Of a stretch of 64,000 bases of DNA, positions 1 through 64,000 are shown one piece after another. The DNA is from Spirochaetia bacterium (GTDB lineage: Bacteria > Spirochaetota > Spirochaetia > DSM-2461): contig CAXXIA010000002.1 of assembly GCA_963666985.2 (NCBI GenBank), positions 640,001 through 704,000 on the forward strand. The letters are read 5' to 3'. The notes under the pieces were generated by a model, which ran no database searches, had not been told where the DNA came from, and saw nothing but the letters and a program-made list of their open reading frames with translations. The translations under genes and the position numbers were made by a program. How positions within the stretch are numbered: the stretch's first letter is position 1; each line of letters opens with the position of its first letter.

Positions 1-2
1 AG

Positions 3-470
3 AAGGACCGCTTTCTGATGAAGCTCCTCATCACCTATCCGGACGCGGAGCGGGAAAAAGAAATGGTAACCAGCGTTACCGAAGGCGCCTTTGGTGAAGG
101 CCTTGATCTTTCAATGGTGACCCCGATTACCGACATCGCCGGGATGACCTCCCTCCAGGAAGCGGCCGCGGCCACCATCGCCGATGCCCAAGTGGTGGAC
201 TACGCCGTCCGCATCGTCCGCGCCACACGCGAGAGGCCGGACATCGACGTGGGAGCCGGCCCGCGCGCGGGGATTGCCCTGATTCGCACCGCCAAGGCCG
301 CGGCCCTGCTCAGCAGGCGGGACTACATCCTGCCGGACGATATCAAGGAACTGGCCCATCCGGTGCTCCGCCATCGAATCAGGCTCACGCCGGAAAGTGA
401 AATCGAAGGCACCGGCGTCGACAGCGTCATCTCAAGGATTCTCAGCGAGGTGGAAGCGCCCAGGCTATGA
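3..470 (+). CDS. MoxR-family AAA+ ATPase, C-terminal part (5' end outside window)
   Basis: Frame is open from the window edge (KDRFLMK...). MoxR lid motifs GAGPRAGIAL, RDYILPDDIK and VLRHRI. Followed by a DUF58 gene with ATGA overlap. Confidence 0.9.
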   Translation, partial: KDRFLMKLLITYPDAEREKEMVTSVTEGAFGEGLDLSMVTPITDIAGMTSLQEAAAATIADAQVVDYAVRIVRATRERPDIDVGAGPRAGIALIRTAKAAALLSRRDYILPDDIKELAHPVLRHRIRLTPESEIEGTGVDSVISRILSEVEAPRL

Positions 471-1930
471 GACCCGCATTTTCCCTTATCATCCTGTGGA
501 CCCTCTGGTCTCTCGCCGGAGCCCTCATCTTCTTCATTCCCTCCGCCGCCCCCTACTGGATCGCCGCGGGAGGCCTCCTGGCGCTCGCCGCCGCCGCCGA
601 CGCCCTCATCGGGAAAAGACTTAAAGAGCGTGATCCGAATATCCGCATCAGCCGGAAAGCCCCGGACGTGATGACCGTCGGAATCCCCGAACCGGCCGAA
701 ATCAAAATTGCATCGACTGGAAAGTCCCTCCCGCGATTCCTGCGAGTCTATGAAGAACTCCCCGGAACCGTGAAGGCCGAACCCTACCCCGTCATTCTGC
801 GCGGCGGCAGGAGTGGAAGCGGCCGCAAACGCGATATCAATAACGGCGATAACGGCAACCTCGCCACCCCCAACAGCCGCCGCCGTAATACACGCCGCAC
901 GAATCGAAAAAACCGCGCACTCCTCGCGCACCGAAACCCCAACACAAACACCGGCGACAATCGGGCCGAAACACGCATCACAGTCACCTGGACCCCCCTC
1001 CGAAGGGGTCTTTGGAAAAGCGCCGGATTCCGCCTGGAACTCCCCAGCCGCCTCAACCTCTTCCGCCTGCATTACCGCCTGGAGAATCCGCATGAAATCA
1101 TGGTGCTCCCCGACTTGGGGCTCAAAGGTTCCTCCACTGAAGACGCCCTGGAACGCCGACGGGAACTCGCCGGTCAGGTGCAGATACGCCGCCGCGGCCA
1201 GGGAACCGACTTTCGGGAACTGAGGGACTACATGCCCGGAGATCCGGTGCGCCACATCGACTGGCGGGCCACCTCCCGCCGATCCCACCCCATCGTCAAA
1301 ACATTCCAGGACGAACGGGATCAGCAGCTTCTCATTGTTCTGGACGGCGGATACCGGCTGCATCAGAAAGACGGGGACGGGCTTCAATTCGACAAAGCGC
1401 TGCAGGCCGCCCTGAGACTCTCCCACGTCGCCCTGGAACACGGCGACCGCGTCGGCATCTATGCCTACGGAGAAAAAGACCGATGGATTCCGCCGGGCAG
1501 CGGCCGCTCCTACTTCTGGACCCTGGTCCGCTCCCTCTACGATTTTGAAAGCGCCCCGGTGGCCACCTCCCCCGCCGCCGCGCTCGAACGCGTCCTTGTG
1601 CGGCTGAACCGCAGAACCCTTCTCATCTTCATCACCAACCTCCGCGAAGAAGACGGCGAAGTGGTCAGCTGGATGCTCCCCCTGGTCCGCGGCCGGCACC
1701 TGATGATGGCCGTCACCCTCCGCGAAGAAGGAGCCGAAGGACCGGATACCATCACCACCGAAGACGACGCCCTGCTCTTCGGCGCCTCAACCCTCTACCG
1801 TGAACAGCGGACCCGCCTCAGACGCTACTGGGAGAAACAAGGCATCCTCACCCTCGACGCCCTCCCCGACCACGTCACCGGAAAAGTCATCAACCGCTAC
1901 CTGGCCCTCAAAGGCGCCGGAATACTCTGA
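467..1930 (+). CDS. DUF58 / vWA-like MoxR-associated membrane protein
   Basis: Two N-terminal TM helices. Motifs GTDFRELRDYMPGD, IDWRATSR and GDRVG. ATGA-coupled to moxR. Confidence 0.9.
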   Translation: MRPAFSLIILWTLWSLAGALIFFIPSAAPYWIAAGGLLALAAAADALIGKRLKERDPNIRISRKAPDVMTVGIPEPAEIKIASTGKSLPRFLRVYEELPGTVKAEPYPVILRGGRSGSGRKRDINNGDNGNLATPNSRRRNTRRTNRKNRALLAHRNPNTNTGDNRAETRITVTWTPLRRGLWKSAGFRLELPSRLNLFRLHYRLENPHEIMVLPDLGLKGSSTEDALERRRELAGQVQIRRRGQGTDFRELRDYMPGDPVRHIDWRATSRRSHPIVKTFQDERDQQLLIVLDGGYRLHQKDGDGLQFDKALQAALRLSHVALEHGDRVGIYAYGEKDRWIPPGSGRSYFWTLVRSLYDFESAPVATSPAAALERVLVRLNRRTLLIFITNLREEDGEVVSWMLPLVRGRHLMMAVTLREEGAEGPDTITTEDDALLFGASTLYREQRTRLRRYWEKQGILTLDALPDHVTGKVINRYLALKGAGIL

Positions 1931-2028
1931 AATCTCCCTCGGGGATTTCGCCCTCTCTTTTTTTTGGATGACCCCCGAAGCCGTCCGGAATCCGCCGTCC
2001 CCGAACCGCCGGCGGCCTTCTTTATTCA

Positions 2029-2922
2029 TTACGGGTTCCGCGGCAATCCCCAGCCCAAATCCTCCACGGCCCCAACCAGAGCTTCTTCCCAGACGGCACG
2101 AATCTCGGGATCTTCCCAAGTGGCCAAATGACTTCCTCCGGGAACAGGATAAAGTCTTGCCGTGTTTCCGGCGTCTTTCAGCTTTTCCACGAATTCTTCG
2201 GTATAGCGGAACGGTAATATATCGTCTTCGGTGCATTGAGTCATATAAATGGGAGGCAAACCGGAACGGACATTCTGATACGGTGAACAGTGAATCGGTT
2301 TCTCGCGGCCGATCAGCAGCCGCTTGAAATTCCCGTCATTAACGTTAACGGCTCCCGCAACAGTAAAAACAGCATTGGGAACGGAACTGATACTCCGATC
2401 CTCACTCTCCTCCGCGAATTGGGGAAACAGAGCCGTGCTGAGCGCAAGATGACCGCCGGCGGAATCACCCATGGCGATAATGCGATCGGAATCGATATTA
2501 AATTCTTCGGAATGGATTCGTGTCCAGCGGACGGCCGAATGAGCATCCATCATCAAATCCATAACACTGACGTTTTTATAATCGGCCAGCCTATATTGGG
2601 CCGCAATTCCTATTAAGCCCATATCGGCCATATACTTGGCGTTATCCTGGGCCCATTCCATTTTTCCTTGAATCCAGCCCCCTCCGCAAAAATTCACCAC
2701 GGCAGGATACGGTTCTTCACGCCGAGGATCGTATCCCTCCGGATAAAAAAAATGCATTTCAAGCTTCTCATCCCCAATTTGCTTGTAATAACAGGCATAA
2801 TCGGCAAGATCGGCGATTTCATTGGAAACGGTTTTTTTGATCAGCCGGGAACCCTCTCCCCCATCGGAACATGAAAAGAATAAAACCAACAGAGAAACAA
2901 TAATCGGAAATATTATTTTCAC
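2029..2922 (-). CDS. Alpha/beta hydrolase (carboxylesterase-like) lipoprotein
   Basis: Lipobox-like LFFSC, oxyanion motif GGGW, nucleophile motif GDSAGG, C-terminal Asp/His. GTG start with GGGGAG RBS. Confidence 0.85.
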   Translation of the reverse strand: MKIIFPIIVSLLVLFFSCSDGGEGSRLIKKTVSNEIADLADYACYYKQIGDEKLEMHFFYPEGYDPRREEPYPAVVNFCGGGWIQGKMEWAQDNAKYMADMGLIGIAAQYRLADYKNVSVMDLMMDAHSAVRWTRIHSEEFNIDSDRIIAMGDSAGGHLALSTALFPQFAEESEDRSISSVPNAVFTVAGAVNVNDGNFKRLLIGREKPIHCSPYQNVRSGLPPIYMTQCTEDDILPFRYTEEFVEKLKDAGNTARLYPVPGGSHLATWEDPEIRAVWEEALVGAVEDLGWGLPRNP

Positions 2923-2961
2923 ATCAAGTCTCCCCTGTAATTATAGTATTCCAGGAAATGA

Positions 2962-3936
2962 TTACTCCCCGGCAATAAACACGAAAGGAAGCTGCATCAG
3001 AAGCCGGTTCCACAGGCGGCCGCGCATCGGATAGCTCATGTTGATTGTCGATATGTTCATGAAATAGCTCACCGTATAACCGGCTTTCAGTTTTCGGCTG
3101 TACAGATGAATCTCGAATGCCGCGCTGTCGATTTCCTCGACCATGTCGGGACCGCTGCCGTATGTAATCCAAATCTCATCGGCGCCGGAGCGTTTCAGAA
3201 TGCCTGTAACGGGAACATCCCTTTCGCTCCAATTGGGATACTTTTCCTCGTAGTGGCTTACGCCCATGGCCTTCTTGATGAAATCATCACCGCTGATGCC
3301 TCGGAACTCTTCGAAATGGATGGTCACCGTGTTGGTGCCGCCGCCGCACATGCAGAAGAAACTTTGTTCGTTCTTATCGGCATCCGGGGAATTGTAGGTA
3401 ATAACGCCCCAATCATTGTCGAACAGCATCAGTCCGAGCCTGCCTTCGAAAACTCCGACTTCATTCATGGAGAACAGGTTGATGTTCTCGTCATAAAAAT
3501 GATCCTCAAAGCCGTACTGAAGATTCGTTCCGTCTTCGGTGGTGATGGTGTGCACTTCGGCGGCATATTTCATCCGAACCGCCTTTGAGAGGTCATCCTC
3601 AAGACCGGTTTTATCGAAATAGTCGATAATGTCGCTTTGCAGGTCGGGATTGGAAACCCTCATCAGGAAAGACTCGAAGAGGAGACTGTGAAGAGTCTCT
3701 TTTCCATAGTGGTATTCAAAGAAATTCTCCAGATATCCGTCTTTCATCACCTCTTCGCCGGAGTCGACGGCCATAAGATAGAACATCATGTTGAAATAAT
3801 CGTTTATCTCTTCTTCTCCGGGGATGTAGAAGAAATAATCACTTCCGTTATGGTCGGTGAAAAAAACGTTTTCGGCGGAAGCCGTCAGGATAATCGCGGT
3901 GAATAGAACGAAGAAGGCGGATAGTCTCTTGAGCAT
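2962..3936 (-). CDS. Hypothetical secreted acidic protein
   Basis: 324-aa ORF with signal peptide (…ILTASA|EN). No recognised domain. Confidence 0.7.
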   Translation of the reverse strand: MLKRLSAFFVLFTAIILTASAENVFFTDHNGSDYFFYIPGEEEINDYFNMMFYLMAVDSGEEVMKDGYLENFFEYHYGKETLHSLLFESFLMRVSNPDLQSDIIDYFDKTGLEDDLSKAVRMKYAAEVHTITTEDGTNLQYGFEDHFYDENINLFSMNEVGVFEGRLGLMLFDNDWGVITYNSPDADKNEQSFFCMCGGGTNTVTIHFEEFRGISGDDFIKKAMGVSHYEEKYPNWSERDVPVTGILKRSGADEIWITYGSGPDMVEEIDSAAFEIHLYSRKLKAGYTVSYFMNISTINMSYPMRGRLWNRLLMQLPFVFIAGE

Positions 3937-4065
3937 ATCCTGATTATATGACGAAACGGCGAAAGTATCAGACGAAAACAGGCCGGCCGGATGAACGGAA
4001 AGTCATACCGACTTGGCAGGCATTTTTAAAGTGAAGGATTCGGTGCGGGAGAGTCGGCTTCCGTT

Positions 4066-4716
4066 TCAGGCAGAGATATCCCGGCCGGCGGCGCTTTCCA
4101 CCATTTCCCGAAGAAACCAGGCATGAATCCGCCCGTCACCGGTAAGTTCCGGATGGAAGCTGCCGGCAAGAATGCTGTTCTGCCGAACAAGAACGGGCGA
4201 GCCCTCAAACGAACAGAGCACCTCGACGCCGGGTCCGGGGGAGGGGGATGCACCGTCGTGTCCGTCGGCGGCTACAATCCGCGGTGCCCGGATGAATACG
4301 CCGTTGAACGGTGCGCCGTCGAATTCGGGCGCACCGGGGATTTTCAGTTCCAAGGCCGCTTCGAAGCTGTCGATCTGGCGGCCGTAGGCGTTCCGCGCCA
4401 CCGTTACGTCCAATCCGCCGAGCCTCGGCAGATCGTTCCATTCCACTAATCTCTCGGCCAAAAGAATGAGTCCGGCGCAGGTGCCGTAAACCGGCAGACC
4501 GCCGTCCATGAGAGCCCTGATGGGCTCAATGAGTTCCCAGCGAACGAGCATTTTGCTCATGGTGGTGCTTTCCCCGCCGGGAACAATAAGGCCTTCGATT
4601 CCCTTCAGATCATCAGGCTCGCGCACTTCCACGGCGGCGGCCCCGACGGACTCAAGCGATTGAATATGTTTTGCAAATGCGCCCTGGAGGGCCAGGACGC
4701 CGATGGTGCGTTTCAT
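4066..4716 (-). CDS. pdxT: Pyridoxal 5'-phosphate synthase glutaminase subunit
   Basis: Motifs GVLALQGAF, PGGESTT, GTCAGLI, FIRAP and FHPEL. Downstream of pdxS. Confidence 0.97.
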   Translation of the reverse strand: MKRTIGVLALQGAFAKHIQSLESVGAAAVEVREPDDLKGIEGLIVPGGESTTMSKMLVRWELIEPIRALMDGGLPVYGTCAGLILLAERLVEWNDLPRLGGLDVTVARNAYGRQIDSFEAALELKIPGAPEFDGAPFNGVFIRAPRIVAADGHDGASPSPGPGVEVLCSFEGSPVLVRQNSILAGSFHPELTGDGRIHAWFLREMVESAAGRDISA

Positions 4717-4819
4717 GAATACCTTTCATTCGCGAGGCGCGAGGGAATCATCGGAAAACAACAGGGCAAAGGCAAACGGCTGAGTTCGCGAAGCGAACTC
4801 GGCTGGCCCGTACTTTCCC

Positions 4820-5728
4820 CTACCAGCCCCGGACGGCCAGCCGTTCCTTTTCCGCCAAATCGGTGCAATTAATGCCGACCATGGGCTCGCCCAGATCTTC
4901 TGATATCTCGGCCAGTTTATCCGGATCGTCAAAGTGGGTTACGGCTTCCACGATGGCTTTGGCCCGCTTGGCGGGATTGCCCGACTTAAAGATGCCCGAT
5001 CCCACGAACACCGATTCGGCGCCGAGGTGCATCATCAGGGCGGCATCGGCGGGAATCGCCACGCCGCCGGCGGAAAAATTCGGAACAGGAAGACGGCCGA
5101 TGCGGGCGACTTCCTCCACCAAATCGAAAGGAGCGCCCATGTCTTTGGCGGCGCTCATCAGCTGATCCTTCGGCATGGAGGTAAGGGCCCTGATGCCGTC
5201 CATCAGGGTCCGCATGTGGCGGACGGCTTCGATGATGTCGCCGGTACCGGCCTCGCCTTTGGTGCGGATCATGGCGGCGCCTTCGCCGATGCGGCGCAGG
5301 GCTTCGCCCAGATCGCGGCAGCCGCAGACAAAGGGAACCTTAAAGGCCAGTTTGTCCACATGATACCGGTCGTCGGCGGGGGTAAGCACTTCGCTTTCGT
5401 CCACGAAGTCCACGCCGAGGGATTCGAGGATACGGGCTTCCATGAAATGACCGATGCGGCATTTGGCCATCACGGGAATGGATACGGCGGCCTGGATGCC
5501 TTTGATCATCTTGGGATCGGACATGCGGGCGACACCGCCGTCGGCGCGGATGTCTGCGGGAACCCGCTCAAGAGCCATAACGGCCGCGGCACCGGCATCT
5601 TCGGCGATCTTCGCCTGATCCGGAGTCACCACGTCCATAATCACGCCGCCCTTAAGCATCTCGGCCAATCCGACTTTTGTTTTCCAGGTGGAACTCTGCC
5701 GCCCGGACCAACTCTTCTGTTCGCTCAT
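4820..5728 (-). CDS. pdxS: Pyridoxal 5'-phosphate synthase lyase subunit
   Basis: Motifs [33 protein letters not shown] and [10 protein letters not shown]. Confidence 0.98.
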
Positions 5729-5834
5729 ATACTCTAATCCTCCCGGAAGACGTTTCGCGCCTTCCTTCGGTCATTTTCATGTTCGAAAAAAACATGCTTC
5801 CGGAGCATCATCGAATCACGCGAGTCCGATAGTG

Positions 5835-6713
5835 TCAAGAATCACGAAATGTCGTGGAAAACACGGTTAGGGCGGCAAGAACCAAAGCGAACGCGGCGAT
5901 ACGGAAAGCGCCGAAGGGTTCACCGTAAATCAGCACGCCCAAAAGCAGCATCATGGTGGGAGCCACATACTGAAGAAAACCCAGAACTCCGAGCGGCAGC
6001 TTCTTGGCGCCGATGCCGAAAAGCCAGAGCGGCAGCAGCGTAATCACGCCCGATCCGAGAAGCATAACGGTAACCTTCGTCCCGTATCCGACCAGATGCC
6101 AGCCTCCGCCCGTTCCGCTCAGTGCCGCGAAAGCGATATATCCCGCGGCAAAGGGACCGAGGATACCGGTTACCCATGCCAGAACTTCGATGCTGTCGAG
6201 TTCATCCGGCAGCCGCTTTACCGTTAAAGCGTAAAAACCGAAGGTCAGCGCGAGAACAAGGCTCACCCACGGGAACACGCCGGCATCCAGAGTCATCAGA
6301 AGAACTCCGATCAAAGCCAGAACAATGGCGATTTTTCTGCGCGGGCCGATACGCTCGGAGAGGAAAAGCATGCCCAAAACAACATTAACCAGAGGATTCA
6401 TGTAGTAACCGAGGCTGGCCTCCAGAATGCGCTCCGAATTCACCGCCCAGATATAGATTCCCCAATTCGCTCCGATCAGCAGAGCGGCCGTAACGAGCAG
6501 ACGGATGGTCCGGCGGGAAAACGAACCTCGCGCCGTTTTTCGTCCGCGAACCCATAGAATAATCCATGCCAAAAGGCAGCATCCGGCCACACGCCAAGCA
6601 AGGAGTTCCAATGACGGTACGGAACCGAGGAGTTTCCAATAAACGGGAAGAAATCCCCAAATAAGATATGCGGTAAAACCCGCGGCGAATCCATTACGTC
6701 GATTGTCGGCCAT
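5835..6713 (-). CDS. rarD: EamA-family transporter RarD
   Basis: AYLIWGFLPVYWK, EASLGYYMNPLV and LGFLQYVAP. About ten TM segments. Start set at the ATG at 6713. Confidence 0.9.
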   Translation of the reverse strand: MADNRRNGFAAGFTAYLIWGFLPVYWKLLGSVPSLELLAWRVAGCCLLAWIILWVRGRKTARGSFSRRTIRLLVTAALLIGANWGIYIWAVNSERILEASLGYYMNPLVNVVLGMLFLSERIGPRRKIAIVLALIGVLLMTLDAGVFPWVSLVLALTFGFYALTVKRLPDELDSIEVLAWVTGILGPFAAGYIAFAALSGTGGGWHLVGYGTKVTVMLLGSGVITLLPLWLFGIGAKKLPLGVLGFLQYVAPTMMLLLGVLIYGEPFGAFRIAAFALVLAALTVFSTTFRDS

Positions 6714-6854
6714 TACAGGGAGTGTATCCGCTCGCTTTTCTTTCGGCCATAGCCTCAAAAGAAGAGCTGATCGGCGGAACCGATCAGAAACCGATTAAGG
6801 TCCCGCGTCCCGATTCGGCCCTCGGCAGGCCCCCCAGCCCGAGAGAATCATGAT

Positions 6855-7259
6855 TTACAATGGGATTTTCCCAAGCAGAGCCTTAAGAACGAGTTCCGTT
6901 TCACCGCCGTTCAGCCCGAACATCACCGCCAGGATTCCCTGGAGATACAAAGCGGTCATCATGCGCTTTCGGGGATCGGCCGTTTGGCCGAAGCGCGATA
7001 GAAAGAAAGAATAAACCCTCGCCGAATCGGCTCCGTCCAGAATCATCCGCAATCCTTCTTCAAGAAAGAAAGGAAGATCTTTTTCATCAAGACGGGCTTC
7101 AAGAGCCAAAAGTCCGCTCCCGCGGGCCGTTGATTGGATTTCGCCAAGAAGACGCCGGAATTCATCTGTCTCTTCATCGAAAACGGAAGACGGATTCAGA
7201 TTTTCCAACACGTTTTCATCCCACAGGTCCATAACGGACTTCACGCCGTCCGAGAACAT
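6855..7259 (-). CDS. Small soluble protein resembling the MotA cytoplasmic domain without TM helices
   Basis: ARGSGLLALE...FLEEGLRMILDG matches the MotA ARREGLLALE...FL..GL..VDG loop. LQGILAVMFG...ELVLKALL resembles the MotA C-terminal EGVL..G..P..IE.KL tail. GGGGGTG SD lies inside the upstream gene's 3' end. Confidence 0.65.
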   Translation of the reverse strand: MFSDGVKSVMDLWDENVLENLNPSSVFDEETDEFRRLLGEIQSTARGSGLLALEARLDEKDLPFFLEEGLRMILDGADSARVYSFFLSRFGQTADPRKRMMTALYLQGILAVMFGLNGGETELVLKALLGKIPL

Positions 7260-8488
7260 GGAAACACCCCCGGCTCGTTTATGCTCTTATCGATATGATG
7301 CCTAACGCCGTATACAATAGCTTCCGTCCCTTTGCGCACCCCTTCCAGAGCGACGATACGTTCCCTGTAAGGGTCGTGAGAAATCGAGGCGTGGAGAAAT
7401 TCACTGTACTCCGGCGCCCTGTTTACCAGTTCCACCCGCGTAGGCAGTCCGAGAGACGATCCGATCACATCGGCCTGAATCGTATTATAAGATCTGCATC
7501 GGCCTCCGATGACGGACGATGCGCCGTTCGGGGAACAGTAGAGTCCGTCCACCGCCAGAATGTCGGATCCGAGAACATGAGCGGTAACCAATACGGGCAA
7601 GAAACTTGTAACGACGGAGTACTCGATATAAGGCGTTGTTAAACCGTTGACGGTTTTCACCAGACCGCCGGTGATTCCGCCGTCGACGGTCACCGGGCCT
7701 TTGGCATTGATAATGCCTCCCGGAAGCAGCCGGCCGGTAATTCTCACGGGGCCGGAATGGTCGATTCGATTATTTAAATCGCCCTCGATAATCAGCGCCT
7801 CCGGCGGCGGGGAATCAGCTTCGCCCGGAAACGGATCGGATACCGAAATGGCGCCGAGCAGCTGATTTATCTCACCCTGTGTGAGCTCGTTTTCGGCCGC
7901 CGCGGGTATGAGCGCTTCCTCCCGGGTGCAGGAATCGGAGCACCGTTCACCCTCGGGCGGCGCTGCGTTTTGATTTTTTTCAGCGCCGGCGGAAAAAGAC
8001 CGCGCGGCCGGGGCGGCATCGGAAGAAGTCGGAACTTCACACAGCCGATTGATTTCATCCCGACCGAGTTCTCTTCCGGCGGAAACCGGCCGTTCCGTTT
8101 TTCCGGAGACAGCGGATGAAACGGGAGGTCTTTCACAGCCGTCGGTATAAGGCAGGAAGAGATCGAGTACGTCTTGATGGAACCGTTCTCCGCCGGACGG
8201 GCCGCCGGTTCCGCACCGCCCCACCCTGAAGAGAACTCTCGCGACCGAATGAACCGCGGAGGCCGGCATTCCCTCGTCCAGAAGCCGCAGATAGAGACGG
8301 ATAACGGGATTGGAAAATTGATCGATTCGGGCGGCCGTTCCATGAATACCGCTTATCCGGACGGAAACGGCCGCGGATTCAAGTTCTCCTTTGTCCCCTT
8401 CGGGAACCGGAAGAGAGAGAACTTCGGGCATCGCGGCGAAATTCCCCTGAAATTGATAGAGTTCGTTCTGAGTCAATTCGGCGGACAT
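7241..8488 (-). CDS. FapA/DUF342-like C-terminal domain protein with FliM-N-like repeats
   Basis: C-terminal beta-helix-like repeats (IDHSGPVRITG...IINAKGPVTVDGGITGG...SVIGG...IGSSLGLPTRVEL). ELTQGEINQLLGAIS motif. GGAGG RBS before the ATG at 8488. Confidence 0.65.
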   Translation of the reverse strand: MSAELTQNELYQFQGNFAAMPEVLSLPVPEGDKGELESAAVSVRISGIHGTAARIDQFSNPVIRLYLRLLDEGMPASAVHSVARVLFRVGRCGTGGPSGGERFHQDVLDLFLPYTDGCERPPVSSAVSGKTERPVSAGRELGRDEINRLCEVPTSSDAAPAARSFSAGAEKNQNAAPPEGERCSDSCTREEALIPAAAENELTQGEINQLLGAISVSDPFPGEADSPPPEALIIEGDLNNRIDHSGPVRITGRLLPGGIINAKGPVTVDGGITGGLVKTVNGLTTPYIEYSVVTSFLPVLVTAHVLGSDILAVDGLYCSPNGASSVIGGRCRSYNTIQADVIGSSLGLPTRVELVNRAPEYSEFLHASISHDPYRERIVALEGVRKGTEAIVYGVRHHIDKSINEPGVFPCSRTA

Positions 8489-8569
8489 CGGCGAACCTCC
8501 TTGCGGCTTCAACCAGTATACTTCCTTACTTCGGGAAAAAACGCCTAAGGCCCGAAATCCGGCAGACTT

Positions 8570-10039
8570 CTACCTTCCTCCCGAAAGAAAGCGCTTGGAG
8601 TTCTTTTCGGAAATCGCCCTCCACCACGAACCGAAGGCGTCTTTGTGGGATTGCAGATAGAAGCGGACATCGGGATCTTTCAAAGAAGTGAGGAAATAGT
8701 CCGATCCGTAGAGAATCTTCCTCTTTAAAGCCGGGCGGCGTTTTTTCATTCGATTCGCCAAGAGCGATAAATCCGCTTCGGCACCGGCATATCCGCTTAA
8801 ATCCACGTAAACGCCGCGCTTTTCGGACGCCTGCCGGAGCGCCCATGCGGCCCATCCCGAATGCTCGGGATTTTCCACCCATCCGGACGCATGAGGCGCG
8901 CCGCCGGCATGGGCGAAGTTGATGACCAAATCCGGCCAGCGCTTCAGGACTTTATCCCAGAGCCGGGGATGATTCAGTCTCATCTGCCGTTCCCTGACGG
9001 CCGCGTTAATGGTTCCGGGGGTCATTTTCACATCGAATCGGCAGATATCGGCGGAAAGAGGACCGCCGAAGAGAGGGTCGTAAACATCACCGCGGATTCG
9101 AATCGACTGAAGAGGCGTGGCGAACCCGCTCGGACTGAAATGGACGGTGATGGGAATCCGGTAGCGGGAGCAGTGGGCATAAAGACCTTTGGAATCGAAC
9201 AGCGCCGGATCGGTGGGGGAATATCCCGAGGAAGTGTAGAGTTTCACACCGGCGAAGGGGCGTCCCGGGCCGACATAATCACCGACGAACTCAACAAGAT
9301 CAACACCGTCCCGATGCCGGCGTCTGGGATCAATCCCCAAAAAAGGGTAAACACGGTCGGGGAAGGCGGCTTTCAGTTCGGTCAGTTCCCTCCGCTGCGT
9401 TTCGAAGCTTTCGTGGGCCAGAAGCCGCCGGGCGCCCCATTCCAGCCCGTCTCCGAAAAGGATGCGCCAAGCCTCTTCCAGCCGGTTCATCAGACGCCGA
9501 TGCGGCCATCGCTCCGAACGGTCGGTTCCTTCCGTATGTGCGGCGGCATCGAAGGGGGCGGAAATCTCCGGTTCGGGACGTGCCGGAAACAGGCTCCCGA
9601 AAATCCCGGAATACGCCGAGAACCCGCGGGCCCATGCGGAGTCGTCTTCCGAAAAGTCGGATGCATTGCCGCCGCGGACCGCTGAAGTCCGATGATGATC
9701 CTGCCGTTCCTTTTGCGGCTCCATGCTTCCGATGCCGTCGCCCTCATCGCCGTTCTCATGATTTACCAGCGCATATTCGATGTCCATCATCAGCGGGACG
9801 AACGACCATCCGGGACCGTAAGCATCGTCCAGACTCAACATGACTTCTTCGGGAGTGTCTTTCAAACCCGTATCGATGATGTCCATCAAGGCATTGGGAT
9901 TCAGTCCCTTTCGGCCGGATTCTTCCCCGCGAATCAATCCTTCCGCGGCAGAGGAAGCGCGAAGCAGCGCCACGAGACGCCCCGCTTTCGCCGAGAGCAG
10001 GGAACGCGTGAAGAAATGAACATGAGAATCGAGGGGCAT
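8570..10039 (-). CDS. Amidohydrolase_2 family metal-dependent hydrolase
   Basis: DSHVH metal motif at the N-terminus, plus GIDPRR, GVKLY, NFAHAGG, VYVDLS and ILYGSDY. Confidence 0.85.
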   Translation of the reverse strand: MPLDSHVHFFTRSLLSAKAGRLVALLRASSAAEGLIRGEESGRKGLNPNALMDIIDTGLKDTPEEVMLSLDDAYGPGWSFVPLMMDIEYALVNHENGDEGDGIGSMEPQKERQDHHRTSAVRGGNASDFSEDDSAWARGFSAYSGIFGSLFPARPEPEISAPFDAAAHTEGTDRSERWPHRRLMNRLEEAWRILFGDGLEWGARRLLAHESFETQRRELTELKAAFPDRVYPFLGIDPRRRHRDGVDLVEFVGDYVGPGRPFAGVKLYTSSGYSPTDPALFDSKGLYAHCSRYRIPITVHFSPSGFATPLQSIRIRGDVYDPLFGGPLSADICRFDVKMTPGTINAAVRERQMRLNHPRLWDKVLKRWPDLVINFAHAGGAPHASGWVENPEHSGWAAWALRQASEKRGVYVDLSGYAGAEADLSLLANRMKKRRPALKRKILYGSDYFLTSLKDPDVRFYLQSHKDAFGSWWRAISEKNSKRFLSGGR

Positions 10040-10315
10040 AACCACACTATATCGAAAGCGTGTGGAAGCTTCCATTCCGGGACGGCGGTACTCGGCCCGG
10101 TGCGCTCTGCGGCGCCCAACGGCTGAATACAATCGAACACGGACGATGCCGTTCCTCAGCCGATACGAATCATCACGGCCGAAATCGATCTGCGCCTTCC
10201 AAGAAAAATAAGTTCGGAATCAATCTTCAGCCGTTCGAGAAAGAACACCGCAAAATAGCCATAACGATCAGATATATACATTATTTTGATCTATAGATCA
10301 TCATTTCGCTTTTTA

Positions 10316-10344
10316 TTGACCTATATCGCAAATCGGAATAGACT
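10316..10344 (+). promoter_or_regulatory. Sigma70-type promoter of the Lrp/AsnC gene (leaderless layout)
   Basis: TTGACC-17 nt-TAGACT, followed 7 nt later by the ATG at 10352 with no SD sequence. Confidence 0.7.
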
Positions 10345-10351
10345 CTTTCTT

Positions 10352-10795
10352 ATGTACTCCGAAGATCCCAACATCCCCTTGTACCGCGCTCTTCGCGACG
10401 GCCGCCGGAAGTTCCGTGAAGTCGCCGAAGAGTTGGGTTTGGCGGAGAATACCGTCCGGGCGCGGTTCCGGAAACTTGAGGAATCCGGCGTGCTGAAGGT
10501 AACGGCGATGGTGAATCCCGACCTTCTGGAAGGGCATCAGTCGGCCCTGATCGGCATGAAGGTAAAATCCGCCGATTTGGTCAGCGCCGGGGAAAAAATC
10601 GCCGCGCTCAAAGGTGTGGTAAGTGTCCGCGTGGTAACCGGACGCTACGATCTTCTGGTGGAAGTGCTTCTGAAAGACGGTTTCGGTCTTCTGGAGTTCT
10701 TCACCAAGGAAGTGGCCAAAGTGAACGACGTACAGGATTTTGAAACCTTCGTGGTTTACAAAGCTCTCGGGTATCGCGTGCCTTATGTCCTTTGA
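10352..10795 (+). CDS. Lrp/AsnC-family transcriptional regulator
   Basis: HTH LRDGRRKFREVAEELGLAENTVRARFRKLEESG. C-terminal RAM-like domain (VVTGRYDL). Confidence 0.92.
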   Translation: MYSEDPNIPLYRALRDGRRKFREVAEELGLAENTVRARFRKLEESGVLKVTAMVNPDLLEGHQSALIGMKVKSADLVSAGEKIAALKGVVSVRVVTGRYDLLVEVLLKDGFGLLEFFTKEVAKVNDVQDFETFVVYKALGYRVPYVL

Positions 10796-11011
10796 TAATC
10801 GGCCGCGGGATATCGTTGATGAAAAGACGTTAAGTGTTGCCGCTATTACCTTAAAGACGGCGGAATCGCTTAAAAATTCCGGCCCGTCCGGCGGCGAGAG
10901 TTTCCGCGGCCGTGCGGCGTCCGGCGGCCTTAAAAGGCGGAATCGTTCGGGAATGATCCGCCGACCCGATACACGCACCGGCCCGCGAAGAATCGGCGCC
11001 GAGGAGGTTCC

Positions 11012-12157
11012 ATGGAATCCAATAAAACGACAGCATTGAAAAGAACTCCGCTTTATCCCATCTATTCGAATCTTCCCGGCGTAAAGCTCGTGGACTTCGG
11101 CGGCTGGGAAATGCCCCTGCAGTTTTCGGAAGGCATCCTTGCCGAGCATAAGGCCGTCCGGGAGGGCGTCGGACTCTTCGACGTTTCCCACATGGGTGAG
11201 ATTTCGGTAACCGGACCCGAGGCGGAATCCTTTCTGGATGACCTTCTTCCGAACACCATCGCCGGAGCCGAGGCGGGAAGGTGCATCTACACCCCCATGT
11301 GCCGGGAAGACGGCGGAACCGTGGACGATCTCTTGGTCTACGTTCTGGAAGACGGCCGGTACCTGCTGGTGGTGAATGCCGCCAACACCGACAAGGACTT
11401 TCAGTGGATTAAAAAGAAACTCGCCGAATCCGGAAAAAGCGCCTTCGCCGAAAATGTCTCGAACGCCTGGGTTCAGCTGGCCCTGCAGGGTCCGGAAGCG
11501 AAAAATCTGCTCACCCCTCTCGCGCCCAGCGTGGATTTGTTCGCTCTTGAGTATTACCGCCATGCGGGGATGACCCACGCGGCGGTTGTTCCGGTTCTTC
11601 TTTCCCGGACCGGTTACACCGGCGAGGACGGTTTCGAACTCTACTGCTCCCCGGCCGATGCGCCGAGGCTGTGGAAGGCCCTGACAAAAGCGGGAGCCGT
11701 TCCCTGCGGCCTCGGCGCACGGGACATTCTCCGGCTCGAAGCCGCCCTGCCGCTTTACGGACACGAACTCGCCGACGACATCAGCCCCATCGAAGCGGGC
11801 CTCGGGATGTTCGTGAAGCCGGAAAAGGAATCTTTTATCGGCCGCGGCGTTTTGGCGGCCCAGAAGGAAAACGGCGCGCCCCGAAGGCTTTACGGACTGG
11901 AAATGACGGACGCGGGAGTACCGAGGGCGGGTTATGCGGTCTTCGCCGCGGCGGGCGGCCACGACGGACCGGAAGACCGCATAGGCACGGTTACCAGCGG
12001 CGGGAAATCGCCCGTCCGCGATGCGTTCATCGCCTTGGCGCTGCTGGAAAAAGGATCGGTAAAAATCGGCGACACGGTGGAAGTGGAAATCCACGGCAAA
12101 CGAAAGAAGGCGCGGGTGGTGAAAAAACCCTTTTACCGGCGGGAATCGGCCGCGTGA
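11012..12157 (+). CDS. gcvT: Glycine cleavage aminomethyltransferase T
   Basis: LKRTPL, DFGGWEMP, FDVSHMG, SRTGYTGEDGFE and GLGARDILRLEA. GGAGG RBS. Confidence 0.97.
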   Translation: MESNKTTALKRTPLYPIYSNLPGVKLVDFGGWEMPLQFSEGILAEHKAVREGVGLFDVSHMGEISVTGPEAESFLDDLLPNTIAGAEAGRCIYTPMCREDGGTVDDLLVYVLEDGRYLLVVNAANTDKDFQWIKKKLAESGKSAFAENVSNAWVQLALQGPEAKNLLTPLAPSVDLFALEYYRHAGMTHAAVVPVLLSRTGYTGEDGFELYCSPADAPRLWKALTKAGAVPCGLGARDILRLEAALPLYGHELADDISPIEAGLGMFVKPEKESFIGRGVLAAQKENGAPRRLYGLEMTDAGVPRAGYAVFAAAGGHDGPEDRIGTVTSGGKSPVRDAFIALALLEKGSVKIGDTVEVEIHGKRKKARVVKKPFYRRESAA

Positions 12158-12404
12158 TGAAAAAAAGCGCGATATCGGCCCGAGGATTTTCATCAAAGGC
12201 GGGAACCGGCCGCATGAGAACTCTCCCGAAATCCTCCGACGACCTCGGCGGAAGCACCGCGCTCCCGTCCGCCCCAACACGGCCCTATCATGCGGGCGCA
12301 CGGCCCGCACCGCCGCGGGGTCACTTGCAAAATGGGGCCTCACCATCGGAGTGCCGAATCATTACAATGAAATCACATAAAACCGAAGAACCAAGGAGCT
12401 GACT

Positions 12405-12788
12405 ATGAATCTTCCCGAAAATCTTAAGTACACAAAGTCGCATGAGTGGATCCGCGTCGAGGGCGATACGGCCGTCATCGGCATTACCGACTACGCCCAG
12501 GAATCTCTCGGCGACATCGTCTACGTTGAAATCCCCGAGGCGGGCACGGAACTGACCAAGGGCGACGAAGCGGTGAACATCGAATCGGTGAAAGTGGCCG
12601 AGGCCGTCTACGCCCCTGTGACCGGAACCGTTAAGGACGTGAACGGCGATTTGGAAGACAGCCCGGAACTGATCAACAAGGACGCCTACGCAGCCTTCAT
12701 TTACAGCATCGCCATGAGCGATCCATCGGAACTCGGCGATCTGATGGATGCCGCGGCGTATAAGGCTTTCGTCGACGCCCAGGATTAA
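12405..12788 (+). CDS. gcvH: Glycine cleavage H protein
   Basis: YTKSHEW, GITDYAQESLGD and the lipoyl-lysine motif IESVK. Confidence 0.97.
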   Translation: MNLPENLKYTKSHEWIRVEGDTAVIGITDYAQESLGDIVYVEIPEAGTELTKGDEAVNIESVKVAEAVYAPVTGTVKDVNGDLEDSPELINKDAYAAFIYSIAMSDPSELGDLMDAAAYKAFVDAQD

Positions 12789-12844
12789 TTTTTCACGACA
12801 ATCGGCGTGCTTGTTGCGCGCCGATTTAAGGAGCGAGAACGCTT

Positions 12845-14206
12845 GTGATTCCCTACCTGCCCCATTCCGAAGCCGACATCTCGGCCATGCTGGAACGCAT
12901 CGGCGTTTCTGACATCGACGATCTTTTCGCGGACATCCCCGCCTCCGTCCGGCTCTCCGGTCCTCTGAACCTGCCGGAATCCATGGCCGAAGCGGATGTG
13001 TTCCGGATTTTGGATGATCTCTCGCGCCGAAACGCGGCAAAGCTTCTGTTTCTCGGAGCCGGTCAGTACGACCACGTGATTCCCTCGGTGGTGAATCATC
13101 TCACCGGACGCTCCGAATTCGTCACGGCCTACACGCCCTACCAGCCTGAAATCTCCCAGGGAATCCTTCAGGCCCTTTTTGAGTTTCAATCCTCCATCGC
13201 GGCGATAACCGGTCTGCCGGTTTCCAACGCCTCGCTCTATGACGGATTCACGGCCGCCGCCGAAGCCTGCGCCATGGTCCTGAACGCCCGGCGGAAGTCC
13301 CGTATCGTGCTTATAGCCGGTACGATTCATCCCTTCACGAAAAGCGTTTTACAAACATATTTCGGCGACCTCGATGTCGAGATTCTGGAAATCTCCGAGC
13401 GGCCCGAATCACGCGGCCGTATTGAAAAAGCGGTGCTGGCCGAGGCCGTGGAAACCGCCGGTGAGGAATTGGCGGGCGTTCTCGTTCAAACGCCGAACAT
13501 TTACGGTGCTCTGGAAGACTTAAGCGGCTGGGCCGAGATGATTCACGCCGCCGGAGCCCGGCTCATCGTTTCCGCCAATCCCCTCTCGCTGGGAGCCTTG
13601 GCCTCTCCGGCCGAGTGGGGCGCCGATATCGCCGTGGGCGATACCCAGCCTCTGGGACTGCCGCCCTGTTTCGGCGGCCCGTCGGCGGGCTACATTGCCT
13701 GCACCGAAGAGCTGATGCGCCGCATGCCGGGCCGCATCGTCGGCGAAACCCTCGATTCCGAGGGCCGGCGGGCCTTCGTGCTGACCCTTCAGGCGCGGGA
13801 ACAGCACATTAAGCGCGAAAGGGCCACGAGCAACATCTGCTCGAACCAGTCCCTGGCAGCTCTGGCGAATACGATTTACCTGGCCGCCGTCGGGCCGAAG
13901 GGCTTTGCCGAAGTGTCGCGGCGGAATATAGAAGCGGCGGGAGCTTTACGTGAAAAACTCGTCGGCGGTTTGGGACTTGAAGACTATACAGCCGGAGCCG
14001 TCTTCAACGAGTTTACCTTAAGGATTCCGGTACCCCGCGAAGTTTGGGAAGCGCCGTTCGAGGCGGCCGGAATCGCCTCGGGGGTTTGGCTTGCCGATCT
14101 CGATTCCTCTCTGCCGCCGGATCTGTTAACGATTGCCGTTACCGAGAAACGCACCGCTTCGGAATTGGAACGCTACACCGCGTGCGCCCGGGAGGCCTTG
14201 AAATGA
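12845..14206 (+). CDS. gcvPA: Glycine dehydrogenase subunit 1
   Basis: FVTAYTPYQPEISQG, NASLYDG and LQAREQHIKRERATSNICSN. GTG start. Confidence 0.96.
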   Translation: MIPYLPHSEADISAMLERIGVSDIDDLFADIPASVRLSGPLNLPESMAEADVFRILDDLSRRNAAKLLFLGAGQYDHVIPSVVNHLTGRSEFVTAYTPYQPEISQGILQALFEFQSSIAAITGLPVSNASLYDGFTAAAEACAMVLNARRKSRIVLIAGTIHPFTKSVLQTYFGDLDVEILEISERPESRGRIEKAVLAEAVETAGEELAGVLVQTPNIYGALEDLSGWAEMIHAAGARLIVSANPLSLGALASPAEWGADIAVGDTQPLGLPPCFGGPSAGYIACTEELMRRMPGRIVGETLDSEGRRAFVLTLQAREQHIKRERATSNICSNQSLAALANTIYLAAVGPKGFAEVSRRNIEAAGALREKLVGGLGLEDYTAGAVFNEFTLRIPVPREVWEAPFEAAGIASGVWLADLDSSLPPDLLTIAVTEKRTASELERYTACAREALK

Positions 14207-15750
14207 AGACACATGTGAATCAAGACGCGAATCAAAAGGCCGCCGCCGGATTCTCCGGTTCATCCGAAATCCTCCCGGCGGCCGAAAGCCGGACATCATT
14301 CGAAGCCTCCCGTGCCGGAGCGCCCGGCTACCGCTTCCCCGACGCCGATCGGCCGCGCCCCGTATCGCCCCCGGCCATACCGGCCGCGCTGATACGCCGT
14401 GATCCGGCGGCTCTCCCGGAACTCGGAGAAGTGGAAATCGTTCGGCATTACACCGCCCTTTCCCGAAAGAATTACGGCGTTGATTTGGGCTTCTACCCCT
14501 TGGGGTCGTGCACCATGAAGTACAATCCCAAGCTCAACGAAGACGCCGCGGCCCTGCCCGGATTCAACCTTCTTCATCCTCTCCAGTCCGATACGGACGC
14601 CGAAGGCACCCTGGAACTCTCCGGCCGGCTTATGGAAGGACTCTGCGCCGTTACGGGCATGGCGTGGGGAACGCTGCAGCCCATGGCCGGAGCCCACGGG
14701 GAATTCGTCGGCATGAAAATTTTCCGGGCCGCCTTCCGCGCCCGGGGAGAAGAAAAGCGCCGGCGTCTTCTGGTGCCGGACAGCTCCCACGGCACCAATC
14801 CGGCCAGCGCCCACCTGGCGGGCTTCGAGGTGATTACCCTCCCCTCCGGTCCCGACGGACTTTTAACCCCCGAATCGCTGAATCCCTACCTCGACGACGA
14901 ACTGGCGGGGATTATGCTCACCAATCCCAACACGCTCGGCCTCTTCGAGAACCGCATTCTCGAAATCGCGGAAAAAATCCACGGCGCCGGGGGCCTGCTT
15001 TACTACGACGGAGCCAACCTCAACGCCGTTATGGGCCGCGCCCGTCCCGGCGACATGGGCTTCGACGTGATGCACATGAACCTGCATAAAACCTTCGCCA
15101 CCCCCCACGGCGGCGGCGGTCCGGGCGCCGGACCGGTCCTGGTTGGCGAATCCCTCATTCCCTATCTGCCGTTTCCGGTTATTGCACGGAAAGAGGGTGC
15201 CTGGATTCGGGATTGGAACAGGCCCGAAAGCATCGGAAAGGCATCCGGTTGGTACGGGAACACCGGTGTGCTCATCCGGGCCTTCGCCTACCTGCTGTCC
15301 ATGGGCTCGGACGGTCTGAAACGGGCGACTGACCTTGCGGTGCTCAACGCGAATTATCTGCTCTCTCTCCTGAAAGGCGACTACGACGCGCCGTTCGGCG
15401 GTCCCTGCAAACACGAATTCGTCCTTTCGGCCAAAAGTCTGAAAGATGCCACGGGCATAACGGCCATGGACATCGCCAAAGGACTCATCGAGCACGGAAT
15501 TCATCCGCCGACGGTGTACTTCCCTCTTATCGTTCAAGAATGTCTGATGATCGAGCCGACCGAAACCGAAACACGGGAATCCCTGGATCGATTCGTTTCG
15601 GTGATGAAGAAACTGCGGAATCTGGCCGAATCAAACCCCGAGGAACTGCACGCCATGCCGCGGGAATGCGCCGTCGGCCGCGTCGACGAGGTTAAGGCGG
15701 CCCGCAATCCGGTCTTAAGTCATATGATGAAAATGAAACGGCCGGAGTAG
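14203..15750 (+). CDS. gcvPB: Glycine dehydrogenase subunit 2
   Basis: YPLGSCTMKYNP, YYDGANLNA and the PLP lysine motif NLHKTF...PHGGGGPG. ATGA overlap with gcvPA. Confidence 0.96.
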   Translation: MKTHVNQDANQKAAAGFSGSSEILPAAESRTSFEASRAGAPGYRFPDADRPRPVSPPAIPAALIRRDPAALPELGEVEIVRHYTALSRKNYGVDLGFYPLGSCTMKYNPKLNEDAAALPGFNLLHPLQSDTDAEGTLELSGRLMEGLCAVTGMAWGTLQPMAGAHGEFVGMKIFRAAFRARGEEKRRRLLVPDSSHGTNPASAHLAGFEVITLPSGPDGLLTPESLNPYLDDELAGIMLTNPNTLGLFENRILEIAEKIHGAGGLLYYDGANLNAVMGRARPGDMGFDVMHMNLHKTFATPHGGGGPGAGPVLVGESLIPYLPFPVIARKEGAWIRDWNRPESIGKASGWYGNTGVLIRAFAYLLSMGSDGLKRATDLAVLNANYLLSLLKGDYDAPFGGPCKHEFVLSAKSLKDATGITAMDIAKGLIEHGIHPPTVYFPLIVQECLMIEPTETETRESLDRFVSVMKKLRNLAESNPEELHAMPRECAVGRVDEVKAARNPVLSHMMKMKRPE

Positions 15751-15776
15751 AGCCGACGGAGGGCTGGAGTGGAATG

Positions 15777-16358
15777 TTATTCGAAAAACGTTTCCCACTC
15801 TTCCGGAAAATTGAAGTGGGCTTTTTCAAAAAGCGGTGTTTTCGCGTAGGGCCTGTTCCAGGAATACCGGGAGTAGAAGAGCGGAAGCCGATGAACGATA
15901 TCACCCCGGTCGTAGAGGGCAAGAATCGTTGAATTAGTTTGCATAACATCTTTCCACAGCCAGCGGATCGCGGCCGCGTTCCCGATCTTCGGAGCGTTAA
16001 TGAGATAGGTCTGCCGTTGAATGCCGTTCGACGGCAAGGGAAACAGCAGGATCGCCGCGACGGCCCCTCCCATCGAATGCCCCATAATCCGAATCTCATC
16101 GATGTTATGTCCGGTCATTTCGCCTATTAAATGAGCCGCAAGATTCTGAGCCATGCGATACCAAACCGGGTGAAACTTAACGGGCGAATCGGGCCAAGGC
16201 CGCACCTTCGGCCATGTTGCGAAATCGCCGATATAATCGGTCCAGTGATTGGCGCTTTCAATTCTCACGCGAAGGACCTTGTCTTTGAGAAGGTACTTCG
16301 CTTCGATTCCCCTCTTGTTATCCGAGTATCCGTACTTCTCAATCGTTCCGATGGTCAT
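15777..16358 (-). CDS. Lipase class 3 family protein (compact)
   Basis: GHSMGGAVA nucleophile motif, APKIGN and GDIVHRLP, with a C-terminal His. Confidence 0.75.
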   Translation of the reverse strand: MTIGTIEKYGYSDNKRGIEAKYLLKDKVLRVRIESANHWTDYIGDFATWPKVRPWPDSPVKFHPVWYRMAQNLAAHLIGEMTGHNIDEIRIMGHSMGGAVAAILLFPLPSNGIQRQTYLINAPKIGNAAAIRWLWKDVMQTNSTILALYDRGDIVHRLPLFYSRYSWNRPYAKTPLFEKAHFNFPEEWETFFE

Positions 16359-16602
16359 TCCGTGCTCTCTGAATGAAATGTCTGAATCGAGCTGCCCACT
16401 GTTCTACCGCCGCTTCTTCGAATACCGAGTTTTCATGGATTGATGAATAATCGGATGTATTTAATTCAAATGTTTGTTTCTTATTAGGTCAATAAAACCA
16501 AAGTGTTACGCATAAAAAATATCAATTGATAGCTATTTAAATGTTTTTATATAATTAAATGGCATGAAGAATGTTCTTGCCATTTTGTTTAAAGGATAGA
16601 AG

Positions 16603-19600
16603 ATGACACGTTTTTTTGTTCTTTTCTTCTTAATCCTCCCGCTCTCCCTGAACGCGCAACAAGCACTAAAAATCAATACGGTTGATGAACGGATAAACGT
16701 GACATCCCATCTTCAATATTTCATCGATGAGAGTAAGACCGCTACACCGTCCGAAATAATTTCCGGAACGTACGACAAGGATTTCCGGAGGGTACATGAG
16801 GAAAGCATCAATCTCGGATACATCCGTAAGCCGGTCTGGTTCCGTCTTGATGTTGATGCCTCGGATATGTCCAAGGATTTGATTCTGGCGGTAAATGAAC
16901 GATGCCAATACGCTGATTTTTACATTTCAGATTCATCCAATAAAATCCTGAAACATATTTCAAGTGGAATTTATAGGCCAATATCACAGCGGGAGATTAC
17001 CGCGAGAACACTTGCCTTCCATCTTCCGGAAGCAAGTTCGGATAAAATCCGCATCTTTCTCTGTATCCGTTCGAATATTTCACTGGGACTCTCCGTTAAT
17101 ATCTGGAGCGCAGAGCCGTTTTTCAGAACCGAGAGAAGACAGAATATTGCTATCGCCTTATTCTGCGGTTTCCTTGCGGCGTTAATATTCTACCAGGCTC
17201 TTCTGGGACTCTTTCTCCGCTCTTGGGATTTCGTCCTTTTCAGTATGCTTTTATTCGTCTTTTTATTAATCTGCACCACATCCCTTGTTATTATATCAAT
17301 GCTGTTCTCCGGACCTTGGCAGATTCAGACCTTCCGGTTTCAGTTGCTGTTATTTTCAAGCTTTGCCGTTGTTTTCAGGATCTTCTCCCGGGGATTTATC
17401 ACCGTTACGCATCGATATCTAAAACACGTGCCGCTGCTTTTAGGTCTTTTCTATACCGTTATAGTAATTATCGGTATCGTCTCTCCGGCACCTGGTTTCC
17501 TCTTTGCCTTTCTTATGCCCCTCATCAGTCTCGATTTTTTTCATATTGCCGTGCTCGCAGCCCTTTCGTCATTTCAAAAAAGAAGAGACAGCCTTCTCTT
17601 CTCCATCTCCTTCATACCGACCTTTGCACTCTTCCTTATACGCTCTCTTGATAATTCAGGATTAATTTCCGAAAACATTCTTACTCGCTATGGGATATTC
17701 CTTTCGGTCCCGATTACCGTTCTTCTTTTCTCCTCCGCCCTTGCCTTTCGTTTTCATTCGGTACAGCGGGAAGCGGCTCATTACAAGGAACTGTCCATCC
17801 GGCGTTTGGAATCCCTAAACAGAAATAAAGACAATTTCCTGTCGTCGACGGCCCATGAACTTCGCACGCCGCTTCATGGGATAATCGGCCTGACTTCGGC
17901 CGTACTACAGGAGGATGGTTCCGTTTTATCTTCTCGAAGCGTGGATAACCTTGAATCCGTTTCCATGAGTGCATGGAGGCTGTCATCGCTCGTCAACGAC
18001 ATTCTCGATTCCGACAAAATCAGATCGGGAAATTTCCAAATCGGCAAACAAACTCTTGATTTTCGTCCGATAGCCAAGCGGGTCGTGTCCGGGATGGCAC
18101 CGCTGTTCCGCGGTAAAAAACTTTCATTGGAGCTGAGAATTCCGGAAGTTCTCCCTTCCGTCTCCGGTGATGAAAACCGGATTCAGCAGATTCTCTACAA
18201 CCTTCTGGGGAACGCCCTGAGATTCACCCTTGAAGGAACGGTCCTTCTGTCGGCGGAACCGTCCGCCGACATGCTGATTGTTACCATTGAAGACTCAGGG
18301 ATTGGAATACCGGAAGAACAAGCCGAGATCATATTTGAACGCTATGAGCAGGGTGGTGAAAAAATTTCCCGCCGATTCGGCGGCACGGGTTTGGGACTTT
18401 CCTTAACGAAGCATCTCGTCGAGCTGCATAACGGACGGATATGGTTCGAATCGCAAGAGGGAAAGGGCTCCCGCTTCATGTTTTCCCTTCCTCTTGCGGC
18501 CGGCAGCGGCCAAAATGTCCATGAGAAGACATCTCCTTCGCTTCCATATTCCGTTATTGATGAGGCGACCGCCTTTTCCGGAATCGAACAGCCGTTAATC
18601 GAGGAATTCGACACACGGCCCGTCGTCGTCGCCGTCGATGATGATCCGATCAATCTTAAAGTAATAGAAAGCTATCTCCCGAGCGATCGGTATTATCTGA
18701 TCTTATTATCGTCGGGAAAGGAACTCGTTGAATTGATCAAGAACACCGCGCGATTGGACCTGGTGCTGCTTGATTTGTATTTGCCGGACATAATGGGCAC
18801 CGTTCTTTGCGCGGACATCAGAGAGCGCTACAGCGCGCTTCAACTCCCCATCCTGATGCTCACGGCCAGCCGCAGCTTGGATGATATTATTCAATCGTTC
18901 GCCCACGGAACGAATGACTATATTGCAAAGCCCGTTTCCAAAGAGGAACTACTTGCGCGGGTTGATACACAGATTGCTCTGAAAAAAGCTGTCGAGCATA
19001 AAGATCTTACGAACAGGATGCTGAACGAAATCGACAGTCTGGTCAGTTTCGGTTTTCTGGCATCCGCCTTTTTGCTCAGTGATGAAGAAGCCGACAGTGA
19101 AAATGAATTACTCCTCGATGAAATGTACAAGTACTTCCTTCCGATAATGACCAAATACATCGATAACACGGAATTGGCGGCAGAAGGTATTGATGTACAC
19201 AGTAGGAATCTGAGTCATCGGAGGATTTTTACCCGTTTGAAGGAATCGGGGTTCGAAAAAATCGAAGCGATGTTTCAGGAAATTCGAACAACCGTAAAGA
19301 CTCGGGAGAAAACAATCGGCGATATTGAACGGATAAGCTCGGAAATCTACAATCTTGTTGCCGAACTACTCTATTCAGGCAAGGAAAAGAACTCCCATCT
19401 GAACATAAACACCGATTTACTGATTCAAAAATACCGCTTTACAGCCCGGGAAATCGAAATTATTCAAATGGTTATCCAGGGAGCGACGAATCAGGAAATC
19501 GTGGAGGAAATGGGAATTACGCTGAATACGGTGAAGCACCATCTCTATAACATCTATAATAAAACAGGTGTCGATAACCGTTCTCATATGGTGTATACCG

Positions 19601-19626
19601 TACTAAAATCCGCTGAGGGAGAATAA
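16603..19626 (+). CDS. Hybrid sensor kinase: 7TMR-DISM + HisKA/HATPase + receiver + LuxR-type HTH
   Basis: Signal peptide, INLGY..PVWFR extracellular domain and 7 TM helices. AHELRTPL, NLLGNA, DSGIGI and GGTGLGL kinase boxes. VDDD...LLDLYLP...KP receiver. FTAREIEI...TVKHHLYNIYNK HTH. Confidence 0.9.
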   Translation: MTRFFVLFFLILPLSLNAQQALKINTVDERINVTSHLQYFIDESKTATPSEIISGTYDKDFRRVHEESINLGYIRKPVWFRLDVDASDMSKDLILAVNERCQYADFYISDSSNKILKHISSGIYRPISQREITARTLAFHLPEASSDKIRIFLCIRSNISLGLSVNIWSAEPFFRTERRQNIAIALFCGFLAALIFYQALLGLFLRSWDFVLFSMLLFVFLLICTTSLVIISMLFSGPWQIQTFRFQLLLFSSFAVVFRIFSRGFITVTHRYLKHVPLLLGLFYTVIVIIGIVSPAPGFLFAFLMPLISLDFFHIAVLAALSSFQKRRDSLLFSISFIPTFALFLIRSLDNSGLISENILTRYGIFLSVPITVLLFSSALAFRFHSVQREAAHYKELSIRRLESLNRNKDNFLSSTAHELRTPLHGIIGLTSAVLQEDGSVLSSRSVDNLESVSMSAWRLSSLVNDILDSDKIRSGNFQIGKQTLDFRPIAKRVVSGMAPLFRGKKLSLELRIPEVLPSVSGDENRIQQILYNLLGNALRFTLEGTVLLSAEPSADMLIVTIEDSGIGIPEEQAEIIFERYEQGGEKISRRFGGTGLGLSLTKHLVELHNGRIWFESQEGKGSRFMFSLPLAAGSGQNVHEKTSPSLPYSVIDEATAFSGIEQPLIEEFDTRPVVVAVDDDPINLKVIESYLPSDRYYLILLSSGKELVELIKNTARLDLVLLDLYLPDIMGTVLCADIRERYSALQLPILMLTASRSLDDIIQSFAHGTNDYIAKPVSKEELLARVDTQIALKKAVEHKDLTNRMLNEIDSLVSFGFLASAFLLSDEEADSENELLLDEMYKYFLPIMTKYIDNTELAAEGIDVHSRNLSHRRIFTRLKESGFEKIEAMFQEIRTTVKTREKTIGDIERISSEIYNLVAELLYSGKEKNSHLNINTDLLIQKYRFTAREIEIIQMVIQGATNQEIVEEMGITLNTVKHHLYNIYNKTGVDNRSHMVYTVLKSAEGE

Positions 19627-19742
19627 ACGGCTTCGTATGAGATCGGCTTGGATTCCGAGCGGCCGGAATAGAGCCGCAAACGACTTTATTATACCAGCGC
19701 GCCGCAAATTCTCCGTCTTCTTTGTGCCGGAGCCGGCGCGTC

Positions 19743-20189
19743 TTACAGCCCCAAGGACTCCGGCAACCTCTCCACAAAAGCTTTGATTTCATCCCGAACA
19801 CGGCGGTAGCAGTCCAGCTGTTCCTCCTCGGAGGCACCTTTCGCCGCCAGTTCGGCGGCCAGTTGCGGCGGATCTTCAAAGCCCGCATGAATCACTTTGC
19901 CTTTTCCAAGGTACAGAGGGCAATTCTCATGCGCATGGCCGCAGACCGTGACAACCGCATCAAAGGCGACATCCTTGTACTCCAAAGAGTTCTTGGAAAC
20001 ATGATGTGAGATATCCACCCCGGACTCGGCCATAACCTTCACCGCATTGGTATTCAGACCGTGAGTCTCGATACCCGCCGAGAACGGTTCCAGAACATCG
20101 CCTTTCAAAGCCCGCGCCCAGCCTTCGGCCATCTGGCTGCGGCATGAATTCCCGGTGCAGAGAAAGAGAATTTTCAACTTTGCGCTCAT
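19743..20189 (-). CDS. arsC: Arsenate reductase (LMW-PTP fold, thioredoxin type)
   Basis: CTGNSCRSQMAEG P-loop, TVCGHAHENCP second Cys pair, EDP and VRDEI. Confidence 0.88.
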   Translation of the reverse strand: MSAKLKILFLCTGNSCRSQMAEGWARALKGDVLEPFSAGIETHGLNTNAVKVMAESGVDISHHVSKNSLEYKDVAFDAVVTVCGHAHENCPLYLGKGKVIHAGFEDPPQLAAELAAKGASEEEQLDCYRRVRDEIKAFVERLPESLGL

Positions 20190-20378
20190 CCTTGCATTCC
20201 CCTTTTTGTTATCATCGGTTCACACCACCGAATCCGCCGCACCGAGGTAAGATGGAATAAATCCGGCTTCCGGCCTGCGGAACCGGTCGGGGTTCGGCCC
20301 GTTTCGGCGGCGCCGAGCCAAACGGGATTCGGCCTTGTTTCCGATTCGCCGAACAAGGCGGCATGTGAACCATGCCGC

Positions 20379-21290
20379 TCAGGCCAGCAGCATCAAAGTA
20401 ATTGGTATGGTAATCAGCGCCAGAGCCGTCGATAGAGTAACCGCTCTGGCCAGAAATCCTTCATCAAGTCCCATCGCTTCTCCCATAATCAGGCTGTTGG
20501 CGGCTACCGGCATTACGGAAACCGTCATAACAACCGTCCGGCTTAAGCCGTCCATCCCGCCGATAAGACGTGTCGTCAGCCACGCGGCGCCGAACCCGAA
20601 AGCCAGCCGAAGCGGAAGCAGAATCGCCAGTTCGCCCCACTCCCCCCGAAACGACAGAGACAGCCCGACGCCGAACAGAATGAGCGTGGTGGTCATATCG
20701 CCGAAGGCGGTCAGCGAATCCATCAGAACCGGAGAAATTCTCAGTCCCGTTAAGGCGCAGAGCAGTCCCGCGAGAAATCCGGCGATGATGGGAATCCCGA
20801 TTTTCAGTGTCCGCAAAGCCGACGTCCGATCTTCCTCGGATCCTCCGGTGAAAAATCCGGCTGAAAAAGAATAGAGAATCGTCAGCGGCCAAAACAGCGT
20901 GGTGAACATCAGATTTCGTTCCAGAGCGCCCTCGCCAAGTCCGATATCGGTTACCGCCCATCCGAAATAACCGATATTCCCGAGGATAATGATAAGAACG
21001 TTCTCCACACGCCGCTTTTGGAAAAACGGAATCCGGGTAACGGCCATGGCGATAAGCCAGAGAAGCCCCATGTAAAGAGGAAGAGCGAGAGTAACCGGCA
21101 GTACTTGCGAAAGCATGTCCACGTCCAGAGTCGCCATGCTCGTAAACATGAGAATCGGAATCGTAATTCTCAGGCAAAACCGATTCAGAGTATGGGCGGC
21201 TTCCATCGGAAAATACCCTGAGATCTTAACAATGAAGCCCAAAACGATAGGAAGATAGATGGGCAGGAAAATAGGGATATAATCGGCCAT
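20379..21290 (-). CDS. AEC (auxin efflux carrier) family transporter
   Basis: About ten TM segments. IPILMF, GNIGYFG and MPVAAN...STALALITIP motifs. Confidence 0.85.
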   Translation of the reverse strand: MADYIPIFLPIYLPIVLGFIVKISGYFPMEAAHTLNRFCLRITIPILMFTSMATLDVDMLSQVLPVTLALPLYMGLLWLIAMAVTRIPFFQKRRVENVLIIILGNIGYFGWAVTDIGLGEGALERNLMFTTLFWPLTILYSFSAGFFTGGSEEDRTSALRTLKIGIPIIAGFLAGLLCALTGLRISPVLMDSLTAFGDMTTTLILFGVGLSLSFRGEWGELAILLPLRLAFGFGAAWLTTRLIGGMDGLSRTVVMTVSVMPVAANSLIMGEAMGLDEGFLARAVTLSTALALITIPITLMLLA

Positions 21291-21487
21291 ATTACCGATT
21301 TTAGCGACAATGGATTCCGGCGGGAACGACCCAAAAGCCCGTTCTTCAGAGTATCCTCACACCGAAGTTCTTTTTTTCGGAATCTTTCGGCGGAATACGG
21401 TACATGATTTCCTTTATATCCGCGGCCGGCGGATTGGCATTGCGTTATAAGCGGATTATCCTTTACTCAGCGAGGAAAAACGGGAAA

Positions 21488-22420
21488 ATGGTCGTCGATC
21501 TGAGTTTGGTCTCGGCTTCACTGCTGCTCCTTTTTCTCGGAGCCGAAATTCTTGTTCGAGGAAGCGCTTCGATAGCGACTCGATTCGGACTCAGTTCTCT
21601 GATGGTGGGACTGACCATCGTTGCGTTTGGAACCAGTTCTCCGGAGTTCGCGGTAAGCCTGAACGCGGCCGTTTCCCATCAAGCCGATATTTCAATAGGA
21701 AATGTCGTCGGTTCGAACATCTTCAATATCGCGTTTATACTTGGTCTGACATCGCTGATACATCCGGTGCGGATTAATCGGCAGATTATTAAAATCGATG
21801 CGCCGATCGCATTGGGCACCGCCGTTCTCCTTTCTCTGTTCCTCCTCAATGGAAAGCTCGGACTCATCGAGGGGATTGTCTTATTAGCCTGTTTTATCGC
21901 CTATATCCGGCTCAGCTTCTACTTAGGGAAGCGGGAGAATCCCGATAAAAAGGACGATTTGTCCGTCGCCCGGATAACGCGGCATTGGGGACTCGATATC
22001 CTATTGATCATCGGGGGCCTTGTGCTCCTTGTTCTCGGATCTCGTCTGCTCGTTAAGCATTCGGTCAATCTGGCACGCTTCTGGGGAGTATCCGAAGCCG
22101 TCATCGGATTAACAATCGTTTCGGCAGGAACAAGCATTCCGGAACTGGCGACTTCCGTAACGGCGGCTTTGCGGAAACAGCCGGATATCGCCGTCGGCAA
22201 TGTGGTCGGATCGAATATCTTCAATATCCTTGCGATTCTCGGAACATCTTCAATCGTCTCACCTCTCTCGACGCCACAGATATCCGCTCTGGACTATGGC
22301 GCCATGATTTTCTTTTCGATTCTGCTGATTCCGCTTATTTACACGGGGCGTATGCTTCATCGAATAGAGGGACTGCTGCTGCTTGTTTTGTATGGAGTTT
22401 ATTTATTTTTTCTGCTGTAA
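21488..22420 (+). CDS. Ca2+/cation (Na+) antiporter, YrbG-like
   Basis: Two alpha repeats (GTSSPE and GTSIPE), each followed by GNVVGSNIFNI. Confidence 0.92.
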   Translation: MVVDLSLVSASLLLLFLGAEILVRGSASIATRFGLSSLMVGLTIVAFGTSSPEFAVSLNAAVSHQADISIGNVVGSNIFNIAFILGLTSLIHPVRINRQIIKIDAPIALGTAVLLSLFLLNGKLGLIEGIVLLACFIAYIRLSFYLGKRENPDKKDDLSVARITRHWGLDILLIIGGLVLLVLGSRLLVKHSVNLARFWGVSEAVIGLTIVSAGTSIPELATSVTAALRKQPDIAVGNVVGSNIFNILAILGTSSIVSPLSTPQISALDYGAMIFFSILLIPLIYTGRMLHRIEGLLLLVLYGVYLFFLL

Positions 22421-22431
22421 AAAAACGGTAA

Positions 22432-23547
22432 CTATTCGGGATTCTTCGCCGGGCTTCCCGCCAGTTTAAATAATAGGCTTTCGCCTTCGTCTTTATAACG
22501 GGATTGTATGGTCAAAATCTCCTCTTGAACGGCGAAAAAGGCATCCACCGCCCGAGGATCAAAATGGCTTCCGCTCTCCTCTTTGATTATTGAAAAGGAT
22601 TTCTCATTTGAAAACGGCTCCTTATAAGGCCGCTTCGCCGTCAGCGCGTCGAAAACATCCGCGACAGCCGTAATCCGTCCTTCAATCGGAATCTCCTCCG
22701 CTTTCAGTCCCCGCGGATATCCGGTACCGTCCCACTTCTCATGATGCGTTACGGCAATCAGTTCCCCCATCCTGATATATTCGCTCTTGGGATTCGCAAG
22801 TATCTGCCCTCCGAACACCGTATGCCGCTTCATAATCGTCCACTCATCGGGACTCAGCTTGCCGGGTTTAAGCAGTATATGATCGGGAATGCCGATTTTC
22901 CCGATATCGTGCATTACGGAAGAATAATAAAGAACCTCGCATACGCTGTCGCGCAAGCCGAGCTTCTTTGCGATTGCGTACGAATACTTGCTCATTCTCT
23001 GAAGATGCATTCCCGTATCTTCGTCTTTATACTCGGCGGCCCGCGATAATCTGAAGACCGTCTCAAGAGACGCGTCCTTCATCTGTTTATTCGCTTCGAG
23101 GATATCCTGAGTTCTTTTTTCCACCTCCTCTTCGAGAATGGTCTGATAACGTCTCATATGGTCGTAATAAGCTTTGACCTTCGTAAGGGATCTTACGCGG
23201 GCGGTCAATTCGGCAATATGCGGCGGTTTGATCAGAAAATCATCGGCTCCCAGCCTCAGGGCTTTAACGCGCACATCAAGATCATCCTCTCCCGTCAGAA
23301 CGACAATCGGAATGTTTTTCTCCTCATCGTCTTCTTTCAGGATTTTTAAAACCTTAATGCCATCCAGAATCGGCATATCGATATCCAAAAGGATAACGTC
23401 GGGATTTGCCGATTTTGCTTTTTCCAATGCTTCCCGCCCGTTTTGGGCTTCAACGACTTTATATTTTTTGGCCAGAAGGATATCCGAAAGCGTTGTTCGC
23501 AAACGCTCGTTGTCGTCCGCGATAAGGATAACCGGCCTATCGTTCAT
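22432..23547 (-). CDS. Response regulator with HD-GYP c-di-GMP phosphodiesterase domain (RpfG-like)
   Basis: Receiver ADD...LLDIDMP...KP, followed by HDIGK, HHEKWDGTGYP and ADVFDAL...RPYK. Confidence 0.93.
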   Translation of the reverse strand: MNDRPVILIADDNERLRTTLSDILLAKKYKVVEAQNGREALEKAKSANPDVILLDIDMPILDGIKVLKILKEDDEEKNIPIVVLTGEDDLDVRVKALRLGADDFLIKPPHIAELTARVRSLTKVKAYYDHMRRYQTILEEEVEKRTQDILEANKQMKDASLETVFRLSRAAEYKDEDTGMHLQRMSKYSYAIAKKLGLRDSVCEVLYYSSVMHDIGKIGIPDHILLKPGKLSPDEWTIMKRHTVFGGQILANPKSEYIRMGELIAVTHHEKWDGTGYPRGLKAEEIPIEGRITAVADVFDALTAKRPYKEPFSNEKSFSIIKEESGSHFDPRAVDAFFAVQEEILTIQSRYKDEGESLLFKLAGSPAKNPE

Positions 23548-23548
23548 C

Positions 23549-26053
23549 TTATGTTCCCATCGCGGACGATCCCGATAAAACCGTTCGCAGCGCCTTTCTT
23601 ATCTGTATCATCTTCGGAGGTTTCCCCAGAATCAAATCGACATCATTGGGTATCTCATCGGTATCGTTCATAAGATTGCCCCAGCCCGAAAGCATGATTA
23701 CGGGGGTATCCTTCTTCAGCTGTTTTATCTTTTCCGCAACCTCCCAGCCGTCCATGCCGGGCATTCCCAAATCCGTAATCACAACATCGAAAAAGTCCCC
23801 GCTCTTCACGGCTTCTTCAAACACCGCGATTCCATCGAAACCGCTTTCGACCGATACCGGCGTATGGCCTTCCATTTCGAGGATTTCCTTCAGGCCATCC
23901 CGAACCTTGGAATCATCATCGATGCATAGGATTCGCAGCGGCGGAAGCGGTGAAGACACTTCTTCGGAGATTCTCTCTATTTTCGCTTCTCCGCGAATCG
24001 GAAAGATCAGCCGGATTTTTGTGCCCTTGCCTTCTTTTGTTTCGATTTCCATAGTACCGTTATGCCGTTCCATCGAACCGAAAACCGAAGATAATCCCAG
24101 TCCGGAGCCGCGATTGCCTTTGGTGGTAAAAAAGGGTTCCAGACATTTCTGTTTCTGTTCCTCGGTCATCCCCTTGCCCGTGTCTTCAACCTCCAGAACC
24201 ATCTCCCGGCCGTTTTCAATGACTCTCAGCGTAATTGTTCCGTCTTCGGGCATGGCGTCAACGGCGTTGAAAATGAGGTTCACCAAAGCTTCCCGGATTT
24301 CACTTCTCAGCCCGATCATCGTAGGATTGCTCTGAGGTATGTCCAATTCCATGTTAATCGTAATTCCGTTCTTCTGAGCCAAATCCTGCCAGCGCGGGCG
24401 AGTTATCTCGACGACGTTATCAATCAGTTTCCTAAGGTCGATAGTCTGCAAATCCGACTCGCTTCCGTCTTTCTTCCGGTAAAACAACCGTAATCTGCTG
24501 ATGATGTTCTCTATGTCTCCGGCCGCTACTTGGATAATTTTCAGAAAACGTTTGCCTCTTTCGCTTAAGTTCAACTCGCTTTCAAGAAGGGCCTCTGCGT
24601 AAAGGGTTATGGGAGCCAGTGTGTTGTTGATATCGTGAGCGATTCCGCTGGCCATTTGCCCCATGGCATTCAAGCGTTCGTGCTCCAGCATAACGTCTTG
24701 AGCCCGTTTAAGCTGTTCATATGACTCTTGGAGTTCCGTGAATATTTCTTCCTTGATATACGAAACACTGATATCGCCGGCCACTCCGCTTAAAAAACTC
24801 CTCTCATATTCCCCAAAGGAATCACAATCCGTAAACGCAAGAACAATTTTTCCCCTTTCGCTCCTATCGGCGACTATCGGCAGAGAAACAACCGATCGAA
24901 TTCCGTATGAGGAAAGTTTTTCCGATAACGACATCTCCAGTTCGTCCACGGAAACGATGCGTATGCCTCTCAAGGAAGAAGCGGTACTCCCGTTATTGTT
25001 CGAATCAGACGGAGAATCGATATCCGCCGGAAGCGCATAGAGCATCGACGCATCGCCTGTAAAAACGGAATGTTCGGCGGGAAGCCGGGAAATAACTTTA
25101 TTCCGAGTCGTTTTTTCATTATTGATAACAACAAAACCGAACTCATACCCAAAGGTTTTCTTAAGGTGTACAAGAACTTCATCGCAGATACTGGCAAAAT
25201 CGTTTCTCTTGGCAATCTCTCTCGATATTGAACTCCGAATGTTCATCCAGTGAATCTGCTTTTCAAGCTGCCGTTTTCCCTCCACTTGTTTGGTAACATT
25301 ATAAAAAGAAGTGACCACCCCGGATTGCCGCTTCGAATCCGAATCGTTCAGCGGCTGTGAATTGACGGAAATCCACAAGGGAGTTTCATGTGAATCATGA
25401 ATTTCCATTATGACATTTCGCTGAGGTTCTCCCGTTTTGAGCGTAACAACGGAAGGAAAGGTTTCCCGCGAAAAGGGAGAACCATCCTCTTTTTTCGCCC
25501 GCGCGTAAAAATCAAAATCGGCAAGCCCTACCCACTGTTCCGCCGTTAATCCCAGGAACTCCTCCGCTCTGGAATTATAAGAAAGGATTCTCCCCTCCAT
25601 ATCCTGTATCAGGATTCCTTCCGCCAAGGAATCGACGACAGCGAAATAGCGGTCTCTCATGCTCCACAATTCTTTGTAGCTGTCCGCGATGCTCGAAATG
25701 TCCATTATTGTAGCCAGAACAAACGGAGTGTTATCCACCTCCAACGGAGCCATTCTGATATGCAGGGGGATTTCCCGGCCGTCTTTACAAACACCGATAT
25801 CCTGCGTCGGTATAGTAATATCCTGAAATCTTTTTTCCTTTAATTTTTGTTTTATGACTTCGGAGCCCTTCGGAAGCAGAACCTTTAACGGCTTTCCAAT
25901 CAGCCCTTTCGTTTTCATACCAAAAATACGTTCCGTTCTCGAATTAACGGCGATAATGGTTCCTTGACGGTCTATGATCAGAGCGCCTTGCGGAAGGATT
26001 TCAAGAAGATCGACGGCTGTTTTTTTTTCGAGAAAATCGGCATCTGTTTTCAC
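23549..26053 (-). CDS. Cytoplasmic PAS-PAS-GAF hybrid histidine kinase with receiver
   Basis: Two PAS-like segments and a GAF-like segment. SGIAHDINN, NLIFNAVDAM, FFTTK and GLGLS. Receiver IDDD...TDLGMP. GTG start with GGAGG RBS. Confidence 0.9.
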   Translation of the reverse strand: MKTDADFLEKKTAVDLLEILPQGALIIDRQGTIIAVNSRTERIFGMKTKGLIGKPLKVLLPKGSEVIKQKLKEKRFQDITIPTQDIGVCKDGREIPLHIRMAPLEVDNTPFVLATIMDISSIADSYKELWSMRDRYFAVVDSLAEGILIQDMEGRILSYNSRAEEFLGLTAEQWVGLADFDFYARAKKEDGSPFSRETFPSVVTLKTGEPQRNVIMEIHDSHETPLWISVNSQPLNDSDSKRQSGVVTSFYNVTKQVEGKRQLEKQIHWMNIRSSISREIAKRNDFASICDEVLVHLKKTFGYEFGFVVINNEKTTRNKVISRLPAEHSVFTGDASMLYALPADIDSPSDSNNNGSTASSLRGIRIVSVDELEMSLSEKLSSYGIRSVVSLPIVADRSERGKIVLAFTDCDSFGEYERSFLSGVAGDISVSYIKEEIFTELQESYEQLKRAQDVMLEHERLNAMGQMASGIAHDINNTLAPITLYAEALLESELNLSERGKRFLKIIQVAAGDIENIISRLRLFYRKKDGSESDLQTIDLRKLIDNVVEITRPRWQDLAQKNGITINMELDIPQSNPTMIGLRSEIREALVNLIFNAVDAMPEDGTITLRVIENGREMVLEVEDTGKGMTEEQKQKCLEPFFTTKGNRGSGLGLSSVFGSMERHNGTMEIETKEGKGTKIRLIFPIRGEAKIERISEEVSSPLPPLRILCIDDDSKVRDGLKEILEMEGHTPVSVESGFDGIAVFEEAVKSGDFFDVVITDLGMPGMDGWEVAEKIKQLKKDTPVIMLSGWGNLMNDTDEIPNDVDLILGKPPKMIQIRKALRTVLSGSSAMGT

Positions 26054-26199
26054 CGGACGCCTCCTGAATCGATAATTCGAAAGGACTGCGAAAGAAAAGC
26101 CGAATCTAAGTATAGTCTTAATTCTTTAATTTTGCGAAAAGACGCCCAACAGCTGTGTGGAAAGATTTGGTTTGCGGGCGAAACCTCACCGCCGCGATG

Positions 26200-26853
26200 T
26201 TACAGCCCCAAATCCTCATTAATCAGCACTACGGTCGTGCGCTTCGGAGGAAAGGACTTCTCGGTAATCGTCCAGTTATTGCAGATCCGATCATCGGAAG
26301 AACAATTATGGCAGGAAGCGGTTTTCACGCAAGGCGTCTTCATGCCCAAACGAATGCAGTTCGCCGGAGCGGCATGAGAACGCACCCGCTCCATCGCGTC
26401 GAACAAATCCGGACAAATTTTATTCCGTCCCACAAGAACCACCACTTTCTTCGGCCCGAAGGTCAGCGCGGCGACACGGTTTCCAATCATATCCAGGTTA
26501 ACCAAAACGCCGTCCTCGGTAACAGCGTTCGCACTCAAGAAATAGAGGTCGCTTGTCAGAGCCTGCCGGCGCCGTCTGAATTTCTCCGCGGCGGAAATTC
26601 CCTTCTCGTTTATTGAAATAACTTCCCAGTCCGGACTCTCATGGAACCATTTGGCCACATGACATTCGCCCACGGTAACGGAACCTCCCCAGGAAACCAC
26701 ACCGCTTCCGAGAGGCGGAACAATATTCTCAAAAACAATACGATGAGCCTCTTCCGTATTCTCCGCGATATAAGCCTCGAATCGATTCTCTTCAAGAGCT
26801 CTTTTAACATTCTGAAGTTTCAATGTCCACAATTCCCGTACGGCTTCAATCAT
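26200..26853 (-). CDS. LUD domain (LutC/YkgG-like) protein
   Basis: SANAVTEDGVLVNLDMIGNRV, GPKKV...NKI and a Cys-rich TPCVKT..CHNC...RIC segment. Confidence 0.85.
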   Translation of the reverse strand: MIEAVRELWTLKLQNVKRALEENRFEAYIAENTEEAHRIVFENIVPPLGSGVVSWGGSVTVGECHVAKWFHESPDWEVISINEKGISAAEKFRRRRQALTSDLYFLSANAVTEDGVLVNLDMIGNRVAALTFGPKKVVVLVGRNKICPDLFDAMERVRSHAAPANCIRLGMKTPCVKTASCHNCSSDDRICNNWTITEKSFPPKRTTVVLINEDLGL

Positions 26854-26940
26854 CGCAACACTCCCGATATCAGTATGATCAATATCGCCGTGAAAGGATA
26901 CAGGCGGCAAGTCCCCGAGACGCATCAGCTAATCAGACTT

Positions 26941-27780
26941 TTATAACCGCCGTGCGGAAAACGGATTAAGTTCCTGATTTTCCCTGATATATTTTTCCCG
27001 ATCCGCAGCCGTTCGCTTAAAAAATAAAGCGGTTTCCGCCTGGGTTTGCCCCAGCATACTGGGCAATCTGCAGAATTCATGCAGATGATGAGGATAAAGA
27101 TGAAGTTCGGCCGCGGCTCCGCACGCGATTAAAGCGTCGAACATCTTTCGGCTGGCTTTATAGGGAACAGTCTTGTCGTCTATTCCATGCAGAAAAAAGG
27201 TCGGCGGAAAATCTTGTGAAGCCAATGTCAAAGGACTGGCCTTTTGGACATCCTCCTGCGTATACGAATCTCCCAAAAGAATGGAAGGATGCCCCGCGCC
27301 GTCCGCATCATCCTTGTCGGAAAACTCGACCGGCGGGAAGAAAGCCGCGACCGCGGCGATTTCATCGGAAACCTCACCATCGCCGCTTCCGATATATTCC
27401 TTTCGGTTCGGTGTGCCTCCGGCCATTAAAGCCAGATGCCCGCCCGCGGAGAAACCTTCCAACACGATTTTTCCGGGATCAATTTCCAAATCTTTCGCAT
27501 GGCTCCTGGCCCAGCGAACGGCCGACTTCACGTCTTCAAGCGCCGCCGGCCAAGGAGATTCGTCAATCAGCCGGTATTCGGAAGCCAACACGGTAAAACC
27601 ATGCGAGGTAAGTTCGGGGGCGTAAATCTCCACCATGGATTTATCACCGATACGCCATCCGCCGCCGTGAAGCAGAATAACGGCCGTCCGGGTTTGCTCG
27701 GGATTCTCCGGTTTGTAGAGATCCAAATGCAGCGGCCGCCCGCCGCCCGATCCGAATTCGATGTTCTTCTCCGTCTTCAT
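26941..27780 (-). CDS. Alpha/beta hydrolase (esterase)
   Basis: HGGGW, GFSAGG and HGIDD.TVP...H.F motifs. Confidence 0.88.
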   Translation of the reverse strand: MKTEKNIEFGSGGGRPLHLDLYKPENPEQTRTAVILLHGGGWRIGDKSMVEIYAPELTSHGFTVLASEYRLIDESPWPAALEDVKSAVRWARSHAKDLEIDPGKIVLEGFSAGGHLALMAGGTPNRKEYIGSGDGEVSDEIAAVAAFFPPVEFSDKDDADGAGHPSILLGDSYTQEDVQKASPLTLASQDFPPTFFLHGIDDKTVPYKASRKMFDALIACGAAAELHLYPHHLHEFCRLPSMLGQTQAETALFFKRTAADREKYIRENQELNPFSARRL

Positions 27781-28070
27781 TATTCCGCCGCCCCCGCCGA
27801 CGGCTGAATTTTCTTCTTATCCAAAAAATAATTCCTTACATACAGACAAATATCCGCACCGACCAATACCGCATTCAGGCCGTAAAGATAGATGACATAA
27901 TCATAATTGCAAAATCGTTTATAAATAATTCCGGAAAGATACCCAATAAGAATAACGATGAGAAAAAAAAGACTTTTCCCCGAATTCGTTCTTGATGCCC
28001 ATGATTTGTATATGGAAAGCGGCCAGGCCGAACCGAAACAGACCAACATGATTATTTCAAAGATTTTCAT
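27780..28070 (-). CDS. Small 3-TM PQ-loop/SemiSWEET-like membrane protein
   Basis: 96 aa with three hydrophobic helices and an FE..ML.CFG..WP.SI.KS...GKS..F pattern. Confidence 0.65.
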   Translation of the reverse strand: MKIFEIIMLVCFGSAWPLSIYKSWASRTNSGKSLFFLIVILIGYLSGIIYKRFCNYDYVIYLYGLNAVLVGADICLYVRNYFLDKKKIQPSAGAAE

Positions 28071-28158
28071 AAAAAAATGGTACCAAAGATCACTCTTTTG
28101 ATACATCTGCTCCTTTTAAAACTCCGATGTAATCCGATTAAATAATAACGAAAAGTAC

Positions 28159-29112
28159 TTACGGACTATTAAGGAATCCGTCGATAAACTCCATCTTTTT
28201 CCATGTATGGAAAGGGCCTCCGCCGTCATGTTCCCCACATGGATAAACGCTGATTTCTTTCTTTGACTTGATTTTGTTATAAGCGGCGAAAACAGTCTCG
28301 GGAGGACAAATCCCGTCATGCAGGGCCGTGGAAACCAGTACCGGACATTGAATGCTCTCCGCGAAATTGATGTTATCAAAATACGATAGTGTATTGAGAA
28401 TTGTTTCCAATTGGTCCGGATGCTTTCTGATTTTCTCGGAAACGGAGGCCATTGAGCCGGTTCTATCCAACAGACGCTTTTCAAACCAGGAATTGCCGGG
28501 AACATCGGCAAGGCACAGCGAGATTTTGTCGGATAAACCCGCAACCGTTAAGGCAATCCCGCCGCCTTGGCTGTTCCCGTCGATGATTATTCGGTCCTTG
28601 TCGAGATCTCCGCGCTTCCATGCATAGTCCACAGCCCTTAAAGCGTCGGAAATAATGAATTTATGATAATACGTTTCTTTATCACCGATTCCGAACGCAT
28701 AAAGGTTGGTTTCCGATGAACCGGTAAAACCCGTCCGCGAGCCGGTCGTTCCGCCCTGCATTCGAAAATCAGGAGCTATAACGGCACATCCCATCAAAAG
28801 CCAATGCGCATAGTCGAAAGGAAGCCCTCGGCTCTCCCCATACCCATGAAAATGGATAATAACAGGAATTTTCGAATCGGCTTTCGGCCGAAGGAACCAG
28901 AGAAAGACGGGAGTGCCGTCGATGCCGTCAATAACGACTTCGTCGACAAGAATCTCTTGAAACGGATACGCGATTCTTCTTTCTTCTGCATGAAGAGGCT
29001 TTTCTCCGGATTCTTTAAGAACTCCGCTCCAGAATTCATCGAAATCCGCCTTTTTTGTCGAAGGTACATCGAGACCCTCAAGCTCCTTCAGTTTCTGAGA
29101 AAACAAATCCAT
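28159..29112 (-). CDS. Acetyl xylan esterase / cephalosporin deacetylase (CE7, AXE1)
   Basis: FHGY, GNSQGG, LSYFDNINFA and D.ICPPETVFAAYN...H motifs. Confidence 0.88.
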   Translation of the reverse strand: MDLFSQKLKELEGLDVPSTKKADFDEFWSGVLKESGEKPLHAEERRIAYPFQEILVDEVVIDGIDGTPVFLWFLRPKADSKIPVIIHFHGYGESRGLPFDYAHWLLMGCAVIAPDFRMQGGTTGSRTGFTGSSETNLYAFGIGDKETYYHKFIISDALRAVDYAWKRGDLDKDRIIIDGNSQGGGIALTVAGLSDKISLCLADVPGNSWFEKRLLDRTGSMASVSEKIRKHPDQLETILNTLSYFDNINFAESIQCPVLVSTALHDGICPPETVFAAYNKIKSKKEISVYPCGEHDGGGPFHTWKKMEFIDGFLNSP

Positions 29113-29140
29113 GGAGAATCGTCCGTTCCTTTATAATTTC

Positions 29141-29797
29141 CTACAATACACCGAACTTTTCAAACGCTTCGGTTGCCGACATGCCGTTCCGAATGGCCTT
29201 TATCATGGTTTTCTCGGTTCGCGCCTTTTCCAGGGCCAAACGCATAACTTCCTCTACGCACTCCTTCGGAACCACGATAACACCGTCTTCGTCTCCGACG
29301 ATACAATCACCGGGACGAATAAGAACATCACCGATTTCAATATTCACGCGATAATCGACAACGCTCATGCGCGGTCCGGAATCCTGGGCATAAGCACCGC
29401 AGCTGAACACGGAGAAATCCTGTCTTAAGACTTGCGGTGTATCGCGATGAAAACCGTCAACAACAGCCCCCGCGGCACCCCTTGCCTTGGCGGTGGCGGT
29501 CAGGAGTTCTCCCCAATTGGCGCTTCGGTGCATCGCGCCCGCGGCCACATACACTTCATTGCGTTCCAGAGAATCAAGCGCTTGAGTGAGTTTCCCAAAC
29601 GGCTGCCGCTGGTGTCCGTAAACATCCATCATCAATACGGGCATCGCGAATCCCGCTATTTTCATCTCCGGCCGAACAGGATGCAGATAGGACGGAAGGA
29701 ACTGATGAAAAAGTCCCATCGTATCCAGAATATCGCCTATTACCGGCGTGTATAACTCGTCACGAATCATCGTGAGCATTTCAACATCCAAAGCCAT
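29141..29797 (-). CDS. RraA / HMG-CHA aldolase family protein
   Basis: WGELL.ATA..RGA.GAVVDG..RD and I.PGD.IVGD.DGV motifs. Confidence 0.85.
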   Translation of the reverse strand: MALDVEMLTMIRDELYTPVIGDILDTMGLFHQFLPSYLHPVRPEMKIAGFAMPVLMMDVYGHQRQPFGKLTQALDSLERNEVYVAAGAMHRSANWGELLTATAKARGAAGAVVDGFHRDTPQVLRQDFSVFSCGAYAQDSGPRMSVVDYRVNIEIGDVLIRPGDCIVGDEDGVIVVPKECVEEVMRLALEKARTEKTMIKAIRNGMSATEAFEKFGVL

Positions 29798-29800
29798 GGT

Positions 29801-30658
29801 TTAACCTTTCTTCAAGAGTTCGGACGATGGAATCATAAAAATCCCGCCCGCGTCGGGCTGCTTCGCCCGGTCCGACCCCGCGATTCCCCGTCCTGCGGTC
29901 GTTATGTATAAATCACCGTTTTCATGAAAACAGCAGCTTGTTACAAAAGAGGCGGGAACATCATACTCCCGCAGCCTTACGGGTTTTAGACTGTCCCAAA
30001 CACTGATTTTCCACCCGTTATAATGAGCAATCCATAAATTGTCGTTTTCATCGACAGTCATTCCGTCCGGCAGTCCGTCGTCGATATGAATCCAATTCGC
30101 ACCGTGAAGGAAACGGCCGTTCTGAGCATCGAAATCATACCGAGAAACCGTATGCGCGGAAGAATCGATAAGAAAAGCCAGCGTACCGTCTTTGTTCCAT
30201 ACCAGTCCGTTCGGAATGCTCAGTCCGGATAAAACCGTATCGATTTGTCCGTTTTCAAGTGATATTCGATACAGTTTCCCGGCACCGGGACGAAGTTCGT
30301 TGGACATGGAACCTATATACAAAGCGCCGTCCGGCCCGATGCCGCCGTCGTTCAGTCTTAAATCCGCATTTTCCCGGACAATCTCGGCAATAAGATGCTT
30401 CCCGCCGCTCGCGATATCAACGCGATAAATGCTCATCCCCGCCGCGACCAGATAGTCGTTCCGCCCTCCGCCGGGCATCGGAGCGACATAAGTAACATAT
30501 TCATCCCACCGCATCGATCCGGTAACGGACACAAGGTCGTCCGACCAAAACAAGGCCATGCCCTCAATATCAACCCATAAAAGACGCCGGTTCCCGGCAT
30601 CCCAGATTATTCCCTCGGCAAGCTGGTGCCGGCCGAAATTCTTACACGAATGCATCAC
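29801..30658 (-). CDS. SMP-30/gluconolactonase family sugar lactonase
   Basis: LAEG..WD, RLNDG, IPNGL and GLPDGMTVD...LW motifs. Confidence 0.9.
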   Translation of the reverse strand: MMHSCKNFGRHQLAEGIIWDAGNRRLLWVDIEGMALFWSDDLVSVTGSMRWDEYVTYVAPMPGGGRNDYLVAAGMSIYRVDIASGGKHLIAEIVRENADLRLNDGGIGPDGALYIGSMSNELRPGAGKLYRISLENGQIDTVLSGLSIPNGLVWNKDGTLAFLIDSSAHTVSRYDFDAQNGRFLHGANWIHIDDGLPDGMTVDENDNLWIAHYNGWKISVWDSLKPVRLREYDVPASFVTSCCFHENGDLYITTAGRGIAGSDRAKQPDAGGIFMIPSSELLKKG

Positions 30659-31422
30659 GGTCTATACCTCAATAAATTGTGCATATATCCGCCGTCCACA
30701 TAGATCGTGGAGCCGGTCGAATATCCCGATCCCGAAGAAAGAAGCAGAACGACAGTCGCCGCAAGATCTTTTGCTTTTCCGATCTTTCCCATCGGAATCC
30801 AATTTTCGAACTTCTCCCGACCAACTGCGTCAATCACTTCACTGTTGATTTCCGTTTCTATGGCGCCGGGAGCAAGATTATTCACCCTGATGCCCAAGGG
30901 CGCCAATTCAACCGCCGCCGTCTTCGTATACATGGCCAGCGCCGCCTTCGTTGCGGAATAGACGGCGTTGTGCGGATAAGGAACCTGATCGTGTATCGAG
31001 GTGACATTGATGATTGCCGCGTTCTCGGATTTCTTCAGCATAGCCAGCAGACTCTCAATCAGCAGTATCGGCGCGACGAGATTAACCTGCAAAGAAGCTT
31101 CCAGAACTTCCCGATCGATTTTACCGACCGCTCTGACGCTTTCCATACCCGCATTATTGATTATCGCGTCAAGATGATCGGTCTCCGATGTGATTTTTTC
31201 GGCGATGGCGTCGACTTCGGACGGAACTCCGAGATCGCCCGAAACCCATCGGCATCCCAGAGAATCCGCGACACGCTTCGCGTCGCTCTCATTACGGCCG
31301 TGCACCCAGATGTCCATTCCGAGATCCACAAGCACTCCGGCCAATTCCCTGCCTATTCCGCGGGTGCTTCCCGTAATAAGACAGCGCGCGCCTTCCACCG
31401 ATATCAGTTCATCAACTTTCAT
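30655..31422 (-). CDS. SDR oxidoreductase, aldose/glucose 1-dehydrogenase-like
   Basis: TGSTRGIG, NNAG, YSATK and IRVNNLAPGAIETEIN motifs. Confidence 0.88.
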   Translation of the reverse strand: MKVDELISVEGARCLITGSTRGIGRELAGVLVDLGMDIWVHGRNESDAKRVADSLGCRWVSGDLGVPSEVDAIAEKITSETDHLDAIINNAGMESVRAVGKIDREVLEASLQVNLVAPILLIESLLAMLKKSENAAIINVTSIHDQVPYPHNAVYSATKAALAMYTKTAAVELAPLGIRVNNLAPGAIETEINSEVIDAVGREKFENWIPMGKIGKAKDLAATVVLLLSSGSGYSTGSTIYVDGGYMHNLLRYRP

Positions 31423-31428
31423 AAAGCG

Positions 31429-32649
31429 TTACTCCTGAAACGCACGGGAACCCGAACGAAGATAACGCCGTACAACAGCCGGATTCAGTTCAACGCCGAT
31501 CCCCGGAGCATCCGTTAAGGAAACAGAGCCCGGCGAATACCACGAATCCCAGTGAGGTGTTACCAAATCTCCGTAAAAGGGAACATCGGCACCGTGGAAT
31601 TCCATCGCAAGGAAATTCGAAAACGTCGATGAGAACTGAGCCGTCGTCATCATCGCCAGCGGACTGCCGATCATATGGGGCGCGAACGCCATATTGGCCT
31701 CCCCGGCAAGAGTCACGACGGCCGCACTCTCATACAGACCTCCCGATTTCTGCAAATCGGGAGTAACGACATCGCAGGCTGCATGATTAATCAGCGGCTT
31801 AAATCCGCCGATACGCTGATGATTCTCGCCGGTTGCCACGGGCGTGGTGGTTCTTGAACGAATAAATTCCAAGCCTTCAATGTCGGACGCCGGTACCGGA
31901 TCTTCCAGCCATGCAAGCCGATACGGCTCCGCTTCTCGGGCGAAACGCAGCATTTCCTTCGGCCGGTACCGCCAATGGGCGTCGAACGCGATTTCCGTTT
32001 CCGGCCCCGCCGCCTCCCTGACGGCGGCGACAAGATTCACCATCCAATCCAATTCACCGGAAGAAAGCGGATAGCCGACGGCGCTGTCGAATCGGCTTCC
32101 CGGAACGTCGAGATCAAATTTGAGGAAGTCATATCCTTCCTTCTTCATCATCCGCGCACGCTCGGCCGAAAGACGAATCTCATCCTCGGGATTTTCCGAG
32201 TCATCCGATTCACCGGCCCAATCGAAATGCATCGGCTGAAGAACTTCATTCAGGGCCTCAAGAGACGAACCGCCGTGACAATCGGCGTAAACGCGTACGG
32301 AGTCGCGCAAACGTCCTCCGAACAACTGCGCCAAGGAAACACCGGCGTATTTTCCGTATGCATCCAAAAGCGCCGCTTCGATTCCCGTAATAACATTAAC
32401 CGCCAAACCTCCGTCGGACCCCGCTCCGGAAGCGGCGCTCCGCAGCATATTTACGATTTCCTTCGGCCGACTGATATTTCCGCCAATCAGCAGGGGAATA
32501 AAATCCTCGAGGATTCCGGCGAAACCCGGCGTAAGAAAACATTCACCGGTTCCGTAAAGTCCGGCCGCGTCGTCCGTGTAAATACGGATATAATTCCACG
32601 GGAAATTCCCGTACAACGTCATACCTTTGACGTCCGTTATTTTCGGCAT
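31429..32649 (-). CDS. Mandelate racemase/enolase-superfamily acid-sugar dehydratase
   Basis: VYADCH, KFDLD, FDAHW, WLEDP, TGEN and APH...MEFH motifs. Confidence 0.88.
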   Translation of the reverse strand: MPKITDVKGMTLYGNFPWNYIRIYTDDAAGLYGTGECFLTPGFAGILEDFIPLLIGGNISRPKEIVNMLRSAASGAGSDGGLAVNVITGIEAALLDAYGKYAGVSLAQLFGGRLRDSVRVYADCHGGSSLEALNEVLQPMHFDWAGESDDSENPEDEIRLSAERARMMKKEGYDFLKFDLDVPGSRFDSAVGYPLSSGELDWMVNLVAAVREAAGPETEIAFDAHWRYRPKEMLRFAREAEPYRLAWLEDPVPASDIEGLEFIRSRTTTPVATGENHQRIGGFKPLINHAACDVVTPDLQKSGGLYESAAVVTLAGEANMAFAPHMIGSPLAMMTTAQFSSTFSNFLAMEFHGADVPFYGDLVTPHWDSWYSPGSVSLTDAPGIGVELNPAVVRRYLRSGSRAFQE

Positions 32650-32696
32650 TCAATAACTCCCGATTCTTGATGCTTCAATGAAATGATTCGGCCGAT

Positions 32697-35060
32697 TTAT
32701 TCCGAGACGGCCGCAATCGCTTGATACAATTCCCAGATTCCCCGCGCCCGCTGATACATCGTGGCTCTGATGGAGGCTCGCTCTTTAATGCTGATGGCTT
32801 CCGGAGTGGCGAACCACGATGCCAGAACATCGTCGGTCCAGCAGGCCGAGTACGTATCGAAGGCGGTTTTCAACGCCAAAGCTTCCATGCCGGAGTCGCC
32901 CGAATCACGTGCGACGCGAACGGAGAGAGCGGCGAAAAGATATGTTACGCCGACCCAAGACTCATCTTCGTGCGCGGGGAATTCAGCCGTGGATGCGCTT
33001 TCGCCTTTTCCGACACGAGCGATGTTCGCGATGCCCACATCGCCGAATCCGTCTCCGTCGTAGTCGATATTGGGAATAACTCCGTATCGGAAAGCCGCTT
33101 TCACATGGTCACGAATTCTCTGCGGCGGCAGCACATACCCCAAACCGCTTACCAGAGGCATGATTTGACCGACGAACGCGTCGCCCATAATCACATGATT
33201 TTTCTCATTGTATTGATAATATTTCTCACTCTTGTTCCAAAGACGTGATTCAACCGCATCATGAGTCAGGTTCATCTGGGAAACAACGTCCTCTTTCGGC
33301 AGGAATTCGCCCGTCGCATCCTGAATATCGAGAATGGCCTTCAGGGCCCCGAGCCACAGAACCGCGTTGAATAAATGATTGTCCCGGTATTCGGAACTTT
33401 TCATCTCGCTCAAACCGTCGCCGTTCGTATCGGTTGTAAGCTGAAAATGATAGGTCTTGGCGATGGAAGGAAGAACATCTTTCAGAAAAGCATCATCACC
33501 CGTGTGTTTCCAATAGGCATGACACTGCTGGATGAATTTGGGAGAAAACTCCGACCACGGCGTCGTATCGAGTTCGTACTCGTCTTTATGCGGATACGTC
33601 AGATAATAATCGTCAAAAACGAAATACGGATCGTTTCCGGGGCTTCCGGCGTCATGAGGAAGGGCGCCGGTCGGGTTCTTCTCAATAAAATCCGAGTAAG
33701 CAAGAAGAATGTCACGTTCCAATTCCGGCCAAAGTTCACGGACAGCACGGCTTGAATGATGGCGGACATCGAATGTCTCGGCGAAAGGATACTCAAGACA
33801 CTCCATTACAAAAAACAGATGCTGTCCTTCCCTCGCCCCGAACTCCTTCGGTTTGGTAACGCAGCCGTTTTCCCAAAACGTTCCGCCGAAACTCATGTAA
33901 TAAAGCTCGTTAAGAGCTCCTGTTCGCAGCCAGCCGGGAACATTCCGATTTCCCGCAATCGGCTCCATCCAGGAATCGACGAGCACTCTCCAACGGTCCA
34001 TTTCCCGAAGACTCAATTCCGCAAGAGTGTTCAATGCCGTGCGCGTGTCCGGAAAATATTCCGTAAACCTTCGTTTCCAAACGGTTTTCCCGCCGAATTG
34101 AACAAGGGGAAAATTCCACGACAAAGAAAAGCGAAACGATTCCGAAGACTGCCTCGATATGGTTTTCGTCATGCCGACGGCCGCGGACGGACATTCGCCC
34201 TGCCCGCAGAGCGAAACATCTCCGCCGATTTCTTTCCGAGAAAGATATTGAAGAAGATCTCCCCCGTCTCCTTCGGAATCCCAGGTATCAACCGTAAAGC
34301 TCTCGGCTTCAGCGGCGATACACCAGCCGGTTCCCGCCGTTTCCACAGGATTATCCTCACCTGCCAATAATTCAACAGCGGAAAAATTCTCATTCCGGAT
34401 GCTTCGATTAAACAGACCGGAACGCCGAACAAGAAGCCCGGGCTGATATTCAAACATCCGCCGTTCGTCGCGGTTATGATGCAGCCCGTCTTCATCCGTA
34501 TATTGAGCGTTCGGAAACGCCAAGGTTATTCGCGCCGTCAGTTCCGAATCTGATTTATTTTCCACGTTTATGGAAAAACAACCGACGGGAAACGACGTTT
34601 CCTTGTAGTTTTTCGCCACAATCGGAGAAAAGAACTCCATCACCAACCTCAGCGCCTCGTTCTCGTAGACAATCCACCCTTTCGGATAAAGCGCGTGATA
34701 AACCGCCCCCTCGACCTGATGTTCTTTCCAGGCGGGCATGACATGTTCGGTGGACAGCACGATGCATCGAAACGGTTCATCACCCACCCGATAATGCAGA
34801 ATAAACGCGCCTTGGTTCGGAAAACGTTCTTCATAGCGTCCCGGTTTCATATGAAACGGTCCGAAGGAACCTGTCCAATTGAACATTAATGAGCCGGCTC
34901 CGAATCCTCCGAGCGGAATCCCTTTAAGGCTTCGGCGCTCCGTATTTTTTACCTCCGCTTCCCGAACGGAAATATCCGCCGATCCCGAACGATCGGCATC
35001 CATATGCCTCGACCACGCACGCTGATGCGGCCGAAAATCCGAAGTGGTGTTCTGCGACAC
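32697..35060 (-). CDS. Glycoside hydrolase family 116
   Basis: GIPLGGFGAG, YHALYPKGW, FFSPIV..NYKETSFPV, ALNELYY, MECLEY...ETFDV, PHDAG and ESWVGVTY. GTG start. Confidence 0.9.
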   Translation of the reverse strand: MSQNTTSDFRPHQRAWSRHMDADRSGSADISVREAEVKNTERRSLKGIPLGGFGAGSLMFNWTGSFGPFHMKPGRYEERFPNQGAFILHYRVGDEPFRCIVLSTEHVMPAWKEHQVEGAVYHALYPKGWIVYENEALRLVMEFFSPIVAKNYKETSFPVGCFSINVENKSDSELTARITLAFPNAQYTDEDGLHHNRDERRMFEYQPGLLVRRSGLFNRSIRNENFSAVELLAGEDNPVETAGTGWCIAAEAESFTVDTWDSEGDGGDLLQYLSRKEIGGDVSLCGQGECPSAAVGMTKTISRQSSESFRFSLSWNFPLVQFGGKTVWKRRFTEYFPDTRTALNTLAELSLREMDRWRVLVDSWMEPIAGNRNVPGWLRTGALNELYYMSFGGTFWENGCVTKPKEFGAREGQHLFFVMECLEYPFAETFDVRHHSSRAVRELWPELERDILLAYSDFIEKNPTGALPHDAGSPGNDPYFVFDDYYLTYPHKDEYELDTTPWSEFSPKFIQQCHAYWKHTGDDAFLKDVLPSIAKTYHFQLTTDTNGDGLSEMKSSEYRDNHLFNAVLWLGALKAILDIQDATGEFLPKEDVVSQMNLTHDAVESRLWNKSEKYYQYNEKNHVIMGDAFVGQIMPLVSGLGYVLPPQRIRDHVKAAFRYGVIPNIDYDGDGFGDVGIANIARVGKGESASTAEFPAHEDESWVGVTYLFAALSVRVARDSGDSGMEALALKTAFDTYSACWTDDVLASWFATPEAISIKERASIRATMYQRARGIWELYQAIAAVSE

Positions 35061-35090
35061 TGTGTGTACTCCTTTATTTATGAACAGAAA

Positions 35091-35915
35091 TCATTCTTTA
35101 ATAGCCGTACCGGCAAGACCTTCGATGAGATGCTTTCGGCCGATAATCATGAGAACAATCGTCGGAACGGTACCGACGACCAATGCCATCATCCGTCCGC
35201 CGTAATCGGCTCGAAACATACCGCCGAAAGTCGAGAGGGCGAGAGGAACCGTATACAAGCGACTCTCATTCACCATAACGAGCGGGTAGATATAATTATT
35301 CCAGGACCAAATGTATAACAGCAGGACAACCGTTAATAACGCGGGCTTCAGCATCGGCAGTACAATCCGGAAATAAATCAGCGATTCGGATGCGCCGTCC
35401 GAACGCGCGCTTTCCAATAAAGAGTTAGGGATAGCCCCTTGAGCGTAGCTCCGGACGAAATAAACCCCGACTGCGTATGCCATGGGAGGAATAATGAGGG
35501 GCAGATGAGTATTCATCCAGCCCAAATATTTCATCTCGATCGTAAGCCCCACAAGCGACAGCTGCGGCGGAATCATAACGCTTCCGAGCACCGCCATGAA
35601 CAGAAGATCTTTGTACCGGAACATAAATTTCGCGAAGGCATAACCAGCCATGGAAACAATCAGCGCCCCTCCGATGGAGGTTAAAGCGGCGATGTAAAAA
35701 CTGTTGAAGAAATATCGGGCGAATCCCGCGCTTAAAACGGCACGAAGATTTTCCCCGCCATGAGTTCCCGGCAGCAGCGGAAGTTTTGTCAGAATACGTT
35801 CACTCGTATGAGTACTCATCACGATCATTTCATAAAACGGTAATATTCCGAACAGCGAAATCACGACGATTAAAATAATCACAGGAAGGCGCCTGCGGAG
35901 GTTGTGGTTCATCAT
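35091..35915 (-). CDS. Carbohydrate ABC transporter permease
   Basis: EAA loop IPNSLLESARSDGA, plus GYAFAK and WNNYIYP. Confidence 0.93.
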   Translation of the reverse strand: MMNHNLRRRLPVIILIVVISLFGILPFYEMIVMSTHTSERILTKLPLLPGTHGGENLRAVLSAGFARYFFNSFYIAALTSIGGALIVSMAGYAFAKFMFRYKDLLFMAVLGSVMIPPQLSLVGLTIEMKYLGWMNTHLPLIIPPMAYAVGVYFVRSYAQGAIPNSLLESARSDGASESLIYFRIVLPMLKPALLTVVLLLYIWSWNNYIYPLVMVNESRLYTVPLALSTFGGMFRADYGGRMMALVVGTVPTIVLMIIGRKHLIEGLAGTAIKE

Positions 35916-35930
35916 TTAACTTCCTCCACC

Positions 35931-36836
35931 CTAGTTATTTCGAGTCGTGCGAATCAGTCCGATTGAAAGAACGAACGTAATGACGAACATAATCACGGCA
36001 TTGGCCGCACCATAGCCGAATTCGAAGTTCCGAAAAGAAATGCTGTAAAAATTCATCAGTAACGTAAGAACGGCATCCCGAATGCCGCCGAACGGTAATT
36101 TTGAATATGTCATAACCGCGACGGGTTCGTCGAAAAGCTGCAGTCCGCCGATAATGCTCGTTACCGATAAGAAAATAAGTACGGGACGCAATAGTGGAAT
36201 AACGATATGAAACAGCCGATGATGCCACGAGGCTCCGTCTATCTGCGCCGCTTCCGACAAGGAATCCGGTATCGTCTGAAGACTGGCTATAAGGATAATC
36301 GCCATATATCCGTAGTACCGCCACACAAGGAGGAAAATAACCACCAGCTTTACAAGAACCGGATGCGTAAGCCAGCCGATCGGTTCGTCGGTAAGCCCCA
36401 CATTTAACAAGAACCGATTTACAAAACCGATTTTTCGATCGAAGAAATATTGAAAAAGGATTCCGATTGCAAACGGAATAATCAGATAGGGAAGAAAATT
36501 TAAAATGCGCACCAATGATGTATATTTTCTCAAAAAATCCCACAGAAGAAACGCAATCAGCAAACCAATTCCAATCTGCAGCGGAATCGCCGGAAGAATA
36601 ATCGCCAAAGTAACAAGGAGAGAATTCCAGAAACGAACATCGGTAAAAAGCTTCCCATAATTTGAAAAACCCGCGAATTCCGCACCGGAAATCCCGTTCC
36701 AATCAAAAAGACTAACCCCTATTGAGAACAGCATGGGGAAAACCGCAAACGCGATAAATACCGTAAAAAAAGGAATTAAGAAAAAATAAGCCGTTCGGGC
36801 AAGATTACGTTTCAAAAAGAACCTCCGATGCGACAC
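35931..36836 (-). CDS. Carbohydrate ABC transporter permease
   Basis: EAA loop LSEAAQIDGA and IIGGLQLFDEP. Confidence 0.93.
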   Translation of the reverse strand: MSHRRFFLKRNLARTAYFFLIPFFTVFIAFAVFPMLFSIGVSLFDWNGISGAEFAGFSNYGKLFTDVRFWNSLLVTLAIILPAIPLQIGIGLLIAFLLWDFLRKYTSLVRILNFLPYLIIPFAIGILFQYFFDRKIGFVNRFLLNVGLTDEPIGWLTHPVLVKLVVIFLLVWRYYGYMAIILIASLQTIPDSLSEAAQIDGASWHHRLFHIVIPLLRPVLIFLSVTSIIGGLQLFDEPVAVMTYSKLPFGGIRDAVLTLLMNFYSISFRNFEFGYGAANAVIMFVITFVLSIGLIRTTRNN

Positions 36837-36852
36837 TCATCCATTCGGTAAA

Positions 36853-36877
36853 TCATGGGCCGCCGGGCGGCCCATGA
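36853..36877 (-). other. Stem-loop between the SBP and permease genes (probable mRNA stabiliser or partial terminator)
   Basis: Inverted repeat TCATGGGCCGCC-G-GGCGGCCCATGA. Confidence 0.55.
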
Positions 36878-36899
36878 AGAAATCAATTCAAACTTTTTC

Positions 36900-38192
36900 T
36901 CAGCGATTTATAATGCTGTTTCGAACCAAGTTGTCATCCACCATTTCCATGATTCGAGAAACAGTTAATGCAGGATTCTCATTTAATTCCGCAACCGCTT
37001 CTTCTATAACCTCCGAGACTTGACTATCCATCGGATCGGCGGCACGCGACGGCGCCATTTCAGGACGAATATTCTGAGCGAAGAACGCAAGAATATCCTG
37101 TCCTCCAAAAAACGAATCCGGTTCCGAGTAGAAATTCAAATCATCGTAAACGGGAGTGTGTGGTGAAAAATATCCAAGATTATCTCGATTGGATACGGCT
37201 CCCTCCTCGGAGAAATACGTCCATCGAATGTATTCGTATGCGGCTTCTTTATCCTTGGCCTTGGAAGGAATGGCGACTATTGTGCCGCCATACAGGAATC
37301 CGCCGCCCGGAGGAACCATCAAGCCCCACTTCCCGGCAGTATCGGGAGCGTTCGCTTTGAACACCCATGTGGGCCCCCATGTCGCGCAGGGATAAAACAT
37401 GCAGTTCCCTTCAAGAAAGGACTGATTCCACGCTGCGCTGTCACGCAGAATATCATTAACAAGCTCTTCCCGGCGCATCATTACCAGACGTTCCATAACG
37501 GGACGCAGCGCCTTATCCATATTTGATTTTCCATCAATTAGAAACGGCTCAGGACTTTGTGTCTGCATAGCGAAATAGGCATCATCAACTCCGGGAAACA
37601 AGAATGCTTTACCATTCGATTCAGCTTTCATCTTCCGGCCGAATTCAATTAATTTATCCCAAGTGTTAAGAAGAGCGCCAAGTTCTTCCGGATCGTCCGT
37701 ACCGGCGTATTGAAGAGCCAAATCACGTCTGTATGCAAAACCGGCCATCGGAGGTGAAACCTCAAAGCCAACAAGTTTCCCCTTCCAGTAAGAAACCGGC
37801 TCGAGGCAATCCAGCAATTTTGATGTATCGGCATTGTACGGCGCCTTGCTGAGATCTTCCCAAATATCAAGAGCGAGCAGACTGCCGCGCTGACCTCGTT
37901 CCATCCAGATTACATCCGGTAATTCGGAACCCGAAGTGATGGTTGCCTGCAATTTTTGATAAATCTCATCTACGGGAACCGCTGTAAAAGAAACCTCAAT
38001 TCCCGGATGAGTCGTGTAAAAGTCATCAATTACGGATTGCTGATTTTTCTGCGGTTCCCACGTCCATACATTCACCACAGCCGCATCCGACCGATCACCC
38101 GCGTCCTGTTCGCCATTTGCAAAAACAGAGACGAATCCGGCAAGCATCAAGAACAGTAAAAAAACATTCTTGACGACATTTCCCTTTTTCAT
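36900..38192 (-). CDS. Carbohydrate ABC transporter solute-binding protein
   Basis: Signal peptide ending VFA|NGEQD, plus VWTW, YRRDL and GKWG...GG motifs. GGAGG RBS. Confidence 0.9.
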   Translation of the reverse strand: MKKGNVVKNVFLLFLMLAGFVSVFANGEQDAGDRSDAAVVNVWTWEPQKNQQSVIDDFYTTHPGIEVSFTAVPVDEIYQKLQATITSGSELPDVIWMERGQRGSLLALDIWEDLSKAPYNADTSKLLDCLEPVSYWKGKLVGFEVSPPMAGFAYRRDLALQYAGTDDPEELGALLNTWDKLIEFGRKMKAESNGKAFLFPGVDDAYFAMQTQSPEPFLIDGKSNMDKALRPVMERLVMMRREELVNDILRDSAAWNQSFLEGNCMFYPCATWGPTWVFKANAPDTAGKWGLMVPPGGGFLYGGTIVAIPSKAKDKEAAYEYIRWTYFSEEGAVSNRDNLGYFSPHTPVYDDLNFYSEPDSFFGGQDILAFFAQNIRPEMAPSRAADPMDSQVSEVIEEAVAELNENPALTVSRIMEMVDDNLVRNSIINR

Positions 38193-38205
38193 TGCTACCT
38201 CCATT

Positions 38206-38252
38206 AATTTAAACGTTTCAATTAGATTATATTGCAATCTCCACACTGTCAA
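38206..38252 (-). promoter_or_regulatory. Sigma70 promoter of the GH116 operon with adjacent LacI-type operator
   Basis: Minus strand TTGACA-17 nt-TAATCT, immediately followed by the near-palindrome AATTGAAACGTTTAAATT (38206-38223). Confidence 0.7.
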
Positions 38253-38352
38253 TGCAAAGATATTATAATATTTATCTTATTATATAATAACATTTTAAAT
38301 GTTTTCCCATCCTTGAGCCATATAACCATTCCTCACAATTCAATCAAATACG

Positions 38353-38368
38353 ATTCAAACGTTTTAAT
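38353..38368. promoter_or_regulatory. Second LacI-type operator upstream of the regulator
   Basis: ATTCAAACGTTTTAAT, with the same AAACGTTT core as the site at 38206-38223. Confidence 0.55.
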
Positions 38369-38404
38369 TAATTTCTCTTTTTCGGCTGTTCGCATTGCGC
38401 GGTA

Positions 38405-39472
38405 ATGCTCTATGATATTCGACAAATGGACGGAGGCGTCAATTCAAAGCAAGAAGTCTCATTACGCGAGGTAGCCAAACTAGCCGATGTTTCAATCGCC
38501 ACGGCATCCCTCGCCCTCAGGAATAAAGCGGGAAGCCTCGCCACGAAGGAAAAAGTCCTGCGCGCCGCAAAGCAGCTGGGGTACGTAGCCTCTTCTGCCG
38601 CAAGAACACTAAAATCAGGAAGAAGTTCCGTAATCGGCATCTACATTTTTTCAAATCCCGACGGCAGAAATTATGCCGATGAAAGTGCGTTCTTCTATCA
38701 ATTCATTAAAAGCGTGGCGGACACGGCCCGCATTAATAACCATGGTGTACTAATCGAAGACATCCCTTGGGACGTCAAAGCCGATGAAAATAACCTGCTG
38801 AAACATATACGGGGCGGCTACGTTGACGGAGTAATCCTGATTCCGCAATTCGACTATCCATACTATTTCCTTGATGAAATCGAAAGAACGGGCATTGCGT
38901 ATTGCATCTGCAATCCGGCGGACACTACGAAAAATCTCTTCTCCATATCGTTTGACAACACCGCCGCCGCACGCTTGGCCGTAACGGAATTGCTGAGTCG
39001 GCCCGTAAAGCATTTGGCAATTGTTCACGGACCGGTCAATCACGTCGAAGCGAAAATGCGCGCCGCCGGGGCCGCCGACATTACCGCCGATCTTAAAGAC
39101 GATATCTCAATAAGCATCCACTATGGCGATTTCACGATTGAAAGCGGATATGAAATCGGCAATCGTATCTTCGCGACTGAAAACCACCCGGATGCGGTCT
39201 ATGCGGCAAACGACTACATGGCCGTCGGCATTATGCGAAGCGCCATAGAACACAGCCTCCGCATCCCGACCGATGTGCGCATCGTAGGAACGGACGACAA
39301 CGAAGTGTGCCGGGCCGTAACTCCGCAGCTTACGACGGTCCGCAACCCGATATACAAAATGGGAGTACTCGCCGTCGAGTCCATCTTCACACAGCTGTCG
39401 CTGGAATCGGAAGCAACGGGAAAAAACGAAAAAACCATAAAGGCTGAGCTGATTATTCGCGGTTCTTGCTGA
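38405..39472 (+). CDS. LacI-family transcriptional regulator (start could be 38426)
   Basis: SLREVAKLADVSIATASLAL HTH, AANDYMAVG and PQLTTV. Confidence 0.92.
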   Translation: MLYDIRQMDGGVNSKQEVSLREVAKLADVSIATASLALRNKAGSLATKEKVLRAAKQLGYVASSAARTLKSGRSSVIGIYIFSNPDGRNYADESAFFYQFIKSVADTARINNHGVLIEDIPWDVKADENNLLKHIRGGYVDGVILIPQFDYPYYFLDEIERTGIAYCICNPADTTKNLFSISFDNTAAARLAVTELLSRPVKHLAIVHGPVNHVEAKMRAAGAADITADLKDDISISIHYGDFTIESGYEIGNRIFATENHPDAVYAANDYMAVGIMRSAIEHSLRIPTDVRIVGTDDNEVCRAVTPQLTTVRNPIYKMGVLAVESIFTQLSLESEATGKNEKTIKAELIIRGSC

Positions 39473-39641
39473 AAGATTAATATGGCGGGAAACAACGAAT
39501 CCTTTAAGAAGAATCTGAAGAAATATAATAAAACAGCGGCTTCCGTTATCCACGGATAAGCCGCCGCCGCTTCGGTTGTCATGATTATCCTTATTCTCTT
39601 TAAAACGAACAAGGATAACCTGTATTAATCTCTAAATAACG

Positions 39642-40373
39642 CTAACCGCCCAGATACGCCTTCTTCACCCGCTCGTCGTTCCGAAGTTCCTCCGACGAAC
39701 CTTCCGCGATGATTTCCCCGGTATCCAGAACATACCCCCGGCTCGCGAAGTCCAGCGCGATTTTGGCGTTCTGCTCCACCACGAGGATGGTGGTATGCTT
39801 CAGCTTGTTGATCTCCCGAAGGGCCCGGAACATGTCGTACATCAGCACCGGCGCCAATCCCATGGACGGTTCATCGAGCATGATGAAGGAACTGCCGGTC
39901 ATCAGTGCCCTTCCCACGGCCAGCATCTGCTGTTCACCGCCTGAGAGCGACTCGCTGCGCTGCTTGCGCCGCTCTTTGAGTCTGGGGAACAGGGAATACA
40001 CCATATCCACGGCTTCGTGGATTTCCTCCGTCTCTTCCTTTCGGGCATAGGTGGCCAATTTCAGATTCTCCGCCACGGTCAGGTTGCCGAAAATATGCCG
40101 TCCTTCGGGAACCAAAGAGAGCATTTTCTTCTGAACCAATTCATGCGGTTCTGTTTTCAGAATGCTCGTTCCGTTATAGAGGATGTCCCCGCTTTTCACT
40201 TCCGGCGCTTCCGGACGAGGAAGGCGCGCCAGGGACATCAGCGTCGAGGTTTTGCCGGCACCGTTGGATCCGATGAGGGTAACGATTTCCCCTTCGTCCA
40301 CATGAAACGAAACGCCGTGCAGGGCTTCGATGGCGCCGTAATTAACCACCAGGTCTTTGACTTCGAGCAGCAT
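39642..40373 (-). CDS. livF: Branched-chain amino acid ABC transporter ATPase
   Basis: GSNGAGKTS, LSGGEQQMLA and LDEPSMGLAP. Confidence 0.93.
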   Translation of the reverse strand: MLLEVKDLVVNYGAIEALHGVSFHVDEGEIVTLIGSNGAGKTSTLMSLARLPRPEAPEVKSGDILYNGTSILKTEPHELVQKKMLSLVPEGRHIFGNLTVAENLKLATYARKEETEEIHEAVDMVYSLFPRLKERRKQRSESLSGGEQQMLAVGRALMTGSSFIMLDEPSMGLAPVLMYDMFRALREINKLKHTTILVVEQNAKIALDFASRGYVLDTGEIIAEGSSEELRNDERVKKAYLGG

Positions 40374-41146
40374 CAGATTTCCCCCTCTCCCAGATAGGCC
40401 TTGATGACTTCGGGGTTGCTTTGGACTTCATCGGGCGTACCGGTCATCAGCTCCCGTCCGAAGTCGATCACCTTAATCCGGCTGCACAGGGTCATGATCA
40501 CCTGCATCTGATGCTCGATCATCCAGATCGTTAAATCGAAATTTTCCTTAATCCAGCGGATATAGTGGATCAGCTCCACCACGTCGGCGGAACTTAAACC
40601 CGCCGCGGGTTCGTCGAGCATCAAAAGATCCGGCTGCAGCGAAAGAGCCCGGGCAATTTCAACGCGCCTCTGCACGCCATAAGGCAGATTCTTGGGCATC
40701 TCGTCGGCCAAATCGGCAAGCTGGAATTCCTCAAGCAGTTCCCTGGCAACCCTTTCCAGCTCCTTCTCGCGTTCCTTGTATTTCCGATTGTGCAGCAGAG
40801 CGTCCCACAGACCGTAACCCAGCCGGTAATGCTGAGAAATCTTAATGTTGTCCAGAACGGTCATATCGGACCAAAGCCGAATGTTCTGAAAAGTCCGTCC
40901 GATCTGCCTGGAGGCGATCTGATGAGGCTTTAATCCGTTGATTCGCTCACCTTTATAAAGAACATCTCCTTCGCTGGGAACGTAGAACCCGCTCACCAAG
41001 TTGAATACCGTGGTTTTACCGGCGCCGTTCGGTCCGATAAGGCCGACGATTTCACCTTTTTTAATATCGAAATTCAAATTCGAGACTGCGGTGAGTCCGC
41101 CGAAGCGGTGCGTGAGATCTTTGATTTCAAGGAGTGTTTCAGCCAT
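40373..41146 (-). CDS. livG: Branched-chain amino acid ABC transporter ATPase
   Basis: GPNGAGKTT, RTFQNIRL, LPYG.QRR.EIARAL and LDEPAAG. Confidence 0.93.
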   Translation of the reverse strand: MAETLLEIKDLTHRFGGLTAVSNLNFDIKKGEIVGLIGPNGAGKTTVFNLVSGFYVPSEGDVLYKGERINGLKPHQIASRQIGRTFQNIRLWSDMTVLDNIKISQHYRLGYGLWDALLHNRKYKEREKELERVARELLEEFQLADLADEMPKNLPYGVQRRVEIARALSLQPDLLMLDEPAAGLSSADVVELIHYIRWIKENFDLTIWMIEHQMQVIMTLCSRIKVIDFGRELMTGTPDEVQSNPEVIKAYLGEGEI

Positions 41147-42263
41147 TGAACCCCTCCTCCGCAGGTGCTCCGGAAACAGCGTTTCCGCCGCCGGAACTCT
41201 TCCCTGCCCCGCTTCCCGTACCGCGGCCCAAAATCCGCTTTAAAGCCGGAAACACATCGGTCAGCTCCCTGTTTCCAAGCAGTCCTTCGGGCCTGAACTG
41301 CATCAGCAATATGAGCATGAGCGGAATAATAACCCACTTGAGAATCTGCAGAGGCCGCAGGGCTTCCAGCATAAGGGTGAACAGCACCGCCGAAAGCACC
41401 GAACCGCTCAAGGAACCCATACCGCCGAGATAAACCATCACAAGGCCCTCGGTGGACTTGAAAATGTTGAACGAAGCCGGATTCACGAATCCCATGACAT
41501 GGGCGAACAAGCCACCGGCAATCCCGGCGAGGCCGGAAGAAAGCATGAAGGCCACGAGCTTCATATGATTCGTATTAACACTCATAATCTCGGCGGAAAT
41601 TTCATCATAGCGGATGGAAGAAATCCCCTTGCCGAACGTGGAGTTCATCACCCGTCTGATTACCACGACGGTAAGCACCACGAAAACGAAAATCCAGATA
41701 ATCATATAGGGCAAATCGATAACGCCCTCCATGGCCCGGAGAGTTTTCTTCATGCCCATGAAGCCCCTCGAACCACCCACGGCTTCGATATTGTTGATCA
41801 GCGTTACGATGATGAAGTTCGCCGCGATGGTGATGATGGCCAGATAGTCGTCCCGGGTTTTGAATGACGGGATGGCCACCAAAAGACCGAAGACGGCCGC
41901 GACGAGTCCGCCGACGATAATCACGAGGGGAAACAAAATCACCGCAGAACCGGGGGGCAGCAGCGGTTCCCCGGTAAAATCATTCGGCGAAAACAGAATC
42001 ACCGATAATACCGAAGAGACATAGGCCCCGACGGCCATGAACCCGCCGTGACCGCAGGCGAACTCTCCCATATAGCCGTTCACGATGTTCAAACTGGCCG
42101 AAAAGATAATGTTGATGCCGATGAACATCAGCACCGACTGGATGTACTTGTTGATCACCCCGCCCATGGTCAGGCCGAGGATAAGAATAAAAAGCCCAAG
42201 AACGGCAAGAGTTCCGACGGGCAGGCGCGTTTTGCGCTTCGCAAGTGCAGGTATATCGTTCAT
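41139..42263 (-). CDS. livM: Branched-chain amino acid ABC transporter permease
   Basis: SLNIVNGYMGE, DYLAIIT, LGGMGS and FRPEGL. Confidence 0.92.
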   Translation of the reverse strand: MNDIPALAKRKTRLPVGTLAVLGLFILILGLTMGGVINKYIQSVLMFIGINIIFSASLNIVNGYMGEFACGHGGFMAVGAYVSSVLSVILFSPNDFTGEPLLPPGSAVILFPLVIIVGGLVAAVFGLLVAIPSFKTRDDYLAIITIAANFIIVTLINNIEAVGGSRGFMGMKKTLRAMEGVIDLPYMIIWIFVFVVLTVVVIRRVMNSTFGKGISSIRYDEISAEIMSVNTNHMKLVAFMLSSGLAGIAGGLFAHVMGFVNPASFNIFKSTEGLVMVYLGGMGSLSGSVLSAVLFTLMLEALRPLQILKWVIIPLMLILLMQFRPEGLLGNRELTDVFPALKRILGRGTGSGAGKSSGGGNAVSGAPAEEGFNG

Positions 42264-42273
42264 GCCGCGCCTC

Positions 42274-43188
42274 CTATATTTTCGTGCTCTTGGCGATGCC
42301 GAAGAAGCCGGTTGGTTTCAGTGTGAGAATGACGAGCAGAATCACAAAGGAAATCAGATCCTTGTAGCTCGAAGGGAAAAAGGTAATAACGAATATCTCA
42401 ATGAATCCCAAAAGAAATCCGCCGATGAAAGCGCCCTTGATGTCGCCGATACCGCCGACGACGGCCGCGATAAAGGCTTTCCACCCGATGATCATTCCCA
42501 TATAGGGATTCAGCACGGGATATGAGAGTCCGAAAAGCATTCCGGCAACGGCGGCCAGAGACGAGCCCAGGACAAAAGTAACGACAATAATGCGGTTAAC
42601 GGGAATGCCCATCAGCGGGATGGCGAACTTGTCGTAGGAAATGGCCCGCATGGCCATGCCGATCTGGGTTCTGGTAACGAAGAACTGCAGAAAGGCGAAA
42701 ACAACAAAGGAGGCGATGATAACAAGGATTCTCAGGTTCGTCAGATGAATACCGCCGAACTCGATGATGTTCTTGCCGATTATCTCGGGGAACCGAAGAG
42801 CGCTGGCGCCGAGAACGGCCAGGTTCCCGTTCTCCAGAATGAATCCCACCATCAGGGCCGTAATAACGACATAAAGCCTGTGGGCGCCTTTTTTCCGTAA
42901 AGGACGGTATGCAACCCTTTCGATGAACACGCCCAGGCCCGCGGTCAGTCCCATGGTGGCCACGAGAGTGAGGAAGAACACAACGGTGCCCGGCAGGGGG
43001 ATCGCCAAGCCCAACAGGCCCGTACCGATGAAGAAGGCGAAATAACAGGCCATCATGAAGATGTCACCGTGGGCGAAATTGATCAGCCTTAATACGCCGT
43101 AGACCAGACAGTAGCCCAGGGCGATCATGGAATAGAAGCTTCCCCACTGAAGACCGTTGAAGACGTTTTGAAGCAGTGTTTGCAACAT
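42274..43188 (-). CDS. livH: Branched-chain amino acid ABC transporter permease
   Basis: YGVLRLINFAHGD and KAFIAAVVGGIG. Confidence 0.93.
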   Translation of the reverse strand: MLQTLLQNVFNGLQWGSFYSMIALGYCLVYGVLRLINFAHGDIFMMACYFAFFIGTGLLGLAIPLPGTVVFFLTLVATMGLTAGLGVFIERVAYRPLRKKGAHRLYVVITALMVGFILENGNLAVLGASALRFPEIIGKNIIEFGGIHLTNLRILVIIASFVVFAFLQFFVTRTQIGMAMRAISYDKFAIPLMGIPVNRIIVVTFVLGSSLAAVAGMLFGLSYPVLNPYMGMIIGWKAFIAAVVGGIGDIKGAFIGGFLLGFIEIFVITFFPSSYKDLISFVILLVILTLKPTGFFGIAKSTKI

Positions 43189-43355
43189 AATTAACAGTTA
43201 TCTCTTAGGTAGTGGTTTTATACGTTCGGACACAGGCCGAACGCGATGATGAGGCCGCCGGAGCGGCCTCCGTATCGGATCGATTATACACGATTGTCGG
43301 TTCGGCGCCGCAAAATCGAGTAAAAACCCGGTTTGCGCGCCGAATCGGCCGATTG

Positions 43356-44537
43356 TTACGGACTTAAAGTCTTTACGAACTCGAACTCGCCTTTATCGTT
43401 CACCTGAACAACAACCGCGTCCTTGATGGGATCGCCGTCGGGAGTAAAGGTCATCTTGCCGGTAATTCCGGGATAGTCCTTGATGGACGCGATGGCATCT
43501 TTAATGGCTGTTCTGTCGGCTTCAAGATCGCCGGTCAGTCCCGCGTTCTGAATGGCCGTAAGAACGATGTTCACCGCATCGTAGGTCAGCGCGGCGACAT
43601 CGTCGGGCGTATAGCCGTAGGCCGCTTCATACGCGTCGATGAATTCTTTGGTTTCGCCTTTGGCACCGGCCGCGGCGTAATGAGTGGTGAAGTAATATCC
43701 CTTCACGGCACCGTTGGAAAGTTTCCAAAGGTCGGCGGAGCCCCATGCGTCGGCGCCGAAAACCACGCCGTCCCAGCCCAATTCCTGAGCCTGGGGAACA
43801 ATCAGTCCGACGAAGTTGTAGTAGCAGGGCAGATAGAGCATTTCGGCTCCGCTGGCGATGATTTTCGTCAGCTGGACCGAGAAGTCCTGATCTTTCTGAC
43901 CAAAGCTCTCGAACGCCAGAACCGAACCGGCTCCGTTGGCCTTTTCCCAGGCGCCTTTAAACAATTCGGCAAGAGTTTTGGAATAGTCGGATTCCAGGTT
44001 GTACAGAACGGCGCAGGTATCGACGTCGAACTGTTCCTCGGCGAACTTCACGGCCACGGGAGCCTGGAAGGGATCCAGGAAGCAGGCCCGGAAAACATAA
44101 GGTCTGTCCAGGGTGGTGTTGGGGTTGGTGGACCAAGGGCTGATCAGCGGAACGCCGTTTTCCTCGGCAACGCCGCCGGCGGGAATGGCCTGGCTGGAGC
44201 CGTCGGGTCCGACAATGGCCAGAACTTCATCCTGCTCAATGAGTTTATAGGCGGCGGTAACGGCCGTATCGGGCTTGAAGGCATTATCTTCGTAGATAAA
44301 CTCAAGCATGTAGCGTTCGCCGCCCACGAGGAGACCGCCCTCGCCGTTGATTTTTTCTTTCACCAGCTCGGCGGCATACTTGGATCCTTCTCCAACCTTC
44401 GGACTGTCGCCGGTCAGGGGAATGTCGAACCCGATCTTGATGGTATCAGGCTCTTTTTTGCACCCGGTAAAAAAAAGTCCGGTAACGGCAAGACATAAAA
44501 GGGTTAGTAAAAAAAGAAACCTCTTCGCTGTGCTCAT
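43356..44537 (-). CDS. livK: Amino acid ABC transporter substrate-binding lipoprotein (LivK/LivJ family)
   Basis: Lipobox FTGC, IKIG...PLTG, FRACFLDPFQ and ALTYDAV. GGAGG RBS. Confidence 0.88.
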   Translation of the reverse strand: MSTAKRFLFLLTLLCLAVTGLFFTGCKKEPDTIKIGFDIPLTGDSPKVGEGSKYAAELVKEKINGEGGLLVGGERYMLEFIYEDNAFKPDTAVTAAYKLIEQDEVLAIVGPDGSSQAIPAGGVAEENGVPLISPWSTNPNTTLDRPYVFRACFLDPFQAPVAVKFAEEQFDVDTCAVLYNLESDYSKTLAELFKGAWEKANGAGSVLAFESFGQKDQDFSVQLTKIIASGAEMLYLPCYYNFVGLIVPQAQELGWDGVVFGADAWGSADLWKLSNGAVKGYYFTTHYAAAGAKGETKEFIDAYEAAYGYTPDDVAALTYDAVNIVLTAIQNAGLTGDLEADRTAIKDAIASIKDYPGITGKMTFTPDGDPIKDAVVVQVNDKGEFEFVKTLSP

Positions 44538-44581
44538 AGTGATCCTCCAAGAGCAATAAAATTAGTGTGATATTTTATATG

Positions 44582-44598
44582 AGCATTAATTGTGCCAA
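44582..44598 (-). promoter_or_regulatory. Sigma54 (-24/-12) promoter of the liv operon
   Basis: Minus strand TTGGCACAATTAATGCT matches TGGCAC-N5-(T/A)TGC, 45 nt upstream of the start codon. Confidence 0.72.
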
Positions 44599-44731
44599 CA
44601 ACTTTTTTCTTCTCCGAAACCCTTCAAAACCCCTTTTTTCGATGGACATTCGACAATTAACGACAATATTGTAGGTTATTGCGCCGGTTTCTTACGATGA
44701 GGTAACTTGCCGGCGGAGTCTCGAAGCACCG

Positions 44732-45949
44732 TTATTCCGCCGTTTCAACAGCCTGCACATCCTTCATCCGGCTTACGAAAAATACACCGATGATAAGCAG
44801 ACATACGGCCAACAGAAGCGAAGGAGTAAAGGCTCCCTCGTCATTTTTCATGGCTTCCATCACATAAACGAACACAACCGCGCCCTGACCGAAAAGCTGA
44901 ATCAGTCCGTTCGACGTTCCTTCCGGAGTGGGACGGGTTACCTCGGCCGCGTACTGTATGGCCACGGGAAGAGCACTCACGAGAAAAAAGCCCAGCACGG
45001 CGGCGGAAATCAAAAGAAGCGGAAGATTCGTCGCGAAGGTAACTCCCAGCAAACCCGGTACGGCGCCTATAAGGGAAATATAAAGGAATCTCTGCCGCCG
45101 CCCCTGCCGGTCCGAAAGAGCGGGAATAACCACGGCTCCGACCAAGCCCCCGCCTATCATGACGGCGCCCAAAGTTCCCGCCGCCGACGGACCGAATCCC
45201 CTGGGGCGGATAATCCCTTCCACCCATGTGGAGACTCCGTTGAAAATCCCCAGGCCCACGAAAGCGACGGCCAGCGTGAAGAGAAAGGGAACGGATGAAA
45301 AAGCGTTTTTCAGTCCGTCCAGCATCAAGGCCCTCTCCTGCGCCGCGTCCTCGCAGGGCGGTATTTTCGGCTCCTCGCGAGCCAACACAAGAAACAGCGC
45401 GGCCGAGATCGCCGCGGCAATTCCGAAAAGAAACTGAACCCGGTCAATACCCATCCCCGATTCCGTCATCATCGGAGGAACCACCATTCCGAGGGCCGTG
45501 CCGATGAGATTCGCCAAAGTAATCATTCCCACAGCCGTCGCCCGCTGATCCTGCGGAAACCATTTTGCCGGCATCGTCGTCCAGGAGTTCAGTAAAAGAG
45601 GCTGAATAGCCGCGATACAAAACGTTGAAATCAGTACCATCGGATAACGGCTTCCCGCCAGTCCCCGAAGAACGGCGAAAAGCCCCATGACGACGGCGCC
45701 GAATGCCACCGATTTCCGGGCGCCCAGAGTATCGATGGCCCAGGAAGCCGGTATGGATAACGGGATAAAAGCAATCATGAAGCTCATCGACAAAAGACCG
45801 ATCTTCAAATCCGTTACGCCGTAGAATTCCGCGGCAAGACCCGTAACGGGCGCAAAGCTGATCCACAGCATTTGTATCGTAAGGTTAACGAACATGTACG
45901 CGGCAAGGACCGCCCAGCGATAGGGAAGCGGTTTATAGGATGGATTCAT
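44732..45949 (-). CDS. MFS transporter
   Basis: About 12 TM segments, YRWAVL, KWFP..QRATA and SDRQGRR. Start at the ATG at 45949, behind TTGACC-17-TAATGT. Confidence 0.88.
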   Translation of the reverse strand: MNPSYKPLPYRWAVLAAYMFVNLTIQMLWISFAPVTGLAAEFYGVTDLKIGLLSMSFMIAFIPLSIPASWAIDTLGARKSVAFGAVVMGLFAVLRGLAGSRYPMVLISTFCIAAIQPLLLNSWTTMPAKWFPQDQRATAVGMITLANLIGTALGMVVPPMMTESGMGIDRVQFLFGIAAAISAALFLVLAREEPKIPPCEDAAQERALMLDGLKNAFSSVPFLFTLAVAFVGLGIFNGVSTWVEGIIRPRGFGPSAAGTLGAVMIGGGLVGAVVIPALSDRQGRRQRFLYISLIGAVPGLLGVTFATNLPLLLISAAVLGFFLVSALPVAIQYAAEVTRPTPEGTSNGLIQLFGQGAVVFVYVMEAMKNDEGAFTPSLLLAVCLLIIGVFFVSRMKDVQAVETAE

Positions 45950-46185
45950 GCGAATTACATTAACCGGCGTTTCGTGAGCGGTCAACGTGAAAGATTCATG
46001 GAAACCGCCGCGGACTCCTCTTTTCCCGCCTAAAATGCCACTCATGAAAAGCGGACCGCCGGCGAATCCCTCTTAATGAGGAATGCGCCTCCTGCCTCAT
46101 TAGAGCCCCATTACATCCTCTTTAACTGGATACCTGTTTACCGATATGCAATAATGAATCAGCTCATACGGAATAAGGAGGCATT

Positions 46186-47052
46186 ATGTCGAAACTGCGT
46201 GGCGGATTAATACAGATGGGACTCAAGGAGTCCGCGGAGAAACACCCGGAAACCATCCGGAAGGCCATGGTGGAAGCCCATATTCCTTTCATTGAAGAGG
46301 CGGGAAAGAGGGGCGTTCAAGTCCTTTGCATGCAGGAAGTGTTCAACCAGCCCTACTTCTGTCCCAGTCAGGACAAGAAATGGTATGACGCCGCCGAAAA
46401 AGTTCCCGAAGGTCCGACGACGAGCCTGATGAAAGAATACGCGAAAAAATATCAAATGGTCATCGTCGCGCCCATCTACGAGGAAACAATTACAGGCGTT
46501 TACTACAATACGGCCGCCGTCATCGACGCCGACGGAACCTACCTGGGCAAATACCACAAAACGCATATTCCGCACGTCGGCGGATTCTGGGAAAAGTTCT
46601 TCTTCAAACCCGGCGCGTCCGGCTGGCCGGTATTCAGCACCCAGTATGTAAAACTCGGCGTGTACATCTGCTACGACCGCCACTTTCCCGAAGGCTGGCG
46701 CGCCCTGGCCCTGAACGGCGCCGAATACATCGTGAATCCCTCGGCCACCTGCGCCGGAATCTCGGAATACCTCTGGAAACTGGAACAGCCGGCCTCCGCC
46801 GTGGCCAACGGCTGCTGGATCGGCGCCATCAACCGCGTCGGACGCGAACAGCCCTGGAACATCGGCGAATTCTACGGATCAAGCTATTTCGTGAATCCCC
46901 GCGGAGAAATCGAAGCCATCGCCTCCCGCGACAAAGACGAACTCATCGTCCACGACATGAACATGGACATGGTGAAAGAAATCCGGAGCAACTGGCAGTT
47001 CTTCCGCGACCGCCGTCCCGACGCTTACGATCGATTAACCGCGCTGGAATAG
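46186..47052 (+). CDS. Nitrilase-superfamily C-N hydrolase, beta-ureidopropionase-like
   Basis: Catalytic triad in QEVF, K.HIP and ICYDRHFPE. GFWEKFFF and WQFFRDRRP. AAGGAGG RBS. Confidence 0.85.
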   Translation: MSKLRGGLIQMGLKESAEKHPETIRKAMVEAHIPFIEEAGKRGVQVLCMQEVFNQPYFCPSQDKKWYDAAEKVPEGPTTSLMKEYAKKYQMVIVAPIYEETITGVYYNTAAVIDADGTYLGKYHKTHIPHVGGFWEKFFFKPGASGWPVFSTQYVKLGVYICYDRHFPEGWRALALNGAEYIVNPSATCAGISEYLWKLEQPASAVANGCWIGAINRVGREQPWNIGEFYGSSYFVNPRGEIEAIASRDKDELIVHDMNMDMVKEIRSNWQFFRDRRPDAYDRLTALE

Positions 47053-47146
47053 TCTCCCGCTCAAGATGTTTTTGGGCAAATTTTCGCCCCTCCGCCGTCC
47101 GCGGCCGCGGGGCGAAAACCGCGCTTTTCGGGGGTTCCGTCCGGCA

Positions 47147-47260
47147 CAGCTGTTGAGGCTCGCGATTCGCCGCTGTCGAACCGCTGTTGAGCTCGCTATT
47201 TCGCATTGCGAAACAGCTGTTGAGGCTCGCTATTTCGCTTTGCGAAACAGCTGTTGGGGA
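47147..47260 (+). repeat. Tandem ~34-nt palindromic repeat (three units plus a partial unit)
   Basis: Units start at 47147, 47181, 47214 and 47248. Consensus CAGCTGTTGAGGCTCGCTATTTCGC-NTT-GCGAAA. Lies between convergent genes. Confidence 0.8.
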
Positions 47261-47324
47261 CCGCCTGCGGCGCCCCTGCAATCGCTTTTGCGTTTCTTCC
47301 GCCGTATGCGGCTCAACCCGTCGT

Positions 47325-47945
47325 TCAAGACTCCGCCAGCCAGCCTCCGACGACCTTTTCCGCGAAAGCACGAATTTCACTGTTCGATTCTTCGGAAGAC
47401 GGCTCGATTAATTTTCGGATAATCAGCCCGTCCAGAAAGGCCATGATGGTCCGGGAAATCTCTTCGATTTCCCTCACTTCCATGAAACGGAATTCCCCGC
47501 TGCCCACCCCGTATTCCACAATTTCCCGAATCCCCCGATTGTACCCGGCGTAAAACTCCCGAACCAGCCGGGCGATATCGGCGTCCCTGTCGACCGCCGC
47601 GTACAGCTGGAGCATCAGATTCCGCCTTGCGGATGATGGAATACCGAAATGTTCACTTCCAGGAGAGGGGGGCAGAAAAAGCAAATCGAGAACGTAGTTG
47701 AGCACTTCCCCGGCGCCCGCCTTTCCGTCGGTCCTTTCCAGAAAATAAGAGAGGAACGCCTTGCAGGCCTCGTAAACAACGGACCTTTTGCTCCCGAAGT
47801 AGTAACTCACGATTCCCTTGGAAACGCCGCAATCCCGGGAAATATCCTCCAGCCGCACACCGTCAATCCCCTTATCCGCGATCTGCCGGAGTGCGGCGTC
47901 GATAATCTGTTTTCGCCGAATCGGCTCCATTCCTACTTTCGGCAT
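47325..47945 (-). CDS. TetR-family regulator, BetI-like
   Basis: MPKVGMEPIRRKQIIDA N-terminus and GVSKGIVSYYFGSK HTH. Confidence 0.88.
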   Translation of the reverse strand: MPKVGMEPIRRKQIIDAALRQIADKGIDGVRLEDISRDCGVSKGIVSYYFGSKRSVVYEACKAFLSYFLERTDGKAGAGEVLNYVLDLLFLPPSPGSEHFGIPSSARRNLMLQLYAAVDRDADIARLVREFYAGYNRGIREIVEYGVGSGEFRFMEVREIEEISRTIMAFLDGLIIRKLIEPSSEESNSEIRAFAEKVVGGWLAES

Positions 47946-48008
47946 TGCTCAATTCTCCTCGTCTTCAGTCCCGGCATCCCCGGCCGACCTCCGGGGCGCA
48001 CTTCAATT

Positions 48009-48893
48009 TCAGGCTCTCGGATTTTCAAGATATTCCGCGGATTGCTTTCGCAGCTTCTCCAATTTTTCTCTCGGCTCGCCGGTATCCGGCTCTGTTCCTA
48101 TCGCTTTAGGATCGTACCCGCCTTCAAGAACGGCCGACTTCAAAAAACGCGGGATAATGGCCTTTTGAGGACAGCCATAAACGCAGCGCATGCACCATTG
48201 ACAGTTCCAGCCGAAAGAAACACGGCCGTTCCGATCCTTTGTGATATTCTCCATCGGACATCTTTTTACGCAAAGACCGCAGCCGTTGCAATTCTCATTC
48301 GCCTTTAACAGGCGTCCCCAAAGACGCGCACCGAACTGATCCTCATGAAACGAAACGAATGAAGTCATCGCGTTCAACAGAGGCCTTTTCGGAAGTCGGC
48401 GCTTCTCTCCCGCCGCGACGGCTTCGGCGGCATCGGCGCATTTAGCCGGAAGAACCCGCATCAAGTCCCTGGTAAAATCATCCGGGAAACGGACCAGCCA
48501 ATTCGATCCCATCTTCAAAATTCTTACATACGGAACTTCATATCCCCTGCGGACCAAAAGCCTTGAGATCTTACCTGCGGCGGCCGAATTCACATCAACC
48601 TCACCGCCGGCCGCGCTGAGCAGAAGAAAAAATCGCCGGCCTTCCCCTTTGGGAAGACTCCTCACCCAGTCGATAACACTTCTCGGTGCCCCGAATCCCA
48701 ATACCGGATAGAATAGTCCGATCAAATCCGCCTCCGCATCGATTCGATCGAAACCTGTTTCCTCTCCTCCGCCGGAAAGAGTCTTGATTTCGGTTTCCAA
48801 ACCAAACCGAACGGCCTGACGCTCAAACTCCCGGGCCGCCATCAACGTATTTCCCGTACCCGAAAACACGTAAAGAGGCACGTTCTTAGCCAT
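48009..48893 (-). CDS. EFR1-type flavodoxin-like / 4Fe-4S ferredoxin fusion
   Basis: FSGTGNT, CNGCGLCVKRCP and CQWCMRCVYGCP. GGAGG RBS. Confidence 0.85.
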   Translation of the reverse strand: MAKNVPLYVFSGTGNTLMAAREFERQAVRFGLETEIKTLSGGGEETGFDRIDAEADLIGLFYPVLGFGAPRSVIDWVRSLPKGEGRRFFLLLSAAGGEVDVNSAAAGKISRLLVRRGYEVPYVRILKMGSNWLVRFPDDFTRDLMRVLPAKCADAAEAVAAGEKRRLPKRPLLNAMTSFVSFHEDQFGARLWGRLLKANENCNGCGLCVKRCPMENITKDRNGRVSFGWNCQWCMRCVYGCPQKAIIPRFLKSAVLEGGYDPKAIGTEPDTGEPREKLEKLRKQSAEYLENPRA

Positions 48894-48940
48894 ATCCACC
48901 TCCAAAAGACCGTTATCGGACTCAATCGATTTTATTTTAT

Positions 48941-48952
48941 CTGACCGGTCAG
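48941..48952. promoter_or_regulatory. Candidate TetR operator
   Basis: Perfect palindrome CTGACCGGTCAG flanked by ATTTTA/TAAAAT, 48 nt upstream of the EFR1-TetR unit. Confidence 0.55.
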
Positions 48953-49102
48953 TTTAAAATATAATCCCATTTGCAAAAAAATAAAGAGTTTTCGGCGTCG
49001 AAATTGTTATCAAGCGGTTAAAAATCAGGGAAACGCCTCAAAGCGAATCTCCGTGATGCCAAACCCTTGACCAAAAATCATCATGCCGTTAGGTTGTTTC
49101 AA

Positions 49103-49195
49103 ATGACACGAATCATCGATTCGACAGCTTCCATCCTCCGGAATCTCCTACTCGCTCTACAAAGGCCCGCCGGGACCGAAGGATCGGATGCATGA
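49103..49195 (+). CDS. Leu operon leader peptide (MTRIIDSTASILRNLLLALQRPAGTEGSDA)
   Basis: 30-aa ORF with a CTC CTA CTC GCT CTA Leu cluster. Preceded by TTGACC-17-TAGGTT (49067-49095) and followed by a terminator, upstream of leuA. Confidence 0.85.
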   Translation: MTRIIDSTASILRNLLLALQRPAGTEGSDA

Positions 49196-49231
49196 ATCGC
49201 TGAAAAGCGACTCATCAGGATTGGGAATTAC

Positions 49232-49268
49232 AGCCCGCCGCCGAACCTTCGGCGGCGGGCTTTTTTTT
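49232..49268 (+). terminator. Attenuator terminator of the leuA leader
   Basis: AGCCCGCCGCCGAA-CC-TTCGGCGGCGGGCT ending in a run of 8 T. Confidence 0.9.
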
Positions 49269-49439
49269 GGTTCCGCCGGACAAGGTTCGCCCCATTCCGG
49301 CGGATGGAATAAACGGAAATACGGATTGGGACCGTGATGTCCGAAGAGTCACGGCCTATGCCGTTCGGTCCGAATTGGGCCGACAAATCAAAACGAAACG
49401 GACGGGGAAAAAGTCCCCGAAAAAAAACAAGGAGCGAAC

Positions 49440-51101
49440 ATGCCGAAGTACACCCCTTTTAAAACAGTGAATCTCCCGGACCGCACCTGGCCGGATAAAG
49501 TGATCGATTTCGCGCCGCAGTGGTGCAGCGTCGACTTACGCGACGGGAATCAAGCCCTGGCGATTCCCATGAGCGTTGCGGAAAAATGCGAGCTTTTCAA
49601 TCTGCTGGTAAAGGTCGGATTCAAGGAAATCGAAGTGGGATTCCCATCGGCCTCCCAAATCGATTTTGATTTTGTCCGCAAACTCATCGACGATCAGCTC
49701 ATTCCGAACGACGTCTCCATCCAAGTGCTCACGCAGTCCCGCGAGCATTTAATCCGCCGCACTTATGAGGCCGTCGACGGAGCGCCCAACGTCATCATGC
49801 ATCTTTACAACTCCACCTCGGCTCTTCAGCGCGAAATCACCTTCGGCATGAGCAAGGAAGAAATCAAAGACATCGCCGTCGAAGGCGCCAAGCTGGTCAA
49901 ACAGCTCTCAACATCCATCAAATCCAATGTCCGGATGGAATACTCGCCGGAAAGCTTCTCCGATACCGAAACCGAATACGCCCTGGAAGTCTGCGAAGCG
50001 GTTATGGAGATCTGGGGCGCCACACCGGAGAACAAAATCATCCTGAATCTGCCGAACACGGTGGAATGGATTCCGGCGAACAAGCATGCCGACCAGATTG
50101 AATGGTTCTGCCGCAATATGAAAAACCGGGACTCGGCCGTTATCAGTCTTCATACGCACAACGACCGGGGAACCGGCGTGGCCGCCTGCGAACTGGGGAT
50201 TCTGGCCGGCGCCGATCGGGTGGAAGGCACCCTTTTCGGCAACGGAGAGAGAACCGGGAACCTGGATATCGTGAACGTCGCCCTGAACCGTCTGGCCGAC
50301 GGAATCGATCCCGGACTCGATTTCTCCGATCTGCCGGAAGTCCGGCGCGTTTACGAACGGGTTACGCGGATGCCGGTTCATCCGCGGCACCCCTACGCCG
50401 GTGATTTGGTCTTCACCGCTTTTTCAGGCTCGCATCAGGACGCCATTAAGAAAGGCATGGATAAACGGGGCGGCGATGAAGCGGGTGACGCGCCGTGGAA
50501 AGTTCCCTATCTTCACATCGATCCGCAGGATATCGGCCGAACCTACGAGTCCATCGTCCGCATCAACAGTCAGAGCGGCAAAGGCGGCGTGGCCTATGTG
50601 ATGTCCCGCGAATACGGCTTTGAAATGCCCAAGAGCATGCACGCGGAGATGGGCGCCGTGGTTAATGAAATGGCGGATAAAATCGGCCGGGAACTCACTT
50701 CCGCGGAAATCTACGAAGCGTTCAACAGGGAATATTTATCCTTGAAGAAGCCGCTGGATGTGCTGGATGTTGAATTCGAATATGTTAAGAGCGATCCCCG
50801 CACGCTTCGGTGTTCGGCCAAAGTCATCTTCGAAGGGAAAACCGCCGAAGTCGAAGGTCAAGGGAACGGACCCATCAGCGCTTTCGTTCACGCGTTAAGG
50901 GACAAAGGGTATCTTCAGGCAACCCTGACGGATTTCCACGAACACTCCATCGGCAGCGGCGCCGAGACCGAGGCCGTGGGCTACATCCAGATAAAAACTC
51001 CGGACGGAAGTCTCTATTGGGGCGCCGGCATCGATTCGAATATCGATCTTGCCGGAACCAAAGCCTTTATCAGCGCCTACAACAGAAGCAGAAAAAGCTG
51101 A
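49440..51101 (+). CDS. leuA: 2-isopropylmalate synthase (fungal/actinobacterial-type)
   Basis: WCSVDLRDGNQAL, EYSPESF, HTHNDRGT, GNGERTGN, SGSHQDAIKKG and a C-terminal regulatory domain (GNGPI). Confidence 0.96.
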   Translation: MPKYTPFKTVNLPDRTWPDKVIDFAPQWCSVDLRDGNQALAIPMSVAEKCELFNLLVKVGFKEIEVGFPSASQIDFDFVRKLIDDQLIPNDVSIQVLTQSREHLIRRTYEAVDGAPNVIMHLYNSTSALQREITFGMSKEEIKDIAVEGAKLVKQLSTSIKSNVRMEYSPESFSDTETEYALEVCEAVMEIWGATPENKIILNLPNTVEWIPANKHADQIEWFCRNMKNRDSAVISLHTHNDRGTGVAACELGILAGADRVEGTLFGNGERTGNLDIVNVALNRLADGIDPGLDFSDLPEVRRVYERVTRMPVHPRHPYAGDLVFTAFSGSHQDAIKKGMDKRGGDEAGDAPWKVPYLHIDPQDIGRTYESIVRINSQSGKGGVAYVMSREYGFEMPKSMHAEMGAVVNEMADKIGRELTSAEIYEAFNREYLSLKKPLDVLDVEFEYVKSDPRTLRCSAKVIFEGKTAEVEGQGNGPISAFVHALRDKGYLQATLTDFHEHSIGSGAETEAVGYIQIKTPDGSLYWGAGIDSNIDLAGTKAFISAYNRSRKS

Positions 51102-51105
51102 TCGG

Positions 51106-51141
51106 ATAACCGCCTCTCGGGATATCCCGAGAGGCGGTTAT
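51106..51141. terminator. Perfect 36-bp inverted repeat after leuA (probable terminator)
   Basis: ATAACCGCCTCTCGGGATATCCCGAGAGGCGGTTAT. Confidence 0.65.
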
Positions 51142-51372
51142 TGCCGCCGGAAGCGTTCCCATCGGCGGCGCCGGGGGGAACGCTTCATCTCGGGGATTTC
51201 ATTCTCTTAAGGGGATTCGCCGATACGGCGGGGCCTTTCTCCGAAACACAGAAGAAAAAAATCAATTTTCAGCATATCTCCGGCAATTTCTCACTCTTAA
51301 TTCATCAAAAATATTATATTCTTCGATAATTCGTTCCTTCAGTGAATCCAACGTTTCCCATATTGAGCGCTC

Positions 51373-52929
51373 ATGAATTATAAATACTTGGTTGTATCCA
51401 TATTAATTCTCACGACGTTTATCAGCCTGTCACTTGCTTTTTATTCATCAAGAAAATTAAGCAATAAAATCTCATTACCATACATGCTGCTCATGATCGC
51501 AATCGCTTTATATACATCCGGTTATGCCGTTCGATTATGGAGTACAAGCCTCGCGGGAATCTTCTTGGGAATCAGAATAGTCTATATCGGGGCGGCTTTT
51601 TTAGGCCCAATCTGGCTCATTCTTGCGCTTAGGTATAGCGGCTATGATAACTTACTGAATAAATATACTTATCTTATACTTTTAGTCATCCCCATAATCA
51701 CCATAGTCATGGTGAACACAAATAATTTTCATCATTTATATTACACGGATATTGAGATACGGAAAGTCGGTCCTTTCTATCTGGCCATAACGGACGGAGG
51801 ACTTTGGCATTATGTTCATGTATTGAACAATACCATCACCATGGTCGGGGGAACCGCCGCCTACTTATCCATGGCCTATAAAACATCGGGCCGATACAGA
51901 AAACAGGCAATTCTGATGTTTATCACATCGACAATTCCTTGGATCGGATATGTGCTTTATCGGCTGGGTATAAGTTATCACCATATAGATTACATGCCGT
52001 TTACCTTTTTCTTCGTTTCACCGCTATTCGCCATTTTTCTCTTCCATTTTAAGATGTTCGACCTGGTTCCTATCGCGAGAAGTCTTGTTTTTGAAAAAAT
52101 GAGAAATCCCGTATTTGTTCTTGATAATAGAAACAGAATCGTTGATTGGAATAATGAAGCGGGAACCGTATTTGCCGAGCAAATAAACGGAGGGCTGAAA
52201 GGGAAAACGATGGATGCCGTTTTTAAATCTTTTGATGATTTACACCTTCAATTCCATACCGATTCGGATAAAAAAGCGGAGATTCGATTTCCCGGAACTA
52301 ATGGCGATAAATATTATAACTTTTTTTCAATACCGATTTATTCGAGATCAAAAGAATTAATCGGAAGAACTTTAAATTTCCAAGATATAACATCGGAAAG
52401 ATTGCTTATTGAAGAACTTCATCTTATGGCAACAACGGATGCTTTGACGGGTTTATGCAACAGAAGAAAATTTCTTGAGATTTGCGACTATGAAATTAAA
52501 AAGCATAAACGGAAGACAAATTCCCTTTCCATAATCATGATGGATCTCGATCACTTTAAAAAAATTAATGACCGATATGGACATCAAGCCGGCGACATCG
52601 TACTTCAGAATACGGCTCAATGTTTTTCCCGTATTCTCAGATCCGGCAGCACGGCGGCCCGTTACGGGGGAGAAGAATTTATTATTATCTTGCTTCCGGA
52701 AACCGATGAAGAGGGAGCTTTGATCCTGGCAGATCGATGCCGCATGAGTATTGCGGCGATGGAAATACCATATGAGAATAAGACTCTGACTATTACCGCA
52801 AGTATCGGCGTCGCTACTTCTTTCGAATTCGAAAACAACAGTATCGATACGATCATATCCAGAGCCGATAAAGCACTGTATATGGCTAAAGAAAGCGGAC
52901 GAAATCGTGTCGTTGCTTATACACCCTAA
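51373..52929 (+). CDS. Membrane diguanylate cyclase (7TM N-terminus + PAS + GGDEF)
   Basis: Seven hydrophobic helices, PAS-like VFVLD..RIVDWN, D.LTGL.NRR, DLDHFKKINDRYGH, GGEEF and ADKALY.AKESGRN. Confidence 0.92.
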   Translation: MNYKYLVVSILILTTFISLSLAFYSSRKLSNKISLPYMLLMIAIALYTSGYAVRLWSTSLAGIFLGIRIVYIGAAFLGPIWLILALRYSGYDNLLNKYTYLILLVIPIITIVMVNTNNFHHLYYTDIEIRKVGPFYLAITDGGLWHYVHVLNNTITMVGGTAAYLSMAYKTSGRYRKQAILMFITSTIPWIGYVLYRLGISYHHIDYMPFTFFFVSPLFAIFLFHFKMFDLVPIARSLVFEKMRNPVFVLDNRNRIVDWNNEAGTVFAEQINGGLKGKTMDAVFKSFDDLHLQFHTDSDKKAEIRFPGTNGDKYYNFFSIPIYSRSKELIGRTLNFQDITSERLLIEELHLMATTDALTGLCNRRKFLEICDYEIKKHKRKTNSLSIIMMDLDHFKKINDRYGHQAGDIVLQNTAQCFSRILRSGSTAARYGGEEFIIILLPETDEEGALILADRCRMSIAAMEIPYENKTLTITASIGVATSFEFENNSIDTIISRADKALYMAKESGRNRVVAYTP

Positions 52930-53053
52930 GCTTTTCGCGCCTGCCCCTCGCATCGTGTAAGAACGGATTCTCATTCTGAGAAGACACCGGAGAAAGTCTC
53001 CTGAGATTCTCTCGGCTCTTGTGAAGCGGCGCTTTTTTACGGCTTATGAAAAA

Positions 53054-53098
53054 GTTGCTCGCTATTTCGCGAAATAGCGAGCAACAACCGCTGTTGGG
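53054..53098 (+). repeat. Palindromic repeat related to the 47147 array
   Basis: 32-bp perfect palindrome GTTGCTCGCTATTTCGCGAAATAGCGAGCAAC followed by AACCGCTGTTGGG. Lies between convergent genes. Confidence 0.7.
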
Positions 53099-53113
53099 CA
53101 GACTTGAACCCAA

Positions 53114-54085
53114 TCAGCCCCGAACGGAATTCGCAAGATTTCGAGAAATCCTCTCTCGGATATCACTCGACGAATCGATTTCGAAAGAACTTCCGGTGAT
53201 CATCTCAAAAAGCCTGACGTACCGGGAAGAGAGCTCCACGACCAAATCTTCCGGTGCTTCGGGAAGAACCTCGTCGGCATAGGGGTCGCAGTTGTCCCGG
53301 AACCAGAGCCGCAGGAATTCCTTGTCGATGTTCTCAGGTTCTTTAGCGGCCGCGAAACGCTCTTCATAACCGTCGGCCAGCCAATAACGCGACGAATCCG
53401 GGGTATGGATTTCGTCGATCAGCATGATGTTCCCCTTGTCATCGGTTCCGAGTTCGTATTTGGTGTCCACGAGGATAAGACCGTGCTCCGCGGCAATCTT
53501 TTGCCCTCGTTCAAAGAGCGCGAAAACGATTCGCGACAGTTTCTCCCATACGGCTTCGCCGATCAGCCCCCGTCCGAGGATTTCTTCGGCGGAGATGGAC
53601 TCGTCATGTTCGTCGTCTTTGGTTGTGGGGGTCAGGATGGGAGAAGGAAACTTCTGGTTCTTCACCATGCCGTCGGGAAGAAGATTCCCGCAGATATTCC
53701 GCTCACCCGCCGCGTATTGAGTCCAGGCGGAGGTACTCGTGGAACCGGTGAGATAGCCGCGCATCACGAATTCAATAGGGAACACCGTACATTTTTTGGC
53801 GACGGTAACGTTCGGATCGGGAACGGAGAGAACATGATTCGGAACGATGTCCTTCGTGCGATCGAACCAGAAGGCGCTGACCTGGTTGAGGACCTGTCCC
53901 TTGAAGGGGACCTCGGCAAGGACGCGGTCGAAGGCGCTTTGACGATCGGTCGTAATCAGAATAAGCCGGTCGCCGAGGTCGAAGGTGTCCCGGACCTTGC
54001 CCTGCCGGCGGTTCGGAAGATCTAAAAAAGAGGTTTCGGCGAGACAGTTTTTAAGATTCGCGCGGATTATGTCTGAGGGAATCAT
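53114..54085 (-). CDS. purC: SAICAR synthase (long form)
   Basis: GKVRD, TDRQSAFD, RGYLTGS, LVDTKYE and DEIHTPDSSRYW. Confidence 0.96.
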   Translation of the reverse strand: MIPSDIIRANLKNCLAETSFLDLPNRRQGKVRDTFDLGDRLILITTDRQSAFDRVLAEVPFKGQVLNQVSAFWFDRTKDIVPNHVLSVPDPNVTVAKKCTVFPIEFVMRGYLTGSTSTSAWTQYAAGERNICGNLLPDGMVKNQKFPSPILTPTTKDDEHDESISAEEILGRGLIGEAVWEKLSRIVFALFERGQKIAAEHGLILVDTKYELGTDDKGNIMLIDEIHTPDSSRYWLADGYEERFAAAKEPENIDKEFLRLWFRDNCDPYADEVLPEAPEDLVVELSSRYVRLFEMITGSSFEIDSSSDIRERISRNLANSVRG

Positions 54086-54348
54086 CTGGAGGCTCCTTGT
54101 CGAAAAGCAGAATATCCCGCGGGGGATGAAAAAGTAAATGACGGGAAGGGCGGATGGGAGCCGGATATCGGCGCGGCCGCCGAGGTAAAAACGCGAATCG
54201 CGGCAAAACGGCGGGGCGATTTACCGCGGGAAGGCGGAGAATCACGATAAACGGCGGGACTCCTCAGAGATCTCTCGGGAAGCACTCCGTCAATGATGAA
54301 TCGGCCGCGGGAAAGGACAAATTCGAGAATCCGGTGTGTAATATATGT

Positions 54349-54714
54349 ATGAAAAAAATAATTCCGAAGGCGGCATTCTTCTCGGCCGCGGCATGCCTCG
54401 CGTTATCCTCCTGCTCCAGTACTTCGGCTTTGGGCTTGGCCAAGGCATCGTTCGTGAATGAAGAACTGGAAAAACTGAACGAGAGAACGGCGGAAATGGA
54501 ATCCTTGGAATCCAGGATCGATGTGCTGTCCGCTCTTGAAGAAAAAATTACAGACCTGGATGAATCCATGGCGGAAGCTCAAGCCGCCGATGAAGAATTA
54601 CGAAACATGGCCGCCGATTTCGCCGCGAGGCTGGAGGGGCTCTCCAGGGATACACTTTTGGAACTCGTCGAGGCCATCATGGAGCATGTGGAAAGTACAC
54701 CGGCGGCCGAGTAA
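54349..54714 (+). CDS. Small coiled-coil lipoprotein
   Basis: MKK...LALSSC lipobox followed by an acidic heptad-like helix. Confidence 0.7.
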   Translation: MKKIIPKAAFFSAAACLALSSCSSTSALGLAKASFVNEELEKLNERTAEMESLESRIDVLSALEEKITDLDESMAEAQAADEELRNMAADFAARLEGLSRDTLLELVEAIMEHVESTPAAE

Positions 54715-55113
54715 GAATTAAGTTTCTCCGAAAGAGTCGCCCGGAAGCGCCAAGGACCGACACCTCTATCCGCGTCAGCTCCGCCGAAGCCAGCCCGTCT
54801 TAGGGATTGCGAACAAAGCGCCGGCTTTCTCCGAAAAACAGAGTAGGGATTTCGTGCCGAAAACCCAAATCCCGGAACTCCGCATCCCAACTTTCTCCGT
54901 TATTGGGGAATACGGATGAATTGACAGGTAAGGCATTTTCCAGCGCCCCGCGCAGCAATCGAAAAAACAACGGCATGCGTCACGGGAAAAAACGGACTCA
55001 GCCGATTAGCGCATCATCAATTCGCTGAGAACTATTTTCCCGGGTTCTTGATTTCCGCCTCTTTTCCGGAGAAGCTGTTGAAAAGAATCATCACATCATC
55101 CGGAGAAACCGTA

Positions 55114-55881
55114 ATGAACCGAAACCGAATGGAGTCTCTATTCCGAATTCTCGTAACCGTATCGTCTCTTTTCGGTGTAGGCTCCCGAATCGCCGTACGG
55201 ATTCCCGGAGAATCAAGGATGGGAGCTCTGCTGTTCTTCACAATCCAGAGCAACCTGATGGTCGCTCTTTATCTGCTGATCGATATCTCCGCGGGAAGCA
55301 AACACCGGTTTGCTAAGATTGGAACCGCCGCGGGAAAAAATCGCCAAGTCCGGCCCGAGCCCGCGATCAATACCCCAAAGAACACGGCCGGCATGGGAAG
55401 AGACGGAAGCGGAAGAAAAGACAAATTGTCGGGCAATCCTCATTGGCACGCGGTTCACGGAGCCGTTCTGCTCTATATCTCAATGACCGGTCTGATCTAC
55501 AACATCATGCTCGCATCGGACATGAATGCCTCCGGATTCAATGGCGTCGTGCTGTTCGTCAACCACACGGTAACGCCCGTTCTGTTCCTTATCTTCTGGC
55601 TGCTCGGAGAGTACCGCTATTCTTATTCGCCGAAACTGATTCTTCCCTGGCTGATCTATCCCATTGTCTATCTTCTGCTCGGCAGCATCCGAGGTGCCGC
55701 CACGGGAGAATTCCGATACCCTTTTTTGGATTTTACATCCCAAAGCCCCGCCCGCTACGCCGCCGGATTGACCATGGTAACGGCATTTTTCGTTGCGGCC
55801 GCCTGGATTATTATATCCGTGAACAAATGGACAGGGAAAAAAACGGCGGGCGGGCATTTGAGCCCGACCGCCGAGAAATGA
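55114..55881 (+). CDS. Pr6Pr / FAR-17a-AIG1-like membrane protein
   Basis: FFTIQSN, H.VTP, WLIYP..Y and YPFLD motifs. GGAGA RBS. Confidence 0.8.
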   Translation: MNRNRMESLFRILVTVSSLFGVGSRIAVRIPGESRMGALLFFTIQSNLMVALYLLIDISAGSKHRFAKIGTAAGKNRQVRPEPAINTPKNTAGMGRDGSGRKDKLSGNPHWHAVHGAVLLYISMTGLIYNIMLASDMNASGFNGVVLFVNHTVTPVLFLIFWLLGEYRYSYSPKLILPWLIYPIVYLLLGSIRGAATGEFRYPFLDFTSQSPARYAAGLTMVTAFFVAAAWIIISVNKWTGKKTAGGHLSPTAEK

Positions 55882-55993
55882 AGAATATCAGCGATCCGGA
55901 ACAATCATACGCCGTACCGCCGGGTGAGGACGAAGTTTTCCCAAGAGGAAGTCTTATTCCCCGCCCAAACGGCGGATCGGCTCAAACCATGCA

Positions 55994-57376
55994 TCAGCCC
56001 CGCGTGTCTCTTCGAAGAAGCCGCCCCCTGCCCTTCTCACCGACGAATTTTCCGTTCCGAACCTGAATCTTTCCGCGAACGGTTACCGCCGAAGGCGCGC
56101 CGTCGCGCTCCATGCCTTCGAAGCCGTTGTAATCGACGTTCATACTCTGGGTTTTAACGCTGAAAACACCCTTGGCATTCGGATCGTACACAACCACATC
56201 CGCGTCCGCGCCGACTCGCAGCGTGCCCTTTTTCGGGAAAAGTCCGAACAGCCTCGCCGCGTTGGTGGAGCCTACTTCGACGAACCTTTCCAGCGACAGC
56301 GCGCCGCGGGACACGCCGTAGGTATAAAGAAGGTTGATGCGGTCCTCGATGGCCGGAATACCGTTGGGAATCTTGGTAAAATCATCCAAGCCCATGACTT
56401 TCTGATCGGCGAAATCGAAAGGAGCATGATCGGTGCCCACCGTATCCACCAGTCCGGAGGCCAAACCGTTCCACAGAGCCTCATTGTCGGCAATCGTCCG
56501 AAGCGGCGGACTCATAATGTACTTCGCACCCTCGAAATTCGGCCGCTCGGCGAACGTTTTATTTAAAATCAGATGCGGAATCACCGCTTCAACTCCGACT
56601 TTCACACCCCGCTCCCGGGCCCGCATGGCCGCCCGGAGAGATTTGGCGTTGGAAAGATGAACAATGTACCCTTCCGCGCCTGTCAGCTGCAGGAAGGTGG
56701 TGAAATGATCCACCCCGGAAGCTTCGACGAAATCCGGCCGGCTCATCTCGTGGTATTTCGGTTTCCTCTTGCCTTCCGCTAAAAACTTGGCCTGCATTTG
56801 CGCCACGGCCTCTTCGTTTTCGGTATGCGCCGTGGTAATCACGCCCTTTTTCGCGGCAAAACCAAGCAGTTTGAAAAGCTCATCATCATGCACGCCGAAG
56901 AAGTTTTTATAGGCCAGGAAAATCTTAAATGACGACATGCCGTCGGCGATGATTTTCTCCAATTGAGATTCGCTTTTTCCTTCTTCCCATTTGGTTACGC
57001 CGATGTGGAATGTGTAGTCGCAGGACGACTTTTCCGCGGCGAGTTCCCGCCAATGTTCATAGGCTTCCACAATATCCGTGTTCCGATCCGGCGCGCACAT
57101 TTCTATAAAAGCGGTTGTTCCGCCCATCAGGGCCGCCAGAGATCCGGTTTCATGGGTATCCTTGGCGAAGGTTCCCATAAAAGGCAGATGAATATGAACG
57201 TGGGGATCGATGAAGCCGGGAAAAACATACTTTCCTTCGGCATCGATTACCTCGGTTTCCGCCGAAACCTCCAGGTTCTCTCCGATGCGGGTAATGGTTT
57301 CATTCTCGCAATAAAGATCCGCCTTGCGGCGGCCGTCGAAATCAACCAGCAATCCGTTCTTAATCAGCAGAGACAT
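55994..57376 (-). CDS. hydA: Dihydropyrimidinase / D-hydantoinase
   Basis: PGFIDPHVH, SFKIFLAYK, HTEN, YIVHLS, MSPPLR, TDHAPF and KIPNG. Confidence 0.9.
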   Translation of the reverse strand: MSLLIKNGLLVDFDGRRKADLYCENETITRIGENLEVSAETEVIDAEGKYVFPGFIDPHVHIHLPFMGTFAKDTHETGSLAALMGGTTAFIEMCAPDRNTDIVEAYEHWRELAAEKSSCDYTFHIGVTKWEEGKSESQLEKIIADGMSSFKIFLAYKNFFGVHDDELFKLLGFAAKKGVITTAHTENEEAVAQMQAKFLAEGKRKPKYHEMSRPDFVEASGVDHFTTFLQLTGAEGYIVHLSNAKSLRAAMRARERGVKVGVEAVIPHLILNKTFAERPNFEGAKYIMSPPLRTIADNEALWNGLASGLVDTVGTDHAPFDFADQKVMGLDDFTKIPNGIPAIEDRINLLYTYGVSRGALSLERFVEVGSTNAARLFGLFPKKGTLRVGADADVVVYDPNAKGVFSVKTQSMNVDYNGFEGMERDGAPSAVTVRGKIQVRNGKFVGEKGRGRLLRRDTRG

Positions 57377-57591
57377 CGAAACCTCCTTTGCTTGCGGCCG
57401 TTTTCGCGGACGTCATAAAACGGCGTTCAAAGCAAGTTAGAATTACCTTAATTAGTCATATCTAATATTATATAATTATGATACCCCCCGCGCAACAGGG
57501 GCACAGGATTCTTCGTAAAATCAGGCGGAAACTTTTCCTTTTGCGGCGGCGCGGACGTTCCGCCTCGCGTTCCAAGATCCGGCTGCTTTCG

Positions 57592-60500
57592 TTATGAATC
57601 CGCGTTCTCTCGTCTTAATCCCGCGGGTTCCAGAAGCCGGCGCCGGTAATGAGAAAAGACGCGGCCGTTCGCGGCATCAACGGCGTTCAACAAATCATCC
57701 GCGCCCGATCCCGGGCCGAGCGTACGGATGGCGATGGGCTCCAGCCGCTCGGCGCCGGAGGGAAGATGATGAACCTGCCGGTCGTCGAAAATCTGAAGCA
57801 GATGTTCGATGCGCCGAAGCAGAATGTAATCCGCGGCCAGTTCTTCCCGGGCATCATCCTCCAAAAGACCCGCCTCCGCCAGCCGCCCAAGCGCTTCCAG
57901 CGTATTGCCCGTCTTCAGTTCCGGATGCTCCGGCAGATACTTCAGCTGCAGCCCCTGAACCAGGAATTCAATGTCTCTGATGCCCCCATGCCCGTCCTTG
58001 ATATCCTTTTCACCGGCTCTTAAAGGTGATGTGCATCGATCGATCGCGGCGCGGCGGTTCTTCTCAATGGCCTCGGCTATGAGGAAAAAGTCGACGGGAC
58101 GGGAGAAAACCGCTCCCGCGCGGGATAAAAATTCCTCTCCGAGTTCCCGGTCTCCGGCCACGGGGCGAAGTTTCAGAAAGGCTTGGATTTCCCATTGGGC
58201 GGCATGTTCCTCGTAATAACGCACCATGGCGTCCATCCTCTGAACCAACTCTCCGCTCCGTCCCCAAGGGCGAAGCCGCATGTCCACACGGTATCCCGCT
58301 CCCTCGGAGGTTGCGACCGAAAGGTCGCTTCGGAGTGCTTCCTGAATCCCGCGGCGCTTTAGCGGTTCTTCGGCCAAGCCGAGGATATCGATATCCGAAC
58401 TGTAATTCAGTTCGCGTCCTCCGAGTTTTCCAAAAGCCAGAACGCAGTATCCTTCGGGCCCCTGTTCCGCTTCTCGGAGAATGCGTTTCAGCGCCGCTTC
58501 GATAACGGCTTCGGCAAGATTCGCCAATTCACCGGTAATCTCTCCGAGAGGTGTTTTCAAGGCAAGATCGCGCGTTCCGATACGCAGGATTTCCTGTCGG
58601 CGGTAAGCGCGCAGGGCGTTCCGCCACGCTTCGCGGTCGCGGCTTCGCCCGTCGAGCTCGGCAAGCGATTCCAAATGGGACTCGACCGATCTGGAGCGGG
58701 ACAGAAGCACGGGATCGGTGGCGCGATCGAAAAGGGAAGGATTGCGAATCAGACTGTCGGCAAGAAACTGACTGCCCGCAAGAAGCTTATGGAGGATTTC
58801 CAGCCTCGTCGGCTGCGCGAGCAGCTCATCATAATGATCCTCCGGATCATCCAGGTTCGCCACCAGCCGCTCCCAATTATTCAGCGCCATATCGGAATCG
58901 GCGGATTGATAAGTGGTGTCGGTGGCAAGAACCATCAGTCTGGCGAATCTGCGTCGGCGTCTCCCGTCTCCCGCCAGGGCGGCCAGATTCGTCCGGGCGC
59001 GGCGTGTGTCCCTGAATCCCGATCGGGAGAGAATCTCGTTCGCCCGTTCTTCGGGAATGTCCGGAGAAAGCACGAGATCCGCGATGTTTCCCGCGGCGGG
59101 CCCGGGAAGGGATTCCCGCCCGAGAGCGGTTTCGACGAAAGTCCGCACCTGTGCCGTTCGTGTTTCGAATTCCAAGCGGAGCTTTCGTTCGGGAGTCAAA
59201 TCACCTCCGTCCCGATACCCCATGCGCCGGGCCAAATGACGGTATTCCTCACTGAAGGGCTCGGGAAGATCCAGATCCTTCGCGGAGCCGCGAAGCATCC
59301 GCAGGGCGTTGATAAGATTCCTTAAGAAGTCGTAGGCTTCGCTCAGCTGGGAAGCTTCTTCGCTCGTCAGAACCGAAGATCGGCCCAGGACGGAAAGAGC
59401 CTCGTGAACGCTGGGCGTTCGAAGCGACACGTCCGATTTCCCGTGCTCAGCCTGAAGGATTTGAACCGTCGATTCCAAATCCACCAGAGCGCCGATGGAA
59501 AACTTCGCGTTAACGCGCCCCGGCCGTGTTTTATCCGCAAGCTGCCGCCGCCGCAGTTCCGTCAATTCAGCCCTGTCAAGACTTCCTTCCGTGTAAATGA
59601 TGTCGTCTCGTATCCGCTCAACCCGGGCGCCGAGCTGCGCATCTCCGCCGATGCGCCGAAGCCTGACGAGCGCCAGCTTTTCCAAACTCGCCGCTTCCCC
59701 GTCCGCCGCATAGTAAGAACAGAATGCCTCAAGAGATGTCGCCAGGATACCGGATTTCCCGTAGGGTCTCAGCCGCAGATCAACCTGGAAGATTCCTTCT
59801 CTTTTGGCGTCTATCAGAGAGACTCCGTCCCGAAGCAGTCTTTCGAAATAATCGGCGTTGGTGGTTGGGGTTTCTCCGTCGGTACCGCCGCTGTCGGAAT
59901 ACACAAAAAGAAGCTCGATATCGGAAGCGTATCCGAGAGCGGAACCTCCGAGTTTGCCGAGTCCGAAAATCGCCCACGTCGCCTCAATTCCCGCGGCCCC
60001 CCGAGGCCGGCCGTACCGTTCGATCTGGCGTTCCTCCGAAATCCCCATGGCCGCCCTCACCACGACGTCCGCCAAGGATGAAAGTCCTCGGCTCATGCGG
60101 CGAAAATCGAAGCCGTCCACCAGAATATGATCAAGGTCCACGCGAAAGATTTCCTTGTCCTTGAAGGCGTTCAGGACGCGCTTTTTCTCCTCCCATCCCG
60201 AAACGTTCTCCAGTTCCTTCTTCAGACGATTTTCCAGCTCTTCTCCGGCCTTGCTGAACGACCGATGCCCGATATGGGGTTTGAGCATCGGAAGAAGCGT
60301 TTCGTACTGACACCGTATGAAATCCTCCCAGAGGAAATCGCTGGCGCCGAGAAGAGCGGCCAAATCACGCATAACCAGAGGGTTTCCCAGAAGATCGAGC
60401 CAGCGGTTTCCGGAACCTTGTTCAATCACATCGCGCACCAGAATCTCAAAGCGTTCCAGAGCCGCCAGAGGGTCGGGAGATTCAGCGAGGAAATACGTGA

Positions 60501-61356
60501 ACTGTTTGGTCAGCAATACCGCCATCTTTACGCGGTCAAGGCGGTCCGCGTCGTTAATCCGGGCCCCGGCATCGTCCGTGAAATCAATCGTATCCTCAAT
60601 CCGGCCTTCAAGAGTTCTGATGGCGACACGTTCGATGGAGATTCCTTCGAGCGCCATTGCCGTTCCCAGCGCATAAAGGAAAAAGGGCGTGTCCTCGGCC
60701 AGAACCGTCATACGATTCATATCCTCGGGACTTTCTTCCATTACAAGTTCCACCGGCTGCAGATATCCCGAAGCCACGGCGGAATCCTTTTCAATGGCTT
60801 CGGCCACCCACCGCTGTACCTTGGCTCGAGCTTTACGGCGTCCGTCCTTATCACCGGGACCGAGCAGCAGGCCGATCTGAGCGAATTTTTTTTCAACTTC
60901 CCGAAACCATCGATCGCCGCTTTCGCCGCTCTCAAGCCGGCCGTGAAACACATCGACAACCACACGGTTGCGTCTTGCCTTCTCCCTGGAACCGCCGCTG
61001 CGGCGGCGATTTCCGGCGGTTCCGCCGCTTTCTTTTGCGGCCGGCGATCGTACCGTAAAGGCATCGCCGCTTAAAATATTGAACCCCGAAACCGCGAGAA
61101 TGCCGGAAATCAGGGAAAACAGTCCTCCGGCGTTCCAGGTTACCACCGATAACGTCGGCTCCAAGCCGCCCTCGTAATACAGAGAAAAGGGAGAATCGGC
61201 CGTAAGAGACGAAGCGCCTTCCAGATGCCGCATCAAAAATTCGTCGCCGTAGCTGTCGAACCAGCGGTCGTCCATCCCCTCCGCGAATGCGGCGGCAACG
61301 GATTCGGAAACGGCGGGACGGGAACGTGCGGCGGGAATGAGTTCTTCACGGGTCAT
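57592..61356 (-). CDS. glnE: Glutamine synthetase adenylyltransferase/adenylyl-removing enzyme with N-terminal ACT-like domains
   Basis: Two nucleotidyltransferase modules: GKLGG.ALGYASDIE...VDLRLRPYG and GKLGGRELNYSSDID...VDMRLRPWG. Also GGIRDIEF. Adjacent to glnA. Confidence 0.9.
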   Translation of the reverse strand: MTREELIPAARSRPAVSESVAAAFAEGMDDRWFDSYGDEFLMRHLEGASSLTADSPFSLYYEGGLEPTLSVVTWNAGGLFSLISGILAVSGFNILSGDAFTVRSPAAKESGGTAGNRRRSGGSREKARRNRVVVDVFHGRLESGESGDRWFREVEKKFAQIGLLLGPGDKDGRRKARAKVQRWVAEAIEKDSAVASGYLQPVELVMEESPEDMNRMTVLAEDTPFFLYALGTAMALEGISIERVAIRTLEGRIEDTIDFTDDAGARINDADRLDRVKMAVLLTKQFTYFLAESPDPLAALERFEILVRDVIEQGSGNRWLDLLGNPLVMRDLAALLGASDFLWEDFIRCQYETLLPMLKPHIGHRSFSKAGEELENRLKKELENVSGWEEKKRVLNAFKDKEIFRVDLDHILVDGFDFRRMSRGLSSLADVVVRAAMGISEERQIERYGRPRGAAGIEATWAIFGLGKLGGSALGYASDIELLFVYSDSGGTDGETPTTNADYFERLLRDGVSLIDAKREGIFQVDLRLRPYGKSGILATSLEAFCSYYAADGEAASLEKLALVRLRRIGGDAQLGARVERIRDDIIYTEGSLDRAELTELRRRQLADKTRPGRVNAKFSIGALVDLESTVQILQAEHGKSDVSLRTPSVHEALSVLGRSSVLTSEEASQLSEAYDFLRNLINALRMLRGSAKDLDLPEPFSEEYRHLARRMGYRDGGDLTPERKLRLEFETRTAQVRTFVETALGRESLPGPAAGNIADLVLSPDIPEERANEILSRSGFRDTRRARTNLAALAGDGRRRRRFARLMVLATDTTYQSADSDMALNNWERLVANLDDPEDHYDELLAQPTRLEILHKLLAGSQFLADSLIRNPSLFDRATDPVLLSRSRSVESHLESLAELDGRSRDREAWRNALRAYRRQEILRIGTRDLALKTPLGEITGELANLAEAVIEAALKRILREAEQGPEGYCVLAFGKLGGRELNYSSDIDILGLAEEPLKRRGIQEALRSDLSVATSEGAGYRVDMRLRPWGRSGELVQRMDAMVRYYEEHAAQWEIQAFLKLRPVAGDRELGEEFLSRAGAVFSRPVDFFLIAEAIEKNRRAAIDRCTSPLRAGEKDIKDGHGGIRDIEFLVQGLQLKYLPEHPELKTGNTLEALGRLAEAGLLEDDAREELAADYILLRRIEHLLQIFDDRQVHHLPSGAERLEPIAIRTLGPGSGADDLLNAVDAANGRVFSHYRRRLLEPAGLRRENADS

Positions 61357-61424
61357 TAAGAATCATTATAGACCGCCGAAGGGATACGGAGGTAAAGATC
61401 CGCCGCCGATTTTGGGAAGTCTTT

Positions 61425-61462
61425 AAAAAAAGAAAAGGGGCCGCCCCTTAAGGACAGCCCCC
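61425..61462 (-). terminator. Intrinsic terminator of glnA
   Basis: Minus strand GGGGGCTGTCC-TTAA-GGGGCGGCCCC followed by TTTTCTTTTTTT. Confidence 0.8.
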
Positions 61463-61502
61463 GATCCGCTTTTTGAACACCAAGTGAGGTGTTGCGTATG
61501 AA

Positions 61503-61541
61503 GCGTGTTCGACAGTGCCGAACCGCGAGCCCACACAGCTG
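61503..61541 (-). repeat. Copy of the 47147 repeat unit in the glnA 3' UTR
   Basis: Minus strand CAGCTGTGTGGGCTCGCGGTTCGGCACTGTCGAACACGC versus CAGCTGTTGAGGCTCGCGATTCGCCGCTGTCGAACCGC at 47147. Confidence 0.65.
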
Positions 61542-61628
61542 AATTACTCAATAATTAAACGGGCCTAAACCGCTATTCGGCAACGCCGAATAGCGAACAG
61601 TTCAGAAATTTCCTGCCGATGAGACCTT

Positions 61629-63056
61629 CTAGATATCGTAGTACAGGGCGAATTCCCACGGATGGGGCCGGAGAGCCAGAGCGGCGACTTCGGCTTCCCT
61701 CTTGTAGGAAATCCAGGTTTCAATAACATCCGCCGTAAACACATCACCTTTCAGCAGGAACTCATGATCCGCTTCGAGAGCGCTCAGAGCTTCGGCAAGA
61801 GATGCCGGTGTGGTGGGAACCGCGGCCAGTTCTTCGGGCGGCAGATCGTAGATGTCCTTATCGAGCGGCTGGCCGGGATCGATCTTATTGACGATACCGT
61901 CGATGGCGGCCATGACCATGGCGGAGAAGCCCAAATAGGGGTTGGAGCTGGCATCGGGACAGCGGAACTCGAACCTCTTGGCTTTCTCGGACTGGGAGTA
62001 CATCGGAATACGGACGGCGGCGGAACGGTTCCGGCTGGAGTAAGCCAGGTTCACCGGGGCTTCGAAACCGGGCACCAAACGCTTGTAGCTGTTGGTGGTG
62101 GGGTTGGTAAAAGCCAGAATGGCCGGAGCGTGCTTCAAAATACCGCCGATGGCATAAAGGGCGATCTGGCTCATGCCCGCGTACTGATCACCGGCAAAAA
62201 GGTTTTTGCCGTTCTTCCAGAAGGACATGTGGCAGTGCATGCCCGAACCGTTGTCGTTCCAGAGCGGCTTGGGCATGAAGGTGACCGTCTTGCCGGCGGC
62301 TCTGGCGGCGTTCTTGATGACATACTTGTACTTCAGCAGGTTATCGGCCATATCCACCAGTTCGCCGAAGCGCATGTCGATTTCACACTGACCGCCGGTG
62401 GCGACTTCATGATGCTGGGCTTCAATGGCAATTCCGAGGCTTTCGAGAATAAGGGTCATCTCGCTCCGAAGATCCTGGAGGCTGTCCGTCGGCGGTACGG
62501 GGAAGTAGCCTTCCTTGTACCGGGGCTTATAAGCGAGGTTCGGCTTCTCATCCCTACCGGTGTTCCAGCGGCCTTCCGATGAATCCACATGGTAGTAGCC
62601 TTCATGCTCGTTCTGATCGAAGCGCACGTCGTCGAAAATAAAGAACTCGGCCTCGGGACCGAAATAAGCGATGTCGGCAAGGCCGGTGCTCTTCAGGTAA
62701 GCCACCGTCTTGCGGGCGATGTTCCGGGGATCCCTTGTGTAATCCTCGCCGGTAATCGGATCGCAGATGTTGCAGATCAGGTTCAGTGTTTTGTGCTGAG
62801 TGAACGGATCCAGGAACGCCGTATCGGCAACGGGCTTCACCAGCATGTCGGACTCATTGATGGCCTGCCATCCGCGAATGGAGGAACCGTCGAATCCGAG
62901 ACCTTCTTCGAACATGTCGATGTCGAATTCCCGGGACGGTATGGAAAAGTGCTGCCACAGTCCGGGAAAGTCCATAAAACGAAAATCGACGATCTGAACC
63001 CCTTCTTTCTTGACGAGGTCCATCACGTCCTGAGGTGTTTTACAAAGTGTACTCAT
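61629..63056 (-). CDS. glnA: Glutamine synthetase type I (adenylylatable)
   Basis: FDGSSI, GPEAEFF, HHEVA, TFMPKP..DNGSGMH, NRSA..RIP and the adenylylation Tyr in DKDIYDLP. Confidence 0.98.
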
Positions 63057-63100
63057 TAAAAAATGATCTCCTTAGGCGATTTATTGTCTTTATATTTACT

Positions 63101-63117
63101 AGCAAGTTAGATGCCAA
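63101..63117 (-). promoter_or_regulatory. Sigma54 (-24/-12) promoter of glnA
   Basis: Minus strand TTGGCATCTAACTTGCT, near-consensus TGGCAY-N5-TTGC. Confidence 0.85.
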
Positions 63118-63533
63118 AAAAAGTGAAAAAAGCTAAATATCTATCCTGTAAAAGAATGATCAAGTTAAGTAACTGTTGCCGCACGAGGATATCGGCAAAT
63201 CCTACATTTATGTATATTTCAAAAGGGAAAAAACTACAATAGTGTTCTTTCCGAAACCGCGGAAGGCCGATATTCTTCGATCGCCCGTGCCGCCAAACGA
63301 TTTCCATAAAATCTCTTCATTGAGGTGATTTCAAAAATCAGCGATTTTTGAAACAAAGCCCTTCCAAAGCGGGCTCTGAGGGATTTCGGCTGTCGGATTG
63401 AAGCGATTTCATGAATTATGAAATTGCCTCCGCTTAAAAAACGTATGGATATCACACTCCCGATCATGTAGATTATTGAGCATTAGTAAACAAAACCACT
63501 TTATGGGAACAAACCTCTAAAAAGGATCGGTCA

Positions 63534-63971
63534 ATGAAAAAAACAATCGCCATTTGGTTATTCCTTTCGACTCTCGTGATGATTCCGGCTCTCTGGAGTC
63601 AGGATAATCCGCAGCTTCTTTCCGCCGAAAACCTCCGAAGTCTGATGATTGGGAAATGGGACGTTAAGCACGTTGCTCTGGAAGGTACGGAAGAAGCGGA
63701 GAAGAACGGATTCGAGCTTTGGGACGAAAGAGCCGTATTTTACGATGACGGAGATTTCTTCAAAGCATGGGTAAACGCGAAAGGCGGCGGTGATTTTGTA
63801 TCATGGGAAATCACCGAGCCCTGTTATCAAGGACGGCCCTTTACCATCACGACGCCATACGGTACCTACGAGATACTCGTTATCGATAATGAAACCCTCC
63901 TCGTTTCGGATCTCTTCTCCGGAAAGGAACCGACGAAAATAGAAGTTTGGAAGAAGACGGACCCCAAATAG
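63534..63971 (+). CDS. Hypothetical secreted protein
   Basis: Signal peptide (…PALWS|QD), AAGGA RBS, predicted beta-rich, no recognised family. Confidence 0.7.
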   Translation: MKKTIAIWLFLSTLVMIPALWSQDNPQLLSAENLRSLMIGKWDVKHVALEGTEEAEKNGFELWDERAVFYDDGDFFKAWVNAKGGGDFVSWEITEPCYQGRPFTITTPYGTYEILVIDNETLLVSDLFSGKEPTKIEVWKKTDPK

Positions 63972-64000
63972 CACTTGATTCGCGGTACCTCATCTTCCGG

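What the first reader, a model, noticed from the sequence alone, without database searches (positions are those of the whole stretch)
6855..8488. Orphan two-gene unit built from flagellar-motor interface pieces: candidate motor decoy/brake system
Seen: two overlapping, co-oriented genes with no flagellar genes nearby. Gene 1 carries FliM-N-like peptides, a degenerate MotA-like segment and a FapA/DUF342-like beta-helical C-terminus. Gene 2 is a MotA cytoplasmic domain with no membrane helices. Known: the FliM N-terminal peptide binds CheY~P, and the MotA cytoplasmic domain contacts FliG-C to generate torque. Inference: the pair could be soluble mimics that titrate CheY~P and/or occupy FliG, acting as a clutch, brake or switching-bias modulator. 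I know of no characterised system with this architecture.
Basis: partly seen in the sequence, partly recalled or inferred. Interest (0 to 1): 0.82.

Follow-up and report, generated by a model that had tools for sequence, protein, structure and literature searches.

The report
Soluble stator mimic with miniature clutch
A spirochaete carries two linked genes that encode stripped-down, membrane-free copies of the rotor-facing part of the flagellar stator and of the domain that clamps that part in a recently described motor clutch; the two are predicted (weakly) to bind each other and likely tune swimming, which is untested.

Summary
Observation largely confirmed. Gene 2 (134 aa) is the cytoplasmic domain of the stator protein MotA with all membrane helices cut out, its two cytoplasmic pieces joined into one confidently folded domain. 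It belongs to an unnamed family (145 of 149 top hits membrane-free, 79 with FliG_C). Gene 1 (415 aa) ends in a FapA beta-solenoid lacking the anchor domains and coiled coil, preceded by one good FliM-N-like peptide; two other peptides and the MotA-like segment are weak. The unit recurs in another genus (G046) and, in similar architecture, another family (G361). A 2026 preprint shows the FapA solenoid masks exactly this MotA surface as a clutch, so the pair looks like a soluble clutch plus its own target; complex prediction gave weak support (0.44 vs 0.00). Against: the unit is rare, gene 2 is broken in a close relative, no expression or binding data. The scan noted a membrane-free MotA before on other DNA (beside a FliN-FliG fusion).

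The parts
7241..8488 (-). Gene 1, 415 aa: N-terminal domain (about residues 1-120), low-complexity linker, FliM-N-like peptide, truncated FapA beta-solenoid
   Evidence: purifying selection on the C-terminal half, pN/pS 0.10
8123..8488 (-). N-terminal domain of gene 1; a separate gene in G046 (P0006); probably a degenerate mini-MotA with a weak FliM-N-like start
   Evidence: indirect support only
7844..7888 (-). FliM-N-like peptide, residues 201-215; likely CheY-P binding site (untested)
   Evidence: rank 2 of 35,917 frames after FliM itself; conserved in P0005, P0009 and G051
7244..7807 (-). FapA D5-like beta-solenoid with its C-terminal beta cap; the coiled coil (about 78 aa) and domains D1-D4 are absent
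   Evidence: (pLDDT 90)
6855..7259 (-). Gene 2, 134 aa: soluble mini-MotA (cytoplasmic helices before TM3 joined directly to the helices after TM4)
6767..6787 (-). Terminator-like hairpin with T-rich tail after gene 2
   Evidence: consensus match only

Best explanation
The unit encodes a membrane-free FapA clutch domain (gene 1) and a membrane-free copy of the MotA surface that FapA clamps (gene 2), which are predicted to bind each other and likely form an accessory clutch-and-decoy pair that tunes flagellar torque or reversal. Shown: the domain anatomy, the fold of gene 2, the linkage of the two parts in three genomes. From the literature: full-length FapA masks the rotor-facing side of MotA; CheY-P binds the FliM N-terminus. 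Inferred: gene 1, lacking the D1 anchor, acts as a diffusible clutch on stators; gene 2 holds it (and perhaps the native FapA proteins) away from the motor; the FliM-like peptide lets CheY-P bind gene 1 and so ties the balance to chemotaxis signalling.
For: Mini-MotA profile matches solved MotA in two pieces, 78-144 and 217-254, skipping TM3-TM4; model pLDDT 94; top six structural hits are all MotA/PomA, Z 10.7-12.8, rmsd 2.3-3.5 over 102-108 residues, next hit Z 6.0. FapA D5 solenoid binds three MotA subunits at the torque surface (preprint 10.64898/2026.10.14.759253, section 9). Same order of parts in G046 (three genes, 40% identity in the solenoid protein) and in G361 of another family (degenerate mini-MotA fused to a coiled-coil-less solenoid, then an intact mini-MotA). 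Of 16 mini-MotA loci examined, 3 have a FapA solenoid beside them, 7 a FliG_C domain fused or beside them, 6 neither, none both (one 14-bit solenoid score in G014 counted as no hit): both companions are binders of the same MotA face. Complex prediction, four gene-2 copies plus the solenoid: weak support, score 0.44 against best control 0.00, runs agree in at least 64% of contacts, partner pLDDT at least 82; this mark was reached by 116 of 157 solved complexes and 2 of 215 mismatches, but at 0.60 or under by only 18 solved ones and both mismatches. No FapA structure was found in the PDB copy, so a pass from memory is less likely. Gene 1's C-half is under purifying selection (14 synonymous, 4 non-synonymous codons).
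Against: In a close relative (run X3, 61 differences over 1670 aligned bases) gene 2 is broken by a 1-base insertion at 7064 and a 132-base deletion, with pN/pS 0.61, while gene 1 stays constrained, so the pair is not obligatory (the paralogue P0004 might stand in; not checked in that relative). G051 holds only an eroded version. The unit is rare: 3 of 401 Spirochaetia genomes for the G000 type, one of them eroded, 1 of 25 in the family of G361. The solenoid lacks the coiled coil that contacts two further MotA subunits, and the Glu before the conserved Thr of the MotA-inserting loop (22 of 27 full-length FapA) is replaced in 4 of 4 short forms; Arg235 is absent in 11 of 11 members of gene 2's clade versus 26 of 30 true MotA. 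That fits a private pair but weakens binding of gene 1 to real stators. In H. pylori no FapA-MotA interaction was seen by two-hybrid (10.64898/2026.10.23.761471). No sigma-28-like promoter upstream. The complex score is only weak.
Confidence: 0.42

Rival explanations
1. Reverse polarity: gene 2 is the effector, a soluble stator mimic that occupies FliG-C on the rotor and slows the motor; gene 1 is its mask, covering the FliG-binding face as FapA does on real MotA, and releasing it in response to CheY-P (closest to the first reader's brake).
For: Arg89/Asp97/Asp117 equivalents kept in gene 2; across the family Arg at the 89/90 position in 200 of 265 domains and Glu/Asp at 97/98 in 233 of 265; fused FliG_C domains keep the torque-helix Arg in 55 of 71; 79 of 149 hits carry FliG_C; matched drift of loop and Arg235 suggests a private pair.
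Against: Gene 1 stays under purifying selection where gene 2 has decayed; a single unanchored domain would compete poorly with anchored pentamers (inference); Arg is missing at that position in the closest homologue P0021 and in the paralogue P0004.
Confidence: 0.2
2. Decoy or insulated signalling module: the motor pieces are bait for proteins that normally attack or brake the motor (c-di-GMP PilZ brakes, FlhG, or foreign inhibitors), or have been reused as a generic binding pair in signalling unrelated to torque.
For: YcgR binds an isolated MotA cytoplasmic fragment in vitro (PMC10140304 passages); the genome has 4 PilZ-domain matches; many family members are fused to LRR or TPR arrays and sit in variable gene neighbourhoods; patchy presence.
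Against: No PADLOC or PHROGs match for 7 proteins; confinement to FliM-positive genomes and pairing with FliG_C or FapA point to the motor interface itself.
Confidence: 0.2
3. A dispensable relic: shuffled duplicates of flagellar gene pieces that persist with little or no current function and are being lost.
For: Pseudogene of gene 2 in a close relative, eroded unit in G051, absence from 13 of 13 congeners searched, low-complexity linker and degenerate peptides in gene 1.
Against: Clean internal deletions that leave well-folded domains; frame and order kept across genera at about 25-40% identity; pN/pS 0.10 on the solenoid half; 110 family representatives at E<=1e-10.
Confidence: 0.18

Closest known systems
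FapA (DUF342, PF03961) motor clutch of Borrelia burgdorferi (bioRxiv 10.64898/2026.10.14.759253; abstract, sections 9 and 11, passages read)
   Same: Beta-solenoid domain D5, the main MotA-binding module, with the loop region aligned to residues 484-491
   Different: No D1-D4 (no FlcA anchor), no coiled coil, loop Glu lost, FliM-N-like peptide added, encoded away from the flagellar cluster beside a soluble MotA copy
MotA/PomA stator A subunit (PDB 8bri, 6ysf, 6ykm, 8ucs)
   Same: Fold and motifs of the cytoplasmic domain; Arg89, Asp/Glu97, Asp117 equivalents
   Different: All four membrane helices absent, no motB beside it, cannot conduct ions; Asp232 and Arg235 equivalents lost
FliM/FliY N-terminal CheY-binding peptide (10.1101/2020.05.18.101634, passages read)
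   Same: One 15-residue peptide nearly matching the genome's own FliM start
   Different: No FliM middle or SpoA domain; binding untested
c-di-GMP brakes and clutches YcgR, MotI, FlgZ; stator chaperone FlgX (YcgR: passages of PMC10140304; others seen in search listings or recalled)
   Same: Proposed role: cytoplasmic modulation of the stator-rotor contact
   Different: No PilZ domain; built from copies of the motor's own interface parts
Helicobacter pylori FapA (bioRxiv 10.64898/2026.10.23.761471; abstract, sections 9 and 10 read)
   Same: FapA-family protein that limits motility
   Different: Full-length, binds cage protein PilM; no MotA or FliG binding detected there

Membership tests
MotA/PomA stator subunit (gene 2) | Cytoplasmic helical domain with the MotA fold | tested here: met
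MotA/PomA stator subunit (gene 2) | Four membrane helices | tested here: not met
   no hydrophobic window (max 1.36 vs 2.36 for MotA), TM3-TM4 skipped in alignment
MotA/PomA stator subunit (gene 2) | motB partner gene adjacent; NCBIfam cut-off | tested here: not met
   (27 bits vs 340)
MotA/PomA stator subunit (gene 2) | Rotor-contact charges (Borrelia numbering 89, 97, 117, 232, 235) | tested here: inconclusive
   3 of 5 kept
FapA (gene 1) | PF03961 beta-solenoid above cut-off | tested here: met
   model
FapA (gene 1) | N-terminal domains D1-D4 (PF20250) and D5 coiled coil | tested here: not met
FapA (gene 1) | Binds the cytoplasmic face of MotA | tested here: inconclusive
   weak predicted support with gene 2; native MotA not tested
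FliM/FliY | N-terminal CheY-binding peptide | tested here: met
   sequence match only, one peptide
FliM/FliY | CheC-like middle domain and SpoA domain | tested here: not met
PilZ brakes (YcgR/MotI/FlgZ) | PilZ domain | tested here: not met
   (none of the 4 genome matches is in the window)
Anti-phage systems with MotA-like parts (e.g. Zorya) | Match to PADLOC models | tested here: inconclusive
   no match at E<=0.01 for 7 proteins; the library dates from 2023
Motor clutch/brake (function) | Changes torque, speed or reversal in cells | not testable with these tools
   needs experiments

The most novel reading that the evidence does not exclude
Flagellated bacteria have repeatedly built a soluble 'shadow motor interface': an undescribed family of membrane-free MotA domains (one to five copies per protein, five matching the stator pentamer) packaged with either FliG-C or a minimal FapA clutch and CheY-binding peptides, which regulates the real motor by molecular mimicry; this locus would be a CheY-P-coupled clutch/anti-clutch pair of that class.
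Probability: 0.3. Interest if true: 0.9.

Novelty: new variant of a known kind. Interest (0 to 1): 0.72.

Why it matters
How stators are engaged and released is an open question; the Borrelia preprint states that control of the FapA clutch is unknown and reports unassigned densities beside FapA. A natural, soluble pair made of the minimal FapA binding domain and the minimal MotA surface would give a detergent-free system to measure and solve the clutch interface and the MotA-FliG contact, and, if active in cells, would be a way of regulating the motor by copies of its own parts. The wider mini-MotA family has no Pfam or NCBIfam model and I found no paper on it in the searches listed.

Tried and rejected
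Word-index searches found no relative of gene 2 and only a 97% identical copy of gene 1; relatives came from genome searches and the HMMER library. Collection scans for the short FapA found nothing: metagenomes, GTDB contigs; the mini-MotA alignment was too variable for locus scans, so no viral scan was made and the gene context of most family members (P0016, P0021, P0027 and others) is unknown. Foldseek gave no match at E<=0.001 for either model, though its top 14 listed rows for gene 2 were MotA/PomA. No RNA holder listed. No sigma-28-like or sigma-70-like promoter beyond chance. The third small ORF of G051 could not be shown to be a mini-MotA remnant. Tree of 36 solenoids: the four G000-type short forms are one clade (100/99), the place of the G361 form is unresolved, and the one-clade test did not finish; a 65-column tree puts G361's mini-MotA outside gene 2's clade, only a hint of separate origin. 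FliM-N-like peptides are uncommon in the family at large (3 of 149). Paper searches: 0 papers; uninformative, matched 'flight'; none described a membrane-free MotA family; subscription papers and bioRxiv supplements (including Supplementary Fig. 5 of the clutch preprint on FapA homologues) could not be seen and may bear on novelty. Binding of gene 2 to FliG and of the peptide to CheY was not modelled (single job spent on the pair). FlhG as a partner of EIDAL-type peptides was considered (PMC12826062 passages say FlhG binds FliM or FliY; the peptide as its site is recalled) and not tested.

Full report
Anatomy. The region holds two overlapping minus-strand genes, 8488-7241 (415 aa) and 7259-6855 (134 aa), between an amidohydrolase gene and an EamA transporter gene. 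The genome (4.86 Mb, 93% complete) has a full flagellar cluster on another contig with motA, motB, fliL, fliM, fliY, flhF, flhG, fliA and a 655-aa fapA (gene names other than those with family hits are my reading of the translations), FliG, further FapA-solenoid genes and a cheX-cheY pair.

Gene 2. It scores weakly against NCBIfam MotA models (E 1.5e-6, far under cut-off) and has no hydrophobic segment. A profile of 31 short relatives matches solved MotA chains in two pieces, residues 78-144 and 217-254, and the genome's own MotA likewise: the protein is the cytoplasmic domain with TM1-TM2 removed and TM3-TM4 excised. AlphaFold2 gives pLDDT 94, pTM 0.88; against 48,161 chains the six best are MotA/PomA (Z 10.7-12.8; next 6.0; the tool warns that Z under about 13 can be common for helical proteins, but the six stand apart and agree with sequence). 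A three-sequence profile found 1301 representatives at E<=0.001 (an unknown share are true MotA) and 110 at E<=1e-10. Of 149 listed hits other than the query member, 4 are true MotA and 145 have no pair of predicted membrane helices; they hold one to five copies of the domain (49 one, 79 two, 8 three, 3 four, 4 five, 2 partial; ranking favours repeats) and 79 carry a FliG_C-like domain. Pfam on 74 of them shows FliG_C, LRR and TPR companions. The ESM Atlas lists 23 unnamed clusters at 0.9 or more, commonest taxa Spirochaetota and Bacillota. The genome has a second stand-alone copy (P0004).

Gene 1. Residues 239-363 match FapA PF03961. Aligned with 27 full-length FapA D5 regions, gene 1 and three relatives lack the same coiled coil of about 78 residues but keep the C-terminal beta cap; the model is confident (pLDDT 90). 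Residues 201-215 match the genome's FliM N-terminus better than FliY does. The other two peptides and the MotA-like segment are not significant alone.

Conservation. G046 (same family, other genus) has the unit as three genes: a 120-aa protein matching gene 1's N-terminus, a 216-aa peptide-plus-solenoid protein (40% identical) and a mini-MotA, in different flanking genes. G051 has a truncated version. Two more short solenoid proteins come from metagenomes, context unknown. In 401 genomes of the class, 11 matched the short-solenoid profile at E<=1e-12; 8 were ordinary FapA-length or partial FapA frames and 3 the unit. G361, another family, has a degenerate mini-MotA fused to a coiled-coil-less solenoid, followed by an intact mini-MotA, without a FliM-like peptide noticed; it was found in 1 of 25 genomes of that family. 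With the broader profile 19 of 401 genomes matched at E<=1e-21; I dropped 4 whose match covered only the first piece in MotA-length frames, leaving 15, all FliM-positive, where 323 of 401 are FliM-positive. This threshold misses divergent copies (G033's fusion was not among them).

Why the two genes belong together. The Borrelia in situ structure (bioRxiv 10.64898/2026.10.14.759253; abstract, sections 9 and 11 and passages read) shows FapA's D5 solenoid on the rotor-facing side of three MotA subunits, a loop (484-491) in the cleft holding Asp117, Asp232 and Arg235, the coiled coil on two more subunits and D1 anchored on FlcA. Two fetched loci reproduce the paper's MotA numbering at 5 of 5 positions, which let me map these sites (that the FapA numbering also carries over is an inference). 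Gene 1 is thus the main MotA-binding module without anchor, and gene 2 is its natural target without membrane. In 16 mini-MotA loci the companion is FapA solenoid (3), FliG_C (7) or neither (6). The complex prediction passed weakly (0.44, best control 0.00; 64% contact agreement; pLDDT 82, with the calibration counts quoted under Best explanation); no contacts were given. The loop Glu is lost in 4 of 4 short solenoids and Arg235 in 11 of 11 of gene 2's clade, which may be matched drift; the text I read does not say these two residues touch.

Against. A relative at about 96% DNA identity has gene 2 frameshifted and partly deleted, with 12 non-synonymous and 6 synonymous codon changes, while the C-half of gene 1 shows 4 and 14 (only 40 of 59 differences were listed, one contig at depth 7; the truncated protein P0077 fits such a frameshift). 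The unit is absent from 13 congeners searched. Nothing here shows expression, binding or a phenotype.

Verdict. It works like a motor clutch/decoy module by inference; it is not a member of MotA, FapA or FliM as defined. I rate the clutch-and-decoy reading 0.42, the reverse polarity 0.2, decoy for other binders 0.2, relic 0.18. The E. coli residue labels R90/E98 and FliG R281/D288/D289/R297 used, and the sigma-28 consensus, are recalled.

Noticed in passing
G000:C2:2008311-2008685 (L002 1483-1857, minus): Second stand-alone mini-MotA (124 aa, P0004) between a sugar-binding protein gene and a DeoR-type regulator, with no FapA or FliG_C companion within 11 kb.
   Followed up: partly
P0011-P0015: Proteins with five tandem mini-MotA domains, four of them with FliG_C domains; five equals the MotA number in a stator, and none had six or more.
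   Followed up: partly
L053 3224-5452 (G033); L077 (G303); many hits: Fusions of mini-MotA repeats with FliG_C and LRR or TPR arrays.
   Followed up: partly
L082 (G397): Tandem genes each with a mini-MotA followed by FliM-N-like peptides; three matches in this contig.
   Followed up: no
L075 1420-1833 (G073): Stand-alone mini-MotA directly after a gene that looks like flaA (my reading of the translation).
   Followed up: no
L078, L081: Stand-alone FliG_C gene immediately followed by a stand-alone mini-MotA gene.
   Followed up: partly
G000 C1:1077635, C2:297603, C2:1687010, C3:96104-97721: Four further FapA-solenoid loci besides the flagellar-cluster gene; the C3 copy is split over several frames (frameshifts or sequencing error).
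   Followed up: no
G000 C1:285585-285923 and C1:600671-601864: A short weak FliG_C-like frame and a divergent second FliG.
   Followed up: no
window 6760-6850: Several short inverted repeats between gene 2 and the EamA gene; the deletion in the relative ends at 6798 inside this stretch.
   Followed up: no
window 8570-10132 (minus): Amidohydrolase_2 gene with a long low-complexity insertion, 82 bases upstream of gene 1 and co-oriented; not linked to the unit in G046.
   Followed up: no
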